In this document: positions 1 through 64,000 of the stretch, in pieces
Numbering within the stretch: the first letter of the stretch is position 1
Layout of the letters: the number at the start of each line of letters is the position of its first letter
Assembly: GCA_001821765.1 (NCBI GenBank)
Contig: MHOA01000001.1
Span: forward strand, 174,078 to 238,077
DNA: 64,000 bases
DNA from: Candidatus Ryanbacteria bacterium RIFCSPLOWO2_12_FULL_44_26
GTDB lineage: Bacteria > Patescibacteriota > Minisyncoccia > Ryanbacterales > HO2-45-13
Direction of reading: 5' to 3'
Translations under genes and position numbers: made by a program
The notes under the pieces: model-generated
What the model saw: the letters and a program-made list of their open reading frames with translations, nothing else
Told to the model about the DNA's origin: nothing
Databases searched by the model: none

Positions 1-619
1 AAACAAGGGAGGGGTTTGATAGTGAAAACTCTCCTGCTTTCCAAAGATGACCTAAGAAAACAGCAGAGGGAAAAGTCACCAACAAAACAGCAAAAAGAAT
101 ATTCTTTGAAATCAAAAAATACTTGAAAAACGGTTCGATATTTTCCTTATCGTCTTTTGGCGGCGGATTTTCGCCTTTGCCATAATGATATTTGTCTATA
201 GCGGTTTGAATTCGTTCATAATGTGCATCTGAAAGCCAAAATATAAATTTCAAAATTCTATTGGCTACTTCATTCCGAATACGTTTAAAAAAGAGTCTGT
301 CGGAAAGATGGTTGGCTACCAAAATCTCTACGAATTCGTTCATTGAAAATTTTTTGCCTGTCGGCTCGTGAATTATCTTTTTAGAATTTTCATCGAATGT
401 AAACTCACTGCCATCTGACATGAAATTTGTAACTTTTTTCTTGTATTCCTCCCCATCCGTTATAACGTAATCAGTCGTTTCTTCTCTCTTCTGTGGCTTG
501 GTCATGTCCACCCCATAGAAAAACCCTCGGTCTAATGCAGCAATTTTGACGAACATTCGTCTCCCATCATTATGGTATGGAGTACTCTCCGGGTAAAGGC
601 GTATCAACGAAAATCCCAT
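1..619 (-). CDS. hypothetical protein, partial (3' end runs off window start)
   Basis: Only one minus-strand frame stays open from an ATG near 619 to position 1 (>200 codons). It is absent from the ORF track because its stop lies outside the window. No recognisable motifs. Confidence 0.35.
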   Translation of the reverse strand, partial: MGFSLIRLYPESTPYHNDGRRMFVKIAALDRGFFYGVDMTKPQKREETTDYVITDGEEYKKKVTNFMSDGSEFTFDENSKKIIHEPTGKKFSMNEFVEILVANHLSDRLFFKRIRNEVANRILKFIFWLSDAHYERIQTAIDKYHYGKGENPPPKDDKENIEPFFKYFLISKNILFAVLLVTFPSAVFLGHLWKAGEFSLSNPSLV

Positions 620-695
620 TTCGTTTTGAAATGTCGTGATGCTTTCGTCTGATGTTTGGTGCGTATAAAGATTTGTGAATTCTTGAGCATTCATA

Positions 696-1325
696 TCACT
701 GCATGATTTGCGTTATTTGCCAATCAGTAAAATCTCCGTTTACCTCGACCTTATGTGTTACGGATTGATCACCAAAAGAATCTCTGAATTCTGTTACGGA
801 ATAGGAATAACCGCTTGCGCCGGAATCTAACAGTCCTACACAAAATACAGCTTCAAAATTATGTTTACCGAAAATACTTTCGCGGACTTTACTTCTGAAA
901 AATTGACCAGCGCCATCGAAAAAAACTACAAGGAGCTTTTCTCGTGCATAATCATCACCTCTTTCGATTTTTAGGTTTATTGCATCGATTATTCTTTGCT
1001 CTCCGCCGGGCAACCTGCGGCCTTTCGGCACATCAAGCGCAGAAACATGCTCCGTTTGAAAAGCCAGTTTCAAATCTTTATCCACAATAAATCCATCACC
1101 GGCATCATCTTCCATAAAAGTGATTTCTCTCCCGTGCATTTTCCGCAGGACAGCGCATATCAGCCAATTAGCCCATGCTTCTCGAGGACGAAGACTGAAA
1201 TTCTTTATCTCCCTGCCGTTCCAGAGAAACTGTGGATTTTTTACCATCGGCTCAAAGTCTTTGAGTGCAATTCTCAAGTCTTTAACAAGTTTATGGTTTA
1301 GAGAAGTAAGTTCGGTGATTAACAT
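696..1325 (-). CDS. hypothetical protein downstream of the R-M operon
   Basis: 209-aa ORF in the track, co-oriented with and 4 nt downstream of the REase gene. No motifs I can assign. Confidence 0.45.
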   Translation of the reverse strand: MLITELTSLNHKLVKDLRIALKDFEPMVKNPQFLWNGREIKNFSLRPREAWANWLICAVLRKMHGREITFMEDDAGDGFIVDKDLKLAFQTEHVSALDVPKGRRLPGGEQRIIDAINLKIERGDDYAREKLLVVFFDGAGQFFRSKVRESIFGKHNFEAVFCVGLLDSGASGYSYSVTEFRDSFGDQSVTHKVEVNGDFTDWQITQIMQ

Positions 1326-1329
1326 GGCA

Positions 1330-2130
1330 TTACAAAATTGTCATCACTTTCTCATACAACATCGGCAAGGCATCCTGCCTCATGCGGAATTTTGTGCCGT
1401 GATTGTGGCCTGTGCGAGCGTCAAAGTCCACAAGGATTTTACCTTCGTCCAACGCTTTCAAAAATCCTTCAAAATTAAATTTCTGTAACATCATCACCTT
1501 TGTGTAATGATAAAATTCTTTTTTCCGAACGATTTTCACTTCGGCCTGAACATAAAAAGCATTGAGTAGTTTTGTTCCGGCTTTGTGTTCCAAATCGTCA
1601 AAACCCCAGTATGGTTGCGGATCTGGTTCGCCAAGACCAATACGCTTTTTCACCGATTCAACCCATGCTTTATGCCGCAAGTCAGCACTTTTTGCGTCAA
1701 ACGAAATTAAAATCTTTCGCTCCTTACGGTCAATCACAACCTTGAAGCCCCGATCGCTTCGCGATTGGCCGTGAATTGTCTGCCGGAAGCTCATTTCGCC
1801 TTTCGAATATTTCTTGCCGTCTTCTTGGTGCGCCCAGCCGTATTTTGGCAAAAGCACTTGCGGCACAAAGCGAATGGCGCGTGGCGAGGGTTCGATGTGG
1901 AAAAGCGTTGTAAGCGAGGTGGAATTGAGGCGTTGTGCTTTCAATTCCCACTCTGCGGCGTTTGGAATCGGCAAATTGTTTTCCTTGATACCAAGCAAAT
2001 CCTCAAGAGTATTACCGATACCACCAGCATTTCCTCGCCGCGCGTTAGGAACAAAGCCCATCGCCGATATTTCTTTCAGCTTGGCTATTAGTTCCGGCTT
2101 TGTATAAGTTTTAGGTTTATTCTTTGCCAT
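1330..2130 (-). CDS. Type II restriction endonuclease, MvaI/BcnI family
   Basis: 266-aa ORF. By recall it matches BcnI/MvaI: 'GNTLEDLLGIKENNLPIPNAAEWELKAQRLNSTSLTTLFHIEP' resembles BcnI 'GQILERQFGVQENNITLGDLGEFELKGMRN..LTLFHKKP'. C-terminal 'FYHYTKVMML...DFDARTGHNHGTKFRMRQ' resembles BcnI 'FHFTKAYMLT...GPHDRGPHLRI'. It sits immediately downstream of a beta-class MTase. Confidence 0.8.
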   Translation of the reverse strand: MAKNKPKTYTKPELIAKLKEISAMGFVPNARRGNAGGIGNTLEDLLGIKENNLPIPNAAEWELKAQRLNSTSLTTLFHIEPSPRAIRFVPQVLLPKYGWAHQEDGKKYSKGEMSFRQTIHGQSRSDRGFKVVIDRKERKILISFDAKSADLRHKAWVESVKKRIGLGEPDPQPYWGFDDLEHKAGTKLLNAFYVQAEVKIVRKKEFYHYTKVMMLQKFNFEGFLKALDEGKILVDFDARTGHNHGTKFRMRQDALPMLYEKVMTIL

Positions 2131-2134
2131 AGTA

Positions 2135-2887
2135 TTACCAAAGTTTAACTTGGGATTGATGTTGTTTTATTCTCTTTTTCGCCATTTCGCAATACTCCGG
2201 CGAAATATCAATCCCAATATAATCCCGCTTGAAGTTTATCGCAGAAATTGCCGTTGTGCCGGAACCCATAAATGGGTCCAGGATAATTTTAGCGTCCGTG
2301 GCGGAAACAATCCGGTCAATCAAATTTACCGGAAAGGCGGCCGGATGTTCATTGTTCATTTCTTGCGTAAAATCCCAAACATCGCCGTGCGCGTTCGCCT
2401 TTGTAGTAAGTTTGAATTTTGGTTTTGCGATAAGGTAAATAACTTCATAAGTAGGTAAGAAATATCCGGCGTTGAAATTGAGGCCGCCTTTCCGCTTCCA
2501 AATGATAATCTGGCGAACCGGAAAACCACTCACGATGTCTTGCCGGTCTTGCAATAAGCCGCCCTGTACACGCCATTTGTGATTGTAGAAAATTGCGCCG
2601 TCTTCCGGGATAATTCTCATCATTTCAGTCAAACAATCCCGCTGCCATTTCACATATTCGTCATGGGGCATACAGTCGTCGTGGTGTGAATAGCCGTTTT
2701 GCAGGGCGGCGTTTGCCCACTTTCCGCCACGGCCGTCTTTCATTCCGTTGCCAGTAGAATTTTTGAGATTGTAAGGAGGCGAAGTAATCACCAAATGCAC
2801 CGAGCCGTCCGGTATTTCTTTCATTACATCAACGGCACTGCCGCAGACGATCTTATTCAAAAAGTTTTCTGGAAATTTTGTCTTCAT
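2135..2887 (-). CDS. DNA methyltransferase, beta class (likely N4-cytosine partner of MvaI/BcnI-like REase)
   Basis: 250 aa. Motif IV 'SPPY' (residue ~36) precedes motif I 'DPFMGSGTT' (residue ~205). That order is the beta-group m4C/m6A architecture, as in M.MvaI, M.BcnIB and M.PvuII. Confidence 0.85.
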   Translation of the reverse strand: MKTKFPENFLNKIVCGSAVDVMKEIPDGSVHLVITSPPYNLKNSTGNGMKDGRGGKWANAALQNGYSHHDDCMPHDEYVKWQRDCLTEMMRIIPEDGAIFYNHKWRVQGGLLQDRQDIVSGFPVRQIIIWKRKGGLNFNAGYFLPTYEVIYLIAKPKFKLTTKANAHGDVWDFTQEMNNEHPAAFPVNLIDRIVSATDAKIILDPFMGSGTTAISAINFKRDYIGIDISPEYCEMAKKRIKQHQSQVKLW

Positions 2888-2888
2888 A

Positions 2889-3101
2889 TCATTTCAAAAG
2901 TTGGTCTATCGAAATATCCAACCCTGCGGCAATTTTGACGACTGTCTGAATTGAGGGCTTGGTGATTACGTTCGCCTCAATTTTAGTCAAAGTTGTATAG
3001 GGAATGTCGCACTTCCGTGCGAGTGCGTCTTGTGTCAATCCTTGCTTGGTTCGCAGGATTTTTATTTTATCCCCAATTTGTTTGTTGTTCTTGCTTTCCA
3101 T
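2889..3101 (-). CDS. controller (C) protein, XRE-family HTH regulator of R-M system
   Basis: Track ORF 2889..3134 begins at a TTG. The likely true start is the internal ATG at 3101 ('MESKNNKQIGDKIKILRTKQGLTQDALARKCDIPYTTLTKIE...'), giving a 70-aa HTH_XRE protein head-to-tail with the MTase. Upstream there are AGTATGA direct repeats and a TCATACT inverted copy that resemble a C-box. Confidence 0.6.
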   Translation of the reverse strand: MESKNNKQIGDKIKILRTKQGLTQDALARKCDIPYTTLTKIEANVITKPSIQTVVKIAAGLDISIDQLLK

Positions 3102-3206
3102 AGTATGATAGTATAAGTATGAGCGTTGATGCAAGCTCGCACAATCATACTAACATGAATTTTATTTTTTCTCAATTTATTGCCGCCAAAAATCCCGTCC
3201 GTCCCC

Positions 3207-3293
3207 GCAAGAACACGGCGGAAGGGGGTCGTTCAGACTCTGATGAGTCTTCAGACTCGAAGAGGTGTGGGGGGAATTCCGCCGTGTTCTTGC
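3207..3293. repeat. long perfect hairpin (17-bp arms gcaagaacacggcggaa / ttccgccgtgttcttgc, ~53-nt loop)
   Basis: Read directly. The loop contains nested palindromes cagactc-tgat-gagtc-ttca-gactc and G-runs. Confidence 0.7.
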
Positions 3294-3336
3294 AAAAAAT
3301 AGAGGCCAGCCCCGCCGCCCTGCTTGTCAAAGCAAA

Positions 3337-3425
3337 GCACCACAGAAAAATACTCTTTTCATTAAGAGAAAAAGAAACCCGGCGCGCGCAAAATGAAAAG
3401 AGCAAAGAGTATTTTTCTGTGGTGC
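3337..3425. repeat. long perfect hairpin (22-bp arms gcaccacagaaaaatactcttt / aaagagtatttttctgtggtgc, ~45-nt loop containing ggcgcgcgc)
   Basis: Read directly. Confidence 0.7.
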
Positions 3426-3508
3426 GGCGAGTGGTAGCGAGCGGCGGCGGGGCGGCTTCATTCGTCGGGGTTCGTTTGGTAAAAGGTTCGGATTTTGTTC
3501 AGGAGACA

Positions 3509-3632
3509 CAGCCACATTGTATGAATCGGAAAGGTTGCCTCGCGGCTTCGCCGCTCGGCATTGAATTTGGCGAGGATTTGCCAGTCATTTTTGAACGAAA
3601 CCGAAACCGCTCGCTCCGCGAGCTGGGGGTTC
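3509..3632. repeat. inverted repeat, left copy (124 bp; sense copy of tRNA-Gln last 6 nt CAGCCA plus 118 bp of its 3' flank)
   Basis: The reverse complement of 5080..5203 matches 3509..3632 at 122/124 positions (mismatch aatttggcg vs aattcagcg). This explains the shared peptide '[40 protein letters not shown]' in spurious ORFs 3458..3763(-) and 4952..5260(+). Confidence 0.85.
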
Positions 3633-3729
3633 ATTTCGCAAAGCGAAATACAAATGAAATTTGTGAGCCGACTTTTTCTTTTCCACCAAAGGCGGAAACC
3701 AAAGCGACAGTAATTATCCCAAAAGCGAT

Positions 3730-5019
3730 ATGAGCAAATTCTTTCTCTACGCAAGAAAATCAACCGACGAGCCGGATAGGCAAATTTTGAGTATTGAGGC
3801 GCAAATAACCGAATTGCGAGAGTTTGGTGAGCGAGAGCATTTGGAGATCGTGCAGGAGTTTGTGGAGAGCCAGACAGCTAAAGAGCCGGGGCGACCCGTT
3901 TTCAATCAAATGCTCTCGCTCATAGAGAAAGAATTTGCTCAAGGAATTTTGGCGTGGCATCCCGACAGATTAGCGAGAAATAGCGTGGACGGCGGCAGAA
4001 TAATTTACTTGATCGATACCACCAAAATTCGTGAGTTGAAATTCCCTACCTTTTGGTTCGATGCCACGCCACAAGGAAAATTCATGTTGAATATCGCTTT
4101 TGGGCAATCCAAATACTACATTGATAATCTTTCAGAGAATGTGAAAAGAGGGTTGCGTCAAAAAGTGAGACGAGGCGAATATCCGGGCGTGGCTCCCACC
4201 GGATACCTGAACGACAAAGTGAATCACAAAATGGTGAAAGACCCCGAACGCTATCGCCTCGTCCAAAAACTTTTTGAATTGTACGCAACCAAAAATTATT
4301 CTCTGAAAGATTTACGAAATGAAATTACTGAAATTGGCTTGGTGAGCCGGAACGGAAAGCGGCTAACTGTTTCCAATATCCAAATGATTTTACGCAATCC
4401 GTTCTACTACGGCGCGTTTAAGTTCAACGGCGAGTTATATGAAGGCAAGCACGAGCCAGCGATAGCAAAGAAACTTTTTGATAAAGTCCAAGAAGTTATG
4501 TCGGAAAAATCTCGTCCCAAGAAGCGAGGCGAGAAGACATACATTTTTCGCGGATTATTGAAATGTGGAGAGTGTGGTTGCGCTATTACCGCCGAGACGC
4601 AAAAAGGACATTCGTATTATCGCTGTACCAAAAAGAAAAATGTTTGCTCGCAACCCTACATCCGCGAAGAAAATCTCGCCTCGCAGATTTCCGACATACT
4701 TCAAAAAGTTTATTTGCCGGAAGATTGGGCGGACAATATGCTCGCGCAATTAGAAACAGACGAAGCGAGCACCGCCCAATCTGATGCCCTTTTCGCTCAA
4801 AATCTAAAAAACGAGGTTAAGGCGTGCGAGGGGAAGCTAGACATGCTTTTAGACGCTCATTTGGAAAAGACCATTACCAGCGAGGAATATATTGCCAAGA
4901 AAAACAAGATCCTCGCACGCAAGATTGATATTGAGCAGAAATTGAAAGATTTTGAGCGGAAAGGGCGATCGCTGGCTCGAACGGACGAGAAATCTCATTT
5001 TAGCCGCTCACCAAGCTAA
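3730..5019 (+). CDS. large serine recombinase (resolvase/integrase family)
   Basis: 429 aa. N-terminal resolvase catalytic motif 'FLYARKST' with the Ser nucleophile, then '[13 protein letters not shown]'. A recombinase domain is followed by a Cys cluster '[22 protein letters not shown]', the large-serine-recombinase zinc ribbon, and a coiled-coil C-terminus. Confidence 0.85.
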
Positions 5020-5079
5020 TTCTGTCGCTTTGGGAGATAATTTTTCTGAAAAGAAAAATTATCTTGAAAAAGTCGGCTC

Positions 5080-5203
5080 GAACCCCCAGCTCGCGGAGCG
5101 AGCGGTTTCGGTTTCGTTCAAAAATGACTGGCAAATCCTCGCTGAATTCAATGCCGAGCGGCGAAGCCGCGAGGCAACCTTTCCGATTCATACAATGTGG
5201 CTG
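5080..5203. repeat. inverted repeat, right copy (overlaps tRNA-Gln 3' end by 6 nt)
   Basis: See the left copy at 3509..3632. Confidence 0.85.
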
Positions 5204-5271
5204 GGGAGCAGGGATTCGAACCCCGATACTCGCCTCCAAAGGGCGATGTCCTACCATTAGACGACTCCCCA
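5198..5271 (-). tRNA. tRNA-Gln (anticodon TTG), CCA encoded
   Basis: Minus-strand sequence TGGGGAGTCGTCTAATGGTAGGACATCGCCCTTTGGAGGCGAGTATCGGGGTTCGAATCCCTGCTCCCCAGCCA. It has a 7-bp acceptor stem, anticodon stem TCGCC/GGCGA with loop CTTTGGA, and T-loop TTCGAAT. The ends are typical of bacterial tRNA-Gln (TGGGG....CCCCAGCCA). Confidence 0.85.
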
Positions 5272-5376
5272 TTGATTGCCACCCATGATACCTTAAAGCT
5301 TGTGATTTTTAAAGAGTTTGGCAAAATAAATTCACAAGAAGAACTTTGTAAGAATTGATAAAAAGTTTCCCAAACC

Positions 5377-6498
5377 TCAAGAGATCAGCTGGTTCTGATC
5401 TGTTTGTGTTATTCTCAACACTGCAAGCTCCAGAGGGATCTGCGGGAGAACAGTGGTGTGGGGTGAATGATATGCTTCTAACAACGGAACAAGAGCCAAT
5501 TCAATTTTTTTCACTCCCGCTTTTTTTGCGAGATTTTTTAAAAATGCAATCCGTTCATCCGAAAACGTGCCTTTCAGCTCGTTTTCGTATGCCATATTTA
5601 TGGCAAGAAGCAGCGCGGTGCGTAAATCCTCAATCGCCATTTTATTGAACATTTTAGGATCAACCCCCTGCTCTAAGGATTGCTCAATGACGGCAAAAGC
5701 GGTTTTGATATCGCCATGTAAAAGCGCCGATGAGAACTTTGCAACCAGACCGGCTTTCGGAAGTCCAAAAAGAATGGAAACGTCTTCTGAAGTAATTATT
5801 TCCTTATCAGCAATCCCAAGCAATTGTCCAAACATGCTTTCCGCATCCCGTAGCGACCCTTCCGAAAGAAGTGCTATGACATGCGGCACTTCTTTCTCAT
5901 GTTTTATGTTCTCTTTTTGAGCAAGCTCTTCAAGGCGTTCCTGAATCACTGAAACCGGCAGACGATGAAATTCAAAATGCTGGGTGCGCGAGCGGATGGT
6001 GTCCGGGACTTTTTCCGGATCGGTCGTGGCCAATATAAACATCACATGCTTGGGCGGTTCTTCAAGTGTTTTTAAAAGCGCGTTAAACGCTTCACGCGTC
6101 AGCATATGCACCTCATCTATGATATAGACTTTTCTCTTTGCCCTATGGGGGGCAAATCGTACTGCTTCCCGCAGTTCCCGAATCTCGTCTATTCCTCTGT
6201 TTGAAGCGGCGTCAATTTCAATAAGATCAAGCGCGCTCCCCCTAAGAAACTCCTCACAGATTCCGCATGCATTGCATGGTTCTCCGCTGCCTTTCTGTTC
6301 ACAATTCACCGCTTTCGCCAAAAGCCGTGCCACCGTGGTCTTTCCCGTGCCGCGCGGACCGGAAAACAGATATCCATGCGAAACACGCCCCGCCTCAAGC
6401 GCGCTTATTAACGCACGCACAATATGATCCTGTCCTTTTACCTCGCGAAAGGACTTGGGGCGGTATTTTCTATAAAGCACGAGCTGGTGATCTTCCAT
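5377..6498 (-). CDS. dnaX: DNA polymerase III subunit gamma/tau (short form)
   Basis: Walker A 'GPRGTGKTT', zinc module 'CEQKGSGEPCNACGICEEF', and the SRC motif region 'DTIRSRTQ'. Confidence 0.9.
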   Translation of the reverse strand: MEDHQLVLYRKYRPKSFREVKGQDHIVRALISALEAGRVSHGYLFSGPRGTGKTTVARLLAKAVNCEQKGSGEPCNACGICEEFLRGSALDLIEIDAASNRGIDEIRELREAVRFAPHRAKRKVYIIDEVHMLTREAFNALLKTLEEPPKHVMFILATTDPEKVPDTIRSRTQHFEFHRLPVSVIQERLEELAQKENIKHEKEVPHVIALLSEGSLRDAESMFGQLLGIADKEIITSEDVSILFGLPKAGLVAKFSSALLHGDIKTAFAVIEQSLEQGVDPKMFNKMAIEDLRTALLLAINMAYENELKGTFSDERIAFLKNLAKKAGVKKIELALVPLLEAYHSPHTTVLPQIPLELAVLRITQTDQNQLIS

Positions 6499-6544
6499 GC
6501 CGGAAAGATATCATAAAAAGCGTTTGCTTAAAAGATAAAAAGGG

Positions 6545-7225
6545 TTATTGAGAAGAAATGGTTTGTTCAACAGCACGCGGAGCAGATTTAAACACGATAT
6601 ATTTATATCCTAAAAAATTCCAGAAAAGCGACACGAGCGTTGCTCCAATTTTAGCAAGAATCTCCAAACGCTCCTTTGTTATGCTGTTAAAAGGATCTAT
6701 ATAAGTCGTAAAGAGATACACAATAAAACTGTTTATCGCAATGCCGCCTGCAGACACAATAAGAAATGCCGTAAACTCTTTTTTGCTTGGCATGTCTTGT
6801 CCTTTGAAAGTAAAATAATGATTCCAAAAATAACTGTTGGTAAGAGCGACAATAACGGAAACCGCATTTAACGGAATAATATATAGGCCCTCATATACTC
6901 CGGTAACACGGCTTAATATTGAAAGAATGCCCGTATCAACGGTAAAGTTCATAAGGCCGACAATCCCGAACCGTCCTGCCTGTTTTAAAATTAAAATACG
7001 CGCAAAGATGCGGGCAGCGACAAAATATCCCGCAGATTCAACTAGAGGGAAAAAGATATAGAACGTCCAATACGGAAAAGTGACGCCCTGAAACACAAGC
7101 GGAATATCGGCATTGATGAAAATAATGTTGGCGAAAAAAGCAGTGACAAACCCTACCGTACCGGCGGCGATATAGTCTTTTCCTCTGCTTTTATTGGTTT
7201 TGTTGTTTGTTTTGGTTTCCTGCAT
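6545..7225 (-). CDS. GtrA-like polytopic membrane protein
   Basis: 226 aa with several TM segments. 'FGIVGLMNFTVDTGIL' resembles the GtrA family signature, possibly duplicated. Confidence 0.5.
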   Translation of the reverse strand: MQETKTNNKTNKSRGKDYIAAGTVGFVTAFFANIIFINADIPLVFQGVTFPYWTFYIFFPLVESAGYFVAARIFARILILKQAGRFGIVGLMNFTVDTGILSILSRVTGVYEGLYIIPLNAVSVIVALTNSYFWNHYFTFKGQDMPSKKEFTAFLIVSAGGIAINSFIVYLFTTYIDPFNSITKERLEILAKIGATLVSLFWNFLGYKYIVFKSAPRAVEQTISSQ

Positions 7226-7751
7226 ATTTTACCGTTTCTATTTCCCCTAACACTCCGAGTTGTCTTTTTATAACAAAGAGAAGCAAATAAATCAACAAGA
7301 AAAGAATAATAAAGGCGCTCACGATACCTATATTTATTGTAAGCAGCCGCTGTCCCCAAAGAACCGAGAGTGTAGAAAAAAAATAAATAAGAGAAGGGGA
7401 CGCCAAAATGCTCACGCCCTGCGGAGAAAACGTATGCATAAATGACGCCCAAATGATAATAACACTGTAAAGCAGAAAGAAAAGGAGAATCAAAAACTGC
7501 AACGTCAGTTGGAGCCCCTCCTCAAAGGTAAAAAGCCGAAGCGAAGTGACGCTTACCCACGCAAGCGATACCCCATTGGCAAGGGCGCTGGAAAATCCGA
7601 GCTGTTCTTGTTTATACTCTCCGAAATAAAGTTCCATAGAAATCCAAAGCAGAAAAATCGGGGTTAACACCCACCACACGGAAAGATCTCTCACCAGTGC
7701 GTGTCCTATCTCTCCGAACCCTAACAGCAATTGATTAAAAATCATGGCCAT
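7191..7751 (-). CDS. integral membrane protein (hypothetical)
   Basis: Track ORF 7191..7850 overlaps the upstream gene. The internal ATG at 7751 ('MAMIFNQLLL...') lies 4 nt after the upstream TAA. It has 5-6 hydrophobic segments. Confidence 0.4.
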   Translation of the reverse strand: MAMIFNQLLLGFGEIGHALVRDLSVWWVLTPIFLLWISMELYFGEYKQEQLGFSSALANGVSLAWVSVTSLRLFTFEEGLQLTLQFLILLFFLLYSVIIIWASFMHTFSPQGVSILASPSLIYFFSTLSVLWGQRLLTINIGIVSAFIILFLLIYLLLFVIKRQLGVLGEIETVKYAGNQNKQQNQ

Positions 7752-7753
7752 CG

Positions 7754-10207
7754 TTATCCGAATTTTTCCTGCCGGCGGGCAATCTCCGTTTCTACTTCTT
7801 CTCGCAATCTTCCGTACTTCAATCTTGATAAGTCCCTTACTGCCTCGCACACCGCTTTATTGCTGGCGGCGGGCGAATACGATTCTATATTAAACGGGCG
7901 CGTTGTCTTCCCATTAATCAGCAGCCGTATGTATGCGTGAAAATTATCTATATTTAAAAGGTCTCCTGCGGTAAAAACCGGCGCAAACTGTTTTTGCAAT
8001 AGTTCCGTATCATCAACTCCAACACGGAATGAAACAATCGTTCCAACATTTCCGAATACTGCATCTCTAATTTCTTTTGAAAGCTGGCCGATAAACTGGT
8101 GGGCCATAACAAGGTTTAAGCGGTATTTCCTTGCTTCTGAAAGAATTGTTGCAATGGATTTCGTGGTGACATTCTGAAATTCATCAATATAAAGATAAAA
8201 GTCAGGCCTTTTGCTTTCCTCAATATCAACGCGCGAGAGCGCCGCCATAAGCACCTTTCCTATGATGATAAGTCCCAGAAGGTATGAATTGAGTTCTCCG
8301 AGTCGTCCTTTGGAAAGGTTTATCAAAAGAATCTTTTTATTGTCCATAATTTCCCGAAGGCGAAACGAGCTTTTCTCCTGCGCTATGATCGGCCGCATAA
8401 TCTCATTGGCGAGAAAGGTATCAAATTTTGACGTAATATACGGCACCATATTTTGCAGAGACGCTTCGCCTCCGGCTTTCTCCGCTATCTGCTTCCAAAA
8501 CATTTTTACGACTAGATTGGAACTTCTGGAAATCTTAAACTGACGATAGTCTGAATCAACCATCACTCTTGAAATCTCAAGAAGCGTGTTTCCTGATGAC
8601 GGATCGTCCATCACCAAAAGCGTGGCATTTCGAAAATACTGCTCAAACATCGGCCCCCCGGCAACGGACATATCATAAAGTTTGTTAAAAATTTCAAGCA
8701 GTTCGTTTACAATAAACGTCTTTTGCTCCGGGTAGCGGCCATCATATTCCAGAAAATTCAACCCCATGGGACGTTCAATATCGGCCGGGTCAAAATATAC
8801 CACATCTTCAACGCGCTCTTTCGGAATAAGGCCTAAAATGTCTCTTACATCATCTCCGTGGGGATCAAGAAAACACACTCCCCTTCCTTTTTCTATATCC
8901 TCCGCAATCATGTTTTTTATAAGTGTTGTCTTTCCGGTACCGGTCTGGCCAACAATATACATGTGCCGCCTTCGGTCATCTGGAGTAATGTATACCGGCA
9001 CTTCTTCTCCCTTAAACACGCTCTTACCGATTAAAAGACCTGCTTTGGGCAGATTTGCCGGAGGAGGCGCCTCGCGGGACGTTAACATTTGGAGTCTCGG
9101 GGCTTCGGAACCCGCATAAGGAAAACGAAACACTGATGCCAGTTCGTCGGTCGTAAGGTACATGCGGGCAAGCGGATTAAATATACGAAATGAAAAGTTA
9201 TATACCGCCCGTTCCAACGCCCGTCCTTCAAGCGGCATCGCTTTAAAACTGTTGCCTTGGGGTTCAGTAAACTGCAAAAACGCCGCCTCAAGTTCCCGTA
9301 AAATTCTTGAAGCGTCATCTTCGTTAGCAGAAGAAGCCAAAAGGCGTATATTCACATCAAAACCGGTACGCGACGCTTTCTCTGTTATGAGTCTTGCCAC
9401 TTCTTCATCTCCTTGTTTTATCTCTTGGCGTGCCGTTCCGCCGCCGCCTGAACTGCCGGACGGCGCAAATCCCAACATTGCCATCGCTGCAACAAGCCAT
9501 GGATGCAGTTTTTTGGACGTTGCCAGCGCTTCTTTGATGTTTTTTCCCTCACGCACCGCTTTCGCTGCTTTTTTCCCTGCGTCATTGAGCGATCCGCTGG
9601 TAGGGCGCATTAATATTTGTATTGCCGCGCCCTCGCCTTTCTCGTTTAACTTTGCAAAAGCGCCGGCGATCACAGCAAACGGATCATGACCAATGCGTTC
9701 ATATGTATGAATCGGGAGAAGCGCATCGCGCTCAAGCACGAGATGTGAGGCCTTTGTGATACCCTCCGCGTTGAACATATTGTAATCTTCAGCTGGCTCC
9801 ACGCGGCTGTCTGGGAACATCGAATGCGTCAATTTTTGAAATGTAGAAGCATAAAAATTCGGAATCGCTGCATAAAGAACTGTTTCACCACCGGTTTCCG
9901 GAAGCGCAATTTCAAAAGATACTACCGGCTGTCCGTAGAACGCTGCCTTTCGTTTCGTCCGTTTTAACCCCAGAAAACCGGCATACATCTGCTCCATGGT
10001 GAGGAAAAGTTTCTTGGAGTTGTCTTGCTGTCCTTCTCGCTCTGCTCCCATATCTTGAGGAAGCAGAATTCTAAAAAGCCGTAAATGCAGCGAAGAAGAA
10101 ACGTCTCTAAATTGCCTCTCCCTCAATACAAAATACCGGATAAGAACGGCCACAACGATACTTGCGGCTGTTATAACATAAAACGTATTTAACAATAGCG
10201 AGGCCAT
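7754..10207 (-). CDS. VirD4/TraD/TraG-like (type IV coupling protein-like) membrane-anchored ATPase
   Basis: 817 aa with an N-terminal TM. Walker A 'IVGQTGTGKTT'. The C-terminal block 'FYLYIDEFQNV...LSEARKYRLNLVMAHQFIGQL...VFGNVGTIVSFRVG' has DExx Walker B plus the TraD/TraG-type 'AHQ' region. A paralog lies at 62439..>64000. Confidence 0.7.
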   Translation of the reverse strand: MASLLLNTFYVITAASIVVAVLIRYFVLRERQFRDVSSSLHLRLFRILLPQDMGAEREGQQDNSKKLFLTMEQMYAGFLGLKRTKRKAAFYGQPVVSFEIALPETGGETVLYAAIPNFYASTFQKLTHSMFPDSRVEPAEDYNMFNAEGITKASHLVLERDALLPIHTYERIGHDPFAVIAGAFAKLNEKGEGAAIQILMRPTSGSLNDAGKKAAKAVREGKNIKEALATSKKLHPWLVAAMAMLGFAPSGSSGGGGTARQEIKQGDEEVARLITEKASRTGFDVNIRLLASSANEDDASRILRELEAAFLQFTEPQGNSFKAMPLEGRALERAVYNFSFRIFNPLARMYLTTDELASVFRFPYAGSEAPRLQMLTSREAPPPANLPKAGLLIGKSVFKGEEVPVYITPDDRRRHMYIVGQTGTGKTTLIKNMIAEDIEKGRGVCFLDPHGDDVRDILGLIPKERVEDVVYFDPADIERPMGLNFLEYDGRYPEQKTFIVNELLEIFNKLYDMSVAGGPMFEQYFRNATLLVMDDPSSGNTLLEISRVMVDSDYRQFKISRSSNLVVKMFWKQIAEKAGGEASLQNMVPYITSKFDTFLANEIMRPIIAQEKSSFRLREIMDNKKILLINLSKGRLGELNSYLLGLIIIGKVLMAALSRVDIEESKRPDFYLYIDEFQNVTTKSIATILSEARKYRLNLVMAHQFIGQLSKEIRDAVFGNVGTIVSFRVGVDDTELLQKQFAPVFTAGDLLNIDNFHAYIRLLINGKTTRPFNIESYSPAASNKAVCEAVRDLSRLKYGRLREEVETEIARRQEKFG

Positions 10208-10251
10208 GTAAAATATAAACGGATGTACTGTTTATGTTGTATGTTGTCTGG

Positions 10252-10683
10252 CTATTTTTTAATCTTGTCTTCCGCAACCAACCGCTCGTAAAACCGATCA
10301 ACAAGCACATCATGAAATTCATCCAACAGATGCGGATTTTCAAGCGCCCGCGCTACCCGTACTGCCTCCATGATGCCCCGTGAAAACGCTATTTTAACCA
10401 ATTCTGTAATCTGTTTCTTATGATCATCAAAATCTTTCAGTACGTCATCAACAGGCAGCGCTCTGCTGGACGGTGTGGCGTTTTCTATATGCGCTTCCAG
10501 CACTGTCCGCACAGCCTCTTTTGAGGTTTTTTCGTTCATTGATTCCAGAGATTCCGGCTTTCTTTCTGTTTGCTCTGTTTCTTTTCTTCGGGATCGTTCA
10601 AGCGCTTCTTTTTTCTCGGCTACTTTCTTTGTAAGATACTCAATCTCCTCTTCAGGGTTTTTAAATTGTGGTGTCTCCGGCAT
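10252..10683 (-). CDS. hypothetical acidic coiled-coil protein
   Basis: 143-aa ORF co-oriented and upstream of the VirD4-like gene. Charged, low-complexity N-terminus. Confidence 0.4.
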   Translation of the reverse strand: MPETPQFKNPEEEIEYLTKKVAEKKEALERSRRKETEQTERKPESLESMNEKTSKEAVRTVLEAHIENATPSSRALPVDDVLKDFDDHKKQITELVKIAFSRGIMEAVRVARALENPHLLDEFHDVLVDRFYERLVAEDKIKK

Positions 10684-10701
10684 AGAGGTATCATAACATA
10701 T

Positions 10702-12339
10702 ATGAAGAAAGTGTATCTAATGCTGGCGGTGACAGTAGCTGTTGGGATTTTTCTTCGTTTTTGGAATCTTCAGCATATCCCGCCCGGACTTTATCCCGAT
10801 GAAGCGATGAATGGCAACAATGCCCTTGAAATGAACGAAGCCGCAAAAGGTTTCCCAACATTTGGCTGGCGCGTCTTTTTTAGTGAGAATAACGGCCGTG
10901 AAGGGCTGTACATTGATATTGTCTCCCTTTCCATAAAATTCTTTGGGAATGATCCGTTTGCCATACGCACCGTTTCAGCAGTTTTTGGGACCATAACCAT
11001 ATTGGGGCTTTTCCTTTTTACGCGACAGGTGCTCTGGCAAAGACCCCATCGCAATACCATCGCGCTGATCGCGGCATGGCTGCTTGCTACAAACTTTTGG
11101 CATATCAATTTTTCCCGTATAGGGTTTCGCGCCATTATGGCGCCCTTTTTTCTTGTATGGGGATTATATGTTCTTTATAAAGTTGCAAACGGGCATTATA
11201 AAAACAGCGCTTCAGGATCACTGCTGGCAGCGGGAGGAGGAATTTTTTTCGGGCTTGGATTCTACTCATACATCGCCTATCGCATAGCGCCGCTGCTTTT
11301 GGCATTTCCTTTCATATCAGGACTTCGTTATCACAAACGCCTTCGCGTTCCGACCTGTTTTCCATGCTTTTTTTTGCTGTTTCTCTTTTCTACATTTTTA
11401 ACCGCCTTGCCGCTTGGAATATACTTTATAAATAATCCCGCAGATTTTTTCGGGCGCACCGCCCAAATTTCAATTTTTTCCCAAGAGGAACCGTTAAGGA
11501 TGCTGGCCCTCAACACCATAAAAACAATAGGCATGTTTTTTTGGCAGGGAGATTTTAATTGGAGACACAACTATGCGGGGACACCGCAGCTTTGGTGGCC
11601 GGTGGGGTTGCTTTTTCTCATCGGCGTCATCCGCGGCTTTATTGTTTTTATCAGTAAAGAGAAAAAGAAAGAGCGGGATGTTTATCTTTTCCTTTTTGCG
11701 TGGATTATGCTTCTGTTGCTTCCGGTTATCACGTCAGCCGAAGGCATCCCGCATGCGCTCCGCGCAATCGCCGTTATTCCGGCCGTTATGATCATTGCTG
11801 CGCTGGGACTTGGTCTTATGATTGATCTTATAGAGCACTGGATATCAAAAAAAATAACTCAAGCAGATGCTCAAAAAAAGTCTTTGCGTTTAAGAAAAGA
11901 ATTTATCATCCTGCTTCTGGTTTTTCTTTCAGGAACAGCGGTGCACGCATTCAACCAATACTTTCAACGATGGTCCATACGGCCGGAAGTTGCTGATGCG
12001 TTTGCCGTAAAGTATGCCGAAATCGGAAAAACATTAGATTCGCTGCCCGCAGCGGAAGAAAAATATGTTATAGTAAATACACCGGGTCATGTGCTGGTTA
12101 GAACAATCCCGATGCCGGCACAAACCATCATGTTCTTAACGCAAACATTCAGCGCAGACGAACAGAAGAAAAAAAATATCACCTATCTGCTGCCGGACCA
12201 ACTGCAAAACATACGATGTCTAGACCACTGCACCATAGCGCTTATGGAAAAAGACATACACATCGCAAATGCCATAAAGGAACAATTCTCTGGTATTGCA
12301 ATGCAGCTTACGGGGAACGCATTGGTTTTTCGCAGGTAA
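10702..12339 (+). CDS. glycosyltransferase family 39 (PMT/ArnT-like) polytopic membrane protein
   Basis: Track ORF 10570..12339, with the likely start at ATG 10702 ('MKKVYLMLAVTVAVGIFLRFWNL...'). N-terminal 'PGLYPDEAMNG' loop with a DE motif and >10 TM helices are typical of ArnT/PMT-fold GT-C enzymes. Confidence 0.7.
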   Translation: MKKVYLMLAVTVAVGIFLRFWNLQHIPPGLYPDEAMNGNNALEMNEAAKGFPTFGWRVFFSENNGREGLYIDIVSLSIKFFGNDPFAIRTVSAVFGTITILGLFLFTRQVLWQRPHRNTIALIAAWLLATNFWHINFSRIGFRAIMAPFFLVWGLYVLYKVANGHYKNSASGSLLAAGGGIFFGLGFYSYIAYRIAPLLLAFPFISGLRYHKRLRVPTCFPCFFLLFLFSTFLTALPLGIYFINNPADFFGRTAQISIFSQEEPLRMLALNTIKTIGMFFWQGDFNWRHNYAGTPQLWWPVGLLFLIGVIRGFIVFISKEKKKERDVYLFLFAWIMLLLLPVITSAEGIPHALRAIAVIPAVMIIAALGLGLMIDLIEHWISKKITQADAQKKSLRLRKEFIILLLVFLSGTAVHAFNQYFQRWSIRPEVADAFAVKYAEIGKTLDSLPAAEEKYVIVNTPGHVLVRTIPMPAQTIMFLTQTFSADEQKKKNITYLLPDQLQNIRCLDHCTIALMEKDIHIANAIKEQFSGIAMQLTGNALVFRR

Positions 12340-12342
12340 TCC

Positions 12343-14196
12343 ATGACTAAATCGCTCCAAAACACCATAGCCGTTTTTATACTGTTGGTGATGTTTTTTC
12401 TTATGGCAAGTTCAGCGTGGAATGATTCTGCAATCATGGACGAGCTGGCACACATTCCTGCAGGGTATAGCTACGTGCGGTTTGGGGATATGAGATTAAA
12501 TCCGGAGCACCCACCACTTATAAAAGACCTCGCGGGACTGCCGCTTTTGGCGTTAGACCTTCGTTTTCCAACAGACCACCGCGCATGGAAAGATGAAGTA
12601 AACGGGCAGTGGGAGATGGGAAGCGTTTTTTTATACGAATCGGGCAATGATCCGGATCAAATCCTGCGTTTTGCACGCTTCCCCATGATGCTCTTCGCGA
12701 TTTTTTTTGGATGGGTGTTTTTTCTTTGGGCGAGAAAACATTACGGCGCGGCAACAGCAATCATTGCGCTTTTATTTTTTGCATTCTCGCCTACGTTTCT
12801 GGCCCACTCTAAATACGTCACAACAGATCTCGCCGCCTCGTTTGGATTTTTTATAGGTATTACAACATTTCTCCGGTTTTTAAATTATCCATCATACAAA
12901 AATATCCTTATAGCAGGGGTGGGCTTTGGCGTAGCGCAACTGCTCAAATTTTCCCTTTTCCTCTTAGTCCCTTTTTATGCCGCCATTGCACTTGTATGGA
13001 TACTGATAAGCCACTTTGAACATCTTGAAAGAGTTCCGCTTCAAAAACGCGTCATACATCATGTAAAGCATGGGCTGAGATATTTTAAAAAAATTATTCT
13101 GATTGGCCTTATCGGTCTTTTACTGATTGCGGTTGTGTACCAACTGCATGTACTGAACTACCCTGTGGAAAAACAGGTCAGCGATACAACAATAATTCTG
13201 GGATCGTTTGGCATGCGCCCGCTTGTTGACGCAACCGTGTGGATGGCAAATACGCCTCCTCTTCGCGGTTTTGCATACTACATGCTCGGACTGCTTATGG
13301 TGGTACAGCGCGCAGCGGGAGGCAACACCACGTACTTTTTGGGAACAATTCTTTCGGGCTCCTGGTGGTATTACTTTCCAGTTGTGTATCTCGTAAAAGA
13401 AACGCTTGCTTTTCACATATTAACGGCCCTTGCAGGCATACTTGCCGCAAAAAAAATCTTCAAGAGCAACAATAAAACCTTCAAGGGTCTGCGCCAATGG
13501 ACAAGAGAACATTTCATCACTTTTTCCCTGCTTCTCTTTATTGCGTTTTACTGGATATATTCCATGCAGGCAAACCTCAATATCGGGGTAAGACACGTCC
13601 TCCCCACCTTTCCGTTTTTATACCTGCTTGTTGCAAAAGAAATAAAAGAGTGGGTTAAAGGAACAATCATCGTAAACCCACACACGTTTGGCGCTTTGAT
13701 TAAATCGCTTTATAAACTATATATCAGGCCAATTCCTAAATACCTTTTTATCGCTGTCATAATGCTTTGGATTGTAACCGGAATGCTGAACACATGGCCC
13801 GGATACCTTGCATATTTTAATGAGATCACGCTTTTTACGATGCCGGGGTATGAATGGGCAGTAGATTCTAACTTTGACTGGGGACAGGATCTCAAACGCC
13901 TCAGTATTTGGGCAAAAGAAAACAATATCGAAAGGGTTGCTTTGCATTACTTCGGCGGCGGCTCTCCTACATATTATATGGGAGATATTTTTGAACCATG
14001 GTGGTCTGCAAAAGGAGCGCCGGAAGGCTACTTCGCTATCTCGGGAACGATTCTACAGGGTTCCCGCGGCGAACCGGCAAGAGGATTCGTACAAAAAAAA
14101 GAAGATTCGTACGAATGGCTAACGGGAATAAAACCAATCGGCAAAGCCGGCGATTCCATTTTCATTTATAATCTGCCCGTCACTGGCATACAATAA
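12343..14196 (+). CDS. glycosyltransferase family 39 (PMT/ArnT-like), second tandem copy
   Basis: 617 aa. 'AIMDELAHIPAGYSYVRFGDMRLNPEHPPL' is the GT39 N-terminal loop. Many TM segments and a large C-terminal soluble domain. Confidence 0.7.
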   Translation: MTKSLQNTIAVFILLVMFFLMASSAWNDSAIMDELAHIPAGYSYVRFGDMRLNPEHPPLIKDLAGLPLLALDLRFPTDHRAWKDEVNGQWEMGSVFLYESGNDPDQILRFARFPMMLFAIFFGWVFFLWARKHYGAATAIIALLFFAFSPTFLAHSKYVTTDLAASFGFFIGITTFLRFLNYPSYKNILIAGVGFGVAQLLKFSLFLLVPFYAAIALVWILISHFEHLERVPLQKRVIHHVKHGLRYFKKIILIGLIGLLLIAVVYQLHVLNYPVEKQVSDTTIILGSFGMRPLVDATVWMANTPPLRGFAYYMLGLLMVVQRAAGGNTTYFLGTILSGSWWYYFPVVYLVKETLAFHILTALAGILAAKKIFKSNNKTFKGLRQWTREHFITFSLLLFIAFYWIYSMQANLNIGVRHVLPTFPFLYLLVAKEIKEWVKGTIIVNPHTFGALIKSLYKLYIRPIPKYLFIAVIMLWIVTGMLNTWPGYLAYFNEITLFTMPGYEWAVDSNFDWGQDLKRLSIWAKENNIERVALHYFGGGSPTYYMGDIFEPWWSAKGAPEGYFAISGTILQGSRGEPARGFVQKKEDSYEWLTGIKPIGKAGDSIFIYNLPVTGIQ

Positions 14197-14427
14197 ACTG
14201 TTTCTTAAACCATTCGCCTATTTATACGTAATGAGAGCATATGCGACTATTCGTCTGTCCACTATATCCTAAATAAATATCCTTTAACCGTGCTTAGGAT
14301 GATTGGCTTTCAGCCGCTTTATCAAAGCGCTTCGCGCAATGACGTTCTGTTAGATAATATGTGAATGTTAAAAATAAAAATATATAAATGAAACAATACA
14401 TATTTGGTTTTGTTTATACTTTCGCGT

Positions 14428-15354
14428 TTACTCCCTGAATTTATAATATACTTTATTGCCGTAACGGAGGTCTACATAATCCAAATCCGCACGCTTTTCT
14501 TTTATTTCTTCACGGAGTGAAAGGATGAGGTTTTCAAGCGCCGTCTCTGGAGAAACGCTTTCATCAATGAATATGCTCCATTCCTCTCCTGTAATAATTT
14601 CTATCGTTTCATTGCTTTTGTTAAATACAAATTGCACAATTTCAATTTCCTGCAGCTCTTCTGCCGCACGAACAAAAACACGCACGATATGAAACCTCGC
14701 GTCGCGTAATGCCGGGGAACCAACTGAAACAATATCCCCGCTCTTGTCATATATTTTTGTTATCAGCGCTCCTTTAAATTCAGGAGCGCGTTCGTATGCG
14801 ATACCGTCTTCGGCAACATAAAAACAATCGCTTTCAGTTTGTGATTCGTAATCCTTAGTTTGTAGTTCGTTTTTTGCAGTTTGCAAAGAAACGTCAGTCC
14901 CCGCCTCCCGGTCGCCGATTCCTGATTCCCGACAAAGCACCGCCCACAACGTTCGTTCTTTAATTTCTATAAATAGCGTTTGAGAAAAAATATCCTTTCT
15001 GACTTCCGCATTTGCAACACGCGGAAAAGCGCCAAGCAGCACATGTGAGATTTCTTTTTCATCAAGAATCAGAAAGTTCCTTTTGGGCAAAACAAAAAAC
15101 ACGTTCTCGCGTAGATACCCCCAAACGGCGCTTCGCAGATCATCTTCGGAAATATTCCCCGCGCCTTCAAAAACAAGGTGTTCTACTAAAAACTGTTCCG
15201 CTGAAAAGATTTTTACTGCCCCAAACACTAATAATCCGGCGGACATTAACAACAGAATAATAATAAAGAAAGTTCGCCGGCGCCTCCGCTGGCGCCTCCT
15301 GTTGAAAGCAGCTTTTCTTAAAAAAGTTTTACGGCCTTTGAGGGCCATAAACAC
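14428..15354 (-). CDS. FtsQ/DivIB-like cell division protein (POTRA domain)
   Basis: Arg-rich cytoplasmic N-terminus, a single TM, then a POTRA-like 'ISEDDLRSAVWGYLRENVFFV' region and a beta domain. It lies next to serS. Confidence 0.45.
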   Translation of the reverse strand: MFMALKGRKTFLRKAAFNRRRQRRRRRTFFIIILLLMSAGLLVFGAVKIFSAEQFLVEHLVFEGAGNISEDDLRSAVWGYLRENVFFVLPKRNFLILDEKEISHVLLGAFPRVANAEVRKDIFSQTLFIEIKERTLWAVLCRESGIGDREAGTDVSLQTAKNELQTKDYESQTESDCFYVAEDGIAYERAPEFKGALITKIYDKSGDIVSVGSPALRDARFHIVRVFVRAAEELQEIEIVQFVFNKSNETIEIITGEEWSIFIDESVSPETALENLILSLREEIKEKRADLDYVDLRYGNKVYYKFRE

Positions 15355-15366
15355 TGCCGTAAACCC

Positions 15367-16641
15367 TTATGACGAGGGTTTACGGAAGACATCTTTTCCA
15401 ACAAATGACCGCAACGCTTCAGGGACAACAACGGAACCGTCAGGTTGCTGATTGTTTTCAAGAATTGCAATCAAGATTCGCGGCGTTGCAATTACAGTAT
15501 TGTTGAGTGAATGCGTAAACTGTATCTTTCCGTCTTCGCCGCGGTAGCGAATGTTAAACCTTCTGGTTTGAAAATCATGATAATAACTGGAAGAGTGTGT
15601 TTCTCTATAGCGGTTCTCGCTGGGAATCCATGATTCAATATCGTATGTCTTGACATGCGCTCTTCCTATGTCACCTCCGCAATTAACCACCACGCGATAC
15701 GGAATGTTTAACATCTGCATAAGCTCTTCAGCGTTTTTGGTCAGTTCTTCATGCCACCTCACCGATTCCTGATGATCATTTTTAACGAGCATCAGCTGTT
15801 CTACTTTATAAAATTCATGAACACGATAAATTCCTTTTGTGTCTTTTCCGTAACTTCCTGCTTCACGGCGATAACAGGGAGAAAATGCAACGTACTTTTT
15901 CGGAAGCTCTACTTCGTCAAATATCTCCCCTGTGTGATATCCCATCATGCTTATTTCAGCAGTGGCTGAAAGATAATGGTTGTCCCCTAGAGAATAGACA
16001 TCATCTTTTGTTTGAGGGAAATGTCCGGTTCCTATCAGATGTTCGCCCTTCACAATCGCCGGCGCGCCAAACAGTTCAAATCCTTTTTTTACAAGATGGT
16101 CAACAGCAAACTTCCACAGTGCAAACGACAAAACAACAACATCTCCTTTTAAGAAATATCCTCTCATTCCGGAAACCTTTGCTCCGCGCTCAATATCAAC
16201 AAGGTCAAGTTCTTTCATTATAGTAAGATGATCTTTGGCTTTAAGATCAAATACACGCGCATTACCCCACCTACGCACTTCCACGTTATCTGCGTCGCTT
16301 TTTCCTTCCGGCACTGACGGGTCTGGAATATTCGGAACATCAAGCATCAAACTCTTAAAATCATAATCAACAGTCTTTAATTCTTCTTCCATTTTCGCAA
16401 GCAGCGTTTTTACTTCGCGCATTTTTTCAATGGAAGCGCTCCGCTCATTTTCATTGCTCATCAATGCAATCTCGTCAGACGTTTTATTTATCCTAGACCG
16501 AAGGGCTTCAACCTCTCCAAGAAGTCTTTTTCTGCTCTCATCCGTCTTAAGCAGCTTTGAGATGTCAAACTGCACACCTTTTTTCCGCGCAGCTTCTCTG
16601 ATAAGATCAGGGTTTTCTCGGATAAATCTTATATCAAGCAT
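15367..16641 (-). CDS. serS: seryl-tRNA synthetase
   Basis: 424 aa. N-terminal coiled-coil arm 'MLDIRFIRENPDLIREAARKKG' and class II core motifs ('TGHFPQ', 'FRRE', 'GGDIG'). Confidence 0.92.
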   Translation of the reverse strand: MLDIRFIRENPDLIREAARKKGVQFDISKLLKTDESRKRLLGEVEALRSRINKTSDEIALMSNENERSASIEKMREVKTLLAKMEEELKTVDYDFKSLMLDVPNIPDPSVPEGKSDADNVEVRRWGNARVFDLKAKDHLTIMKELDLVDIERGAKVSGMRGYFLKGDVVVLSFALWKFAVDHLVKKGFELFGAPAIVKGEHLIGTGHFPQTKDDVYSLGDNHYLSATAEISMMGYHTGEIFDEVELPKKYVAFSPCYRREAGSYGKDTKGIYRVHEFYKVEQLMLVKNDHQESVRWHEELTKNAEELMQMLNIPYRVVVNCGGDIGRAHVKTYDIESWIPSENRYRETHSSSYYHDFQTRRFNIRYRGEDGKIQFTHSLNNTVIATPRILIAILENNQQPDGSVVVPEALRSFVGKDVFRKPSS

Positions 16642-17135
16642 AAACGTAGTATAGCGCCTCCAATATAACTATAAAAGCGCTCTTAAAATATATTCACAAA
16701 AGCAAAAAGTACATTCGCCTCTCAATATAGCTCATAAAAAGATCTTTTAAACAAGCGTAACGAAGATAAACGTTCTGAAAAACAGAAAGATGCTTGACTT
16801 ATCTAACAATTCGTGTTTTTTATATAACCGCTGATCAGCATATCCTCTAAAAACAAGATGTCAGACAATCATACTTGCTTATAAAGACGCCGATGGCATC
16901 AAAGCACTGCGAAGAGCTTAGAAAAAAAATATATCGAACACTTATCCACCGCTTTCTCTATTGCTCGGTCCAACGTATAATGAAAAGACGCTCCAACAGT
17001 TCCTCAAAAGGTGATGCGCGCCGGAAGTATACCAGTGATTATAGCAACGTCCGTAAAAAATTTTATATACAAGCCGATACGCTCTAAAAAACTGTAACAA
17101 ACAAGAAATAAATCATTCAAAATCAGCTGTATAAC

Positions 17136-19964
17136 GTGCAAAAAGCTATGCGAATAATAAAAATTAAAAAAAGAAGCGGCAAGATTGAAGATTTTAACCG
17201 CGAGCGCATAGAAAACGCGATTGAAAAGGCTTGTATAGCAACCGCTACAAGCATAGAAAAAGATATGACGATCTCTATTACCGATAATGTCATCGCCCTG
17301 CTTGAAGATACATTTAAAGAGCAAATCCCCGGCGTTGAAAACGTGCAGGACTTGGTTGAAAAATCTCTTGCGGAGCACGGCCTTTTTGAAGTTGCAAAAA
17401 CCTACATCCTTTATCGGGAAAAACGCGCCGATATACGCGAATCAAAAAAACAGGAACTGCTGGATAAGATAGAAAAAAGTGACATCCTAGTAAAAAAACG
17501 GGACGGTACAGTTATAAAGTTTGACATCACGCAAATCGAAATAGCAATAAAGAACTCCTGCAGAGGATATGAACATCTGGTAGACATAGAAAAAATTCTT
17601 GAAGAGGTAAAGTTAAATCTCTATGACGGCATCACAACAAGAGAAATCAACAAAGCCGTCATTATGACAATGCGCGCTCATATAGAAGAAGAACCGGCGT
17701 ACTCATTCGTAACGGCGAGATTTTTATGGAACGATCTTTATAAAGATGTCATCGGGGTGGACGAATTTGATAAAGCGTTCACAACAATCTACAAGGAAAC
17801 GTTCCCTAAAAAAATACGACAAGGAATAAAAGAAGGAAAGTTTGACAAACGACTGCTTCATTTTGATCTCCACTACATTGCAAGCCACTTAGAACCCCAA
17901 AGAGATAAATTATTCGGATATCTCGGAGCACAAACATTGTATGACCGGTACTTTATAAAAACAGCAGATGGCGAAATGCTGGAAACGCCGCAATACTTCT
18001 GGATGAGAATAGCGCTGGGGACCTGTTTAAACGAAGAACAAGATATAGCCGTTGAACATGTTATCGCGTTTTACAATATCATGTCGCAAATGATTTATAC
18101 TCCCTCTACCCCAACTCTTTTTCATGCAGGAACTCCCAAACCGCAGCTCTCGTCGTGTTATCTAAATTCAGTCTCAGATTCACTCGAACATATCTTCAAA
18201 ACATACACAGACAACGCACAGCTCTCCAAGTGGTCTGGAGGAATCGGAACAGACTGGACACAAGTGCGGGCAACCGGAGCGCATATAAAAGGAACGGGCG
18301 TTGAAAGTCAGGGTGTTATTCCATTTTTAAAAATCGCCAATGACGTAACCATTGCAATTAACCGAAGCGGCCGCAGACGCGGAGCCACCGCGGTATATCT
18401 GGAAACATGGCACTACGACATAGAAGATTTTCTCGAGTTGCGTAAAAACACCGGCGACGAGCGCAGAAGAACCCACGATATGAATACGGCAAACTGGATC
18501 CCCGATCTTTTTATGAAAAGAGTAAAGGATGATGGCACATGGACACTGTTTTCTCCGGAGGAAACCCCCCAGCTGCATGATTTATACGGCAAGGATTTTG
18601 AGAAAAAATATACCGAATACGAAGAGAAGACGGCGAAAGGCGACATAAAGATATATAAAACAATAAAGGCGAGAGATTTATGGAAAAAAATGCTTACTAT
18701 GCTTTATGAAACGGGGCATCCATGGATAACATTTAAAGACCCTTCCAACATCCGCTCTCCGCAGGACCATGCGGGTGTGGTACACAACTCAAACCTCTGC
18801 ACTGAAATTACCTTAAACACATCAGAAAACGAGACAGCGGTTTGCAACCTTGGCTCATTGAATTTTGCAAAACTGATCAAGGACGGGAAATTTGAAATAG
18901 ATCTTGTTAAAAAAGTAGTGCCCATAGCGGTAAGAATGCTGGACAATATTATCGACATCAATTACTACCCCACCGAGGACGCACGGCACTCAAACTTGCG
19001 CCACAGACCCATCGGCCTTGGCATCAGAGGATTTCAAGATGCGCTTTATATGCTCGGGATTCATTTTGACTCTGATCAGTGCGTCCGCTTTTCGGACGAA
19101 TCAATGGAAGCGGTTGCATATTACGCATATAAGGCATCGGCTGAACTCGCACGAGAGCGTGGCGCATATGAATCCTTTCAAGGATCAAAATGGGACAGAG
19201 GCATCCTGCCACTCGATACATTGGACCTTTTAGAAAATGAGCGCGGTGAAAAAATCCATGTGTCGCGCTCCAGCACATTTGACTGGGATGGCCTGCGTGA
19301 ATTAATCAAGGAAACCGGAATGAGAAATTCAAACTGCATTGCAATTGCACCAACGGCAACAACAGCAAACATTGTGGGATGCATTCCAACTATTGAGCCC
19401 ATTTATAAAAACTTATACGTGAAATCAAACCAAGCGGGAGAATTTACCATCATCAACCCCTACCTTGTGAAGGATCTGAAAGAATTAAACCTTTGGAATC
19501 AAAGCATGTTAAGTAAAATAAAATATTATGACGGCAGCATCAAAGAAATCAATGAAATTCCCGATACCATTAAAGACAAATATAGAGAAGTATTTGAAAT
19601 TGATCCGCGCTGGCTTATAAAGTCTGCAGCCTATCGCGGCAAATGGATCGATCAGAGCCAATCGCTGAACATCTTTTTCAGCGGAACATCCGGGCGGGAA
19701 CTCAGCAACATTTATATGTATGCGTGGGAGATGGGGCTTAAAACAACCTATTACCTAAGAACCCTTGGCGCCTCGCAGGTTGAAAAATCCACCATTGATG
19801 CGCGTGAATACGGCGTTACACACTTACGAAAGCAAGGTATGATAGAAACGACAACGATTACCGCAACAATAGAAAGACCAAAAGAAGTAAAAACAGTGTC
19901 AGCTGTAAAAGAACACATATTAAATGAAACAGATAACACTGACTGTGAAGTTTGCCAAGCGTAA
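17136..19964 (+). CDS. nrdA: ribonucleoside-diphosphate reductase alpha subunit, class I (with ATP-cone)
   Basis: 942 aa. N-terminal ATP cone ('RIIKIKKRSGKIEDFNRERIENAI'), catalytic 'NLCTEI', and C-terminal Cys pair 'CEVCQA'. Confidence 0.9.
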   Translation: MQKAMRIIKIKKRSGKIEDFNRERIENAIEKACIATATSIEKDMTISITDNVIALLEDTFKEQIPGVENVQDLVEKSLAEHGLFEVAKTYILYREKRADIRESKKQELLDKIEKSDILVKKRDGTVIKFDITQIEIAIKNSCRGYEHLVDIEKILEEVKLNLYDGITTREINKAVIMTMRAHIEEEPAYSFVTARFLWNDLYKDVIGVDEFDKAFTTIYKETFPKKIRQGIKEGKFDKRLLHFDLHYIASHLEPQRDKLFGYLGAQTLYDRYFIKTADGEMLETPQYFWMRIALGTCLNEEQDIAVEHVIAFYNIMSQMIYTPSTPTLFHAGTPKPQLSSCYLNSVSDSLEHIFKTYTDNAQLSKWSGGIGTDWTQVRATGAHIKGTGVESQGVIPFLKIANDVTIAINRSGRRRGATAVYLETWHYDIEDFLELRKNTGDERRRTHDMNTANWIPDLFMKRVKDDGTWTLFSPEETPQLHDLYGKDFEKKYTEYEEKTAKGDIKIYKTIKARDLWKKMLTMLYETGHPWITFKDPSNIRSPQDHAGVVHNSNLCTEITLNTSENETAVCNLGSLNFAKLIKDGKFEIDLVKKVVPIAVRMLDNIIDINYYPTEDARHSNLRHRPIGLGIRGFQDALYMLGIHFDSDQCVRFSDESMEAVAYYAYKASAELARERGAYESFQGSKWDRGILPLDTLDLLENERGEKIHVSRSSTFDWDGLRELIKETGMRNSNCIAIAPTATTANIVGCIPTIEPIYKNLYVKSNQAGEFTIINPYLVKDLKELNLWNQSMLSKIKYYDGSIKEINEIPDTIKDKYREVFEIDPRWLIKSAAYRGKWIDQSQSLNIFFSGTSGRELSNIYMYAWEMGLKTTYYLRTLGASQVEKSTIDAREYGVTHLRKQGMIETTTITATIERPKEVKTVSAVKEHILNETDNTDCEVCQA

Positions 19965-20150
19965 TGCGGAAACGATGATCCCGGCCACTTTTTTGTAAAA
20001 AAACATGAACATTACAACAACAGGAAAAATAACAATAGCGGCGCGGGGAGCTTTTTCCATTGAGGAATGCGCTATTCGCGCACGCGCCTCGCGAGGTGTT
20101 GCGCGGCAAAAAAGCAGCGGAGTGCTCACTGTTGTTTTTAAACATTACTC

Positions 20151-21218
20151 TTGGACTTTCATTTTTTAAAGAACAGCGGCATGCCTATTAAAAAAACAAC
20201 CGAAAAAGTGGATATCAACAAGCGCCGTATCATCAACGGGGAGGACGCGGATGTTATACAACTGTACCCGATGAAACACGTTTTTGCGTGGGACGCGTAT
20301 AATGCCGCGAACGCAAATCATTGGCTCCCAACGGAAATCGGAATGCAAAAAGACGTTGAGCAATGGAAAGCAAAGGACGTCCTAAGCGACGACGAAAGAC
20401 ATGCATTAAAAACCGTTCTGGGGTTTTTCACTACCGCAGATTCCATTGCGGCCAACAACGTTGTGATGGCATTCTACCGCCATATTACTTCCCCAGAGTG
20501 CCGACTGTATCTTCTGCGCCAAGCGTACGAGGAAGCTATACATACACACTCCTACCAATATATTGTCGAAAGTTTAAGACTTGATGAAAGTGAAATTTTT
20601 AACATGTACCGCGAAGTGGACAGCATTTATAATAAAGACGCGTTTGTTCTTTCCTTTAACGAGGGAATTTTTGATCCTCTTTTCAAAACGGGGACGTTTG
20701 AAAACGACCAAAAATTTTTAGAAAACATCATAGTATTCTCGCTGATCATGGAAGGGATTTTCTTTTATAGCTCCTTTGCTGTGATGTTTGGTTTCCAGCG
20801 CCAAAATAAAATGGTTGGCGCCGCAGAACAAATACAATATATTATGCGAGATGAATCAATGCATCTGAATTTCGGCATTGATTTGATCAATACGATAAAA
20901 CAAGAACAACCGGAGCTTTGGACAAAAACATTTCAAGAGCGCGCAATTGAACTGGTAAAAAAAGCTGCGCAGCTTGAATATCGGTTTGCTCAAACAGCCT
21001 TCCCAACAGGTATCTTCGGCATGAATGCCGAAAGCTTTAGACAATATATTGAACACATCGCCGACAGGCGCCTTACAAGAATAGGTCTTCCGCCACAATT
21101 TAACAGCAACAACCCTTTTCCGTGGATGTCGGAAGCAATCGATTTAAGCAAAGAAAAGAATTTCTTCGAAACGCGGGTTACTGAATACAAAACCGGCGGG
21201 GTGCTCGACTGGAACTAA
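20151..21218 (+). CDS. nrdB: ribonucleotide reductase beta subunit (ferritin-like di-iron)
   Basis: 355 aa with iron ligand motifs 'EEAIHTHSY' and 'EGIFFYSSFA'. An alternative start is ATG 20181. Confidence 0.9.
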   Translation: MDFHFLKNSGMPIKKTTEKVDINKRRIINGEDADVIQLYPMKHVFAWDAYNAANANHWLPTEIGMQKDVEQWKAKDVLSDDERHALKTVLGFFTTADSIAANNVVMAFYRHITSPECRLYLLRQAYEEAIHTHSYQYIVESLRLDESEIFNMYREVDSIYNKDAFVLSFNEGIFDPLFKTGTFENDQKFLENIIVFSLIMEGIFFYSSFAVMFGFQRQNKMVGAAEQIQYIMRDESMHLNFGIDLINTIKQEQPELWTKTFQERAIELVKKAAQLEYRFAQTAFPTGIFGMNAESFRQYIEHIADRRLTRIGLPPQFNSNNPFPWMSEAIDLSKEKNFFETRVTEYKTGGVLDWN

Positions 21219-21319
21219 AAACCGCTCACATTATTTTATGTGGGAACCTTTTTATAGAGAGGTTTTTGTGGTTAATTTTTATTATCCACAATTACGGACG
21301 TTGATACTAAGGTTCTGCT

Positions 21320-21517
21320 ATGAGAAACTTAGACGATCTTGGCGTTACAGACAAACTCATATTTCTCCTTGATTCTGATGACGTATTTTATAAATCTATT
21401 GGCAGTTTTTCCATGCCGGAAACGCTTTTTATCAATGCAAAAGGAGAAACGGTTTTCCACAAACGCGGCCCAATGGAATTGCCTGAAATACGGCAACACA
21501 TTCAAAGCATACAATGA
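21320..21517 (+). pseudogene. thioredoxin-fold (TlpA/ResA-like) C-terminal fragment
   Basis: The 65-aa ORF resembles only the C-terminal beta-alpha end of redoxin proteins ('PETLFINAKGETVFHKRGPME'). No CxxC-bearing N-terminal part is found in any frame upstream. It directly precedes a phosphatase and ccdA. Confidence 0.3.
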
Positions 21518-21520
21518 AGC

Positions 21521-21973
21521 ATGATGACAAATCATTCACCTACAACAATACTTGAGTATAACTATATTGACGAAGGAATATATATTGACACAAACCAGTG
21601 CTGTAAAGCACATATGGACGAAATGCTGTTAAAAAAAGGAATAACAGCTGATATCTCACTGGAAACAGTGAGACTTGACCAGCCGTTCGGTGTAACCTTT
21701 TATGTCTGGATTCCTGTTGAGAATCACACTGCACCAACGCATGATCAGCTTGATTTTGGGGTATCAGTGCTTGAAAAGCTTGTCCAAATGAAAAGAAAAG
21801 TATACGTGCATTGCCAAAATGGTCATGGCAGGGCTCCAACACTGGTAGCGGCGTATTTTACCACAAAAGGCATGACGCCTGACAAGGCCGAAGCATTCAT
21901 AAAATCAAAACGTCCCTCCATCCATTTAGAAAATGTCCAACGAAAAGCCCTTAAGGAATTTGCTAAAAGCTGA
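21521..21973 (+). CDS. dual-specificity/protein-tyrosine phosphatase-like protein (CX5R)
   Basis: 150 aa with the P-loop 'VHCQNGHGRAPT', a CX5R signature. Confidence 0.65.
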   Translation: MMTNHSPTTILEYNYIDEGIYIDTNQCCKAHMDEMLLKKGITADISLETVRLDQPFGVTFYVWIPVENHTAPTHDQLDFGVSVLEKLVQMKRKVYVHCQNGHGRAPTLVAAYFTTKGMTPDKAEAFIKSKRPSIHLENVQRKALKEFAKS

Positions 21974-21976
21974 CGT

Positions 21977-22738
21977 ATGGAGTTTGCTATTGCCGCATTC
22001 ATTGCCGGACTGTTCACATTTCTTGCCCCTTGTACCCTTCCGCTGGTACCGGGATACCTGGGATTTATCAGCGGAACGTCCGTTGAAGACCTTAAAAACC
22101 CTCTCAAAGCGAAACGTGCGAGGTGGAATATTCTCATCAATGGCCTGTTTTTTATCACGGGCTTTAGCGTTGTATTTATCATATTCGGCACACTTGCAGG
22201 CTTTTTTGGCGCTGCACTTGTAAGTTACAGACTTTGGCTTACGCGAATAGGAGGTATTTTTGTTATTATCTTCGGGCTTTTTATGTTGAATGTTATAAAA
22301 ATACCCTTCCTTGCCAAGGAAAGGCATGTAAGAGTGCCTTCCATTTTTAAACGCGGAAAGCCGCACAATTCTTTCATATTAGGCTCCACGTTTGGATTCG
22401 GATGGACACCGTGTGTGGGCCCGGTTCTCGGCTCCATCCTTGCTCTTGCCGCATCATCTGCTACTGTAGCGAAAGGAGCTTTTCTACTCTCCGTATTTTC
22501 ATTGGGGCTGGCGGTTCCGTTTCTTATCATTGCCGTCGGATACGGTTCTGCCGCGCAAAGGATTGAAAATATAACAAGATATCTTAAACCCATATCCGTT
22601 GTTGGAGGAATTTTTCTTATTTTAATCGGCTTACTGCTTCTCACAGACCGGTTTGTGCTTCTTATCTCATACGGTTTTGGAGTTCTGCGGTTCTTGGGTT
22701 TAGGTATGCTGGAAGAAACGCTTTTTCAGTTCCTCTAA
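21977..22738 (+). CDS. ccdA: cytochrome c-type biogenesis/thiol-disulfide transporter CcdA (DsbD-family)
   Basis: 253 aa, 6-8 TM helices, and the conserved Cys in 'FLAPCTLPLVPGYL' plus 'GWTPCVGPVLG'. Confidence 0.75.
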   Translation: MEFAIAAFIAGLFTFLAPCTLPLVPGYLGFISGTSVEDLKNPLKAKRARWNILINGLFFITGFSVVFIIFGTLAGFFGAALVSYRLWLTRIGGIFVIIFGLFMLNVIKIPFLAKERHVRVPSIFKRGKPHNSFILGSTFGFGWTPCVGPVLGSILALAASSATVAKGAFLLSVFSLGLAVPFLIIAVGYGSAAQRIENITRYLKPISVVGGIFLILIGLLLLTDRFVLLISYGFGVLRFLGLGMLEETLFQFL

Positions 22739-22820
22739 CATCAATAGCGTCTAAGGCACGAAAAACGTTTTAAAGACAAAGAATGTGGTTAAAAAGAAAT
22801 CAGCAGATTTGCTTTAGCAT

Positions 22821-23312
22821 TTATCTGCGAACAGCTGTTTCAGAACGCGATTTAAAATAGGTATAAAGTCGAAGGACATTTCCAATGGTTGGAGACTGCG
22901 GATACGGAAGAGCATTTTTAAGGAACCAACGCGCTTCTAATATTTCAACGCCGTGAGGACTAAGCGCCGCGGTGTCTACTTTTCCGTAAAAACAAAAAAC
23001 CGAATCTTTTAAAAAATGTCTTCCGGTATCGTAAATGCCCAAATAAACAAGAGGATCTGCCGTTAAACCAACAACTTCGCGCAGTTCCCTTTTGGCGGCG
23101 TCCACTGGAGACTCTTCAAAAGGAGTCTGAATCCTAATGCGCCCGCCGGGCAAAGTCCAGTAACGCCTCCAGTATCTGCTCCTTACCAGCAACAATTTGC
23201 CGTCATACTCTATAAGGCACTTTACGCTTTGCGTGCGGGGTCGGAAAACAAACCAATACAGTAAGCGTAAGGGATAGGCAATATTGAAAAACGTTTGCTC
23301 AAGAAAAGCCAT
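22821..23312 (-). CDS. NUDIX hydrolase
   Basis: Nudix box 'GGRIRIQTPFEESPVDAAKRELREVVGL' (GX5EX7REUXEEXGU pattern). Confidence 0.7.
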   Translation of the reverse strand: MAFLEQTFFNIAYPLRLLYWFVFRPRTQSVKCLIEYDGKLLLVRSRYWRRYWTLPGGRIRIQTPFEESPVDAAKRELREVVGLTADPLVYLGIYDTGRHFLKDSVFCFYGKVDTAALSPHGVEILEARWFLKNALPYPQSPTIGNVLRLYTYFKSRSETAVRR

Positions 23313-23521
23313 ATTGCCGTTTTTAGCCCTGTTTTAAGTCTACCACAGAAGCAAAAAAATACATAAAGCATTCATATGGCATCTCCTTCGGCATGAAACC
23401 CTTTATGCTGGCGGGGGTTTTCATAAAACCTTACAACTAAAATCCCTGACTTTAAAAGAAAAGCAGCAACGACAGAATCGTACTACCCAGCCGCAAAACG
23501 TAATATTCTTATTTGTTTATT

Positions 23522-24013
23522 TTACTGCATTGGCAAATCACCTGCTTTTGATTGCTTTGGTGGCAACCATCCGCCAATTGATGTTGGTATGCCGCGCAAA
23601 AGCAAAAGAGCAAGCGGCGCCCCCCAATTAGCCCATCTTTCCACAAATTCAAAAATTGAATCGCCGGCAATCGGACGCATAAGAGCAGTCCAAAAACCCC
23701 AGAAGGCCATCCAAAGAAGCGCAAGGCGGACAGGCTTCATCAGAATCAACACAGCCAAAAGGACGTCTATCAAACCAACCAGCCACAAAAACGTAGTCGC
23801 TGTTCCGACATCAGAAATGCCGAAAATAGAAAACCATTCCACCCACGCTTTTCTCCCCTGAAGCGCGAATACGCCGTGTCCGACGAACTCTCCGGCCACA
23901 GAGATACGCAAGACCCATTCTACTTTTCTTACATTATTCATTGTCAAAAACAAAAAATAAACTAATAATAAATAAAGCTTCGACCACACTTTATTATAAG
24001 TAACCCGGAACAT
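23522..24013 (-). CDS. DoxX-like small membrane protein (paralog A)
   Basis: 163 aa. The probable true start is the internal Met 25 ('MNNVRKVEWVLRISVAGEFVGHGVFALQG...'), which aligns with paralog B's N-terminus. Four hydrophobic segments. About 100 residues are near-identical to the 26004..26384 product. Confidence 0.55.
   Translation of the reverse strand: MFRVTYNKVWSKLYLLLVYFLFLTMNNVRKVEWVLRISVAGEFVGHGVFALQGRKAWVEWFSIFGISDVGTATTFLWLVGLIDVLLAVLILMKPVRLALLWMAFWGFWTALMRPIAGDSIFEFVERWANWGAPLALLLLRGIPTSIGGWLPPKQSKAGDLPMQ
23620..23925. repeat. direct repeat copy 1 (~305 bp, 2-3 mismatches to copy at ~26053..26360)
   Basis: The nucleotide runs 'gcaagcggcgccccccaattagcccatctttccacaaattc...acgcaagaccca' are identical apart from ggccatcc/ggtcatcc and cacgctttt/cacgttttt. 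Confidence 0.8.
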
Positions 24014-24128
24014 ATAATAAAGAAAGTGACGAACATGATATAAAAAGCGCCTGCTTGCAAAGGTTGTTCACGCGCCTCCCTTGCAGAAATCAGAGCGGCA
24101 TGTATAGAATGAAACTACGCGTTTATAG

Positions 24129-25196
24129 TTGGTTATCTTTAAAAAATTAATACATTATTTACCATATATGGCTTATCTTATATTTTCCTTACTGGCGTTT
24201 TTTGTTTTAGCGCACCCGGCGCATGCGCTCGTGGCAGAGCTTAAAATCGTCGATGCTGAAGGCAACGAAAAGAAAAATTTCTCCAAAGATGAAGATGTAT
24301 ACCTGGCCGGAAAGTGTGCGCTTGCGAACGGAAATGAAGTAAAAATATTCATCTCTCGCGATAAAAGTGAATGGACTTCTGATCAAAACCTCAGTGACGT
24401 TTCCGGCGAGATTGAAACGGTAAAAATAAAAGACACAGACCTCCCCATTATTCCTATATGGAAACACCCGCTCAATAACGGATCATATGATGTCATTATA
24501 GACTCAAACGGCAATTTTAAACTTGATTCTTTTGAAAATTGCATTGCTCATGTTGCAACAGCGGGCTTTACCGTTGAATCTCAAGTTGTTTCGCCGTCAA
24601 CCAATCCTCAACCCCAATCAACTCCTTCTCCAGTGTATGTTCCGCCGCTGCCACCTCCTCCGCCCGCGCAAATAACTGTGCAACAGTCCGAACCGCCAAA
24701 ACCGTCAACGATCTTTTCATTGGAAGAGCGAATTGAGGTAAAAAGCCTTTCTAACGTTCGCGCTTCTGCCGGAGGAAGTCTGGTTGGCCAACAACCAGCA
24801 GGCGTTGAAGGAGTTATTGTTGGAGGTCCTGTATACGCAACACTTTTAGGCATCGGGTATTGGTTTTGGAATATTGACTACGACATCGATCCCGATGGCT
24901 GGACAGCAGAAAAAACCTTAAAAATTGCAGAAGTTCCTCCTCCTGAACCAGAATCGGAACCAACACCTCCTCTGCCAACAGAATCAACAGAAGTATTAGA
25001 ACCTCCAGCACAACAAGACGTCGCCCCGTCTATTCAGGATTCAGGCAAAGAAAGTGAACTTGCAGCGGTGTCCGAAAACTCCCCGGTAAATAATATTGAT
25101 GTGCTCGGCGGAATCTGGGGAGCAGGCATTATAGGGCTTGCAATTGTCTTAAGCGCGTGGATTTTAGGAAGAGCCGTGCGAAAACGGGGAGATTAA
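24129..25196 (+). CDS. secreted/cell-surface protein with Pro-rich linkers and C-terminal TM anchor
   Basis: 355 aa. Signal-peptide-like N-terminus ('...LAFFVLAHPAHALVAE'), Pro-rich tracts 'PVYVPPLPPPPPAQ' and 'PPPEPESEPTPPLP', and a C-terminal hydrophobic anchor followed by 'RAVRKRGD'. Confidence 0.5.
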   Translation: MVIFKKLIHYLPYMAYLIFSLLAFFVLAHPAHALVAELKIVDAEGNEKKNFSKDEDVYLAGKCALANGNEVKIFISRDKSEWTSDQNLSDVSGEIETVKIKDTDLPIIPIWKHPLNNGSYDVIIDSNGNFKLDSFENCIAHVATAGFTVESQVVSPSTNPQPQSTPSPVYVPPLPPPPPAQITVQQSEPPKPSTIFSLEERIEVKSLSNVRASAGGSLVGQQPAGVEGVIVGGPVYATLLGIGYWFWNIDYDIDPDGWTAEKTLKIAEVPPPEPESEPTPPLPTESTEVLEPPAQQDVAPSIQDSGKESELAAVSENSPVNNIDVLGGIWGAGIIGLAIVLSAWILGRAVRKRGD

Positions 25197-25543
25197 AAAC
25201 AAAGCATCCAGCCGCCAAATACCGCGGTCTCTTTTTCTTCTGCCATACCCTGACTATATCACTTTTTCCTATGCCGAAAACAATAGCCACTTCCCTGTAC
25301 TGCCACAACTCTGCACTTCTTTCCTTTAGTGTTTATTGCTTTACAGATTTTTTTCTTCATAGATTCATTTTTTATTCTCTTTATGAGTGTTTAAGGTGCG
25401 GATTCCGCTCCTTAAATTTATTATATCTTAACGCATACGCTGTTTGACAACTTCTCATCAGACTATCTGTATGTTCTAGAAACCGATGTTGGTGAGCCGG
25501 AACTGGACTTCGCTTCCATTGGACTTGCTCCTTTCTAGTATTT

Positions 25544-25897
25544 CTACCGGTTGGTTGGGCGGATCGAGAGTTGTAAAACAACATCAAAGTTATCGTCCTT
25601 CGCCATTTTGTTCCGCTTCTCAAAGCTGCACGAGACACAACGATGGAGAATGGTGTATTCTCCGCCATTGAACTCCACGCCCACGGGATCCATCGATCCT
25701 TGACACTGCGCCTTACGGTCGCCGGGATTCATGTCAACGTGTTTGCTCCGCAGACACTGCGGACAGTGATTCGTGTAACCGCTTCCGCGCACAAAGAAAC
25801 CGCACCATTTGCAGATGAAATCTTCCTTGGTACGCTGAAATTTTTTTGAAGTCATCATAGTTTTTACCTCCGTTTTTTGTATGCCGACTAAAACCAA
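25544..25897 (-). CDS. RNHCP-domain zinc-ribbon protein
   Basis: 117 aa. 'CKWCGFFVRGSGYTNHCPQCLRSKHVD....C..C' contains the literal RNHCP motif with four Cys pairs. Confidence 0.55.
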   Translation of the reverse strand: MVLVGIQKTEVKTMMTSKKFQRTKEDFICKWCGFFVRGSGYTNHCPQCLRSKHVDMNPGDRKAQCQGSMDPVGVEFNGGEYTILHRCVSCSFEKRNKMAKDDNFDVVLQLSIRPTNR

Positions 25898-26003
25898 AAA
25901 CGAAAAACTTTTTCCTAAAACATCTTGATTTGAATTATGGTGTCTTTTTAAAAAAAGTCAGAACCCATTTTTTTGATATTTACAGCTGCCGTAAAATTAT
26001 ATA

Positions 26004-26384
26004 TCACCGTAACCAATCACGCCAATGCTTCGGCCATCCGATAAATAAAAGCAATGCAAGCGGCGCCCCCCAATTAGCCCATCTTTCCACAAATTCAAAA
26101 ATTGAATCGCCGGCAATCGGACGCATAAGAGCAGTCCAAAAACCCCAGAAGGTCATCCAAAGAAGCGCAAGGCGGACAGGCTTCATCAGAATCAACACAG
26201 CCAAAAGGACGTCTATCAAACCAACCAGCCACAAAAACGTAGTCGCTGTTCCGACATCAGAAATGCCGAAAATAGAAAACCATTCCACCCACGTTTTTCT
26301 CCCCTGAAGCGCGAATACGCCGTGTCCGACGAACTCTCCGGCCACAGAGATACGCAAGACCCACTCAATAAGTTTTGTGTTCAT
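26004..26384 (-). CDS. DoxX-like small membrane protein (paralog B)
   Basis: 126 aa, near-identical core to paralog A. Confidence 0.55.
   Translation of the reverse strand: MNTKLIEWVLRISVAGEFVGHGVFALQGRKTWVEWFSIFGISDVGTATTFLWLVGLIDVLLAVLILMKPVRLALLWMTFWGFWTALMRPIAGDSIFEFVERWANWGAPLALLLFIGWPKHWRDWLR
26053..26360. repeat. direct repeat copy 2
   Basis: See copy 1. Confidence 0.8.
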
Positions 26385-26404
26385 ATTAAATATTTTTTAG
26401 TTAT

Positions 26405-27532
26405 TTATTCGACCTTTTGAAAAATCTCAGGCCGTTCCAGCCCCCCTACAATAAGCTCGCCAACGGCGCCTTTATCAATAGCTCGCGAGAGACTATGGTC
26501 AACCAAAAGATATTTTCCGGGGACTTCAACCCTGAACTCCGTTATCATGGCACCGCCCGGCGGCACAATGGTAGTTTGCACATTTCGATGAGGCGGAGAA
26601 ATAATATCTCCTTCGGGATATAGTTTGTCGAGTATCCCGCCGATGACATGGAAATTCGAAGCAATATGCGACCCAACGCCAAAGAATATACGGATTGTTT
26701 CTCCGACATTTGCCTCGAGCGCATTTTCGCCCGTAAGCGCGCCAACCCGACCGTTGAAGGCAAAATACTCCGGCTGTTCCTGTTGCAGTTTTTCCAAACT
26801 GAATGCTTGATGGCCTTTCTCGCCAACCTTGCCTGCTGTATACCATTCGCCCTGCATGATATAGTATTCGCGGTCAACCTTCGCGAGCCCCTCTTTTGGC
26901 TCAACAAGAATCATTCCGTACATGCCATTTGCGACATGTGTGGGAATGTGAGGGCTTGCGCAATGGTACACATAAATGCCCGGACGCGTCGCATTGAACT
27001 GGAATGCGCGCGTTTCCCCGGATGCGACTTGTGTCAATACCGCTCCGCCGCCGGGGCCTTCAACTGCGTGCAGATCAACGGAGTGTTTGGCGTGGCCCGC
27101 CTCGGCATGCTCGTCCGATCCTTCGGCGTGGTCGCCGTTCGCATAGGCGGGGGGAGCGATTAGAGCATCAACAACAAACGAATGGGAGGATGCTGCGGTA
27201 TGATGATCTCCTTGGCTATGATTCAGGCGAATTTCTACAGTATCTCCTTCTTTCACTCGAATGAATGGCCCGGGTACGGTGCCGTTATAAGTCCAGTATT
27301 CATAAGTTACCCCGGGTGCAAGTTCGGCGATTACTTCTTTAGTTTCAAGTTCCACGACTACTTTTTTGTTTTCTCTCCTTACAATAGGAGACGGTAAATC
27401 ATCGGCGTGTTTGCTGATGTCGCTTACGCTCACCGGCTTTGCCGCCGGGGATATCTCACGCGTAGTTTTATACGCAATCCCAACTCCAATAATAAGAATG
27501 ATAATACCAACAAAAATCCAAACCTTTTTCAT
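26405..27532 (-). CDS. nirK: copper-containing nitrite reductase (NirK), membrane-anchored
   Basis: 375 aa with an N-terminal TM. It has the type-1/type-2 Cu ligand blocks 'HSVDLHAVEGPGGGAVLTQV' and 'GIYVYHCASPHIPTHVANGMYGMILVEP'; the canonical NirK blocks are 'HNIDFHAATGALGGG' and 'YHCAPEGMVPWHVTSGMNG'. It also carries a His-rich insertion. Confidence 0.85.
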   Translation of the reverse strand: MKKVWIFVGIIILIIGVGIAYKTTREISPAAKPVSVSDISKHADDLPSPIVRRENKKVVVELETKEVIAELAPGVTYEYWTYNGTVPGPFIRVKEGDTVEIRLNHSQGDHHTAASSHSFVVDALIAPPAYANGDHAEGSDEHAEAGHAKHSVDLHAVEGPGGGAVLTQVASGETRAFQFNATRPGIYVYHCASPHIPTHVANGMYGMILVEPKEGLAKVDREYYIMQGEWYTAGKVGEKGHQAFSLEKLQQEQPEYFAFNGRVGALTGENALEANVGETIRIFFGVGSHIASNFHVIGGILDKLYPEGDIISPPHRNVQTTIVPPGGAMITEFRVEVPGKYLLVDHSLSRAIDKGAVGELIVGGLERPEIFQKVE

Positions 27533-27551
27533 AGCGATTTATTCTTCCAAA

Positions 27552-27583
27552 GATCGTGGAGAATCCGGCAGGACTCCACGATT
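27552..27583 (-). promoter_or_regulatory. perfect 10-bp inverted repeat (gATCGTGGAG-N12-CTCCACGATc) 20-50 bp upstream of nirK ATG
   Basis: Read directly. It lies between the ArsR-like reading frame's end (27599) and the nirK start (27532). Geometry matches a 12-2-12-type winged-helix operator. Confidence 0.45.
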
Positions 27584-27598
27584 TTCGGATCGGCTATT

Positions 27599-27832
27599 TT
27601 ATAATATACATTGAGTCCGTTCCGCCGCACGGTGACCAACCGTGCCGTGACGGAGAACCGCAAGGTGCTGCGATACATTGGCTTTGGGGAGTTTAAGAGT
27701 CTTCACAAGTTCTTTCACTGCCAGCTCTTTTTACTTGAGTAAATTCAAAATCTCAAGCCGTTTGGGATTAGCGAGTAGTTTATAGATGGTGGCGTTACGC
27801 TCGTACGTTATTTTAGGAAATGATGATTTCAT
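27599..27832 (-). pseudogene. ArsR/SmtB-family HTH regulator interrupted by an in-frame TAA
   Basis: The minus-strand frame reads 'MKSSFPKITYERNATIYKLLANPKRLEILNLLK*KELAVKELVKTLKLPKANVSQHLAVLRHGTVGHRAAERTQCIL*'. The ArsR signatures 'LA(D/N)PxRLxIL.LL' and 'SQxxVSxHLxxLRxxGxV' are both present, on either side of the stop at 27733..27731. Track ORF 27731..28018 is the upstream half with a spurious N-terminal extension. Confidence 0.5.
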
Positions 27833-27935
27833 GGTTCGACGCCGCTCACCATGAATCCTGAGCTTGTCGAATGGATTCATGGTTCGACGCCGCTCACCAT
27901 GAATCCTGAGCTTGTCGAATGGATTCATGGTTTCG
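27828..27935. repeat. 48-bp tandem repeat x2.2, each unit containing the hairpin ttcatggt-N12-accatgaa and an ATG on the minus strand
   Basis: The unit ttcatggttcgacgccgctcaccatgaatcctgagcttgtcgaatgga is repeated at 27828, 27876 and partially at 27924. The most downstream unit supplies the ArsR-like gene's ATG. Confidence 0.8.
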
Positions 27936-28026
27936 AAACCACATGGTACGATTAAATCATACCACATCCAAGATTCTCCGCAAAATAGGTTTTGACTTTT
28001 TTGAAAAGACACCACCAAATTAAATA

Positions 28027-28072
28027 TGTGGACCGGATGAGGTTTGAACTCACAACCTCCTGCATGTTCCGA
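28027..28072 (-). other. tRNA-like 3' fragment (T-arm GTGAG-TTCAAAC-CTCAT + acceptor 3' strand CCGGTCC-A) without a 5' half
   Basis: Minus strand GGAGGTTGTGAGTTCAAACCTCATCCGGTCCACA. It shares the terminal GGTCCAC with the adjacent tRNA-Ala, and no complementary 5' acceptor strand is present. Confidence 0.25.
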
Positions 28073-28167
28073 TGTGCAAAGGTGGACCTAGGGAGAATCG
28101 AACTCCCACACCCCGCGTGCAAGGCGGGCGCACTACCATTATGCTATAGGCCCACCTTTGCACATCG
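28069..28167. repeat. 16-bp inverted repeat (cgatgtgcaaaggtgg / ccacctttgcacatcg) exactly bracketing tRNA-Ala
   Basis: Read directly. It extends the acceptor helix to a ~23-bp continuous stem. Confidence 0.7.
28081..28153 (-). tRNA. tRNA-Ala (anticodon TGC)
   Basis: Minus strand GGGCCTATAGCATAATGGTAGTGCGCCCGCCTTGCACGCGGGGTGTGGGAGTTCGATTCTCCCTAGGTCCACC. Acceptor GGGCCTA/TAGGTCC, anticodon stem CCCGC/GCGGG with loop CTTGCAC, and T-arm GGGAG-TTCGATT-CTCCC. Confidence 0.85.
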
Positions 28168-28192
28168 AGAATCCTCTATTTCTAAACAAATT

Positions 28193-28438
28193 TTAGAACT
28201 GTTTTATTAAATTTTCCAGATATACACGCTTTTTCAAAGATTTTAAATATCGCTCTCTTTTAACCACCTCGCTTCTCGTTTCATACGCTTCTTGATATAC
28301 GAGTGACCAAGGTCTCTTGTTTTTCGTGGATCGCACCATGCTCTTATTGTGTGCTACCAGCCTTAGGTCAATGTTCTGTGTGAAACCAATGTAATAAGCA
28401 CCGTTCTTGCGAGATGGAATAATGTACACATAAAACAT
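28193..28438 (-). CDS. GIY-YIG nuclease family small protein (UPF0213/YhbQ-like)
   Basis: Track ORF 28193..28510; the likely start is Met 'MFYVYIIPSRKNGAYYIGFTQNIDLRLVAHN...'. The GIY-YIG motifs 'YVYII' ... 'YIGFT' and a conserved Arg/Glu/Tyr region are present. Confidence 0.65.
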   Translation of the reverse strand: MFYVYIIPSRKNGAYYIGFTQNIDLRLVAHNKSMVRSTKNKRPWSLVYQEAYETRSEVVKRERYLKSLKKRVYLENLIKQF

Positions 28439-28539
28439 TTCAAAATTTATAGAAATCGGGACAAAGCGGGTGCTCTGGCCAATTGAGCCGACCCCTAAAA
28501 CAAAGAACATGATACTACAAAATCGCAGAAAAATCCATG

Positions 28540-29499
28540 TTACGTTACTGCAAGGCGTATCAAATGATCCAAAAGCTGCTGGAATTCCAATCCTGCGGCT
28601 TTTGCGGCTTTCGGATAAAGCGACTCACTTGTAAAACCGGGAGAGGAATTTACCTCCAACACATACAGTTTTGTACCGTCCAATATCATATCAACCCGGG
28701 AGTAATGCTGTAAGTGAAGGGCTTTGTGCGCTTTTACGGCTGTTTCGCGGATATGACGCAGCATATCTCCATAAAAATCCGCCGGGCAGATTTCTTTTGT
28801 TGAACCATCATATTTCGTCTGATAATCAAAGAACCGGTTTTCAGGCGGGATGATCTCAACCGGAGGAAGCGCAAAATATTTTTCACCTCCAAAATTCTCC
28901 AGCACGCCGCATGTCAGTTCTCTTCCCTTAACATATTTTTGGAGCATTGCGTGATCATCATACTGAAATGCGCGCTTAAAAGCGGACAGTAAACCCTCAA
29001 ACGTATGGACCATAGAAACCCCAACCGACGATCCTCTTCTTAACGGTTTTATCACCCACGGGGGAGCCGAAAAATCAACTGCTTTTTTAACAACTTCTGA
29101 TTCATTGATATTGTCTTTTTTAACGACAAAGCTTCTTGGAAGATGTAAACCCGCTTTTTTAAGTACCTGCCCGGAACGATCTTTATGCATTGCAAGGGCT
29201 GATCCAAAAACACCACTCCCCACATACGGAATCCTTATAGAGTCAAGAATGCCCTGTACTTTCCCGTCTTCCCCATATTCACCGTGCATTGCATTAAACA
29301 CCACATCCGCGCCTCTAAGCGCTTCGGCTGGAGTCAGCCATTCTTGCTTCTCCCCCGCCAGCCATTCGCCGGTATGGGTGACATAAACAGGATGAACGTG
29401 ATAGCGCCCATGAAGCGCTTTTATAACGTTTCTTCCGCTCATCAAGGAAATGTCATGCTCGCTGGAAGGTCCCCCCATTAAAACCCCGACGGTTTTCAT
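28540..29499 (-). CDS. ddl: D-alanine--D-alanine ligase
   Basis: Track ORF 28540..29631; the likely start is ATG 29499 ('MKTVGVLMGGPSSEHDISLMSG...'). ATP-grasp motifs ('EVNSSPG'). Confidence 0.88.
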   Translation of the reverse strand: MKTVGVLMGGPSSEHDISLMSGRNVIKALHGRYHVHPVYVTHTGEWLAGEKQEWLTPAEALRGADVVFNAMHGEYGEDGKVQGILDSIRIPYVGSGVFGSALAMHKDRSGQVLKKAGLHLPRSFVVKKDNINESEVVKKAVDFSAPPWVIKPLRRGSSVGVSMVHTFEGLLSAFKRAFQYDDHAMLQKYVKGRELTCGVLENFGGEKYFALPPVEIIPPENRFFDYQTKYDGSTKEICPADFYGDMLRHIRETAVKAHKALHLQHYSRVDMILDGTKLYVLEVNSSPGFTSESLYPKAAKAAGLEFQQLLDHLIRLAVT

Positions 29500-29586
29500 G
29501 CTTACAGTATAAGCCTTACAAACAAACAAAAAAAGACGACGCCTGTGAGTTTTGTTGGCCTTCCTGCGACATGATATAATAAAAAC

Positions 29587-29847
29587 GTGCAGGAAATTAC
29601 ACTTACAGAACTGTCTTCGCCCGGGTGCCAAATCTGCAAAGCCTTTGAAGGATTTTGGAGCTCCGTTGAAAAAGACTGGCCCAATGTCAGATACAAAAAC
29701 GTAAGCGTCATTACTCCAGAGGGACAGGAATTAGTCCAAAAATACATGATTTTCGCTTCACCCGGCATTATTATAAACGAAGAGCTTTTCTCAACCGGCG
29801 GGTTTGACCGCAAGAAATTTATCACGAAACTAAAAGAACTGTCGTAG
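29587..29847 (+). CDS. thioredoxin/glutaredoxin-like small protein (CxxC)
   Basis: 86 aa with active-site-like 'SPGCQICK' and a Trx-fold-sized body. Confidence 0.6.
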   Translation: MQEITLTELSSPGCQICKAFEGFWSSVEKDWPNVRYKNVSVITPEGQELVQKYMIFASPGIIINEELFSTGGFDRKKFITKLKELS

Positions 29848-29848
29848 C

Positions 29849-30274
29849 ATGGGTTTTTTAAAAAAAGTCGGTCCCGAATATATCCTGCGTTACTCTTTGG
29901 GAATAACATATCTTTACTCGGGCTTTGATCTTTTTAGACATCCGACTGCTTGGTATTGGGCCCTGCCTATATGGGTAAAACAACTCATAGCGAGTTTGGT
30001 TGATATTAATTTATATCTAAAACTGCAGGGCATCGCTGAAATTATATTGGCTGTTTTGCTGCTTTCATGGTTTTTGAAACGAGTACTCATTAAATGGATA
30101 GCGCTGATTTCGGCACTGGAACTGGCCGCTATTTTACTGCTCGCGTTTTTGCCGTTTAGCCAAGCCAACTTTTTAATTACTTTTCGCGACATCGGACTTC
30201 TGGGAGCGGCGCTTTCTCTTTTTGTTATTTTATCCAAAGAAACCAAACCATCAAATGGATCAGACATCAACTAA
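29849..30274 (+). CDS. DoxX-family membrane protein
   Basis: 141 aa and 4 TM segments. 'YSLGITYLYSGFDLF' resembles the DoxX N-terminus. Confidence 0.5.
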   Translation: MGFLKKVGPEYILRYSLGITYLYSGFDLFRHPTAWYWALPIWVKQLIASLVDINLYLKLQGIAEIILAVLLLSWFLKRVLIKWIALISALELAAILLLAFLPFSQANFLITFRDIGLLGAALSLFVILSKETKPSNGSDIN

Positions 30275-31325
30275 AACCAAACTGGTTTTTTCGTCTTTAG
30301 TCGCGGGACTGCTTGCTTTTATCATTTTCGGCCTGCTTTGGGCGTTTGTCTTTGGATCCGAAAAACCAGAAGGGTTCGCATGGTATCTTTTTAGCTACGC
30401 CATGGGGCTTACTATGATTGTGCTTCCTTGCACGTTTCCCCTCGCGTTCGTCATAGTTCCTCTTTCTATGGGAAAAGGCGTGGCAAAAGGCCTTGGAATC
30501 GCGCTAGCTTTTGGAATTGGCGTGGCAATAATGTTGAGCATTTACGGTATTGTAGCCGCCTTGGTGGGGCAAGCGGCAATCGGCGCTCTTAACACGCCTT
30601 TGGAAACCGTTAAAAATTGGACATATTTTCTCGCGGGTGTTGCCGCATACCTTTTCGCGCTCGGAGAGCTGGGGATCATCCGCGTACGTTTGCCTTCATA
30701 CAGTGGCGCCGCTCCGGCTTTCATCCAAAAACAGCGCGATTATATCAAAGCGCTTTTGCTGGGGCTTTTTTTAGGAAATATCGGCGTTGGCTGCCCCCAT
30801 CCGGCAACGCCTCTTATTCTGGTGGAGATTGCGCGCGCGGGAGATGTATTTTACGGTTGGTCGCTTTTCTTCGTTCACGCGATCGGCAGAGTGCTGCCGC
30901 TGTTTTTGCTTGCGTTTCTTGGTATCTTAGGAGTTAACGCGCTGTCGTGGCTGGTGGCGCGAAAAGACAAACTGGAGCGGGCAACCGGCTGGGCGATGGT
31001 ATTTGTCGCTGGATTTATTCTGACACTCGGCCTATTTACGCATGATTGGTGGGTAAACTCCGGACAGCACATACTTTTGGAATCGGTAACGCAGGAAGCG
31101 CGGTTTACCGGCATCCTCGCGGAGCGGCTTGAAGTCACAGCGCCTCACACCCACGGCCTGGAGGAAGGATCCGGACTTTTTGGCCTTCCGCTTTGGATGG
31201 GCAATTGGGCTTTGGTCTTGCTCTGGATAACCCCCCTTTGGTGGTATTATTCAAAAAAGCGGAAGGAAGCATCCTCCGAAACCGACGCCTCCGCTGCCAT
31301 AGCAAACGCTTCCAAAACACCATGA
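30255..31325 (+). CDS. CcdA/DsbD-like thiol-disulfide membrane protein with C-terminal extension
   Basis: Track ORF 30222..31325; the likely start is ATG 30255 ('MDQTSTK...'). It has a Cys in 'VLPCTFPLAF' and a second in 'GVGCPHPATP', and about 8 TM helices. Confidence 0.5.
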   Translation: MDQTSTKTKLVFSSLVAGLLAFIIFGLLWAFVFGSEKPEGFAWYLFSYAMGLTMIVLPCTFPLAFVIVPLSMGKGVAKGLGIALAFGIGVAIMLSIYGIVAALVGQAAIGALNTPLETVKNWTYFLAGVAAYLFALGELGIIRVRLPSYSGAAPAFIQKQRDYIKALLLGLFLGNIGVGCPHPATPLILVEIARAGDVFYGWSLFFVHAIGRVLPLFLLAFLGILGVNALSWLVARKDKLERATGWAMVFVAGFILTLGLFTHDWWVNSGQHILLESVTQEARFTGILAERLEVTAPHTHGLEEGSGLFGLPLWMGNWALVLLWITPLWWYYSKKRKEASSETDASAAIANASKTP

Positions 31326-32422
31326 CTCCGGAAGAGAAAAAACTAAAAAAAGAAGCATTAAGGTGGCACTTCTGGTTTGCTGTTTCGTTTTCGCTTTTTC
31401 TAATCGTAACTTTCGCGCTTTACCTGCCTCTCCGGTTTTTACATCAAGTTGGAGTGAACGAAGAAGTTACGACGGCGCACGTAGATGAAGAAGGAGCGAA
31501 CCATCATGGAAACGCGCAATATCATGAAGAAAACGAAGTCAAAGAAGGGCTTGCAGTAAATCTTAATGCTACTCCCCCGCCCTTCACCGTTGGCAATCCG
31601 ATCAGACTCGATTTCCGCGTAAGTCAAAAGCCGGCCGACACACCTGTGTCAGCCGAGATATTGGAAATAGCACATGAAAAACCGATGCATGTTATCGGGG
31701 TGCGAAGCGATATGGAAGAATTCAGACATATCCACCCGGTACCGACTGAAGAAGCCGGAGTGTTTTCCATAAAGCACAAGTTTGACAAACCCGGAACGTA
31801 TAAATTCTGGTCCGAAATTAAAAAAGACGGCATAAACCACAGTTTCGGCCATCCCGAAATTTCCGTGGAAGGATCCGGACCGGCGTTTGAAAAAGAGGTT
31901 TCTTTAGGAAAAAATATAATAGTTGATGAATACCAAGTGGCGTTGCGGCTGGATGATATTATTAAGGCCGGTCAAGAAACCGAACTCTTTTTCGACGTCC
32001 ATACTCTTGATAGCCACGAAATTGAATATGAAAATTATCTTGACGCAACCATGCATCTTACGATAATTAAAGACGACTGGAAACAATTCATCCATACACA
32101 CCCGGAAGAAAAAGATCACCACGCAAGCAATGTCTTCATCCAAGAAGCATTTGCCAATGGAGGCGGACACAATACAAGCGTTGGAGGGCACGGCGTGGAA
32201 TTTCATGTTACTTTCCCTGAAACGGGTCTTTATAAAGTGTTTGCTCAATTCCGCCCCAGTGGAATTGGCCTTCCGGAAGAAGAAGCGCTTACCGCCGGTC
32301 TTTGGATAAAAGTTTCAGACCGCCCGGCGGTTTCTTCCCGGTGGATTTTGCTTTTTGCCTCGGTAGCCGCAATAGCTGTTTTAAGCTGGCTTGTCAGTAA
32401 ATATCTGAACGTAAAAGAGTAA
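31322..32422 (+). CDS. membrane-anchored protein with two tandem His-containing beta-rich domains (putative periplasmic metal/copper-binding)
   Basis: Track ORF 31193..32422; the likely start is ATG 31322 (ATGA overlap with the upstream stop). Internal repeat 'L.FxVxxxxxxxPxxxxxxxIxHEKPMHVIGVRSDMEEFRHIHP' versus 'LFFDVHTLDSHEIEYENYLDATMHLTIIKDDWKQFIHTHP'. N- and C-terminal TM segments. Confidence 0.45.
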   Translation: MTPEEKKLKKEALRWHFWFAVSFSLFLIVTFALYLPLRFLHQVGVNEEVTTAHVDEEGANHHGNAQYHEENEVKEGLAVNLNATPPPFTVGNPIRLDFRVSQKPADTPVSAEILEIAHEKPMHVIGVRSDMEEFRHIHPVPTEEAGVFSIKHKFDKPGTYKFWSEIKKDGINHSFGHPEISVEGSGPAFEKEVSLGKNIIVDEYQVALRLDDIIKAGQETELFFDVHTLDSHEIEYENYLDATMHLTIIKDDWKQFIHTHPEEKDHHASNVFIQEAFANGGGHNTSVGGHGVEFHVTFPETGLYKVFAQFRPSGIGLPEEEALTAGLWIKVSDRPAVSSRWILLFASVAAIAVLSWLVSKYLNVKE

Positions 32423-32436
32423 ATACGCCGTGCGCA

Positions 32437-32874
32437 ATGAATAAATATTTTATAATTTTAATAATGGGAGCGTTGGTAATATTGGGAGGCATATTTTATA
32501 GATCCTTTTTACTCCCCGAATCGGCAGTGCCAGTCATCAGCGGGAAAACACACGAAATCACCATTACAGCGAAGAAAGACCAATGGAGGTTTGAACCCGA
32601 AATTATTGAAATAAATCGGGGAGACAAAGTTATTGCCACCGTAATAAACGAAGACGAATATGACCACGGCATTGCCATTGATGCTTTCGGAATCTCCCAG
32701 AGAATGCCGGCCAAAAGCACAATTCAATTTGAATTTGTGGCTACACAGGAAGGAGATTTTCCTTTCTACTGTTCGGTGCCTTGCGGAGAAGGCAAAGTTG
32801 ATGGCGTAAAAAGAACGCATTTTGATATGATCAGCAAACTACACGTAAGAAGCATTAATTCATCAACAGAATAA
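32437..32874 (+). CDS. cupredoxin-like (type-1 copper) membrane-anchored protein
   Basis: 145 aa with an N-terminal TM. Candidate ligands are 'DHG' His and '[11 protein letters not shown]...H..M' (Cys-His-Met). Confidence 0.6.
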
Positions 32875-32879
32875 ACAAT

Positions 32880-35438
32880 ATGGCTGCAACTAAATTAGTA
32901 CTTAAGGTAAAAGGAATGCATTGTGCTTCCTGCTCCACGCTTATTGATAAACTTATAGGAAAACAGGAGGGCGTCATTTCTATTAAAACCAATTACGGCT
33001 CTGAAAAAACGGCCGTAACATTTGATGAATCCAAAATTTCGCTAAAGAAAATAGACGAATTAATCAACAAACTCGGCTATGATCTTATCCGTCCCGATGA
33101 AGCCGGCATAAACATTGTTGAGGAAGAAAAGAAAGAAAAGCGCAAAATTGAGGAGTCTAAAAGAAGAGTAATAGCCGCTTTCATATTGGCGTTTCCAATC
33201 ATTGCCTACTACATGCTGATTCATATGTTTAACGTAACGCATGTACATGAGTTCTTTGATTTTTTAAATATAAGCCGCCCGGCGCTTTCAAGCGCAGGTT
33301 TTATCGCTTATGGCTCTTACCTAACTAATTATCTTTTCTGGCTGGTAGCACAGCCGTTAAAACTTCTGGTCGGCATTTTTGTCAATATAGCCAATCCCCC
33401 GTTCCGCATTGACCTTAACTATTTTTACTGGATTTTATCCACCCCCATACAGTTTGTCATCGGCTGGCAATTTTACCGCAATTCGTTTACCGCTATCCGC
33501 GTAGGATCTGCCAATATGGATGTTTTGGTAGCCCTTGGAACTTCGGCAGCTTACTTTTATAGCACTATTGGTTTTCTTTTCTTTAATATTGACCACCCTT
33601 TTTGGGAATCTTCCGCAGCGCTCCTCTTTTTCATTCTGCTTGGGCGTTACTTTGAAGCGGTTTCCAAAGGAAGAGCTTCCGCTGCTATTAAAGAACTGCT
33701 TAAGCTTGAAGCTAAAGAAGCCCATGTGATTAGAAACGACGAAGAAGTTACAGTTCCCATTGACCAAATTCAAAAAGGAGAAATCGTACTGGTTCGTCCG
33801 GGCGAAAAAATACCCGTAGACGGCAAAATTATTGAGGGGAAAACACACATTGATGAAAAAGTAGTAACTGGAGAATCGTTCCCGGTGGGAAAAACGGTGG
33901 GAGACGAAGTAATCGGCGCCACCATAAACCAGGAGGGCTTAATCAAATTTCAAGCCACCAAAGTCGGCAAAGACACTCTGCTCTATCAGATAATCAATAT
34001 GGTAGAGGAAGCGCAGGCATCACGAGCTCCTATCCAAAATCTGGTGGATAAAATAAGTGAATATTTCGTGCCTGCGGTAATAGTGCTTTCCGTATTAGTG
34101 TTCGCCGGCTGGTATTTCGGAGCTGCTCTTCCTTTCAGGGCTGGACTTTTGCGAATGATAGCAGTCTTGGTGATTTCATGTCCTTGTGCTATGGGACTTG
34201 CCACTCCAACTGCCCTCATCGTCGGCATAGGGCGCGCTACCAACTTCGGCATAATTCTCAAAGGGGGAGAAGCGCTGGAGAAAGCCTATAAAATAAATTC
34301 TATCGTTTTTGATAAAACCGGCACTCTTACCATAGGCAAACCGGTAGTAACCGACTTTATGATGGTGTCAGACAAATTTAAAGAAAAAGAGGCGCTTCTC
34401 CTGGCCGCTTCTTTGGAAAAAGGTTCGGAACATCCTTTGGCAAAAGCCGTCGTGGAAAAAGGAAAATCAATAGCCACCGGCAAAAATGCATTACAAACGC
34501 CGACTGCATTTGAGGCAGTTTCCGGTTTGGGAATTAAAGGAAAAGTAAACGGCAAATTTATAGCCATAGGAAATCAGGCGTTTATGGATAAGCTCGGAGT
34601 GCCAACAGCGCAGCATGAAATGCTGGTGGAAAAACTGCAAAATGAAGCTAAAACCGTCGTTTTTATGTCCGTAGGAAAAGAGGCGGCGGCTGTTATCGCC
34701 ATGGCGGATACCTTAAAACCCTACGCCAAAGAAACCATTACGGCGCTAAAAGCCATGAGGAAAGAAATAATAATGATTACCGGAGACAACCAAAAAACAG
34801 CCGAAGCCATCGCGCGACAAGTCGGAATAGATCGCGTTATGGCGAAAGTTTTACCGCAGGAAAAAGCGAAAACGGTAAAAAAACTCCAAGAGGAAGGAAA
34901 AAGCGTGGCCATGGTTGGAGACGGCATAAATGATTCACCGGCGCTTGCGCAAGCCGATATTGGCATCGCAATCGGATCAGGCACCGACGTGGCTATAGAA
35001 ACCGGGGAGATAATACTGGTAAAAGATGAACTGAGAGACGTAGTAACAGCCATCCAGCTTTCAGGAAAAACCATAAAAAAAGTGTGGCAAAATCTGTTCT
35101 GGGCTTTTATTTACAATATATTGGCTATACCGATTGCCGGAGGAATTCATCTTCTTATCACACAAGCTTCTTTCGGCATACCTGCGCCTTGGGTATTAGA
35201 CGTAACCAAAAGTCTGGGGTCGGCTTTCGGACAGATTTTCTTTAATTTTTCGCAAGCGACTTTGCGTCCGGAAATTGCCGGCTTTGCCATGGCCTTTAGC
35301 TCCGTTTCAGTAGTAACCAACTCGCTTTTGCTTAGGCGCTACGTTCCGCCCATGGAAAAAATAATTGTCAAAAAGAAACCTTCTGATGAAACTCATTACA
35401 AGTTAAAAAACAACAAAGACAATTATGGAAAAGATTGA
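32880..35438 (+). CDS. copA: copper-translocating P1B-type ATPase
   Basis: 852 aa. N-terminal HMA 'GMHCASCS', TM 'CPC', 'DKTGTLT', 'HP', and '[10 protein letters not shown]'. Confidence 0.92.
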
Positions 35439-35631
35439 ATTAAAAATTGAAGGAATGCATTGCGGATCCTGCGCTACAGGCATACAAATGCTGGTTTCCC
35501 AAATGGACGGGGTGAAATCCATTTTTGTAGATTATAATAGCAAAAAGGGTGCCGTGGAATTCGACTCAACAAAAGTAACCAAAGAACAAATCATAAAAGA
35601 AATAGCCGTTCTGGGATATCAAGCCTCATAA
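35425..35631 (+). CDS. copZ: copper chaperone CopZ (HMA domain)
   Basis: 68 aa with 'GMHCGSCA'. Its start overlaps the end of copA. Confidence 0.8.
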
Positions 35632-35663
35632 ACGTTACATATTCCTTGCGCTTTTCTAAAATG

Positions 35664-35737
35664 TGGGCACGGATGGACTCGAACCATCGACCTCTTCATT
35701 ATCAGTGAAGTGCTCTAACCAACTGAGCTACGTGCCC
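35664..35737 (-). tRNA. tRNA-Ile (anticodon GAT)
   Basis: Minus strand GGGCACGTAGCTCAGTTGGTTAGAGCACTTCACTGATAATGAAGAGGTCGATGGTTCGAGTCCATCCGTGCCCA. Anticodon stem CTTCA/TGAAG with loop CTGATAA. Confidence 0.88.
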
Positions 35738-35775
35738 GCCAACAGTGACCATTCCAACCGAGCTACACCCCCGGC
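35738..35775 (-). other. tRNA-like 5' fragment (GCCGGGGGTGTAGCTCGGTTGGAATGGTCAC...) abutting tRNA-Ile
   Basis: It resembles an acceptor 5' strand plus D-arm but lacks a foldable D stem and any 3' half. Confidence 0.2.
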
Positions 35776-36030
35776 ATCATATAATTTAGCATAGAAATCG
35801 AGACGAGTAAATAAAAAACAACGAGAGAAAAGTTCAACCAAACGTAAAGGTAAAAGCGCGCAGTCCCGGTTTTTCAATAAGAATTTCCAGAATAAATATT
35901 GATTCTACTGGCTGTTTAAAATACCTGGAGATTTTTAAAGCTGAAGATACTGAATAGCGAATGTCTGATAATATGTAAAGTATACTTTATATTACGTTAT
36001 GGATTTCGTCGGTTAAGGATTTGTTTAAAA

Positions 36031-36064
36031 CCATAAAAGCCCCTTTAGGGGCTTTTATGGTTGA
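36031..36064 (-). terminator. rho-independent terminator hairpin (aaccataaaagcccc-ttta-ggggcttttatggtt)
   Basis: Perfect 15-bp stem with a GC core and T-rich tail on the minus strand, immediately 3' of the small zinc-ribbon gene. Confidence 0.5.
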
Positions 36065-36075
36065 AATGTGATTAC

Positions 36076-36231
36076 TTATGCTTTGCCTAAAATCTTAAAC
36101 ATCTTCGTTCCGCATACACTGCACGTTCCTTTTACAGCTTTCATCCCGTTTTTCATAACCGTTTCCTGCGCATCTTTCATTTCCCGCTGCTCCTTGCATT
36201 TCATGCAACGTCCCTTCACTGGTTGATCCAT
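36076..36231 (-). CDS. small zinc-ribbon protein (51 aa; two CxxC pairs)
   Basis: Not in the track (<60 aa). The ORF ATG..TAA reads 'MDQPVKGRCMKCKEQREMKDAQETVMKNGMKAVKGTCSVCGTKMFKILGKA' and is followed by a terminator hairpin. Confidence 0.5.
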   Translation of the reverse strand: MDQPVKGRCMKCKEQREMKDAQETVMKNGMKAVKGTCSVCGTKMFKILGKA

Positions 36232-36548
36232 ATTATTTAAAAGATAAGAAGTAATACGACCTTATAAGAGTGTTTTTAGCAGTGTGGTAACCGCTATCGC
36301 TGTTATAAGCATTACGCCAATAATAAAACACCTTTTTCTCTATTCTATACCTTATATAGGAAAAGAAAGATTGCAAGCTCATTTGAACGTTATTAAGAAT
36401 CCGCCGAATAGGCCGCCATTTAAAGGTTGAACGGCCAACACCTTTAAACCATTTTGTAGTTTGTAATGTATAGTCCAAAGTCAGACTAAGGACTATCAAC
36501 TATAAACTGGGTTAATCGACCTGGTAAGAATATAAATCCTTACTAGGA

Positions 36549-38770
<2,222 letters not shown>

Positions 38771-39266
38771 AAAGTCTGTATTGCTTCGCACTTCAACCAA
38801 CTTCGCAAAAGCGTCAGCTGGCGAAGAACGAAATCCTGCCTGCCCCGTATAAATCGCGAAGCGATTTTGTTCGGGGAGACAGGATCAAACTCTTAAGTTA
38901 TTCGACGGATTCTTAATAACATAATGCGTCAGCGTTTTGCAGTTTTGGGCTTGACGATAGTCAAGCATATCATCCAAAACTTATATCTTAAACGCATCAA
39001 CATTTTATGGTACTTAATTGTCAACGTGCTTTCAAAATACAACCGCGACTATCTCACATTCTCAGAAACAGTCGCGGGTGTACTTGGATTTTCAATGTAT
39101 TTAGATTTGCTAATTTCCTTCATCCATACATCTCCCTAGTTCTATACGTTTATTATATGGCAGCAGAAGTAGTTGTCAAGCCCTCTTTTTTAAAGTGTGG
39201 AAAAGCGTTAGACCTAAAAAGAATGCGTGATAAGCATAAAACATACTTCAGAAAACCGACACCGAA

Positions 39267-40529
39267 TTATCCTCGCGCTTCAATGATTTTTTTATACACC
39301 CTTGCGCTTGGACGTATATTCCTCTTTAAAGTTTTATAATCAATACCGACAAGTCCAAAACGGGGCCAAAACCCTTTATCCCATTCAAAATTATCAAGCA
39401 GCGACCAGTAAAAATAACCTCTCACATCAACACTTTCTTTCATGGCCTTTTGGATTTGTAAGATATTGTCTTTTATGAATTGCTCGCGGGAATAATCACG
39501 CGCGTCTGCGATACCGTTTTCAGTAATGAAGAGTGGTTTTTTATAAGCCCGCAAGGATTTGAGGATATAGTAAAGCCCTTCGGGATAAATCTCCCACCCC
39601 ATGTCGGAAGTCTTTTTATTTTCATTCTGACTGAAACTCCACCGAACTCTACTATGAAAATAATAATTTACTCCTATAAAATCCTGTTTTTTTTGAATTG
39701 AGTTGAGAAACTGAAAGTTCCAAAAGTAATTTGCAAAAAGGGCCAGAAGATAATTCCATGGATTTCTTCCATGCGGTTCAAAGTAAACTACGTTTTTTAC
39801 AATCCCAACCTGCGCCTTGGGTAACTTCTTATGAATAATATCATATGCTTTTTCATGCGTTCGCCGAAGATTTCGAAGCACTACAATATACCGTAGTAGT
39901 GACTTGCTTTGTGGAGGCCAGATACCTTTCAAAAAACTATTACTTGCATACACCATCGGTTCATTTATGGTTATCCAAAAAGTAACATCGGGATAGAAAT
40001 CAACAATTTTTTCCACAAACCGTTCAAAATATTTTGGCGCGTCGTTATGCAACCATGCGCCAGACTGTTCAAACCATACCGGAATCGTCCAGTGATATAG
40101 CGTAACAAACGGCTCAATTGCTCTTTCTTTTAATGCATCAATAACTTCGCGATAATGTTGCACCTCTCTTTTATTAAATTTTCCCTCTTCCGGTTCAATG
40201 CGCGACCATTCAATAGAAAAACGGTGGGCATTATGACTAAGGCGGCGCGCTAGATCAAAATCCTCCTTAAAGCGGTGATAATGGTCAACCGCCTTGCCTG
40301 AAATATAATTTTCTTCATGTAAAGGACTTGGATATGCTTTTAAGATATGCTCAGGCCACTCTTTTTTTATTGCCGCTAAGCGTTTGTTATTTGCTGTTTT
40401 TTCTTCCCATATAGACCAGTTATTGAGATTGTTCCCTTCAACCTGATGGGCGGAGGTAGCGCTTCCCCAGAGAAAACCCTTGGGGAAGATTTGTTGTTTA
40501 TAGTTTGTAGTACGTAATTTATTGTTCAC
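39267..40529 (-). CDS. glycoside hydrolase family 1 beta-glucosidase
   Basis: 420 aa. 'FLWGSATSAHQVEGN', acid/base 'TINEPMV', and nucleophile 'FITENG'. Confidence 0.88.
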   Translation of the reverse strand: MNNKLRTTNYKQQIFPKGFLWGSATSAHQVEGNNLNNWSIWEEKTANNKRLAAIKKEWPEHILKAYPSPLHEENYISGKAVDHYHRFKEDFDLARRLSHNAHRFSIEWSRIEPEEGKFNKREVQHYREVIDALKERAIEPFVTLYHWTIPVWFEQSGAWLHNDAPKYFERFVEKIVDFYPDVTFWITINEPMVYASNSFLKGIWPPQSKSLLRYIVVLRNLRRTHEKAYDIIHKKLPKAQVGIVKNVVYFEPHGRNPWNYLLALFANYFWNFQFLNSIQKKQDFIGVNYYFHSRVRWSFSQNENKKTSDMGWEIYPEGLYYILKSLRAYKKPLFITENGIADARDYSREQFIKDNILQIQKAMKESVDVRGYFYWSLLDNFEWDKGFWPRFGLVGIDYKTLKRNIRPSARVYKKIIEARG

Positions 40530-40539
40530 TACTTATGCA

Positions 40540-40821
40540 TTAAAACTGAATTATATAAAAACCTTTTTTCTCAATTTCTTTTTTTTGGTGAAAGTCATTG
40601 AGATGAAATATAAAAACAGCATTCACTTTTTTTCTTAACTCTCTTCCCATATATGCCTTTGTTTTAGGGTTCCATTCTTTAAGAATAATAGTATCACCAC
40701 TTTTAACTTTAAAATCGGCCAACCTCATTTCAAATTTCTTTTTATCTTCCTTTACGGCACGAAAGTATTTTGGCCAGATTTTCTTTTCTATTGTTGCCAT
40801 ACCTCTAATTAGAGATTCCAC
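40540..40821 (-). CDS. DUF3850 (ASCH/PUA-like) domain protein
   Basis: 'KIWPKYFRAVKEDKKKFEMRLADFKVKSGDTIILKEW' matches the DUF3850 N-terminal pattern (K.WPEYF..V..G.KTFE.R.ND....GD.L.L.E). The start may be the Met at 40800. Confidence 0.55.
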   Translation of the reverse strand: MESLIRGMATIEKKIWPKYFRAVKEDKKKFEMRLADFKVKSGDTIILKEWNPKTKAYMGRELRKKVNAVFIFHLNDFHQKKEIEKKGFYIIQF

Positions 40822-40847
40822 AATTTTCGAGAATTGTGGAATATTTA

Positions 40848-42623
40848 TTATGCCACCTCGACACTATAACATTGTTCGCAATACACCGTCTCTAATCTTT
40901 CAAGTGCGTACGAAGTCTCAAATTCATTCGGACAGCGACCAGGTTTATGGAAATGTTCGGCTGTATTTTGGTATATACCATTATCGGATTTCGTGCCGCT
41001 ACACGTACATTTCCGGTGCCAGAGTTTTAAAGGGTTGCGCTGTTTAATTCTCTGGTAGTGCCTGCAGTTAGGACAAAGTCTTGGAAAGGAAAGGTTTTGC
41101 TTTCTATAAAACTCCAGTTCTTGTGGAATTATTCTAAAGGCTACTGAGCAGTTTTCATTGCATTTTCCCTTGTGCTCGCAACCGATGATTTGGTTTAAAA
41201 TATCATCGGTGATATCTTTAATGTGGTTAGGAAGATTTTGTGGCTGGATAGTAACATTGTGTTCTTTGGCTTCTGGATTTTTCCATGAATAACCCCATTC
41301 TAAAATCTCTTCCTTTGTAAATGGGAGATATTCTTGGGCCATTGTTTCATTATATGCAAAGGGAGAAAATTCTGTGGGAAAGAATTCTCCATATTTATAT
41401 ATCCTTTTTTTCTTGTCCACATATGGCATTTCATTCATATGTTCTATTATTTTTGGTATCAGTTTCTCGTATTCTTCTTTAGTATATTGCTTATTTAAAA
41501 CACAGTATTGTTTATTCCGAAGTCCATTACAACCAAAAATATCAGAACAGTCCCTACAATTATATGAGTATTGGACGTTGTGGCCCTGAATAATATTTTG
41601 AGAGAAAAGAACCCGATATCCCCATGCTGTATCAACCTCATAACAGAGTTGCGATTCTTCTCCAGTCTCAACAAGGTCATAACTATCTTTTACAGCTGTG
41701 GCAATTAGGACATTTTTACAATTCTCAGTAGAAGATGTTAAAGGATCAATATCAAAACAAAACGTACAATTCTTTGCGTTCGTAACGTTGTTTCCAGTCG
41801 TATTTACTGAATTGAATAAATGTGCGTAGCGACGGGGAAATGTTTTCTTTAGCTCTTCAAATTCTTTTCTCAACTTCTTTACAGTTTCTTGATTTCCTAA
41901 ATTATATTGAGAGATTTTTTTCTTATATTCTTCTTCTTGGTAGGGCTTATTGAAAATATGATACGATTTGTTGCGAAGACCTATGCAGCCAAAGCAGTGA
42001 TGACAATTGACACAATCATAGAGAAATGAAGAATTATAGCATTCAGCCGCATATTGCGAATGAGTAACATTGTAACAATGTGCGCAGTCAATTGTTTCAT
42101 AACAATTCTCTGAATCTATAAGATAAAAATAATCAGCACTATTTTTCACATTTCTCGTATAATGCCCATAGAGACAATCCTCTGCCATAAAGCCGACTGT
42201 ACGGTAGCAGTTTTTAGAAGAGTTTATTAGAGAACAATAATGACAATTGATAGAATTCAGTGTATTAAGGTTTTGTCGAGGAACAACATCAAAGAGTTCC
42301 TTTAACTGCTTAAAAAATGGGGTGGAGAAATTATACGTTCTTTCATATTCTTGAGGATCCCATTTCTCTGACCTCCAGATTTCTTCTCTAAATACAGGAA
42401 ACGGAACGTCAGGAGAAAAAATAGAGACGATTTCTTTCCCATCAAAACTATCTTTACGCTTAAAAAGAGTACGTTCGTTTATAGTTGCCAGTCTTCGATG
42501 GAACCGACACTCCGGGCACCATGTGGGCGGCGGCACTTTTATTTTCTCGTAAAACACAAGGTCTTCCGACTCAATAGTAAATTCTTTCTTACAATTCTGA
42601 CAATTTTTTATTTCACTAATCAT
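40848..42623 (-). CDS. cysteine-rich protein with terminal zinc ribbons and internal Cys-rich repeats (uncharacterised)
   Basis: 591 aa with about 60 Cys. The N-terminal 'CQNCKKEFTIESEDLVFYEKIKVPPPTWCPECRFHRR' parallels the C-terminal 'CSVAFRIIPQELEFYRKQNLSFPRLCPNCRHYQR'. Internal repeats 'YDCVNCHHCFGCIGLRNKSYHIFNKPYQEEEYKK' and 'YNCRDCSDIFGCNGLRNKQYCVLNKQYTKEEYEK'. Confidence 0.5.
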   Translation of the reverse strand: MISEIKNCQNCKKEFTIESEDLVFYEKIKVPPPTWCPECRFHRRLATINERTLFKRKDSFDGKEIVSIFSPDVPFPVFREEIWRSEKWDPQEYERTYNFSTPFFKQLKELFDVVPRQNLNTLNSINCHYCSLINSSKNCYRTVGFMAEDCLYGHYTRNVKNSADYFYLIDSENCYETIDCAHCYNVTHSQYAAECYNSSFLYDCVNCHHCFGCIGLRNKSYHIFNKPYQEEEYKKKISQYNLGNQETVKKLRKEFEELKKTFPRRYAHLFNSVNTTGNNVTNAKNCTFCFDIDPLTSSTENCKNVLIATAVKDSYDLVETGEESQLCYEVDTAWGYRVLFSQNIIQGHNVQYSYNCRDCSDIFGCNGLRNKQYCVLNKQYTKEEYEKLIPKIIEHMNEMPYVDKKKRIYKYGEFFPTEFSPFAYNETMAQEYLPFTKEEILEWGYSWKNPEAKEHNVTIQPQNLPNHIKDITDDILNQIIGCEHKGKCNENCSVAFRIIPQELEFYRKQNLSFPRLCPNCRHYQRIKQRNPLKLWHRKCTCSGTKSDNGIYQNTAEHFHKPGRCPNEFETSYALERLETVYCEQCYSVEVA

Positions 42624-42730
42624 ATTTCAGTTTTACTTACCCGTCTCCGAAGCCTCTTGACCTTCCGAGATTTTAACGAAGGAGACTGACAAAGGCAGGA
42701 TATATTTTAGTTTTAGATCCATAATCTTCC

Positions 42731-43735
42731 TTATTTGTTTAATTCAGCAGAAGCTGTATGAATTTCTTCTTTGGCTATTTCCCACATCTCTGGGTGACCA
42801 TTTTCTTTAAGCCAATACCACCACTCTACTCCCCATAAGTAGAATGTGTCAAAACCAGATTTTTTTGCATATGCAATTGTATCCCGAAACTTCTCTGGGT
42901 TCATAGATTTATATTGCTCTTCAACAGAAACCTCATAGGTCATTTCTTTCTGCCATGATTCTCCCTGCAACTCAATCACCACCATCGGTTTATCCCCCGC
43001 AATCAGCCGCGTCAGTGTGCGCTTTGCCCGAAAAAAACTCGGAGGCAGCGGATATGTAAAATGTCCAATATGGTCATTATAAATGGTGCGATACATTGTC
43101 GTGCCAAATACGTCCCCGCGCCTTGCGGCCGGGATCCAAATAGAAAGTTCTCCTGAATCTGTTATGATGATCGGTTTTTTGGTGAGCGACCGAACGAGCG
43201 CAATTTCGCCGTCAAGATAAAAACGCGCTTCCTTTGGACATTCTCCAAACGACAAAAACGGCTCGTTTTCAACCTGCCACATAGAAACGGCGGGATGACC
43301 GTCGTAGCGCCTTAAAACCGCCTTAATATATGCAAACAACCGTTCCTGCTTGTCTTTACCGTCCAGAAGAGTCGCCCATTTTGGAATATGACACTCCGGC
43401 CACCTTGGGAGTTTCATTCCGACAGCCACTATCACTTTTCCGCCGCGCTTGTTGGCTTCTTCAAGCTGCCAGTCAAGCTCAGAAAAATCAAATGAATCTT
43501 TTTTTGGTTCAATTTCATTCCAATAAGCTGGCAGACGCACATGTTTTATTCCAAGATCATCAAAAAGCGCCGTATACACTTCGCGCGAATCAAGACCAAA
43601 ACGTTCTGCATAAAAACCTACATAGGTCACTCCAAACTGTTTTACATCAAGCCTTGGGCTTTCCAGAACAAGTAAAGAAGCAAGCGCGACCAATAGTGCC
43701 ACAATTCCTAATGCATGTTTTAATCGTCTGTTCAT
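42731..43735 (-). CDS. secreted glycoside hydrolase, clan GH-A (GH5/GH113-like TIM barrel)
   Basis: 334 aa with a signal peptide. 'WQVENEP' is a catalytic acid/base NEP motif; Trp-rich barrel strands. Confidence 0.6.
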   Translation of the reverse strand: MNRRLKHALGIVALLVALASLLVLESPRLDVKQFGVTYVGFYAERFGLDSREVYTALFDDLGIKHVRLPAYWNEIEPKKDSFDFSELDWQLEEANKRGGKVIVAVGMKLPRWPECHIPKWATLLDGKDKQERLFAYIKAVLRRYDGHPAVSMWQVENEPFLSFGECPKEARFYLDGEIALVRSLTKKPIIITDSGELSIWIPAARRGDVFGTTMYRTIYNDHIGHFTYPLPPSFFRAKRTLTRLIAGDKPMVVIELQGESWQKEMTYEVSVEEQYKSMNPEKFRDTIAYAKKSGFDTFYLWGVEWWYWLKENGHPEMWEIAKEEIHTASAELNK

Positions 43736-44667
43736 GAAAACGGAAATGTATACAAAAAAAGACCCGCGCCGATAATAACAACTCCAAGAAATTTCTGCAC
43801 AATGACGCCCTTGCGGAGGGATTCTCTTATAACTACCGGTACAAAAATGCTAAAAAGCAGTGTCATAAAGAATACAAATAAATACTCAATTCCCTTAAGA
43901 GCAACAACGAGTTTTTCTGATCCCAAAAAAATTGCATAGTTGAGCAGTAAAAATCCAAAAGCCCCTATTATTTTATTTGCAAGAAAAATGCCCAAAGAAG
44001 ATCGTTTTATGGAAACATGAGAGGTAAAAACAATTTTTCTTAAGACCGGTATCAACAGAATGAAAACTGCCACAAGAAAACTGCCAAAGCGCATCCAAAC
44101 GAATCCAGACACAAATGACTTTACACTGCCTTCTATAAAAACCGCAGAAAACTCAAAAACCTCTTTTGTTACGCTAAATGAAATGGCAAAGAAAAGCCCG
44201 GAAATAAATGTTGGGGCAACTAACAAGTAATTGAATGAGAGCGTTTGCTTTCCTGTATGAATCATGAAAAAGAGCCCTCCCACAACAAACAAGATAAACG
44301 CCAATAATTCTTTTGTTTCTAAAGATGAGCTGAATATGCTGAAAGAGATAATGAGCGTAAAAATCGGCGTAAAAACTCCTGCAGTAAGCGGCACAACACG
44401 GGAAGCTTCAAATGAACGCATCGCCCGATAAAAAAAATAATACCCTACCATAAGAGTTGCACCAGCAGACAACGCCAATAATATTATATGGAGAGGGAAC
44501 ACTGAAAACCCGAACGGAACAAGTACAACAACACCAACACTTAATATGCTGGTATAAAAAGCATACGTGAGGGGCTCTGGAATACGGGATGTAAGGAGTA
44601 CCTTATCTATGACGGCGGCGAGTCCGCTTAAAAAATATGAGCTAATGGCGATCGGTAACCACAACAT
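43732..44667 (-). CDS. DMT-superfamily (EamA-like) 10-TM transporter
   Basis: 311 aa, two 5-TM halves. Confidence 0.5.
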   Translation of the reverse strand: MLWLPIAISSYFLSGLAAVIDKVLLTSRIPEPLTYAFYTSILSVGVVVLVPFGFSVFPLHIILLALSAGATLMVGYYFFYRAMRSFEASRVVPLTAGVFTPIFTLIISFSIFSSSLETKELLAFILFVVGGLFFMIHTGKQTLSFNYLLVAPTFISGLFFAISFSVTKEVFEFSAVFIEGSVKSFVSGFVWMRFGSFLVAVFILLIPVLRKIVFTSHVSIKRSSLGIFLANKIIGAFGFLLLNYAIFLGSEKLVVALKGIEYLFVFFMTLLFSIFVPVVIRESLRKGVIVQKFLGVVIIGAGLFLYTFPFS

Positions 44668-44684
44668 ATATAAAAATCATTAGC

Positions 44685-45377
44685 TTATGGGGATGTTATA
44701 TGCTTTTTTCGCCATTCAGCTATACGGGCATGATCACCTGAAAGTAATATTTTAGGCACACGATATGTTTTGCCCTTATATACATAAATTTCCGGGCGTG
44801 TGTAGTGAGGGTATTCAAGTATTTTTTTGGTGTTTGCTTGAGATTTCATTAAGCCCTCCCAATGTGACTCTTCCGTTAATGACTCCAAACGAATGACGCC
44901 GGGTATGAGCCGTCCGACCGCTGATATGATAGCCATGACCCCAACATCTCCATCGGTCATGACATAAGGCCCGATTGATACTTCATCCGCCTTTAATATT
45001 TTTTTCACTCGCTCATCTATGCCTTCGTATCTGCCGCTAATCAGGATTAAGTGGTCATGCTGTTTTACAAACCGAACAGCCATTTTTTGATCAAATTGAC
45101 GTCCTTTTGCTGAGAGAATGATGACTTTAGATTTTTTCCCCTTCTTTTTTCTCAACGCACTCTCGACCGCACGAACTATTGGATCTATCTTAAATACCAT
45201 GCCCGCTCCCCCGCCATATGGAGCATCATCTACCGTTTTATGCCTGTCTCGCGTAAAATCACGAATGTTGAAAACCCTGAAACGTATAAGCTGTTTCTTT
45301 CTGGCTCTCTTGAGCACTGAAATACTAAGATAACTTTCAATAATTTCCGGAAAAAGCGTAATAACGGTAAATTGCAT
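44685..45377 (-). CDS. trmD: tRNA (guanine37-N1)-methyltransferase
   Basis: Track ORF 44685..45395; the start is at 'MQFTVITLFPE'. The SPOUT knot motifs 'YGGGAGMV' and 'ILISGRYEGIDER' are present. Confidence 0.9.
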   Translation of the reverse strand: MQFTVITLFPEIIESYLSISVLKRARKKQLIRFRVFNIRDFTRDRHKTVDDAPYGGGAGMVFKIDPIVRAVESALRKKKGKKSKVIILSAKGRQFDQKMAVRFVKQHDHLILISGRYEGIDERVKKILKADEVSIGPYVMTDGDVGVMAIISAVGRLIPGVIRLESLTEESHWEGLMKSQANTKKILEYPHYTRPEIYVYKGKTYRVPKILLSGDHARIAEWRKKHITSP

Positions 45378-45436
45378 AAATACATTGTAACACAAAACAT
45401 CCCGGCTTACCGGGATGTTTTGCAGACCAAGAATGA

Positions 45437-45748
45437 TTAGAGTTTCAAATCACCTAAATCATCAACGTCTTTCTTTTCTTGAGTTTCTCTCGTGCTTCCT
45501 TCTGGCTCCTCAATTTTGAGGTTGACTCGCGCATTATGCTTCATACCAACAACACGCAGAAGGGTTCTTATTGCTTTGGCAGTATTTCCGTTCCGTCCGA
45601 TGATCTGACCCATGTTGGATGGGTCTACTTTGAGAGTAAGCAGTACTCCCATCTCATCTACCTTGCGGTCAATCTTGACGGCGTCCGGATTGTCAACCAA
45701 AGATTTCACAACAAACTCCAGAAAATCCTTATCAGCTGTATCAACCAT
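45437..45748 (-). CDS. KH-domain RNA-binding protein (YlqC/UPF0109-like)
   Basis: 'IGRNGNTAKAIRTLL' GxxG KH loop. Located between rpsP and trmD, as in rpsP-ylqC-rimM-trmD operons. Confidence 0.7.
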   Translation of the reverse strand: MVDTADKDFLEFVVKSLVDNPDAVKIDRKVDEMGVLLTLKVDPSNMGQIIGRNGNTAKAIRTLLRVVGMKHNARVNLKIEEPEGSTRETQEKKDVDDLGDLKL

Positions 45749-45883
45749 AAATCTTGCTATGTTGACAGATAATCAAATGGAATCGACCTTTTCGGTATAA
45801 TTGATCACATTGTAACATATACGGTTATAAAAAGCAACCCCCATAAAGTATTTTGCTATTGATGTTCTTTCTTATACTGCTGT

Positions 45884-46435
45884 TTACACTTCTTCTTTTT
45901 TGTTCCTTTCCGCGGCTCCGAGCGGCTTTTCGCTTTTTATTTCTCCTGTCTTTTCTTCTTGAATAGCTGCCGATGTTTCTGTTTTTGATTTTTCTAACAT
46001 TTCCTCCTGCTCTTTTTCCCCTGCAGCAGTTTTTTGCTGAGCCTCGGCCGCAGGCGTTAGAATGTCTATTGGAGCAACTTTTTCTTCAACTGCTTGCGTT
46101 TTATTCTTTTCCGTTGCCTTTTCTGCTTCGCCGAACACAGATGCTTTAGCTGCTTTCTTTTTTGATGGTTTTCGCGAATGAACCTGTTTTTTCGATCCAA
46201 CAACGATGCCAGCGGTAACTAACATATTATATACAGTGTCGGATGTTTGAACGCCTTTGGATAACCAATGCTTGATCCTGTCCGCTTTGAGCTGTGTTTC
46301 CTTTCTTATGGGATCTCGCCAACCGAGAGCTTCCAAAAACGCTCCGGACTTCGAGGCTCTTTTTGAATCAATAAGCACCACCCGGAAATGCGGGCGATTC
46401 TTTTTTCCTGAACGCTGCAACCGTATAGTAAGCAT
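45884..46435 (-). CDS. rpsP: 30S ribosomal protein S16 with long Lys/Glu-rich C-terminal extension
   Basis: 'MLTIRLQRSGKKNRPHFRVVLIDSKRASKSGAFLEALGWRDP'. Confidence 0.9.
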   Translation of the reverse strand: MLTIRLQRSGKKNRPHFRVVLIDSKRASKSGAFLEALGWRDPIRKETQLKADRIKHWLSKGVQTSDTVYNMLVTAGIVVGSKKQVHSRKPSKKKAAKASVFGEAEKATEKNKTQAVEEKVAPIDILTPAAEAQQKTAAGEKEQEEMLEKSKTETSAAIQEEKTGEIKSEKPLGAAERNKKEEV

Positions 46436-46450
46436 GGTTAATTCAATATA

Positions 46451-46479
46451 ATATAGCCCTCGTCGGAAAAAATGTCAAA
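46451..46479 (-). promoter_or_regulatory. sigma70-like promoter for rpsP (TTGACA-N17-TATATT), near-leaderless
   Basis: Minus strand TTGACAttttttccgacgagggcTATATT, ending ~14 nt before the rpsP ATG. No SD. Confidence 0.45.
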
Positions 46480-46695
46480 CTGTGCCGCTCTTACGCAAGA
46501 GCCGTTATAAACTTTAGCCTCTAAAACTCGAGATCCGAATATCATCCATCGACTTTGGCTCAAAACGACCATGAGCAAGGTTGAATGAGTCGAAACTCGA
46601 AACAAATTCTAAATTCGAATGCCCTAAACACTTTTATTTTTTGGTTATGAGGCATTGTCTCGGGTTTCAGATTCCGTGCCAGGGATGTTAGCCGT

Positions 46696-48897
46696 TTACT
46701 CAGCTACTTCCAACGCTTGTTCAAATTGAAGCGACAGTAACTTGGAAATTCCTTCGCCACCTATTGTGACGCCATATAAAACGCCGGCGGCACGCATCGT
46801 TTCACGGTTGTGCGTGATAACAATCAGCTGGGTTTTTTTGCTTAAATTTTTAAGCAGCGTTGCATACCTTTGTGAATTGGCCTCATCAAGCGCCGCATCG
46901 GTTTCATCAAGCACCAGAAACGGTGGAGGATTTACAGCCGACATTGCAAAAAGAAGAGCGATGGACGTCAGCGCTCGTTCCCCCCCAGAAAGCATAGCAA
47001 GGGAGTGAATGCGTTTTCCCGGGATACTAACAGAAACCTCAATACCGCTTTTGGAATCCTCCCGCAGCGAGGGTTGAAACAATACATCTTCCGATGTGTT
47101 TTCTTCTTTCTCTTTCCCTGTATATTTTCTCTGCTCTATGGTTTTGATTTCCGCACGGCCACCGCCGAACATCCTGTCGAAGAATTCCTGAAAAGCCGTG
47201 TTAATTTTATCAACTCCTTCCTGAAATTCACGCTCAAGCTTCTCTGTTAATTCCTTCACAAGACTCCTTAAGGATTTCAGCGCCTGCACTAAATCGTCTA
47301 ACTGATTTGTGAGAAACGAATCTCTTTCCGAAACCTCCTCGTACTCTTTTAGCACTGCCATATCTATAGCTCCTGATTCTTCCATCTTTATCCTTAACTT
47401 GTCCAATTTTTTCCGCTCATTTACTCTCTCATCCTCATCTGCAAAAAGTTGAGCCGAGGAAATATCAATATCAGTGGCATGAAAGAATCGTGAGGCTTCT
47501 CCCTTCAGATGCGAAAGTTCATTTTCTAACAGGCGAATCTTTTCCAATTCAAAATCAAATTCTTTCAATTGCTTTCTTATCTCATCCAAATCCCTCTCCT
47601 TTAACCGCAGCTTCCGCTCATCATCCCTTAAAGCAACAAACCTTTTTCTATACAACTCCTCCGCTGTTTCTCTTTGTTGAAGCAATTGCTGCAGCTTATC
47701 CGCAGTTTCCGCTAACGTTCTTGTGATTTGCTCTCGTTCTTTTTGAAGTGATTTCTGCATTTCTGTGCGTGGCGATGCCATTTTATCAATCAAGCCAAGC
47801 ACTTTGTGCATTCTTGTTTTAAGCTTTTTCATGTCTGCTTTTATATCTTCGATATTATCCCGAGACACTATTATATTAATAAATTGAATAAATTCTCCGA
47901 TTGCAGTTTGTACATAGCCAGCTGAAATGGATTTCTCCTGCTCTGGGCCCCTCACGCCAACATCGTCAAGTTTGCCTTCAATACGGCCCAGCTCCCGTTC
48001 AAGTGATCTGCTGCGCGCCTGCAGTTCCTGAATACTGCGTTCAACGCTTTCTTTTGCGTTTGCGCTTTGTTTGTCATCTTCATGGGCTTTCGCCGTTTCT
48101 TGTATGTATTTCAGCAAATCAAGAGTCTCATCATGTTTTTTTAAAAGAGGATTTTTCTTTTCCGCAATTGATGCTCTTGCCTCCTGAATAGTACGTTCTT
48201 CACGAGTGATATACACACGGAACTGCGCTATGAGGTTTTCTCTTAAGGTTTCCGTGTTGCGCATTTTTTCCGCTTGCTTGCGCAGATACTTTAAATGCGG
48301 GTTGATCTCCTTTTGTATAAGCTTTACCTGTTTTATATTTTCCTCTGTCGCTTCCATCTTCTTTACAGCTTCATCCCTCTTTATGTGATACCCTTTAAGT
48401 CCGAGAGCATCTTCTATCATCTCTTTCCTTTCTTCCGGAGAAGCAAGCAAGATACGATCGGATTCCCCCTGTGAGATAATATGATGCTGAGTAGACCCGA
48501 GGCCGACTCTAGAAAGCAGTTCAGCGATATCTTTAAGACGCACCTGCGAGCCGTTAATGAGATACTGATTCGCGCCATCACGTGTAACCCTCCGTGTAAT
48601 AATCACTTCATCAAATGCTATCGAGAATTTTTTATTCATATTATCAAATACAAGCGAAGCGGATGCGCGGCCCAAACGCGGGGCTTTCGATGATCCGCTA
48701 AAAATGAAATCCTCTCCGCGCTTCCCGCGAAGCGTTTTTAAGGATTGTTCACCCAATACCCATCGTATAGCTTCTGCTACGTTAGATTTACCAGCGCCAT
48801 TTGGACCTACAATAGCCGTTATTGAGGTGAGAAATTCAAATATCGTTTGTTTCGCGAACGATTTAAATCCGGAAAGTTCAAGCCGTTTTAGGTACAT
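46696..48897 (-). CDS. smc: SMC-like chromosome segregation ATPase (short form)
   Basis: Start at 'MYLKRLELSGFKSF'. Walker A 'GPNGAGKSN', a long coiled coil, signature 'LSGGERALTSIALLFA', and Walker B 'FLVLDETDAALD'. Confidence 0.75.
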   Translation of the reverse strand: MYLKRLELSGFKSFAKQTIFEFLTSITAIVGPNGAGKSNVAEAIRWVLGEQSLKTLRGKRGEDFIFSGSSKAPRLGRASASLVFDNMNKKFSIAFDEVIITRRVTRDGANQYLINGSQVRLKDIAELLSRVGLGSTQHHIISQGESDRILLASPEERKEMIEDALGLKGYHIKRDEAVKKMEATEENIKQVKLIQKEINPHLKYLRKQAEKMRNTETLRENLIAQFRVYITREERTIQEARASIAEKKNPLLKKHDETLDLLKYIQETAKAHEDDKQSANAKESVERSIQELQARSRSLERELGRIEGKLDDVGVRGPEQEKSISAGYVQTAIGEFIQFINIIVSRDNIEDIKADMKKLKTRMHKVLGLIDKMASPRTEMQKSLQKEREQITRTLAETADKLQQLLQQRETAEELYRKRFVALRDDERKLRLKERDLDEIRKQLKEFDFELEKIRLLENELSHLKGEASRFFHATDIDISSAQLFADEDERVNERKKLDKLRIKMEESGAIDMAVLKEYEEVSERDSFLTNQLDDLVQALKSLRSLVKELTEKLEREFQEGVDKINTAFQEFFDRMFGGGRAEIKTIEQRKYTGKEKEENTSEDVLFQPSLREDSKSGIEVSVSIPGKRIHSLAMLSGGERALTSIALLFAMSAVNPPPFLVLDETDAALDEANSQRYATLLKNLSKKTQLIVITHNRETMRAAGVLYGVTIGGEGISKLLSLQFEQALEVAE

Positions 48898-49022
48898 ACC
48901 ACCAAAAAAAACCAAAACTCAAATATCAAAAATCAACATGACGATATTCCGCTTCGCTGGATTATTGATAGTCCCGCCTCGCCGGGACACCATAATGTTG
49001 CATCTTGAACTTATTGTGTATT

Positions 49023-49715
49023 TTATTGCCACCGTTTTACCTGTAACCCCAGCTGAGCCGCTGCCGCTTCAGCTTCCTGTTTTGATAAACCATCCCCTTC
49101 CGCAACTAATTCGTCTTTTAAAAAAACCCCAACGCGAAAAAATCTTCTGTGATCCGGGCCTTCTTCGCTCAGTACCCTGTATGTTGGTGTTATGCCCACA
49201 CGTTCCTGCGCCTCTTCCTGAAAAGAACTTTTTGGGTCCTTCCATAGTTTTTTTTCCACAATGTCTTTAGCATAGGGCATCAGGACTTTTTGAAGAAACG
49301 TGCTTACGGCTTTATATCCCTGATCCAGATATATCGCGCCAACAACCGCCTCAAAAGTATTGGCCAAGATGTAGTCACGAGCTCTTCCGACATCTTTTGT
49401 CTCCCCTCGGGACAGAAGAAGATGGGAATTAAAACCAAGCTTTCGGGCTACCGTTGAGAGCATATCGGCGTTTACCAATGCAGCTCTTATGCTGGTAAGT
49501 TCTCCCTCCGGTTTATCAGGATATTCGGTATACAAACATTCAGTAATAACGAGTTCAATAACTGCATCCCCTAAAAACTCCAACCGTTCATTGTGTCCGA
49601 GTCGAAATCCAGGGTTCTCATTTAAATAGGAACGATGGGTAAGCGCCTGTAATAAAAGATCTTTGTTTTTAAATGTCACTCCAAACTCCTTTTCGAGCGA
49701 TGAGAAACTTTTCAT
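49023..49715 (-). CDS. rnc: ribonuclease III
   Basis: 'NERLEFLGDAVIELVITECLY' RNase III signature plus a C-terminal dsRBD. Confidence 0.9.
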   Translation of the reverse strand: MKSFSSLEKEFGVTFKNKDLLLQALTHRSYLNENPGFRLGHNERLEFLGDAVIELVITECLYTEYPDKPEGELTSIRAALVNADMLSTVARKLGFNSHLLLSRGETKDVGRARDYILANTFEAVVGAIYLDQGYKAVSTFLQKVLMPYAKDIVEKKLWKDPKSSFQEEAQERVGITPTYRVLSEEGPDHRRFFRVGVFLKDELVAEGDGLSKQEAEAAAAQLGLQVKRWQ

Positions 49716-50617
49716 GTCTGTTGTTGAAGAACCGTTAAGGCGGCTTGAAAAATCTTTTTAATATCCGGATATGTCTTTATATTTAAAAGCTCTGATTCGC
49801 TCAACCATTGCGCTTGCACAAGCCCTCCAGACTGCTTTAGTTTTAAAACTTTATCAGTTGTCTCAACGAGAAAATACGCAACGCGTTTCCGTATCGGACC
49901 GCGCTCCGGATCGTGAGCGACATACTCATTGGCGCCAAGTTCTTTTTTGACAACAAGGTGCGTAATACCTAACTCTTTGCTGAGTTCTCTTTTCACAACT
50001 CCGCTAGGGTTTTCGTCTTTCCCGATACCTCCCTTAGAAAGAGTCCAGTATCCAAACACATCGAGCACAAGCGCAAACAAGAATTGATCCTTCTCTTTTC
50101 TGTAAACCACCCCTCCAACTTTATCGTCACAGGGAAGTTTTTTTATCTCTTCGGCTGTTAAACCTTTTTTCGCATGAGCGTCTTTTCCCGGCTCCCCCAT
50201 CTCCCGATACACAGTACCAACCACACCATTGATAAATTTTCCAGACTTTTCTCCTCCAAAAGTTTTGGCCAGTTCGATTGCCTCGTTAATCGCAACTTTG
50301 GGCGGCACCTCTTTATAATTTCCAAAAATAAGTTCCCACAGCCCTATACGCAAAATATTCCTGTCAACAATGGCTATCTGGGAAAGCGGCCATTCTGGAG
50401 CTGCTTTTGTAATCAGCTCATTGAGAGCATCATGCTTTTCGAGAACCCCATGGATCAGTTGCCGAGAAAATTCTTTTTCTTCCAAGCCCGGGCCAAATTC
50501 CTTAAGATTGCGTTCCAGAATGGAGTCAATATCAACTTTGCCGTGTCGCGATCCGCGAAAATCCCACTCATAAAGCGTCTGCATTGCAATTGATCTTGCT
50601 AAATGCCGGGAAGCCAT
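49712..50617 (-). CDS. nusB: NusB antitermination factor fused to a C-terminal NUDIX hydrolase domain
   Basis: Residues 1-145 are NusB-like ('ARSIAMQTLYEWDF...DRNILRIGLWELIF'). Residues ~165-301 carry the Nudix box 'GGIGKDENPSGVVKRELSKELGI'. Confidence 0.75.
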   Translation of the reverse strand: MASRHLARSIAMQTLYEWDFRGSRHGKVDIDSILERNLKEFGPGLEEKEFSRQLIHGVLEKHDALNELITKAAPEWPLSQIAIVDRNILRIGLWELIFGNYKEVPPKVAINEAIELAKTFGGEKSGKFINGVVGTVYREMGEPGKDAHAKKGLTAEEIKKLPCDDKVGGVVYRKEKDQFLFALVLDVFGYWTLSKGGIGKDENPSGVVKRELSKELGITHLVVKKELGANEYVAHDPERGPIRKRVAYFLVETTDKVLKLKQSGGLVQAQWLSESELLNIKTYPDIKKIFQAALTVLQQQT

Positions 50618-50777
50618 ACAATGAGTTGACAGCTTATATTATACATACGTAAAGAACTGAATAGACGAGTTGATGGCAAGCGCCTAGAGTTAACCAAACA
50701 TCAAACGCCTAACTCTCATATTATCATATAGCGCCAACAGGAGAATAATAGTTAATAATGTGCTGTCAGGCGCTTCC

Positions 50778-51065
50778 TTATGATTTTTTTGAAAGATCAG
50801 CGGCATCAAGCGGTTTCCCTGAATCTGCATGCTGTTGTTCTTGTTCTTTAAGCTCTTTCGCCTTTTGTTTGCGCTCTTTTTTGCTGAGTTTCTTTAATAC
50901 ATCAATAACTTCCCTCCCGTGATACGTTCCGCAATTACGACATGCCATATGTGGCAAAACAGCTACCCCGCATTTCATACAACGGGTCAACCTCATTGTT
51001 TTTAACGCATGATGGCTTCTGCGTTTCCGCGTATGGGAACGCGTGTGTCTCATTCGTACTGACAT
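50778..51065 (-). CDS. rpmF: 50S ribosomal protein L32 (zinc-ribbon type) with C-terminal Lys/Glu tail
   Basis: '[17 protein letters not shown]....C.KCG....H..C..CG.Y'. Confidence 0.8.
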
Positions 51066-51149
51066 AAAAAAAGCATATCATATATAATAAAAACACGCAA
51101 CAAAAAATACATTGTATCCCTTTATAAAGTAATATAAAATACAACAATT

Positions 51150-52325
51150 ATGGAGAAAATGACGCCTCAAAAACTCGTAGATCAAATTCTTGAAGCCGCC
51201 GAAAGGGAACGCGCGTCAGACGTCCATATAGAGCCGGGTAAGGATGATGTGATTATTAAATTTAGAATCGACGGTATTTTAAGAGAGGTAAAACGTTTTA
51301 AAATACATATGCTCGAAAACCTTGTTTCGCATTTAAAGGTACTCGGGCAACTTGACATAACCATACACTCAACGCCGCAAGAAGGATCATTTGAATGGCT
51401 TGGAAAAATCAAAGATGAAAACGACCAAATGCGTTTTTTAAGCATTCGCGTGTCAATTTTCCCAACAATCAACGGCGAAGCCATAGTACTCCGTATTTTA
51501 AACCGGTCCGAGCTTTTGATGAGTGTATCACAACTGGGTTTTGATAAACACGACGAACAATTAATCAACAAACTCATCATTTCTCCGTACGGCATGATTT
51601 TGGCATCCGGTCCCGCTAATTCAGGAAAAACGACGTTGCTGTACTCAATGTTGAAGGAAATAGCAGCGCCCGAAAAAAATATCGTAGCCCTCGAGGACCC
51701 GGTGGAATACAACCTTGAGTTTGTTCGTCAAAGTCAAATCAACCCCGCAAGAAATTTTACATATGAAGCTGGTCTTCGGTCAATTCTAAGACAAGATCCG
51801 GATGTTATTATGATAGGTGAAATTCGAGACCGACAAACAGCAGAGAACGCCATACACATTTCCCTGACTGGGCGGTTGCTTCTAACAACAATTCATGCAA
51901 ATAACAGCGTTGGAACCGTTGCCAGACTTCTTGATATAAAAGTAAGTCCTCCCCTTATTGCTTACTCCGTGAACGGTATCATCGCACAACGACTGGCAAG
52001 GAGAATATGCAACAACTGCAAAATCACCCACCCTCCGGAGTCCGGTAAATTGGAAATGCTGGGTATTCGACCCAACTCCATGCCGTTTTTCAAGGGGAAA
52101 GGATGTGACGAATGTTTGAACACAGGATACTACGGCCGAGTCGGCATTTTTGAGATACTCGTGATAGATGACGAATTCAGAAAAACAATAGTCGGGCACG
52201 AATCAATAGAAGAACTTATAACGCTTGCCGAGAAAAAAGGATTAAAAACGCTGCGCCAAGACGGGATTCAAAAAATGAAAGACGGTATTACAACTATAGA
52301 AGAAGTATTGCGATTGGGAATCTAG
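51150..52325 (+). CDS. GspE/PilB-family type II/IV secretion (pilus assembly) ATPase, short form
   Basis: Walker A 'GPANSGKTT', Asp/His boxes, and tetracysteine 'CNNCK...CDEC'. It lacks the N-terminal N1/N2 domains. Confidence 0.8.
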   Translation: MEKMTPQKLVDQILEAAERERASDVHIEPGKDDVIIKFRIDGILREVKRFKIHMLENLVSHLKVLGQLDITIHSTPQEGSFEWLGKIKDENDQMRFLSIRVSIFPTINGEAIVLRILNRSELLMSVSQLGFDKHDEQLINKLIISPYGMILASGPANSGKTTLLYSMLKEIAAPEKNIVALEDPVEYNLEFVRQSQINPARNFTYEAGLRSILRQDPDVIMIGEIRDRQTAENAIHISLTGRLLLTTIHANNSVGTVARLLDIKVSPPLIAYSVNGIIAQRLARRICNNCKITHPPESGKLEMLGIRPNSMPFFKGKGCDECLNTGYYGRVGIFEILVIDDEFRKTIVGHESIEELITLAEKKGLKTLRQDGIQKMKDGITTIEEVLRLGI

Positions 52326-52335
52326 AAAATCACCC

Positions 52336-52938
52336 TCAAGTCAGTAAATGATTGAAAGAGATTCCGGTACAAAAAGATCTTCTATGAACAGCACTTAAAC
52401 CGTGCTTTCTAATGGCATGAATGTGCTTCTTGGTGCCGTATCCTTTGTGAATATGCAAATGATAAAGAGGATATTTGAAGTGGAGTCTCCCCATTTTTCT
52501 GTCCCGAACAACCTTGGCAACAATAGAAGCGGCGGAAATCAGAGGAACTGTTTGGTCTCCCCTTATAATAGTTCTCTGCCTGTATTGAACCGGCGCGTCC
52601 ATACTTCCATCCAGTAAGACAAAGGTCGGCTTTTTCGGATACCGCTGAAGCAGCCGCGCTACTGCGGTTCTCACTGACCGCGCAATACCATATCTGTCAA
52701 TATAAGAAGCGGAAACAGAGGTGAATCTGCAGGTGCCGCTTTCCTTCAAGGTTTTGTACCACTCTTGTCTCTTTTTAGGACTTAATTTTTTAGAATCTTT
52801 AATACCCTTTAGCGTTTTTTTATTAAAGCCGGAGACAGCCGCTACAACCAATGGACCGGCAAGAGGACCCCTACCGGCTTCATCTATACCAACAATCAAT
52901 CTCTGCTCCATAAAATCAAGTGTATCATGGCGGCTCAT
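52336..52938 (-). CDS. rnhB: ribonuclease HII
   Basis: 'IVGIDEAGRGPLAGPLVVAAV' catalytic DEDD region. Confidence 0.88.
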   Translation of the reverse strand: MSRHDTLDFMEQRLIVGIDEAGRGPLAGPLVVAAVSGFNKKTLKGIKDSKKLSPKKRQEWYKTLKESGTCRFTSVSASYIDRYGIARSVRTAVARLLQRYPKKPTFVLLDGSMDAPVQYRQRTIIRGDQTVPLISAASIVAKVVRDRKMGRLHFKYPLYHLHIHKGYGTKKHIHAIRKHGLSAVHRRSFCTGISFNHLLT

Positions 52939-53033
52939 ATACCAAAACCCCCGCTATCCAGCGGGGGTTTTGCTCTTTATATAATATAGTGAAAGTGAAA
53001 TCGACCTTTCACTATATATAACAAAATAGAAAC

Positions 53034-53390
53034 CTAAAATGTTACATGTTTAGAAAAACGAATCCACTTGATACCCCTCAAACAATTTCTTGTAAGCAAG
53101 AATAACAACGTTGCAAACCCTATCAAAACAAGCCGAATAGTCATTTCTGTATACAAGTAGGCGCTATAAAGAAAATCCAAAAGAGAGAATGTGCTGTTGG
53201 CAACGGTATGTGTGATGGTGTTTCCTACAACGCTTGAAAGCGCAATATGTGTATTGATATAAAAAATAAACACGCTCAGCGCCATGATCTCCAAACCAAA
53301 CCAAGGCGCAACGCGCTTTAGAAACCATATGCCATATATTCTCTTCATAATTCGGGGTTTTAATTGTTCAGATACATAAGGATATATCAT
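53034..53390 (-). CDS. small membrane protein, putative anti-sigma factor partner
   Basis: 118 aa, 3 TM. It overlaps the end of the ECF sigma gene by 4 nt. Confidence 0.35.
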   Translation of the reverse strand: MIYPYVSEQLKPRIMKRIYGIWFLKRVAPWFGLEIMALSVFIFYINTHIALSSVVGNTITHTVANSTFSLLDFLYSAYLYTEMTIRLVLIGFATLLFLLTRNCLRGIKWIRFSKHVTF

Positions 53391-53953
53391 AAAGTTTCAT
53401 ATACCATATTCTTTAGTAATTTTTTTGCCCTAAACAAACGCATCTTTAACGTAGAAAGAGGTATATCTTCTTCTGAAGCGATGGCGCTGTAAGATTTGTC
53501 CTCAAAATAATACATTTTCACGACCCTGCGCAATTCATTAGGTAGCCTATCTAATAGCTTTAACGCGGTAATTCGGGCATCGGTTTCCACATCAATCCTT
53601 GATTCACCGGGAAGATTCTTATATATCTCCGGATCTAAAACAATTTCACGCTCTCGTGTCCTTTTGAGTTTGCGGTAATGAGAAATGGAACTATTAAACG
53701 CTATTCTATATGCCCAACTTTTAAAACTTGCCCCTTCCTGCTTCTTAAACTTGTTAGCGTTCAAATATATCTTCGTAAAAGCCTCCTGTACAATGTCCTC
53801 AGCTTCTTCCTTTTGCCTTACTATATTAAATGCGAGCCGAAAAAGCTTTTCCTGATAACGGTCAACTAGTTCTCCAAACACGGCGGGTGTTCCCATAGAT
53901 GAACGAAGCAGTTCTTCATCGGTTTGGTAGTTGAGCATTCTGGATTGCGACAT
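53387..53953 (-). CDS. ECF-type RNA polymerase sigma factor
   Basis: 188 aa with region 2 ('...IVQEAFTKIY') and region 4 HTH ('YSAIASEEDIPLSTLKMRLFRAKKLL'). Confidence 0.75.
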   Translation of the reverse strand: MSQSRMLNYQTDEELLRSSMGTPAVFGELVDRYQEKLFRLAFNIVRQKEEAEDIVQEAFTKIYLNANKFKKQEGASFKSWAYRIAFNSSISHYRKLKRTREREIVLDPEIYKNLPGESRIDVETDARITALKLLDRLPNELRRVVKMYYFEDKSYSAIASEEDIPLSTLKMRLFRAKKLLKNMVYETL

Positions 53954-54096
53954 TATGACATTGACAACTTCCTATAATTTTTACGCTCTATTACGCTCTA
54001 TGTTACCTCTTATTATTGCATAACGCGGCGCCGGACAGAAAGGTTACAGCCGACACCAGGCTTTTAGAGCGCTGTTATTTATTATACAATGGTCAT

Positions 54097-57000
54097 ATGC
54101 AGTTTGTCCATCTTCATGTCCACAGCCACTATAGCCTCCTTGATGGGCTCGCAAAAATAGATGAACTCGTAAAGGAAGCATCAGGCATGGGAATGCCTGC
54201 TATTGCCCTCACGGATCATGGAAATCTGTATGGAGCTGTTTCGTTTTACCAAAAAGCAAAGGAGTTCGGCATTAAGCCAATTCTTGGCATTGAAGCGTAT
54301 GTTGTTGAAGGAAACATGCAAGAAAAACAGCCCGGAATCAGCAACAAACGATATCATTTAATTCTGCTGGCCCAAAACAACGAGGGTTGGCAAAACCTCA
54401 TTAGACTTACCACGTTGGCACACCTTGAGGGTTTTTATTACAAGCCACGGCTTGATAAAAAAACAATCCGCAACCATGCCCGCGGCCTTATAGCGCTATC
54501 TGGATGCCTTTCCGGAGAAATCCCGCAGGCGCTACTTGCGCAAAACCTCTCGCGTGCCGAGAAGCTTGTTGAAGAATATAAACAAATTTTCGGCAAAGAT
54601 AACTTTTTCATTGAACTTTCCCACCATCCCGGCATTCCACATCATCAAGCATTGCAAGAATCCTTATATCAACTCGCTCGAAAAACAAATACGCCAGTCG
54701 TGGCAACACAGGATGTCCATTACTTAAAACCGACAGATGCGCCTTATCAAGACATTCTTCTTGCTGTGCAAACAAATTCAAGGCTGGACGATCCTGACCG
54801 TCTTACAATGAACAAAGACGACTTTTCACTAAAGCCGCCGCATGTCATGAATGAGCTGTTTAGAGGAATACCGGAGGCAATTGAAAATACCGTTCGCATC
54901 GCTGAACGCGTTAATGTCAGCCTTCCTATAGGAAAAATCCAGCTGCCCCATTTCCCGCTTCCTGAAAACGAAACACCGCAAACATATCTTGGAAAAATCA
55001 CTAACGAAGCAATAAAACAAAAATATTCAAATGAATTACTGCAAAAGGCTTATACACGGCTTGATGTAGAACTCGAAGTGGTGGGAAAAACCGGTTTTGC
55101 ATCGTATTTCCTCATCGTCCATGATGTCGTTCAGTGGGCTAGAAAAAACGGTATTGTCGTCGGTCCCGGAAGAGGTTCTGCGGCGGGATCCATCATTTCA
55201 TACGTGCTGGATATCACTTCCGTAGATCCTTTGGAATATAACCTTTTGTTTGAAAGATTTATGAACCCGGACCGCATCAGCTGGCCGGATATAGACCTTG
55301 ATTTTGCTGACGCAAGAAGGGATGACGTTATTAACTATATCGCCGAACGATTCGGACGAAATCACGTTGCACAAATCATCACATTTGGAACAATGGCAGC
55401 CCGAGCGGCAATACGAGACGCTGGTCGGGCAATGAACATAGACTATCAGCTGTGCGATGAGGTTGCTAAAATGATACCTTTCGGATTTTCTCTAAAAAAA
55501 GCACTTGAAATGGCGCCGGGATTAAGACAAGCAAGTGAACAAAAAAAAGAAATAAAAAAATTATTAGAAGCAGCTGGTCATCTGGAGGGTGTGGTACGAC
55601 ACGCATCAACGCATGCGTGCGGCGTGGTTATTACCAAAGATCCTCTCACAGCCATCACCCCTCTTCAATATGCAACAACAAGCGCTGAAGATAAAAAACA
55701 ATCTATCGTTACACAGTTTGATATGCATTCAGTTGAAGCGTTGGGGCTTCTGAAAATGGATATTCTTGGTTTATCAAACTTGTCCATTATTGAGGAAACA
55801 ATTAAGCGCATAAAAGAACGCCGCGGGAAAGACATAGACATAAATAACATCCAGCTTGATGATCCAAAACCGTACGAAATGCTCACCGAAGGACGAACAG
55901 TCGGGGTATTTCAATTGGAGGGCTCAGGAATGACCCGCTATTTAAAAGAATTAAAACCAACACACATTGAAGATATTATTGCCATGATATCTCTTTATAG
56001 GCCCGGCCCGATGGAACTTATCCCCTCATTTATCAGACGGAAACACAAAAAAGAACATATCAGTTATCCTCATCAGCTTTTGGAACCATATCTAAAAAAC
56101 ACCTACGGCATTATGATTTATCAAGAACAATTGATGCAAATGTCGGAAGCCATAGCCGGCTTTACACCCGGGGAGGCAGATACATTAAGAAAGGCGGTAG
56201 GAAAAAAAATCAAAAAACTCCTGGACGAACAGCGGGAAAAATTCATAAAGGGCGTCATAGACAAAACTGGATCAAAGAAACTCGGAACACAGCTTTGGGA
56301 ACTGATACTACCTTTCGGCAGATACGGGTTTAACCGCTCACATGCCGTCGCATATGCCATGGTTGCGTATCAGACTGCATGGCTGAAGTATTATTATCCC
56401 ATTGAATTCATGGTTTCTCTCCTCAACGCTGATGCAAAGAACATCGATCGCATCGCATTTTTGGTTACAGAATGTAAAAAAGAGCATATTGTTGTCCTCC
56501 CGCCGGACATCAATGAATCGAATGCGGCTTTTACGGTCATCGATGAGAAAAAAATCCGCTTTGGCCTTGGATCCATAAAAAATGTCGGACATAATATCGT
56601 TTCGACGATCATAGAAAACCGCAGCAAAAACGGAAAGTATGCCGCTCTTTCTGATTTTTTAGAGCGCGTTTATACACGCGACTTAAATAAAAAATCTCTA
56701 GAAGCCCTCATTAAATCAGGCGCGGTGGACACGTTCGGAGAAAGAAACACCATGCTGGAAAATATGGACATGCTTCTGGCATACCTAAAGGAAAACCAAA
56801 CTATGAACGAACGTAACCAAACATCTCTTTTCAAACTGATGGAAAATCATGAATCTGTTCCAGAACTTAAATTGATACAAATCCCGCCAGCGTCAAACCA
56901 TCAGCGACTGGCATGGGAGAAAGAACTTCTTGGACTTTATATCTCCGGACATCCTCTTCAGCAATTTAAAAAAGCGGGTTTATTAAGGCAAAACATTCAT

Positions 57001-57270
57001 ATTATTAAACATGAAAGGACCGGCGGCGCAATACGGATTGCAGCGATGTTGTCTGAAGTACGGCGCATTCTTACAAAACAAGGCGAGCTGATGGCGTTCC
57101 TGAAACTCGAGGATATAAATGATAACATAGAAGGAGTGGCGTTTCCCTCCGCCATGAAGCAATACGGACACCTCTTAGAACAAAACAAGTGCGTTCTTAT
57201 TGAAGGAAAAGTAAATATAAGGAATGGGGCACATAACGTTATCTTAGATAAAATAGAGCCGCTCACGTAG
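54097..57270 (+). CDS. dnaE: DNA polymerase III alpha subunit
   Basis: Track ORF 54016..57270; the start is at 'MQFVHLHVHSHYSLLDG' (PHP domain). Palm motifs and an OB fold follow. Confidence 0.93.
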   Translation: MQFVHLHVHSHYSLLDGLAKIDELVKEASGMGMPAIALTDHGNLYGAVSFYQKAKEFGIKPILGIEAYVVEGNMQEKQPGISNKRYHLILLAQNNEGWQNLIRLTTLAHLEGFYYKPRLDKKTIRNHARGLIALSGCLSGEIPQALLAQNLSRAEKLVEEYKQIFGKDNFFIELSHHPGIPHHQALQESLYQLARKTNTPVVATQDVHYLKPTDAPYQDILLAVQTNSRLDDPDRLTMNKDDFSLKPPHVMNELFRGIPEAIENTVRIAERVNVSLPIGKIQLPHFPLPENETPQTYLGKITNEAIKQKYSNELLQKAYTRLDVELEVVGKTGFASYFLIVHDVVQWARKNGIVVGPGRGSAAGSIISYVLDITSVDPLEYNLLFERFMNPDRISWPDIDLDFADARRDDVINYIAERFGRNHVAQIITFGTMAARAAIRDAGRAMNIDYQLCDEVAKMIPFGFSLKKALEMAPGLRQASEQKKEIKKLLEAAGHLEGVVRHASTHACGVVITKDPLTAITPLQYATTSAEDKKQSIVTQFDMHSVEALGLLKMDILGLSNLSIIEETIKRIKERRGKDIDINNIQLDDPKPYEMLTEGRTVGVFQLEGSGMTRYLKELKPTHIEDIIAMISLYRPGPMELIPSFIRRKHKKEHISYPHQLLEPYLKNTYGIMIYQEQLMQMSEAIAGFTPGEADTLRKAVGKKIKKLLDEQREKFIKGVIDKTGSKKLGTQLWELILPFGRYGFNRSHAVAYAMVAYQTAWLKYYYPIEFMVSLLNADAKNIDRIAFLVTECKKEHIVVLPPDINESNAAFTVIDEKKIRFGLGSIKNVGHNIVSTIIENRSKNGKYAALSDFLERVYTRDLNKKSLEALIKSGAVDTFGERNTMLENMDMLLAYLKENQTMNERNQTSLFKLMENHESVPELKLIQIPPASNHQRLAWEKELLGLYISGHPLQQFKKAGLLRQNIHIIKHERTGGAIRIAAMLSEVRRILTKQGELMAFLKLEDINDNIEGVAFPSAMKQYGHLLEQNKCVLIEGKVNIRNGAHNVILDKIEPLT

Positions 57271-59025
57271 ATGAAAAAAAATAAAAAAACACAAATTGCA
57301 GACGAATTGGAACGCATGCGCCATACACTCTCGCATCTTCTAGCGATGGCGGTAATGAAGAAATACCCAAAAGCAAAGCTTGGCATTGGACCTACTATTG
57401 AAGATGGATTTTACTACGATTTTGAGCTCCCGAACACCTTAAAAGAAGAAGAGCTGGAAATGTTTGAGCAAGAAATGCGTAAACTCATCAAAAAAGGGTT
57501 GGGAGTACTGGGAAGAGAAATCTCCGCAGATGAAGCACGAACGACGTTTAAGAACCAACCATACAAACTTGAGCTCATTTATGACTATGAAAAGGAACAC
57601 AAAAAACTGACCGTATATACCATCGACGATTTCACTGACCTTTGTAAAGGAGGGCATGTTCAAAATACAACTGAGCTGGACCCCAATGCATTTAAACTCA
57701 CCAGACTGGCAGGCGCATACTGGAAAGGAAACGAAAAAAACAACATGCTTACCAGAATATACGGCGTGGCTTTCAAATCAACAAGTGAGATTGACGCATA
57801 TATTAAAAAACAGGAACAAGCGCAAAAAAGAGACCACAGAAAACTGGGGAAAGAGCTTGATCTGTTTGTTTTCTCAGAGCTGATAGGAGGCGGTCTGCCG
57901 TTGTTTACCCCAAAGGGCACTATCCTGCGTGATCTATTAGATAACAAGGTGTGGAAACTGCGCGAGGCGAACGGATACAAACGGGTGGACATACCACACA
58001 TGACAAAGAAGGATTTATACGAAAAAAGCGGCCACTGGGAAAAGTTCAAAGACGAGCTGCTGCATGTAACAACGAGAGAAGAACATCAATTCGTGTTAAA
58101 ACCCATGAATTGCCCCCACCATATACAAATTTTTGCGCGTCGTCCAATCAGCTATCGCGAAATGCCGGTACGGTACGCAAATACAACAAAAGTATACAGA
58201 GACGAGCAGACAGGAGAACTGATGGGGCTAACACGCGTGCGCTCAATCACCCAAGATGACGCGCATATATTCTGCAGAGTTTCACAAATAAATGAAGAGG
58301 TTGAAAAAATTTGGGATATCATTGAGGAATTCTACAAACAACTTGACCTTGACGTACATGCAAGGCTCTCCACACGGGACCCAGCAACACCAGAAAAATA
58401 TATAGGAGCACCAAAAAAATGGGAAATGGCGGAAGAAAGTTTAAGAAAAATAATAAAGACAAAAAGGGGAAAGAAAGACCCGGAGGAATCAAAAGGGGAA
58501 GCGGCATTTTATGGTCCAAAAATTGATTTTAACGCAACAGACTCGTTGGGACGTAAATGGCAAGTAGCCACTATACAACTTGATATGAATCAGCCGGAAC
58601 GCTTTGATTTAACATGTATAAATGAAAAAGGAGAAAAAGAACGGATTGTCATGATTCACGCCGCTATCATGGGTTCAATAGAAAGGCTCTTGGCAATTCT
58701 CATTGAGCACAACGCAGGAGCATTCCCGCTCTGGTTAGCTCCCGTGCAGGTTGCCATAATACCTGTAAACGACAAAAACGAGGCGTACGTAAAAAAAACC
58801 GAAGAGCTGCTTCTAAAAAAACATATTCGGTTTGAAACGGATCGAAGAAATGAATCCTTAAACAAAAAAATTCGCGAGGCAGAACTTCAAAAAATTCCTT
58901 ATCTTCTCGTTGTTGGAGATAAAGAAAAAAAATCAAAAACAGTAAGCGTCAGAGAACGGGAAAAGGGAGATAGGGGCTCAAAAAAGTTGGAAAAATTTCT
59001 CCAGTCACTGAAAATGCATGAGTAG
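57271..59025 (+). CDS. thrS: threonyl-tRNA synthetase (lacks N-terminal TGS/N2 domains)
   Basis: 584 aa with class II motifs and a zinc site ('CPHH'...). It begins directly with the second additional domain ('MRHTLSHLLAMAV'). Confidence 0.9.
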   Translation: MKKNKKTQIADELERMRHTLSHLLAMAVMKKYPKAKLGIGPTIEDGFYYDFELPNTLKEEELEMFEQEMRKLIKKGLGVLGREISADEARTTFKNQPYKLELIYDYEKEHKKLTVYTIDDFTDLCKGGHVQNTTELDPNAFKLTRLAGAYWKGNEKNNMLTRIYGVAFKSTSEIDAYIKKQEQAQKRDHRKLGKELDLFVFSELIGGGLPLFTPKGTILRDLLDNKVWKLREANGYKRVDIPHMTKKDLYEKSGHWEKFKDELLHVTTREEHQFVLKPMNCPHHIQIFARRPISYREMPVRYANTTKVYRDEQTGELMGLTRVRSITQDDAHIFCRVSQINEEVEKIWDIIEEFYKQLDLDVHARLSTRDPATPEKYIGAPKKWEMAEESLRKIIKTKRGKKDPEESKGEAAFYGPKIDFNATDSLGRKWQVATIQLDMNQPERFDLTCINEKGEKERIVMIHAAIMGSIERLLAILIEHNAGAFPLWLAPVQVAIIPVNDKNEAYVKKTEELLLKKHIRFETDRRNESLNKKIREAELQKIPYLLVVGDKEKKSKTVSVREREKGDRGSKKLEKFLQSLKMHE

Positions 59026-59088
59026 CTTTCAAAGTGTGCTCTGTTGCCAAGCAAAGTGTTTTTGTGCCGCGCATAAAATATAAAAGGC

Positions 59089-59982
59089 ATGGAAAGAGAG
59101 AACCTCATCGTCATAGCTGGGCCCACAGCAACGGGTAAGTCAGCGCTTGCCGTTAAGATTGCGAAGCAATTTGGAGGAGAAATCATATCAGCTGATTCCA
59201 GACAAATATATAAATATTTAAACATCGGCACCGGAAAAATAACCAGAAATGAAATGCGTGGAGTGAAACACTACTGCTTAGGAATAGCCGATCCAAAAAC
59301 ATCGTTCACTGTTGTTGATTACAAACGCTGTGCTCAACAAGCTATTGCCGACATAGCGGCTAAAAGAAAACTGCCTATTATGGTTGGTGGAACAGGTTTT
59401 TATATAAAAGCGCTGACTGACGATATCTCTTTTCCGCAAGTCAAACCGGACAAGGCTTTAAGAAAATACCTTAAAAAAAAATCAGCGCCAGAACTTTTCA
59501 ATATATTAGAAACTTCTGATGCGAAGCGCGCTCATGCAATCGGCCAGCACAACAAACGACGGCTTATCCGGGCAATTGAAATAGTAAATACAACGGGGGG
59601 TCCCATTCCAAAACTGAAACTGGCACGACATTTTAGAGTGCTTATGATAGGCATAAAAAAGACTCCCAAAGAGCTTAGAAAAGCAATTCAAAAGACGCTG
59701 ACATTAAGAATAAAAAAGGGCGTGTTAAAGGAAGTAAAAAATCTTCATTTTAAACACGGAATCTCATGGCAACGGCTTTGTAATTTGGGTCTGGATTATA
59801 AATACATCAGCTTATACTTGAAAGAGCAAATGGAGAAAAAAGAGGCCCTTGATAAGCTGGAAGTAGAACTTTGGCGGTATGCAAAACGCCAGACCACATG
59901 GTTTAAAAAAGAAAAACGCATCAAATGGATCCGCTCTGAAAGAGAAACAGTATCATTGGTCAGAGGTTTTCTTAAAAACTAA
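59089..59982 (+). CDS. miaA: tRNA dimethylallyltransferase
   Basis: P-loop 'GPTATGKS' and 'DSRQIYK'. Confidence 0.9.
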   Translation: MERENLIVIAGPTATGKSALAVKIAKQFGGEIISADSRQIYKYLNIGTGKITRNEMRGVKHYCLGIADPKTSFTVVDYKRCAQQAIADIAAKRKLPIMVGGTGFYIKALTDDISFPQVKPDKALRKYLKKKSAPELFNILETSDAKRAHAIGQHNKRRLIRAIEIVNTTGGPIPKLKLARHFRVLMIGIKKTPKELRKAIQKTLTLRIKKGVLKEVKNLHFKHGISWQRLCNLGLDYKYISLYLKEQMEKKEALDKLEVELWRYAKRQTTWFKKEKRIKWIRSERETVSLVRGFLKN

Positions 59983-60093
59983 AAAGACAAATTTATACAC
60001 TTTCATACGATCGTAGTTTTATGTGCAGATTTTGCTGCGTAGATTTTGCTGGTTGTTTGTTGTAACCGACGTCACTGATGGCGCTGTATTCTA

Positions 60094-61608
60094 TTACCGG
60101 CGCTCTTTTTCCCAACAATCGCGCACTGTTTGCGGGTTAGCGCCCAAACCGGTTTTTTTTACTTCTTTTATGGTCTGGCCTATTAAAAACTGGAGGGTGT
60201 TATCGCTGCCTGTTAGATAATCGCTGAATGCTTTTTCATTGTCTTTTTTGACCGTTTTCATTGCTCTTAAAATTACTTCGGAATCGCTGGTTTGTAAAAA
60301 TCCCCTCTCCCGAGCAAGCTCCAATGGATCGCCCCCTTCCTCCACCATAATGCGTAAAATATCCTTTGCGCCCCTTGAAGAAAGTTCCTCCTTGACAATC
60401 ATTTTTATAAGCTCAGCGAAATTCTCCGCGGTCACCAAAAGCTCTTTCCACGGAAGCGCCTTTTCTTTTAACAGACCATTCAAGTCGGTTATAAGATAGT
60501 TGCGAAGCAATGTATAAGCCTTTTTCATGTTTGTTTCATCCGCTTTTTCTCCTTCACTGACTGAAACATGCATCCAAGAAGTAAGCTCGGAAGAGGCTGA
60601 TTCAAAAAAAGAAGCCATATCCCTGTCCCTCATAAACACTTCAACTGCTTCAGTATCAAGTGTATATTCATCCTTTAAACGTCTCCTTTTTTCCCACGGA
60701 AGTTCCGGAATAACGCTTCGGATTTCCTCCAATTGAATGCCTCCCGGGAGATTCATTTTAAGCGGCGGGAGATCTGGTTCCGGGAAATATCTATAGTCAT
60801 GGGCTTCTTCCTTTGCCCTTTGGGAAACTGTCTTCTGCGCGCGCTCATCCCATCCTCTCGTCTCCTGCACGACTTTCCCACCGGATCTAAGCAACGATTC
60901 TTGTCTTAGAACTTCATATGCAACCGCGCGCTCAACAGATTTAAAAGAATTGAGATTTTTAATCTCCACTTTCGTCCCAAGCCCCTCACCTTTTCTGGCA
61001 ACGGATACATTGGCTTCTACTCTCATTTCCCCTCGTTCCATTCTGGCTCGTGAAACACCGAGGTAACGCAAAATAAGCTGCAGCTCCTGGGCAAACATAC
61101 AAGCCTCCTCGGCGCTCGAAACATCGGGCTCTGACACCAGTTCCATCAATGGAACCCCAGCTCTGTTAAAATCAACCAAAGAAGCTCCTTCTTCATCATG
61201 AATAATACTTCCGGTATCTTCCTCTAAATGAATCCGTGCTATTCTAATACTTTTACCAATGGGAAGCGGCAACATCCCCTCTACAACTAATGGATACTTA
61301 TATTGAGATATTTGATAACCTTTTGGAAGATCCGGGTAAAAGTAATTTTTCCTGTCAAATTCGGCATATGTTGCAACCGTGCCGTGAAGCGCGAATCCAA
61401 CAAGCAAGACCTTCTTTACTGCCTCCATATTAATAACCGGAAGTGTTCCCGGATGTCCCAAACAAACGGGACAGATATGTATGTTTGGATGTGTTTCTTC
61501 CGGATCGTTCTTCGAATCACAAAACATTTTAGACTTAGTCTGAAGCTCTGCGTGAACTTCAAGTCCGATTGTCGGAACATATTCCATAGAGTTTTGGCTC
61601 ATACACAA
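60094..61608 (-). CDS. gatB: Asp/Glu-tRNA amidotransferase subunit B
   Basis: 'IGLEVHAEL', 'CPVCLGHPG'. The start may be the Met at 61587. Confidence 0.9.
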   Translation of the reverse strand: MCMSQNSMEYVPTIGLEVHAELQTKSKMFCDSKNDPEETHPNIHICPVCLGHPGTLPVINMEAVKKVLLVGFALHGTVATYAEFDRKNYFYPDLPKGYQISQYKYPLVVEGMLPLPIGKSIRIARIHLEEDTGSIIHDEEGASLVDFNRAGVPLMELVSEPDVSSAEEACMFAQELQLILRYLGVSRARMERGEMRVEANVSVARKGEGLGTKVEIKNLNSFKSVERAVAYEVLRQESLLRSGGKVVQETRGWDERAQKTVSQRAKEEAHDYRYFPEPDLPPLKMNLPGGIQLEEIRSVIPELPWEKRRRLKDEYTLDTEAVEVFMRDRDMASFFESASSELTSWMHVSVSEGEKADETNMKKAYTLLRNYLITDLNGLLKEKALPWKELLVTAENFAELIKMIVKEELSSRGAKDILRIMVEEGGDPLELARERGFLQTSDSEVILRAMKTVKKDNEKAFSDYLTGSDNTLQFLIGQTIKEVKKTGLGANPQTVRDCWEKERR

Positions 61609-61730
61609 ATAAAAAACAAATATACGAATATATTAAATAAAACAATCTGTAAGTTCAAATAACAAGAAAGGCACTCTAAAAGCCCTATATGTGTTTTACA
61701 TATTAACATAATTCATGTATACTGTCCCGC

Positions 61731-62300
61731 ATGCTTTCTTATTCAGATTTAAGACCAGGAACGGCTTTTATTATGGACGGCGATCCATATGTTGTGCTCG
61801 AATATAATTTCCTGCGAATGCAACAAAGAAAACCGGTGGCGCAAACGAAAATAAAAAACCTGCGCACCGGAAAAACCATTCAGCGCACATTTCATCAAAA
61901 CGAATCATTTAAAGAAGCGGAGATAGGAAAAGAAACCATAATATACATCTATAATAATCGCGGCAAATACTGGTTTCATAAAGAGGGTAACCGCAAAGAG
62001 AGATTTTCCATCGATACATCTGTACTTGGAAATGCGGTAAATTTTTTAAAAGAAAACACAGAGGTAACAGCAAGCATCTTTAAAAAAGATATCATCAACA
62101 TTTCAATTCCTGTGAAAATGGACCTTCAGGTCACAGAAACCCCCCCCGGAGTAAGAGGAAATACCGCGCAGGGCGGCTCAAAGGAAGCAATACTGGAAAC
62201 AGGTTATAAACTTCAGGTCCCGTTTTTCATCAACCCGGGTGATATTGTGCGTGTGAACACCGAAACAGGTGAATACACAGAGCGCGTTGAAAAAGTCTAA
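61731..62300 (+). CDS. efp: elongation factor P
   Basis: 189 aa. KOW-like domain with the conserved Lys/Arg loop region 'KPVAQTKIKNLRTGK'. Confidence 0.92.
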   Translation: MLSYSDLRPGTAFIMDGDPYVVLEYNFLRMQQRKPVAQTKIKNLRTGKTIQRTFHQNESFKEAEIGKETIIYIYNNRGKYWFHKEGNRKERFSIDTSVLGNAVNFLKENTEVTASIFKKDIINISIPVKMDLQVTETPPGVRGNTAQGGSKEAILETGYKLQVPFFINPGDIVRVNTETGEYTERVEKV

Positions 62301-62318
62301 CCCTACATCAGTTTTCAT

Positions 62319-62350
62319 GGCCGCAACGCGCTGGCTTTGCGCGGTTTTCA
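62319..62350 (+). terminator. terminator-like hairpin after efp (ccgcaacgcgc-tggcttt-gcgcggtt + ttttca)
   Basis: Read directly. Convergent with the end of the minus-strand gene at 62439. Confidence 0.4.
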
Positions 62351-62438
62351 GATCCCGCTGGAAACGGGAGCGGTGTATTATCACAAATCCATCCATGAGG
62401 GGGCGACAACAGATCACTGCTAAAACCGCTTTGCACTT

Positions 62439-64000
62439 TTAAGTGAGCCGAACTTTTTCTCCCGGGCGCAGCTTTGCGCCTCCTTTTTCTTTCTCAACAA
62501 CACTTCCCTTTGTTGGGCTGTTATCGATACCGGACTGCTCTTTTTCGCCATTCGCCACTTCACCTTTCCACACTTGTCTTAAAACATCTCTTAACCCGGG
62601 GAGATTTGGATTTCTCCTTTTCAGTTTTACACTTTGTTTATTTGATAAGGCATGTAACGACAGTGTTTCCTCAACCGGCTGGCGCACCACATAACTACCT
62701 TCCGAAACTCCCGGAAATCTCTTTGATTTGGAAGCTTTTTTTGAGTTTATAGCATCTTCAAGGGCATAGACATCATCTTCAAATTCAATACCAAGCGCCC
62801 CAAGACTTGCGCCATACTGCTGATAATCGCTTTTTTTAGGGAATTTACGGGCCGGAATAGAAGAAAGTTCTCCTGAATTAACTTTTTTAAAACACGAGGT
62901 ACAATATACCGGTCTCCTGCCATCTGGTTTGTACGGCACCTTTGCCTGCTTACCGCAATGAGCACATTTGGCTATGTACTGCTTTTCTCCGTCTTCTTTA
63001 TCCTTACTCTCTTCATTTTCGTCCCCTATGCCTCCACTCCATTTATGTATTTCTTCTTCAACTTCCTTCATGTCGCGTGAATACAGGCGTCGGGAATTCA
63101 ACATAATCCTTTCCGCACAATCCGGTATGGATTTAATTTGGATGGGGGGCAAGGTTGAAGCAGAAAATGGTCTACATGTTACTCCATCCACCATCAGTTT
63201 TAGATAAATTTCACGGTTGGGAAGGTTTACGAGATCCTCGATGGTAAACTCCGGAGTAAATTCCTTTTCCAAGAACTCAGCATCAGCCGCTCCAACACGA
63301 AATATAAGAAGCGTGCCGACATTCCCGAATACCGCATCTCTTACTTTTGTGTCCTGCTCTGTAACAAGCTGACCGATATACTGATGTGCAATAATAAGAT
63401 TTAAGCGGTATTTCCTTGCTTCAGATAAAATAGAGGCAAAGGAATCCGTGGCAAAGTTCTGGAATTCATCTACGTAAAGATAAAAATCTTCTCGCTCGTT
63501 TTCAGAAATTCTGACACGCTCCATGGCAGCGAGCTGAAGCTTCGTGATCACCATAGCGCCAAGTAGCCTTGAGTTATTCTCTCCTATCCTTCCTTTAGAA
63601 ACGTTCACCAGAAAAATTTTTCTTTTATTCATTATATCGGGAATATTAATGGTGCTTTTTTTCTGCCCGACGATATTTCTGATAAACGTTGTATTTAAAA
63701 ATTGTCCTACCTTGTTCTGAATTGGAGCAATGGCTTCACTGCGAAATCGTTCATTATAGTTTTCGTATTCGTGCACCCAAAATGACCTCACGACCGGATC
63801 CTTCACATTTGCCAGCACTTTCCTTCTATAGTCCTTATCAACCAAAATCCGGGGGATACCGAGCAGTGTTGAATCAGGCGCATCAAGAAGCGCAAGCACG
63901 CAATTGTGCAAGATATATTCCATTCTAGCCGACCAAACATTTGCCCAAATTTTTGTGAAAATACCCATTAGATCAGACGCCACCAAGTGTTTATACTTGG
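62439..64000 (-). CDS. VirD4/TraD-like ATPase paralog with C-terminal zinc ribbon, partial (5' end beyond window)
   Basis: 'FYLYVDEFQNFATDSFASILSEARKYRLNLIIAHQYIGQL...VFGNVGTLLIFRVG' is ~60% identical to the C-terminus of the 7754..10207 product. The tail has 'CAHCGKQAKVPYKPDGRRPVYCTSCFKK' (CxxC...CxxC). The reading frame is open to the window edge. Confidence 0.65.
   Translation of the reverse strand, partial: KYKHLVASDLMGIFTKIWANVWSARMEYILHNCVLALLDAPDSTLLGIPRILVDKDYRRKVLANVKDPVVRSFWVHEYENYNERFRSEAIAPIQNKVGQFLNTTFIRNIVGQKKSTINIPDIMNKRKIFLVNVSKGRIGENNSRLLGAMVITKLQLAAMERVRISENEREDFYLYVDEFQNFATDSFASILSEARKYRLNLIIAHQYIGQLVTEQDTKVRDAVFGNVGTLLIFRVGAADAEFLEKEFTPEFTIEDLVNLPNREIYLKLMVDGVTCRPFSASTLPPIQIKSIPDCAERIMLNSRRLYSRDMKEVEEEIHKWSGGIGDENEESKDKEDGEKQYIAKCAHCGKQAKVPYKPDGRRPVYCTSCFKKVNSGELSSIPARKFPKKSDYQQYGASLGALGIEFEDDVYALEDAINSKKASKSKRFPGVSEGSYVVRQPVEETLSLHALSNKQSVKLKRRNPNLPGLRDVLRQVWKGEVANGEKEQSGIDNSPTKGSVVEKEKGGAKLRPGEKVRLT

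Follow-up and report, generated by a model that had tools for sequence, protein, structure and literature searches.

A family of cysteine-rich double beta-solenoid proteins in Patescibacteria and its gene linkage to VirD4-like ATPases

Described partners of type IV coupling proteins include both substrates and adaptors, such as the XVIPCD-domain effectors of VirD4 in Xanthomonas and the IcmS/IcmW/LvgA adaptors of DotL in Legionella. For Patescibacteria, 5,713 VirD4-like coupling proteins have been reported in 2,918 genomes, about two per genome; they seldom lie near secretion genes, with only 148 near virB4, and the authors deemed exaptation of these coupling proteins possible (PMC12102498). 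Two further groups of described proteins are relevant here. Narrow beta-solenoids are represented by the Tenebrio molitor antifreeze protein (1ezg), the Lolium ice-binding protein (3ult), curli CsgA (8c50) and the left-handed hexapeptide-repeat enzymes. [quoted passage not shown]

We report on a protein that resembles each of these in part, encoded in a 64,000-nucleotide stretch of a Candidatus Ryanbacteria genome (the window). Its architecture, in which a duplicated pair of probably cytoplasmic beta-solenoids has three or four zinc fingers around it, is undescribed, and literature searches for the family, for the names of its fingers and for cysteine-rich tandem paralogs in Patescibacteria found no description. 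An earlier, sequence-only reading of the window recognised the cysteine-rich gene and its downstream neighbour; it overlooked both beta-solenoids, how large the family is, its tandem arrays, and a VirD4-like ATPase as the conserved neighbour.

Anatomy of the 591-residue protein

The gene lies at 40848..42623 on the minus strand and encodes 591 amino acids from an ATG, followed by a stop codon, as the sequence-only reading had it. The product is identical to the deposited hypothetical protein A3C80_02785 of Candidatus Ryanbacteria, and it belongs to a large Patescibacteria family with members of ~550-600 residues. Cysteines account for 34 of the 591 residues (5.8%), not the roughly 10% first estimated. 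The protein is probably cytoplasmic and has no recognisable catalytic motif, and neither a signal peptide nor a transmembrane segment is present in any of 152 family copies. The high-confidence AlphaFold model (pLDDT 93.1, pTM 0.90) contains two beta-solenoids, a conserved alpha/beta domain and three fingers that resemble treble clefs.

Finger 1 (residues 1–57; 42453..42623, minus strand) has the putative ligands C8, C11, C36 and C39, all four of them 97% conserved, and continues into a basic helix, with a net charge of +4. Its layout in the AlphaFold model (pLDDT 93) is strand-strand-helix-helix, with C8 and C11 between strands 4–7 and 14–17, and C36 and C39 opening helix 37–45. In the model the fingers are laid out as treble clefs, with a knuckle, a hairpin and a further pair of ligands where a helix begins, and not in the classical manner of the zinc ribbons that had been proposed. 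Finger 2 (residues 481–538; 41010..41183, minus strand) arose as a copy of finger 1; its putative ligands are C482/C488, C492, C517 and C520, and it is strongly basic, with a net charge of +9 in the window copy and a family mean of +7. Residues 9–57 and 490–538 are 37% identical over 49 amino acids (pairwise E 1e-10), and a profile-profile comparison of the two fingers with hhalign gives 99.4% probability and an E-value of 2e-21. The homology of N- and C-terminal segments noted from the sequence is therefore real as a repeat, but the second copy is internal (488–538), and the true C-terminus, residues 539–591, is a different four-cysteine finger.

This third finger (40851..41009, minus strand) contains C539, C564, C582 and C585, each 99% conserved in the 152 copies and all invariant in both of the subfamilies sampled. 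It is probably of the CxxC-x17-CxxC or zf_Tbcl_2 type. The TIGR04272/PF23477 pattern has two CxxC pairs 17 residues apart, and finger 3 departs from it in having a single cysteine in the first knuckle (C564-x17-C582xxC585); C539, 25 residues upstream, is likely to be the fourth ligand. PF23477 is matched by one of 40 homologs and not by the window protein, and in a divergent subfamily five of the 120 members listed have a precomputed match. Comparison of finger 3 with the fingers of 10 neighbouring ATPases, which are of the TIGR04272/PF23477 kind, gives an hhalign probability of 82% (E 1e-5) over only 27 columns. We also considered whether H557-F-H559 in this region could belong to an HUH-type nuclease, and reject this reading; 26% of copies lack both histidines, and the divergent subfamily lacks the stretch altogether.

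A fourth site of the form CxxC...CxxC lies in the linker after finger 1 (residues 58–110; 42294..42452, minus strand). It is present in 42% of family copies and has been lost from the window copy. Its columns, 58, 61, 79 and 82, covary in an all-or-none manner (phi 0.96–1.0 among 61, 79 and 82), such that the site is complete in 64 copies and wholly absent from 85–88. The sole Pfam match of the window protein is to zf_Tbcl (PF13451) at residues 7–44, and this is sub-threshold (16.3 bits, E 0.0095; the gathering threshold is 24 bits); eight of 40 homologs match the same model at E<=0.01, with a best E-value of 1.2e-5. Fingers 1 and 2 do carry the CxxC...F.I...FY.K...P..C..CR pattern of zf_Tbcl and its relatives, although such domains span only ~150 of the 591 residues. 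The fingers comprise a duplicated basic pair and a C-terminal finger probably of the CxxC-x17-CxxC type, and we infer that they bind zinc. Multi-zinc-finger scaffold, as the sequence-only reading put it, is a fair description.

The body of the protein is made up of two solenoid modules that arose by internal duplication. Module M1 (residues 111–237; 41913..42293, minus strand) is a beta-solenoid of ~12-residue repeats, [ND][CS]x[YF], capped by the motif CxxCxxCFGCxxLRNKxYxIFNKxYxKEEY and a helix, and module M2 (residues 270–388; 41460..41816, minus strand) is another beta-solenoid, which duplicates M1 and ends in the cap motif just given. The two are 36% identical by blastp (E 1e-21), and in an hhalign profile comparison they match with 99.9% probability (E 2e-37) over 114 columns. 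The module of ~35 residues seen twice in the earlier reading is present as FGCxGLRNKxY...KEEY at 202–237 and 352–388, but the duplicated unit is ~125 residues long. Between the modules is a helical linker (residues 238–269; 41817..41912, minus strand; model helix 245–261), the least conserved part of the protein at 24–25% identity. M2 is followed by a conserved, acidic alpha/beta domain (residues 389–480; 41184..41459, minus strand) with a YGEFFP...SPFxYNET motif, for which relatives were not detectable.

Stacked repetitive coils in structure comparison and the periodicity of the sequence both identify the modules as beta-solenoids, and the matches of the model among PDB structures are generic beta-solenoids only. 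The repeat recurs every 12 residues, with a finer periodicity of 3, and not every 5, which rules out a pentapeptide-repeat protein. Sequence identity to the narrow beta-solenoids named above is 5–11%. The window protein differs from them in having two solenoids per chain, in the conserved LRNKxY...KEEY cap that both of these bear, in the zinc fingers flanking them, and in lacking an export signal and paired covariation of cysteines; motifs for ice binding, amyloid formation or acyltransferase activity are not evident. Signs of the secretion and of the obligate cysteine pairs in each coil that mark a disulfide-laddered beta-helix of the Tenebrio type are likewise missing. As the sequence-only reading anticipated, the body cannot be placed in a known family: no curated family was found for it in Pfam, NCBIfam, PHROGs or PADLOC, and none emerged from searches of PDB sequences, whether the query was the sequence alone, a profile of the whole protein or either of two sub-domain profiles.

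A large family of old paralogs

The family comprises at least 7,970 clusters at 90% identity with E<=1e-3; at 50% identity there are at least 4,985, 3,682 and 2,191 clusters at E<=1e-3, 1e-10 and 1e-30 respectively. All of the named sources are Patescibacteria, with the exception of one 2-kb contig binned as Gammaproteobacteria. One homolog carries the title 'putative phage protein', but a viral origin can be set aside, as no relative is present among the 2.9 million viral contigs of IMG/VR and the arrays lie among housekeeping genes, including those for DnaJ, DnaK, an RpoD-like protein and SecDF.

Same-strand tandem arrays of two to six family copies within 6 kb are present in 45 of 80 genome loci. 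Matches of 2.1–2.6 kb at some loci in tblastn searches, which might have reflected inserts or inteins, proved to be adjacent paralogs joined together. The median best identity of a paralog is 45% within its own locus but 57% when copies from other genomes are compared, and for 95% of arrayed copies the nearest relative is in a different genome rather than at their own locus, ruling out recent tandem amplification; the arrayed paralogs are old. Variation is unevenly distributed along the protein, the solenoids and the helical linker being the most variable regions (24–31% identity) and the fingers and caps being conserved (45–59% identity).

Genomic neighbours of the family

Directly downstream of the window gene and on the same strand is a gene for a DUF3850 protein (40540..40800, minus strand), a clear member of the small ASCH-like proteins with an RNA-binding fold (Pfam PF12961, E 1.4e-15), as had been reported. 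Its start is most likely the ATG at 40800, which gives an 86-residue product, in agreement with the deposited protein and with homologs of 86 residues; an AGAGG ribosome-binding site precedes this ATG, and a GTG at 40821 is the less likely start. The intergenic spacer of 47 nt contains an inverted repeat with a 12-bp stem (40815..40842), after which there is no T-run on the coding strand. The sequence-only reading proposed that the two genes are paired, and a two-gene system in which the cysteine-rich protein and the ASCH/PUA-like protein act jointly on RNA would be consistent with their close spacing on one strand with no terminator-like T-run between them. However, DUF3850 genes are absent from all of 160 loci (80 family-seeded genome loci and 80 ATPase-seeded metagenome loci) and from beside both of the closest orthologs of the 591-residue protein, and at the seven loci of four further DUF3850 orthologs the surrounding 4 kb on either side contain no member of the family. 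The DUF3850 gene also has a GC3 of 0.264, far below that of its surroundings (0.435 +/- 0.031), and it represents a separate family of 86-residue proteins, widespread in Patescibacteria and with variable neighbours. Conserved pairing is thus refuted by the test of co-occurrence that the earlier reading had itself put forward, and joint action on RNA is extremely improbable. For the window the practical outcome is negative: the DUF3850 neighbour is incidental, adjoining the family in this genome only.

The recurrent genomic partner of the family is instead a VirD4-like ATPase. VirD4/TraD-like ATPases are encoded in 27 of the 80 family-seeded loci, the other 53 having none within 6 kb; we estimate from the figure of about two per genome that such an ATPase would occur by chance in ~4–5% of random 14-kb windows (PMC12102498). 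The ATPase is on the strand of the nearest family copy in 32 of 34 cases, with a median gap of 53 bp. The association is reciprocal, as a family open reading frame is present in 65 of 80 metagenome loci seeded with the short ATPase, and where there is at least 2.5 kb on both sides of the ATPase (27 of these 80 loci) a family copy lies within 1 kb in 23, all 23 on the same strand. We note that the ATPase-seeded loci are 75–86% identical to the query and have SecDF, a sigma70-r4/HARE-HTH gene and DnaJ as common neighbours, and part of the linkage could therefore reflect inherited synteny rather than selection for co-expression.

The arrangement recalls that of type IV coupling proteins and their substrates or adaptors, in that a VirD4/TraD-family ATPase is encoded beside proteins with conserved and variable portions. 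It differs in that the array-linked ATPases have no transmembrane segments of their own and that the recurrent neighbours include no genes for a secretion channel, VirB4, a relaxase or immunity, such that the hallmarks of a type IV secretion system are lacking; the family is also unlike any known effector or adaptor, and the linkage is a genomic one.

Two ATPases of this general kind are encoded in the window, 20 and 30 kb from the 591-residue gene, which itself adjoins none; its two closest orthologs, which are solitary or beside other genes, likewise have no adjoining ATPase. The first is a long-type VirD4/TraD-like ATPase (62439..63986, minus strand) that has a disordered tail and a zf_Tbcl_2 finger (PF23477, E 2.8e-13; TraG-D_C; TrwB_AAD_bind), and whose N-terminus, including the P-loop region, is not covered by the open reading frame, the window ending at 64000. 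It matches the array-linked ATPase at a phmmer E-value of 4.9e-155, and the C-terminal finger of the long type is probably of the same kind as finger 3 of the family. ATPases of this class flank family arrays elsewhere; here the distance is 20 kb. The second (7754..10207, minus strand) is an 817-residue, membrane-anchored VirD4-like ATPase with an N-terminal transmembrane helix, as assigned by Pfam and hydropathy. Its N-terminal region is homologous to a 450-residue membrane protein whose separate gene lies upstream of those for the short ATPases (21% identity over 384 residues, blastp E 5e-9), and this separately encoded protein may supply the anchor for the short ATPase.

Possible roles

The reading that we tentatively favor, at somewhat less than even odds, is that the family proteins are not enzymes but act as clients or adaptors for the orphan, coupling-protein-like ATPases found in Patescibacteria; both the physical interaction and the role are inferred. 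The constant part of the protein, its finger-bearing ends and middle domain, would dock it to the ATPase, the long form of which probably carries the same kind of C-terminal finger as the protein docked to it, and the fast-diverging solenoid faces would make each paralog specific for its own cargo, target or nucleic acid. Several observations count against this. The window copy and its closest orthologs are away from ATPases, as are the copies in 53 of the 80 family-seeded loci, the array-linked ATPases are without transmembrane segments or recurrent channel genes, and the match between finger 3 and the ATPase fingers is short.

The basic fingers are equally compatible with a protein that binds nucleic acids on its own. 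The two treble-clef fingers, one at each end of the solenoid body, would then clamp RNA or DNA or form a bridge between such molecules; further recruited partners would vary from paralog to paralog, and the ATPase genes would be nearby through synteny, with no direct cooperation between the products. Treble-clef and ribbon fingers frequently bind nucleic acids, an Arg-rich helix follows each of the two basic fingers, many copies, including that in the window, are away from any ATPase, and the arrays lie among housekeeping genes. Yet the remainder of the protein is acidic (net charges of -4 for each solenoid, -5 for the middle domain and -3 for finger 3), there is no similarity to a known nucleic-acid-binding domain (the best E-value of the finger 1 profile against PDB sequences is 0.24), and the tight, same-strand and reciprocal adjacency to two different ATPase paralogs is left unexplained; we consider this explanation possible and rather unlikely. 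Paralog arrays beside a translocation-type ATPase also resemble the substrate arrays of other secretion systems, and the protein might be a cargo exported by an unconventional route to act outside the cell, a cysteine-laddered beta-helix like the insect antifreeze proteins or the heads of adhesins, with disulfides formed after export. Zinc fingers are typically intracellular, however, none of the 152 copies has a signal peptide or transmembrane segment, and the cysteine columns of the solenoids are only 12–80% cysteine, with replacement by serine, valine or leucine and pairwise phi values of no more than 0.5, unlike the true four-cysteine sites, so that export of this sort seems quite improbable. 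These same replacements, and the lack of pairwise covariation, give little support to the redox role suggested in the sequence-only reading. A redox or iron-sulfur scaffold, in which clustered cysteines such as the CxxCxxCxxC at 204–213 bind a cluster or shuttle electrons, would account for the ferredoxin-like spacing of C204, C207, C210 and C213, which are 84–95% conserved, but M2 retains only two of the four positions (C356 and C365; 359 is mostly serine and 362 is not a cysteine), and no iron-sulfur, radical-SAM or ferredoxin family is matched in Pfam or NCBIfam. The invariant sites have instead the geometry of zinc fingers, and the related domain, of the type that finger 3 resembles, binds zinc (PMC12704099), making this role very unlikely.

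Extending the favored reading, in which the proteins are clients or adaptors, leads to a more speculative and fairly improbable proposal: that this lineage-specific set of proteins supplies the partner so far missing for the thousands of 'orphan' VirD4-like coupling ATPases in Patescibacteria. The proteins would be recognised through their shared finger-bearing ends and either moved or used as adaptors to move something else, and a type IV machinery that lacks a relaxase might then receive them and deliver them into host cells, with each ancient paralog having a different target.

Patescibacteria represent a large share of bacterial diversity, with tiny genomes and a dependence on hosts, and these genomes still keep several paralogs of ~590 residues, sometimes six in a row. 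Because no curated model covers its thousands of sequence clusters, definition of the family is merited. The reciprocal gene linkage joins two unexplained gene sets, the zinc-finger beta-solenoid family and the VirD4-like ATPases, and yields a testable hypothesis in which the one may be bound, moved or remodelled by the other.

Sequence and predicted structure of the Cys-rich protein

The Cys-rich ORF (40848-42623, minus strand; 591 codons from an ATG in the ORF list) encodes a protein identical to the deposited hypothetical protein A3C80_02785 of Candidatus Ryanbacteria. As the sequence-only reading had recorded, a DUF3850/ASCH-like gene (Pfam E 1.4e-15) lies directly downstream on the same strand; its most likely start is the ATG at 40800, which is preceded by an AGAGG ribosome-binding site and yields 86 aa, the length of the deposited protein and of its homologs. 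The 47-nt spacer between the two genes contains an inverted repeat with a 12-bp stem and no T-run. That reading, which as a whole is partly confirmed, overstated the Cys content (34 of 591 residues, 5.8%, versus about 10% as claimed). The repeat that it described as mirrored zinc ribbons at the two termini is real (residues 9-57 versus 490-538; 37% identity, E 1e-10; profile-profile probability 99.4%, E 2e-21), but its second copy lies inside the chain, ahead of a third finger of another kind. The Cys module that recurs in the middle is likewise real but spans about 125 residues rather than about 35 (residues 111-237 versus 270-388; 36% identity, E 1e-21; profile comparison E 2e-37 over 114 columns).

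With 40 close homologs as input, AlphaFold first gave a model of middling quality (pLDDT 70.6); a second model, with 58 divergent-subfamily members added (31-38% identical to the window protein), has a pLDDT of 93.1 and a pTM of 0.90. It predicts three small domains of treble-clef layout, with a Cys knuckle in a hairpin and a second ligand pair at a helix N-terminus; the putative ligands are C8, C11, C36 and C39 in finger 1 (residues 1-57), C482/C488, C492, C517 and C520 in finger 2 (481-538), and C539, C564, C582 and C585 in finger 3 (539-591). The four cysteines of finger 3 do not vary in either subfamily, and their conservation is 99% across 152 copies from genome loci, whereas the divergent subfamily has lost ligands in fingers 1 and 2 (C11 and C39 are replaced). 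An optional CxxC...CxxC at columns 58/61/79/82, present in 42% of the 152 copies and absent from the window copy (residues 58-82, 42378-42452), is either kept or lost as a unit (phi 0.96-1.0), and because of this all-or-none covariation we read it as a fourth metal site.

Between the fingers are two beta-rich modules built on a repeat of about 12 residues, [ND][CS]x[YF] (Cys/Ser autocorrelation peak at lag 12, r 0.68), each solenoid being closed by a conserved cap, FGCxGLRNKxYxIxNKxYxKEEY, and a helix. The cysteines within the solenoids do not form metal or disulfide sites: their conservation ranges from 12% to 80%, Ser, Val or Leu can take their place, and they lack pairwise covariation. Mean charge is positive in fingers 1 (+4) and 2 (+7) and negative in both solenoids (-4 apiece), the middle domain (residues 389-480; -5) and finger 3 (-3). 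Transmembrane segments and hydrophobic N-termini are absent from all 152 copies, and no catalytic residue pattern was recognised in the Cys-rich protein. These data show a cytoplasmic protein that combines two duplicated beta-solenoids and a conserved acidic domain with three conserved four-Cys sites, a number that rises to four in many paralogs.

Relatives and gene neighbourhood

The earlier inability to place the protein in a known family holds, in that no curated model for its body was found in NCBIfam, PHROGs, PADLOC or PDB sequence searches. Its only Pfam match is zf_Tbcl on finger 1, below threshold (16.3 versus 24 bits), a model matched at E<=0.01 by 8 of 40 homologs. Finger 3 resembles the finger of neighbouring ATPases (82% probability, E 1e-5, over 27 columns), which is PF23477 zf_Tbcl_2 and TIGR04272 'CxxC-x17-CxxC'; among the divergent-subfamily members listed, 5 of 120 have a precomputed PF23477 match. 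[quoted passage not shown]

The family is very large, with at least 7,970 90%-identity clusters at E 1e-3 in a search bounded at 8,000 candidates. When 1.84 billion 50%-identity representatives were scanned exhaustively with HMMER, 4,985 matched at E<=1e-3, 3,682 at E<=1e-10 and 2,191 at E<=1e-30. The best 150 matches are mostly 540-625 aa with one full-length match each, and the shorter relatives among them (428-540 aa) look truncated. All named sources are Patescibacteria, mainly Parcubacteria-type lineages, with one exception, a 2,185-bp contig with one family member (CAYZAZ010000094.1) binned as 'uncultured Gammaproteobacteria'; since every other named source is patescibacterial, a binning error is the likeliest cause. 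We found no relatives in IMG/VR viral contigs and no paper describing the family. The window protein is an ordinary member of a large, uncurated family, confined to Patescibacteria among named sources.

The suggested pairing with DUF3850 is refuted as a conserved link. Searches by tblastn, phmmer and jackhmmer with the window query found no DUF3850 gene in 80 species-representative genome loci (+/- 6 kb around the family member) or in 80 further metagenome loci, 160 in all. The 86-aa protein belongs to its own family, widespread in Patescibacteria, and at seven loci of four orthologs its neighbours varied, with no Cys-rich family member within 4 kb. The two closest orthologs of the Cys-rich gene (61-63% identity) keep the EamA gene upstream, as in the window, and are followed by a ParE-toxin pair and then a second family copy in one case and by UvrB in the other. 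At the locus of the closest long-contig ortholog (L081), a small gene and a ParE-like toxin gene lie between two family copies (7840-8357). GC3 is 0.264 in the DUF3850 gene, versus 0.435 +/- 0.031 in 12 long window genes, and is also low in the Cys-rich gene (0.323) and the GH1 gene (0.363); the segment that carries all three (39267-42623), flanked by glycoside hydrolase genes, may be compositionally distinct and later acquired.

Insertions in the 16S rRNA gene are a known trait of these bacteria, and the window's copy (36543-38766, minus strand) extends over 2,224 nt, against 1,533 positions in the model, and harbours a group I intron (37425-37708, minus; Rfam RF00028, 63 bits). The odd ORFs that appear in the list at 37921-39139 overlap or adjoin this gene, and a tRNA gene (35664-35737, minus; Rfam RF00005, 78.7 bits) lies just downstream.

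Paralog arrays and VirD4-like ATPases

Two to six family copies occur within 6 kb in 45 of 80 loci; they almost always share a strand, and the gap between them is often below 100 bp. The arrayed paralogs are ancient: a copy's best match has a median identity of 45% within its own locus and 57% in other genomes, and for 95% of arrayed copies the closest relative lies elsewhere. Divergence peaks in the solenoids and the helical linker (residues 238-269 of the window copy), at 24-31% identity, versus 45-59% in the fingers, caps and middle domain. A gene for CutA1 (divalent-ion tolerance, PII-like) recurs inside arrays, between ATPase and family copies, in 7 of the 80 loci seeded with the family and 15 of the 80 seeded with the ATPase (for example, 9285-9593 in L002 and 8130-8435 in L009), which may be relevant to zinc-rich proteins or may be mere synteny.

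The ATPases near these arrays match TrwB_AAD_bind, TraG-D_C and DUF87. VirD4-like ATPases are present in 27 of 80 family-seeded loci; 32 of 34 share the strand of the family copy closest to them, at a median distance of 53 bp. Two array-linked types, both without transmembrane segments, can be distinguished: a long type (560-830 aa) with a CxxC-x17-CxxC finger and a disordered tail, and a short type of about 490 aa. In the reciprocal test, 80 metagenome loci were retrieved with the short ATPase as seed and 65 of them contain a family ORF; where at least 2.5 kb was available on both sides, a family copy lies within 1 kb in 23 of 27 loci, on the same strand in all 23.

Two membrane proteins without a Pfam match usually precede the short ATPase; at L045, for example, proteins of 450 aa and about 172 aa (2642-3994 and 3995-4513) are encoded just upstream of the 490-aa ATPase (4523-5992). 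The former is homologous, with E 5e-9 and 21% identity across 384 aa, to the N-terminal region of a membrane-anchored, fused VirD4-like ATPase of the window (7754-10207, minus; 817 aa, with an N-terminal transmembrane helix), and by this homology the short type appears to be the anchored type split into separate proteins. The window also encodes a long-type ATPase (62439-63986, minus), with its N-terminus outside the listed ORF; the long-type and anchored genes are 20 kb and 30 kb, respectively, from the Cys-rich gene. Since SecDF, a sigma70-r4/HARE-HTH gene, DnaJ and DnaK are neighbours, we regard the array region as core chromosome. The protein with sigma-70 region 4 and HARE-HTH is conserved upstream of the membrane-protein/ATPase cluster (1641-2699 in L087, and 21 other loci). 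According to a 2025 survey, 2,918 Patescibacteria genomes encode 5,713 VirD4-like coupling proteins, of which only 148 are close to virB4, and relaxases are almost absent (PMC12102498).

Possible roles

The overall pattern is one of constant ends, variable solenoid surfaces and ancient paralog arrays, with an ATPase linkage that is tight, reciprocal and same-strand, and one ATPase type carries what is probably the same type of finger. We tentatively propose, as a reading with a reasonable chance of being right, that the Cys-rich proteins are clients or adaptors working with the VirD4-like ATPases; the constant finger-bearing parts would then dock toward the ATPase, and the solenoid faces would supply paralog-specific specificity. 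However, neither the window copy nor its orthologs show ATPase linkage, no ATPase occurs within 6 kb in two thirds of the loci seeded with the family, and, as the ATPase-seeded loci are fairly closely related (75-86% identity), inherited synteny may explain part of the linkage. The basic charge of fingers 1 and 2 would suit a stand-alone nucleic-acid-binding scaffold, which we think rather unlikely. Unconventionally exported, disulfide-laddered surface proteins are improbable, as export signals and paired Cys covariation are both absent; a redox or Fe-S scaffold is very improbable, and a DUF3850-coupled system is hardly credible.

The client or adaptor proposal concerns a family that is genomically tied to unexplained coupling-protein-like ATPases of Patescibacteria. 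The fold types are known ones and the pattern shown is that of a coupling ATPase with a partner; should the partners prove to serve a repurposed secretion system as cargo or adaptors, this could be something more novel.

Follow-up and report, generated by a model that had tools for sequence, protein, structure and literature searches.

A NusB-Nudix fusion protein of Parcubacteria with an Ap(n)A-hydrolase-type domain, a conserved putative nucleotide pocket and a variable Nudix box

Analysis of a 64,000-nucleotide stretch of DNA (the window) from a candidate-phylum bacterium (Parcubacteria) revealed a single gene at 49712..50617 on the minus strand in which an ordinary NusB is continued by a short linker and a Nudix-fold domain. 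The NusB-Nudix fusion is real and old, and its pattern of conservation suggests, with slightly better than even confidence on our part, a NusB bearing a tethered module that would bind adenine nucleotides or RNA 5′ ends and for which hydrolysis would be optional. It is unusual for NusB, to our knowledge a universal single-domain core factor in rRNA transcription, to carry an appendage throughout a lineage. No description of a NusB-Nudix fusion was found in the literature, including that on Patescibacteria/CPR, and the extra domain is invisible in annotation because public records label the fusion proteins plainly as NusB.

The fusion gene is complete (301 aa plus stop), and NusB, linker and Nudix domain are read in one uninterrupted frame. 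Its true start is the ATG at 50617; residues M1, R4, H5, L6, R8 and S9 are almost invariant in the family alignment and support this start, and the GenBank entry OGZ56066.1, which begins 11 codons downstream of it, is an N-terminally short version. The earlier note had proposed a check for a frameshift at about 50150-50200, and a sequencing or assembly error joining two genes was excluded: the frame is continuous at the junction, 33 contigs carry the identical 301-aa protein, and the same architecture recurs in 161 non-redundant homologues from independent assemblies. The probability that an artefact has merged two separate genes is negligible. The gene was also said to lie directly upstream of rnc (RNase III; 49023..49715, minus strand; Pfam Ribonucleas_3_3 at 1.2e-38 plus dsrm), and it does so with a 4-nt overlap, the rnc ATG and the TGA of the fusion gene sharing the ATGA at 49712-49715, which suggests translational coupling of rnc to the fusion gene. 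The upstream neighbour on the same strand is rpmF (ribosomal protein L32; 50778..51065, minus strand; Pfam Ribosomal_L32p at 2.3e-14), and downstream of rnc there is a short SMC-like ATPase of 739 aa (46696..48915, minus strand; Pfam SMC_N at 6.6e-69).

The distribution of the fusion was surveyed across relatives, as the earlier note had recommended, and the architecture was found to be widespread. Both Pfam domains were present in all of the best 120 clusters at 90% identity, NusB and Nudix shared one ORF in 69 of the best 80 GTDB species loci and, with clustering at 50% identity, in 75 of the best 150 representatives, and hundreds of homologues with identities down to about 30% had the same layout. 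The fusion is thus genuine, conserved and co-operonic with rnc, and it is stable over many candidate lineages. The best 80 loci also included 11 NusB-only loci (Moran-, Yanofskybacteria and others), in which the gene order rnhB-rpmF-nusB(-nudix)-rnc-smc was identical to that of the fusion loci; nusB was followed by rnc in nearly all 80, and rpmF was conserved upstream. It follows from this shared gene order that the NusB half is the ordinary NusB, a positional orthologue, and that the Nudix domain was appended to it in Parcubacteria. Since rnc adjoins nusB in the relatives without a Nudix domain as well, the linkage with rnc is not specific to the Nudix domain. No stand-alone copy of this Nudix domain was seen among the relatives; the sole apparent case (P0250) was rejected as a contig-end fragment after which rnc follows. 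Within the 64-kb window no second NusB or Nudix gene was present.

The NusB domain occupies aa 1-142 (50192..50617, minus strand). It was recognised by Pfam NusB (PF01029, aa 7-138, E 7.5e-34) and passed the equivalog threshold of NCBIfam TIGR01951 (128.4 bits, cut-off 88.35). The AlphaFold2 (AF2) model of the fusion protein (pLDDT 90) consists of seven helices, a disordered segment at aa 143-151 and an alpha/beta Nudix fold. The helical half was matched by Foldseek to the NusB structures 3R2C, 3R2D, 4EYA and 1TZV with TMt of 0.84-0.89, the Aquifex NusB 3R2C/3R2D giving a TMt of 0.89 and an rmsd of 1.8. NusB is the subunit of the rRNA antitermination complex that binds BoxA RNA and S10 (NusE). 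A search of the 16S leader of the window for BoxA gave no confident element, just a weak CGTTCTTCG string at 38830..38822, and the pattern TGYTCTTTRA had 33 matches versus 27±5 expected, which is the level of chance, with none in the 16S leader.

The linker of about 20 residues (aa 143-162, GEPGKDAHAKKGLTAEEIKKLP, 50132..50191, minus strand) is partly disordered. The pLDDT was below 50 at aa 143-151 and the pTM of the whole model was 0.55, and therefore no fixed orientation of the two domains is predicted. The GEPGKD motif of the linker was also found at the end of NusB-only relatives. The C-terminal appendages of NusB proteins were found to be diverse, with low-complexity tails, a SPOR-like piece and unknown domains. 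One group of NusB proteins of about 340 aa seems, in a low-confidence model, to keep a Nudix-like C-terminal fold that lacks the box; the match of these variants to the Nudix HMM was not significant.

The Nudix-fold domain comprises aa 163-300 (49718..50131, minus strand) and was recognised by Pfam and assigned to the Ap(n)A-hydrolase type by Foldseek and a profile search of the PDB. Pfam NUDIX (PF00293) covered aa 167-291 with an E value of 8.2e-10 and 39.3 bits (cut-off 21.1). The top Foldseek matches of this half were 3I7U, CT771, Ndx1 and NUDT2, and the superposition on the Aquifex Ap4A hydrolase 3I7U had a TMt of 0.90 and an rmsd of 2.0. When the family profile was searched against the PDB, Ap4A/Ap6A hydrolases were matched at 5e-11 to 3e-8, with CT771 at 5e-11, 3I7U at 7e-11, Ndx1 at 7e-10 and NUDT2 at 5e-9. 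By profile and model, then, the domain is closest to the Ap(n)A hydrolases of Aquifex, Chlamydia (CT771), Thermus (Ndx1) and human (NUDT2) and not to the RppH families. The earlier description of the domain as RppH-like was not supported by these comparisons: the NCBIfam RppH equivalogs (PRK00714) scored 12-21 bits against cut-offs of 116-259, E. coli RppH was absent from the PDB matches at E ≤ 0.01, and Bdellovibrio RppH (BdRppH, 3EES) was reached at 3.3e-3 over the box region only.

It had further been claimed that a complete NusB, a linker and a canonical Nudix box stand in one ORF. All of this was found except for the canonical state of the box. The box (aa 196-218, GGIGKDENPSGVVKRELSKELGI, 49964..50032, minus strand) reads G196-x5-E202-x7-R210-E211-L-S-K214-E215-L-G217-I218 (RELSKELGI) and is non-canonical because the EE pair in REUxEE begins here with Lys (K214, encoded by AAA at 49976-49978) instead of Glu. 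The complete box GX5EX7REUXEEXGU with all of its metal-binding Glu residues is thus absent in this protein (REL-S-KE), which retains E202, R210, E211 and E215. An 80%-identical relative (P0003) has a fully canonical box, and the residues E202, R210, E211, E214 and E215 were all kept in 56 of the 161 non-redundant members (about 35-37%). Judged by these sequences, the members with a canonical box may be active enzymes and the family a mixture.

Position 211 aligns with E58 of NUDT2 in the profile alignment. The E58A variant of NUDT2 is inactive on pppRNA (PMC8616924), and this variant serves to trap ligands, as in structure 4IJX. Among the 161 members this position was E in 66 (41%), K in 40, V in 18, A in 14 and I in 12; it ranked 79th of 133 in conservation, and a neighbour-joining tree required at least 29 changes at it. 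At most two of the four acidic residues of the box were kept in 47 of the 161. E215, which corresponds to Ndx1 E50, was almost invariant across the family, and E214 was mostly kept. The domain has further conserved acidic or His residues (H185, D186, D267 and D268), and these might rebuild a metal site, so that catalysis by a rewired site might take place. Because the family conserves the metal-binding Glu residues of catalysis less well than many other positions, RppH-type hydrolysis cannot be what holds the fusion together.

The domain as a whole is nevertheless under purifying selection, as far as sequence comparison can tell, with a mean pairwise identity of 41.5% versus 56% for NusB. A faster decay of the Nudix domain in the lineage of this protein was rejected: compared with P0003, NusB was 87% and Nudix 74% identical, and the latter value is what the family shows at such a NusB distance (norm 0.74±0.08). 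The positions conserved most strongly in the Nudix domain were Y283, W191, K195, W271, G168, D186, T192, Y232 and F188. When residues were mapped to human NUDT2 by sequence-profile alignment, Y190, K195, Y232, K244, Y283 and D285 of this protein corresponded to H37, K42, Y82, K89, F128 and E130, the pocket residues of NUDT2 that are reported to contact the P1 phosphate and to hold the adenine by stacking or hydrogen bonds (PMC4734340). The equivalence with His37 is our reading, since that paper prints His32; the residue was taken as His37 from its +5 spacing to Lys42, a His/Lys spacing common to the Plasmodium pair His43/Lys48. The pocket residues were conserved in 149-159 of the 161 members, save for position 190, which was variable (H, Y, K or R in 150), and position 244 (K or R in 154). 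Apart from the variable position 190, the pocket that aligns with the adenine/P1-phosphate site of Ap4A hydrolases is therefore nearly invariant in the alignment. It was equally conserved with canonical and non-canonical boxes; a division into two functional classes was rejected, as there was no correlation between the state of the box and that of the pocket, and only the retention of D285 was slightly lower in the canonical members.

A pocket that is strictly conserved together with catalytic residues that are often lost makes the domain look more like a binder than a dedicated enzyme, and for this protein, in which the pocket is intact and Lys has taken the place of one helix Glu out of three, a weakened hydrolase would be expected at best. 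The history that we infer is that an ordinary NusB was extended at its C-terminus, in Parcubacteria/Paceibacteria, by a flexible linker some 20 residues long and a Nudix domain of the Ap(n)A-hydrolase type (NUDT2/Aquifex/CT771), in which selection keeps the adenine-base/5′-phosphate pocket and not the hydrolytic cluster of metal-binding Glu residues. The domain would most likely be a tethered binder of adenine nucleotides, for which Ap4A or another ApnN, ATP, and the 5′ end of the nascent rRNA leader in its (p)ppA or Np4-capped form are candidate ligands. Recognition of a nucleotide or a 5′ end would in this way be brought to the NusB/BoxA site on the transcribing polymerase, binding would proceed without turnover, and in members with a full box hydrolysis could be added as an option. 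That the status of an RNA 5′ end or nucleotide is coupled to antitermination is a reasonable idea, with binding likelier than obligatory catalysis.

The alternative of an active RNA 5′-pyrophosphohydrolase or decapping enzyme, which NusB would carry to the nascent rRNA leader and which would convert 5′-ppp or Np4-capped ends to 5′-p and license decay or processing of the leader with the RNase III encoded next door, is unlikely, but it deserves the most weight of those considered here. The earlier note had read the fusion in this sense, and part of that reading held: the domain lies in the neighbourhood of the Ap(n)A hydrolases, of which NUDT2, the best known, acts like RppH on 5′-PPP-RNA (PMC8616924), and RppH itself both removes Np4 caps and hydrolyses Ap4A asymmetrically (PMC7705103). 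A full box in about 35% of the members, the four box residues that this protein keeps, and the operon linkage and ATGA coupling with rnc are also in keeping with an active enzyme. The part that was not supported concerns the catalytic Glu residues, which are less conserved: 59% of the members have K, V, A or I in place of the E58-equivalent, with the 29 or more independent changes at this position, the 47 members that have two or fewer box acidic residues and K214 of this protein pointing the same way. The RppH equivalogs lie far under their cut-offs, E. coli RppH is unmatched by the family profile at E 0.01, and rnc adjoins nusB in relatives without the Nudix domain too.

There is a small chance that the domain is a housekeeping hydrolase, for Ap4A or for sanitising nucleotides, which was merely fused to NusB in streamlined genomes and has no coupling to antitermination. 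Patescibacterial genomes are small, the C-terminus of NusB bears diverse appendages, and the flexible linker and low pTM suggest independent domains; but a housekeeping enzyme ought to retain its catalytic Glu residues, which are not retained, and both the stability of the fusion over many candidate lineages and the lack of a stand-alone copy among the relatives speak against it. Hardly any more probable, and if anything a shade less so, is the view that the domain serves the antitermination complex purely as a structural or protein-interaction module and has no nucleotide ligand. In E. coli the rrn complex is served by SuhB, a protein with an enzyme fold, and both the eroded catalytic residues and the possible box-less Nudix remnants of some NusB proteins would suit such a role; the best-conserved residues, however, are precisely the ones with which Ap4A hydrolases hold adenine and phosphate, which would be hard to explain without a nucleotide-like ligand. 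It is the conserved pocket, then, that leads us to prefer the tethered nucleotide- or 5′-end-binding module.

Should Ap4A-type nucleotides or RNA 5′ ends prove to be bound by the pocket, dinucleoside polyphosphates or 5′-end chemistry would have a concrete target inside the transcription machinery, and the family would be a natural series of catalytic and non-catalytic variants for dissecting the role of the pocket. A bolder form, which we think rather improbable, is that the Nudix domain on Parcubacterial NusB is a sensor that hydrolyses very slowly or not at all, reads an alarmone of the adenine-dinucleotide kind (Ap4A, for instance), the level of ATP, or whether the 5′ end of nascent pre-rRNA bears a cap or a triphosphate, and switches the rRNA antitermination/RNA-chaperone complex. 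Such a sensor would be a direct and previously unknown tie of nucleotide signalling or non-canonical RNA capping to ribosome synthesis, operating in bacteria with minimal regulatory repertoires.

Compared with known systems, the N-terminal 142 aa form, like NusB (TIGR01951/PF01029), a seven-helix bundle that superposes on NusB of Aquifex, Thermotoga and M. tuberculosis, whereas about 160 additional C-terminal residues (linker and Nudix) set the protein apart from an ordinary NusB. The combination of a NusB-type domain with an RNA-directed catalytic domain has a precedent in the 16S rRNA m5C967 methyltransferase RsmB/Sun/Fmu, and weak RsmB matches were obtained over the NusB part, with 1SQF in the fold search; in RsmB, however, the NusB-like domain is a paralogue on a methyltransferase, and here the orthologous NusB itself carries the Nudix domain. 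The Ap(n)A hydrolases (Aquifex aq_158, 3I7U; Chlamydia CT771, 4ILQ/4MPO; Thermus Ndx1, 1VC8; human NUDT2, 3U53; C. elegans Ap4A hydrolase, 1KT9) are the best matches of the Nudix domain in sequence and in fold, and it has in common with them a W-T-x-x-K-G motif as well as a Tyr that follows the box, a Lys and an aromatic residue towards the C-terminus, with which they bind P1 phosphate and adenine; it differs from them in that metal-binding Glu residues are often substituted in the fusion family (here E214K) and in being joined to NusB. RppH (E. coli NudH/YgdP and the enzymes of B. subtilis and Bdellovibrio) likewise has the Nudix fold and acts on RNA 5′ ends and ApnA, but the fusion Nudix is separated from it by the equivalog scores and profile search given above.

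In Dcp2 of mRNA decapping, too, the N-terminal part is all-helical and a Nudix domain comes after it, and the family profile matched the Dcp2 Nudix at 7e-6; its helical domain is unrelated to NusB and its box is intact. The Foldseek matches to Dcp2 at full length, whose rmsd exceeded 10 Å, were rejected as a coincidence of architecture. NUDT21/CFIm25, the NrtR and AraR regulators and DBC1 have a Nudix fold whose box is altered and which binds instead of hydrolysing. NUDT21/CFIm25 is reportedly treated as a non-catalytic Nudix protein in the work of Yang from 2010. It has an altered box and acts in RNA processing (PMC5389931). NrtR and AraR were among the weaker structural and sequence matches of the Nudix half. 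The fusion family has no specific sequence relationship with any of these four, and its box, unlike theirs, is eroded partly and variably.

The nusB-nudix fusion (49712..50617, minus strand) was found to be a single unbroken ORF of 301 aa. In the Pfam search, aa 7-138 matched NusB (PF01029; E 7.5e-34) and aa 167-291 matched NUDIX (PF00293; E 8.2e-10), the latter with 39.3 bits where the cut-off is 21.1. The NCBIfam NusB equivalog TIGR01951 gave 128.4 bits, above its cut-off of 88.35. The AlphaFold2 model, built with 62 homologues as input (mean pLDDT 90), gave seven helices over aa 2-140, a disordered stretch at aa 143-151 (pLDDT <50) and an alpha/beta domain at aa 163-300; with its pTM at 0.55, the model predicts no fixed interdomain orientation. 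The description of NusB, linker and Nudix domain in one ORF, made in the earlier note, was thus borne out, and so was the position directly upstream of rnc (49023..49715), whose ATG overlaps the TGA of the fusion as ATGA. On the same strand, rpmF (L32) is located 160 nt upstream of the fusion. The GenBank protein OGZ56066.1 (290 aa) begins at Met12 of the ORF and leaves out 50585..50617 (minus strand). Residues M1, R4, H5, L6, R8 and S9 are nearly invariant in the family alignment, and as residues 1-9 are conserved in this way, the true start codon is at 50617 (ATG).

The possibility of a frameshift artefact was practically eliminated by database comparison. An identical 301-aa protein was recorded on 33 contigs of Candidatus Ryanbacteria assemblies, both Pfam domains were present in all 120 of the best 90%-identity clusters, and a survey of GTDB contigs with one genome per species gave both domains in one ORF in 69 of the 80 best loci. 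These fusion loci carried the names Ryan-, Giovannoni-, Niyogi-, Nomura-, Kaiser-, Zambryski- and Komeilibacteria, 'Paceibacterota' and Parcubacteria. A search against 1.84 billion 50%-identity representatives returned 143 at E <= 1e-30, and half of the 150 best (75) carried both domains. The sole apparent stand-alone Nudix relative, P0250, was rejected as a fragment at a contig start that is followed by rnc. Many fusion-bearing records (L009, L013-L015 and others among the related loci) carried the title 'uncultured Candidatus Saccharibacteria', and two records with NusB only carried 'Bdellovibrionales'; these titles look like automatic mislabels, since gene content and NusB sequences place the genomes with Parcubacteria-type relatives.

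The gene order rnhB-rpmF-nusB-rnc-smc was conserved in related loci. In 11 of them (Moranbacteria, Yanofskybacteria and others), a NusB of 141-192 aa without Nudix occupied the same slot; it shares the GEPGKD motif at its end, after which comes a low-complexity tail. The NusB fold matched the solved Aquifex structures 3R2C/3R2D in Foldseek (TMt 0.89, rmsd 1.8), and no second NusB or Nudix gene was found within the 64-kb window. The NusB half is an ordinary resident NusB; from the shared slot, the GEPGKD end and the fold, it follows that Nudix was appended to it within a sub-lineage of the Parcubacteria. The neighbourhood of rnc is therefore older than the fusion and uninformative on the Nudix domain specifically.

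Elsewhere in the window, a 16S rRNA gene (36543..38766, minus strand) contained a group I intron at 37425..37708 (Rfam RF00028, 63 bits), and a tRNA was found at 35664..35737. No 23S gene was present anywhere in the 64 kb, so the rRNA genes appear unlinked. In the 16S leader (about 38744..39190, minus strand), two sigma70-like TTGACA/TATAAT pairs were recognized by eye, and no convincing BoxA was seen, only CGTTCTTCG at 38830..38822. The 16S 5'-end string AGAGTTTGATCCTG was repeated at 38893..38880, some 130 nt ahead of the actual 5' end. The SMC-like protein (46696..48915, minus strand; 739 aa) had Walker A/B heads (SMC_N) and no Pfam match to a hinge domain at E <= 1e-5; smc ORFs were about 730-800 aa in most of the related loci L001-L080, far shorter than typical bacterial SMC. 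Two minus-strand ORFs between trmD and glycosyl-hydrolase genes (43732..44667, 311 aa; 40848..42623, 591 aa) gave no Pfam match at E <= 1e-5.

In Foldseek, the top PDB match of the Nudix domain was 3I7U, the Ap4A hydrolase of Aquifex (TMt 0.90, rmsd 2.0), followed by Chlamydia CT771 with Ap4A products, mycobacterial MutT1 and the diadenosine polyphosphatase Rv2985, and further by the Ap6A hydrolase Ndx1 of Thermus and the Ap4A hydrolases of human and C. elegans. A profile built from 35 diverse Nudix halves and searched against PDB gave CT771 (5e-11), 3I7U (7e-11), Ndx1 (7e-10), human NUDT2 (5e-9), the Ap4A hydrolase of C. elegans (3e-8) and the Nudix domain of Dcp2 (7e-6); BdRppH reached only 3e-3, and E. 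coli RppH was not listed at E <= 0.01. RppH equivalogs of NCBIfam scored 12-21 bits against cut-offs of 116-259. Membership of the RppH families was accordingly rejected, and these scores together make the domain Ap(n)A-hydrolase-like.

The box of our fusion reads G196-GIGKD-E202-NPSGVVK-R210-E211-L-S-K214-E215-L-G217-I218. It had been called canonical, which did not hold, because the EE pair of REUxEE has Lys in place of its first Glu. We gathered 234 full-length fusions, of which 161 remained after redundancy was reduced to below 80% identity. The full E202/R210/E211/E214/E215 set was kept in 56 of these (35%; 60 when Asp at 202 is counted too), and in 47 no more than two of the four acidic box residues were left. 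Position 211, the Glu of 'RE', was E in 66, K in 40, V in 18, A in 14 and I in 12; it ranked 79th in conservation among 133 Nudix-domain positions, and a neighbour-joining tree requires it to have changed state at least 29 times. E202, R210 and E214 ranked 32nd, 37th and 40th, and only E215 and G217 were well kept. In the profile alignment the NUDT2 counterpart of position 211 is E58; the E58A mutant is the ligand-trapping form in 4IJX and does not process pppGpA (PMC8616924). The counterpart of E215 in Ndx1 is E50, which is mutated in 1VC9. Mean pairwise identity was 41.5% for the Nudix domain versus 56% for NusB, and the whole Nudix domain is under purifying selection despite the erosion of its box.

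The most conserved Nudix positions were Y283, W191, K195, W271, G168, D186, T192, Y232 and F188. The profile alignment paired 190, K195, Y232, K244, Y283 and D285 with NUDT2 H37, K42, Y82, K89, F128 and E130. In a comparison of the Plasmodium and human enzymes, the P1 phosphate is bound by a His, Lys42, Tyr82 and Lys89, and the adenine is stacked by a loop 5 Tyr and Phe128, its amino group being hydrogen-bonded by Glu130 (PMC4734340). The human His is printed there as 'His32'; we infer that it is His37, the counterpart of position 190, because the +5 spacing to Lys42 is common to Plasmodium His43/Lys48. These pocket residues were equally conserved with and without a canonical box. Across the family, the ligand pocket is thus preserved and the catalytic metal site relaxed, the hallmark of enzyme folds that have been recruited for binding; NUDT21/CFIm25, with the box GX5EX7RLX2EIXGR, and Nudix-type regulators are precedents (PMC5389931).

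In our fusion the pocket is complete (Y190, W191, T192, K195, G196, Y232, K244, Y283, D285) and E202, R210, E211 and E215 are kept. E214K is recent, since the 80%-identical relative P0003 still has E214. Other departures from the family are H185L, D267V, D268Q and F272L. Compared with P0003, Nudix identity was 74% at 87% NusB identity; unusually fast Nudix evolution in this lineage was rejected, as this value matches the family norm of 0.74±0.08.

In four AT-rich NusB proteins, 268-345 aa long (P0243, P0252, P0259, P0270), there was a C-terminal region without a Nudix box and without significant HMM similarity to the Nudix family. A low-confidence model of it (pLDDT 64) showed the beta-beta-beta-alpha-beta-beta-beta-alpha Nudix order with a long helical insertion, and its sole non-NusB Foldseek matches were Nudix structures, 3I7U first (E 8e-4). 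As a lead only, this region may be a Nudix remnant; if real, one lineage keeps a Nudix domain without any catalytic motif. NusB C-terminal appendages vary in Patescibacteria (L068-L080; also P0138, P0140 and the four above): some are acidic or Lys-rich low-complexity tails, one form of 264 aa has a tail of unknown kind, others of about 340 aa have the possible Nudix remnant without a box, and in one protein a Nudix domain starts but the C-terminal end is a SPOR-like segment, possibly a frameshifted or chimeric call.

In the Nus system, NusB and S10 bind BoxA of the rRNA leader and stay on the elongating polymerase. A flexibly tethered adenosine-5'-phosphate pocket would then be held beside the emerging transcript, where its ligand might be free ApnA or ATP, with the pocket as a sensor, or else a pre-rRNA 5'-(p)ppA or Np4-capped end; hydrolysis of the ligand would also be possible in members with a complete box. 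We somewhat favour such a binder, in which hydrolysis is optional. The Ap(n)A-hydrolase class is still functionally close to RppH, and an obligate RppH-like enzyme, as first proposed, is beside the eroded box a rather unlikely reading. A housekeeping hydrolase without functional connection to NusB is improbable for a fusion so widely kept, and a structural module without ligand, beside so conserved a pocket, is very improbable.

Nothing relevant came from full-text searches that combined NusB with Nudix, Patescibacteria or the candidate phyla radiation, NusB is not mentioned in a large survey of the Nudix clan (PMC5389931), and databases name the fusions 'transcription antitermination factor NusB'. 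What makes the fusion interesting is that a core transcription factor carries an appendage throughout a lineage, together with a testable link to Ap4A or 5'-end biology. Both halves are well-known families and related arrangements have precedents: in RsmB a NusB-like domain is fused to an RNA enzyme, non-catalytic Nudix domains are known, and in Dcp2 a helical domain is followed by a Nudix domain, as in the fusion.
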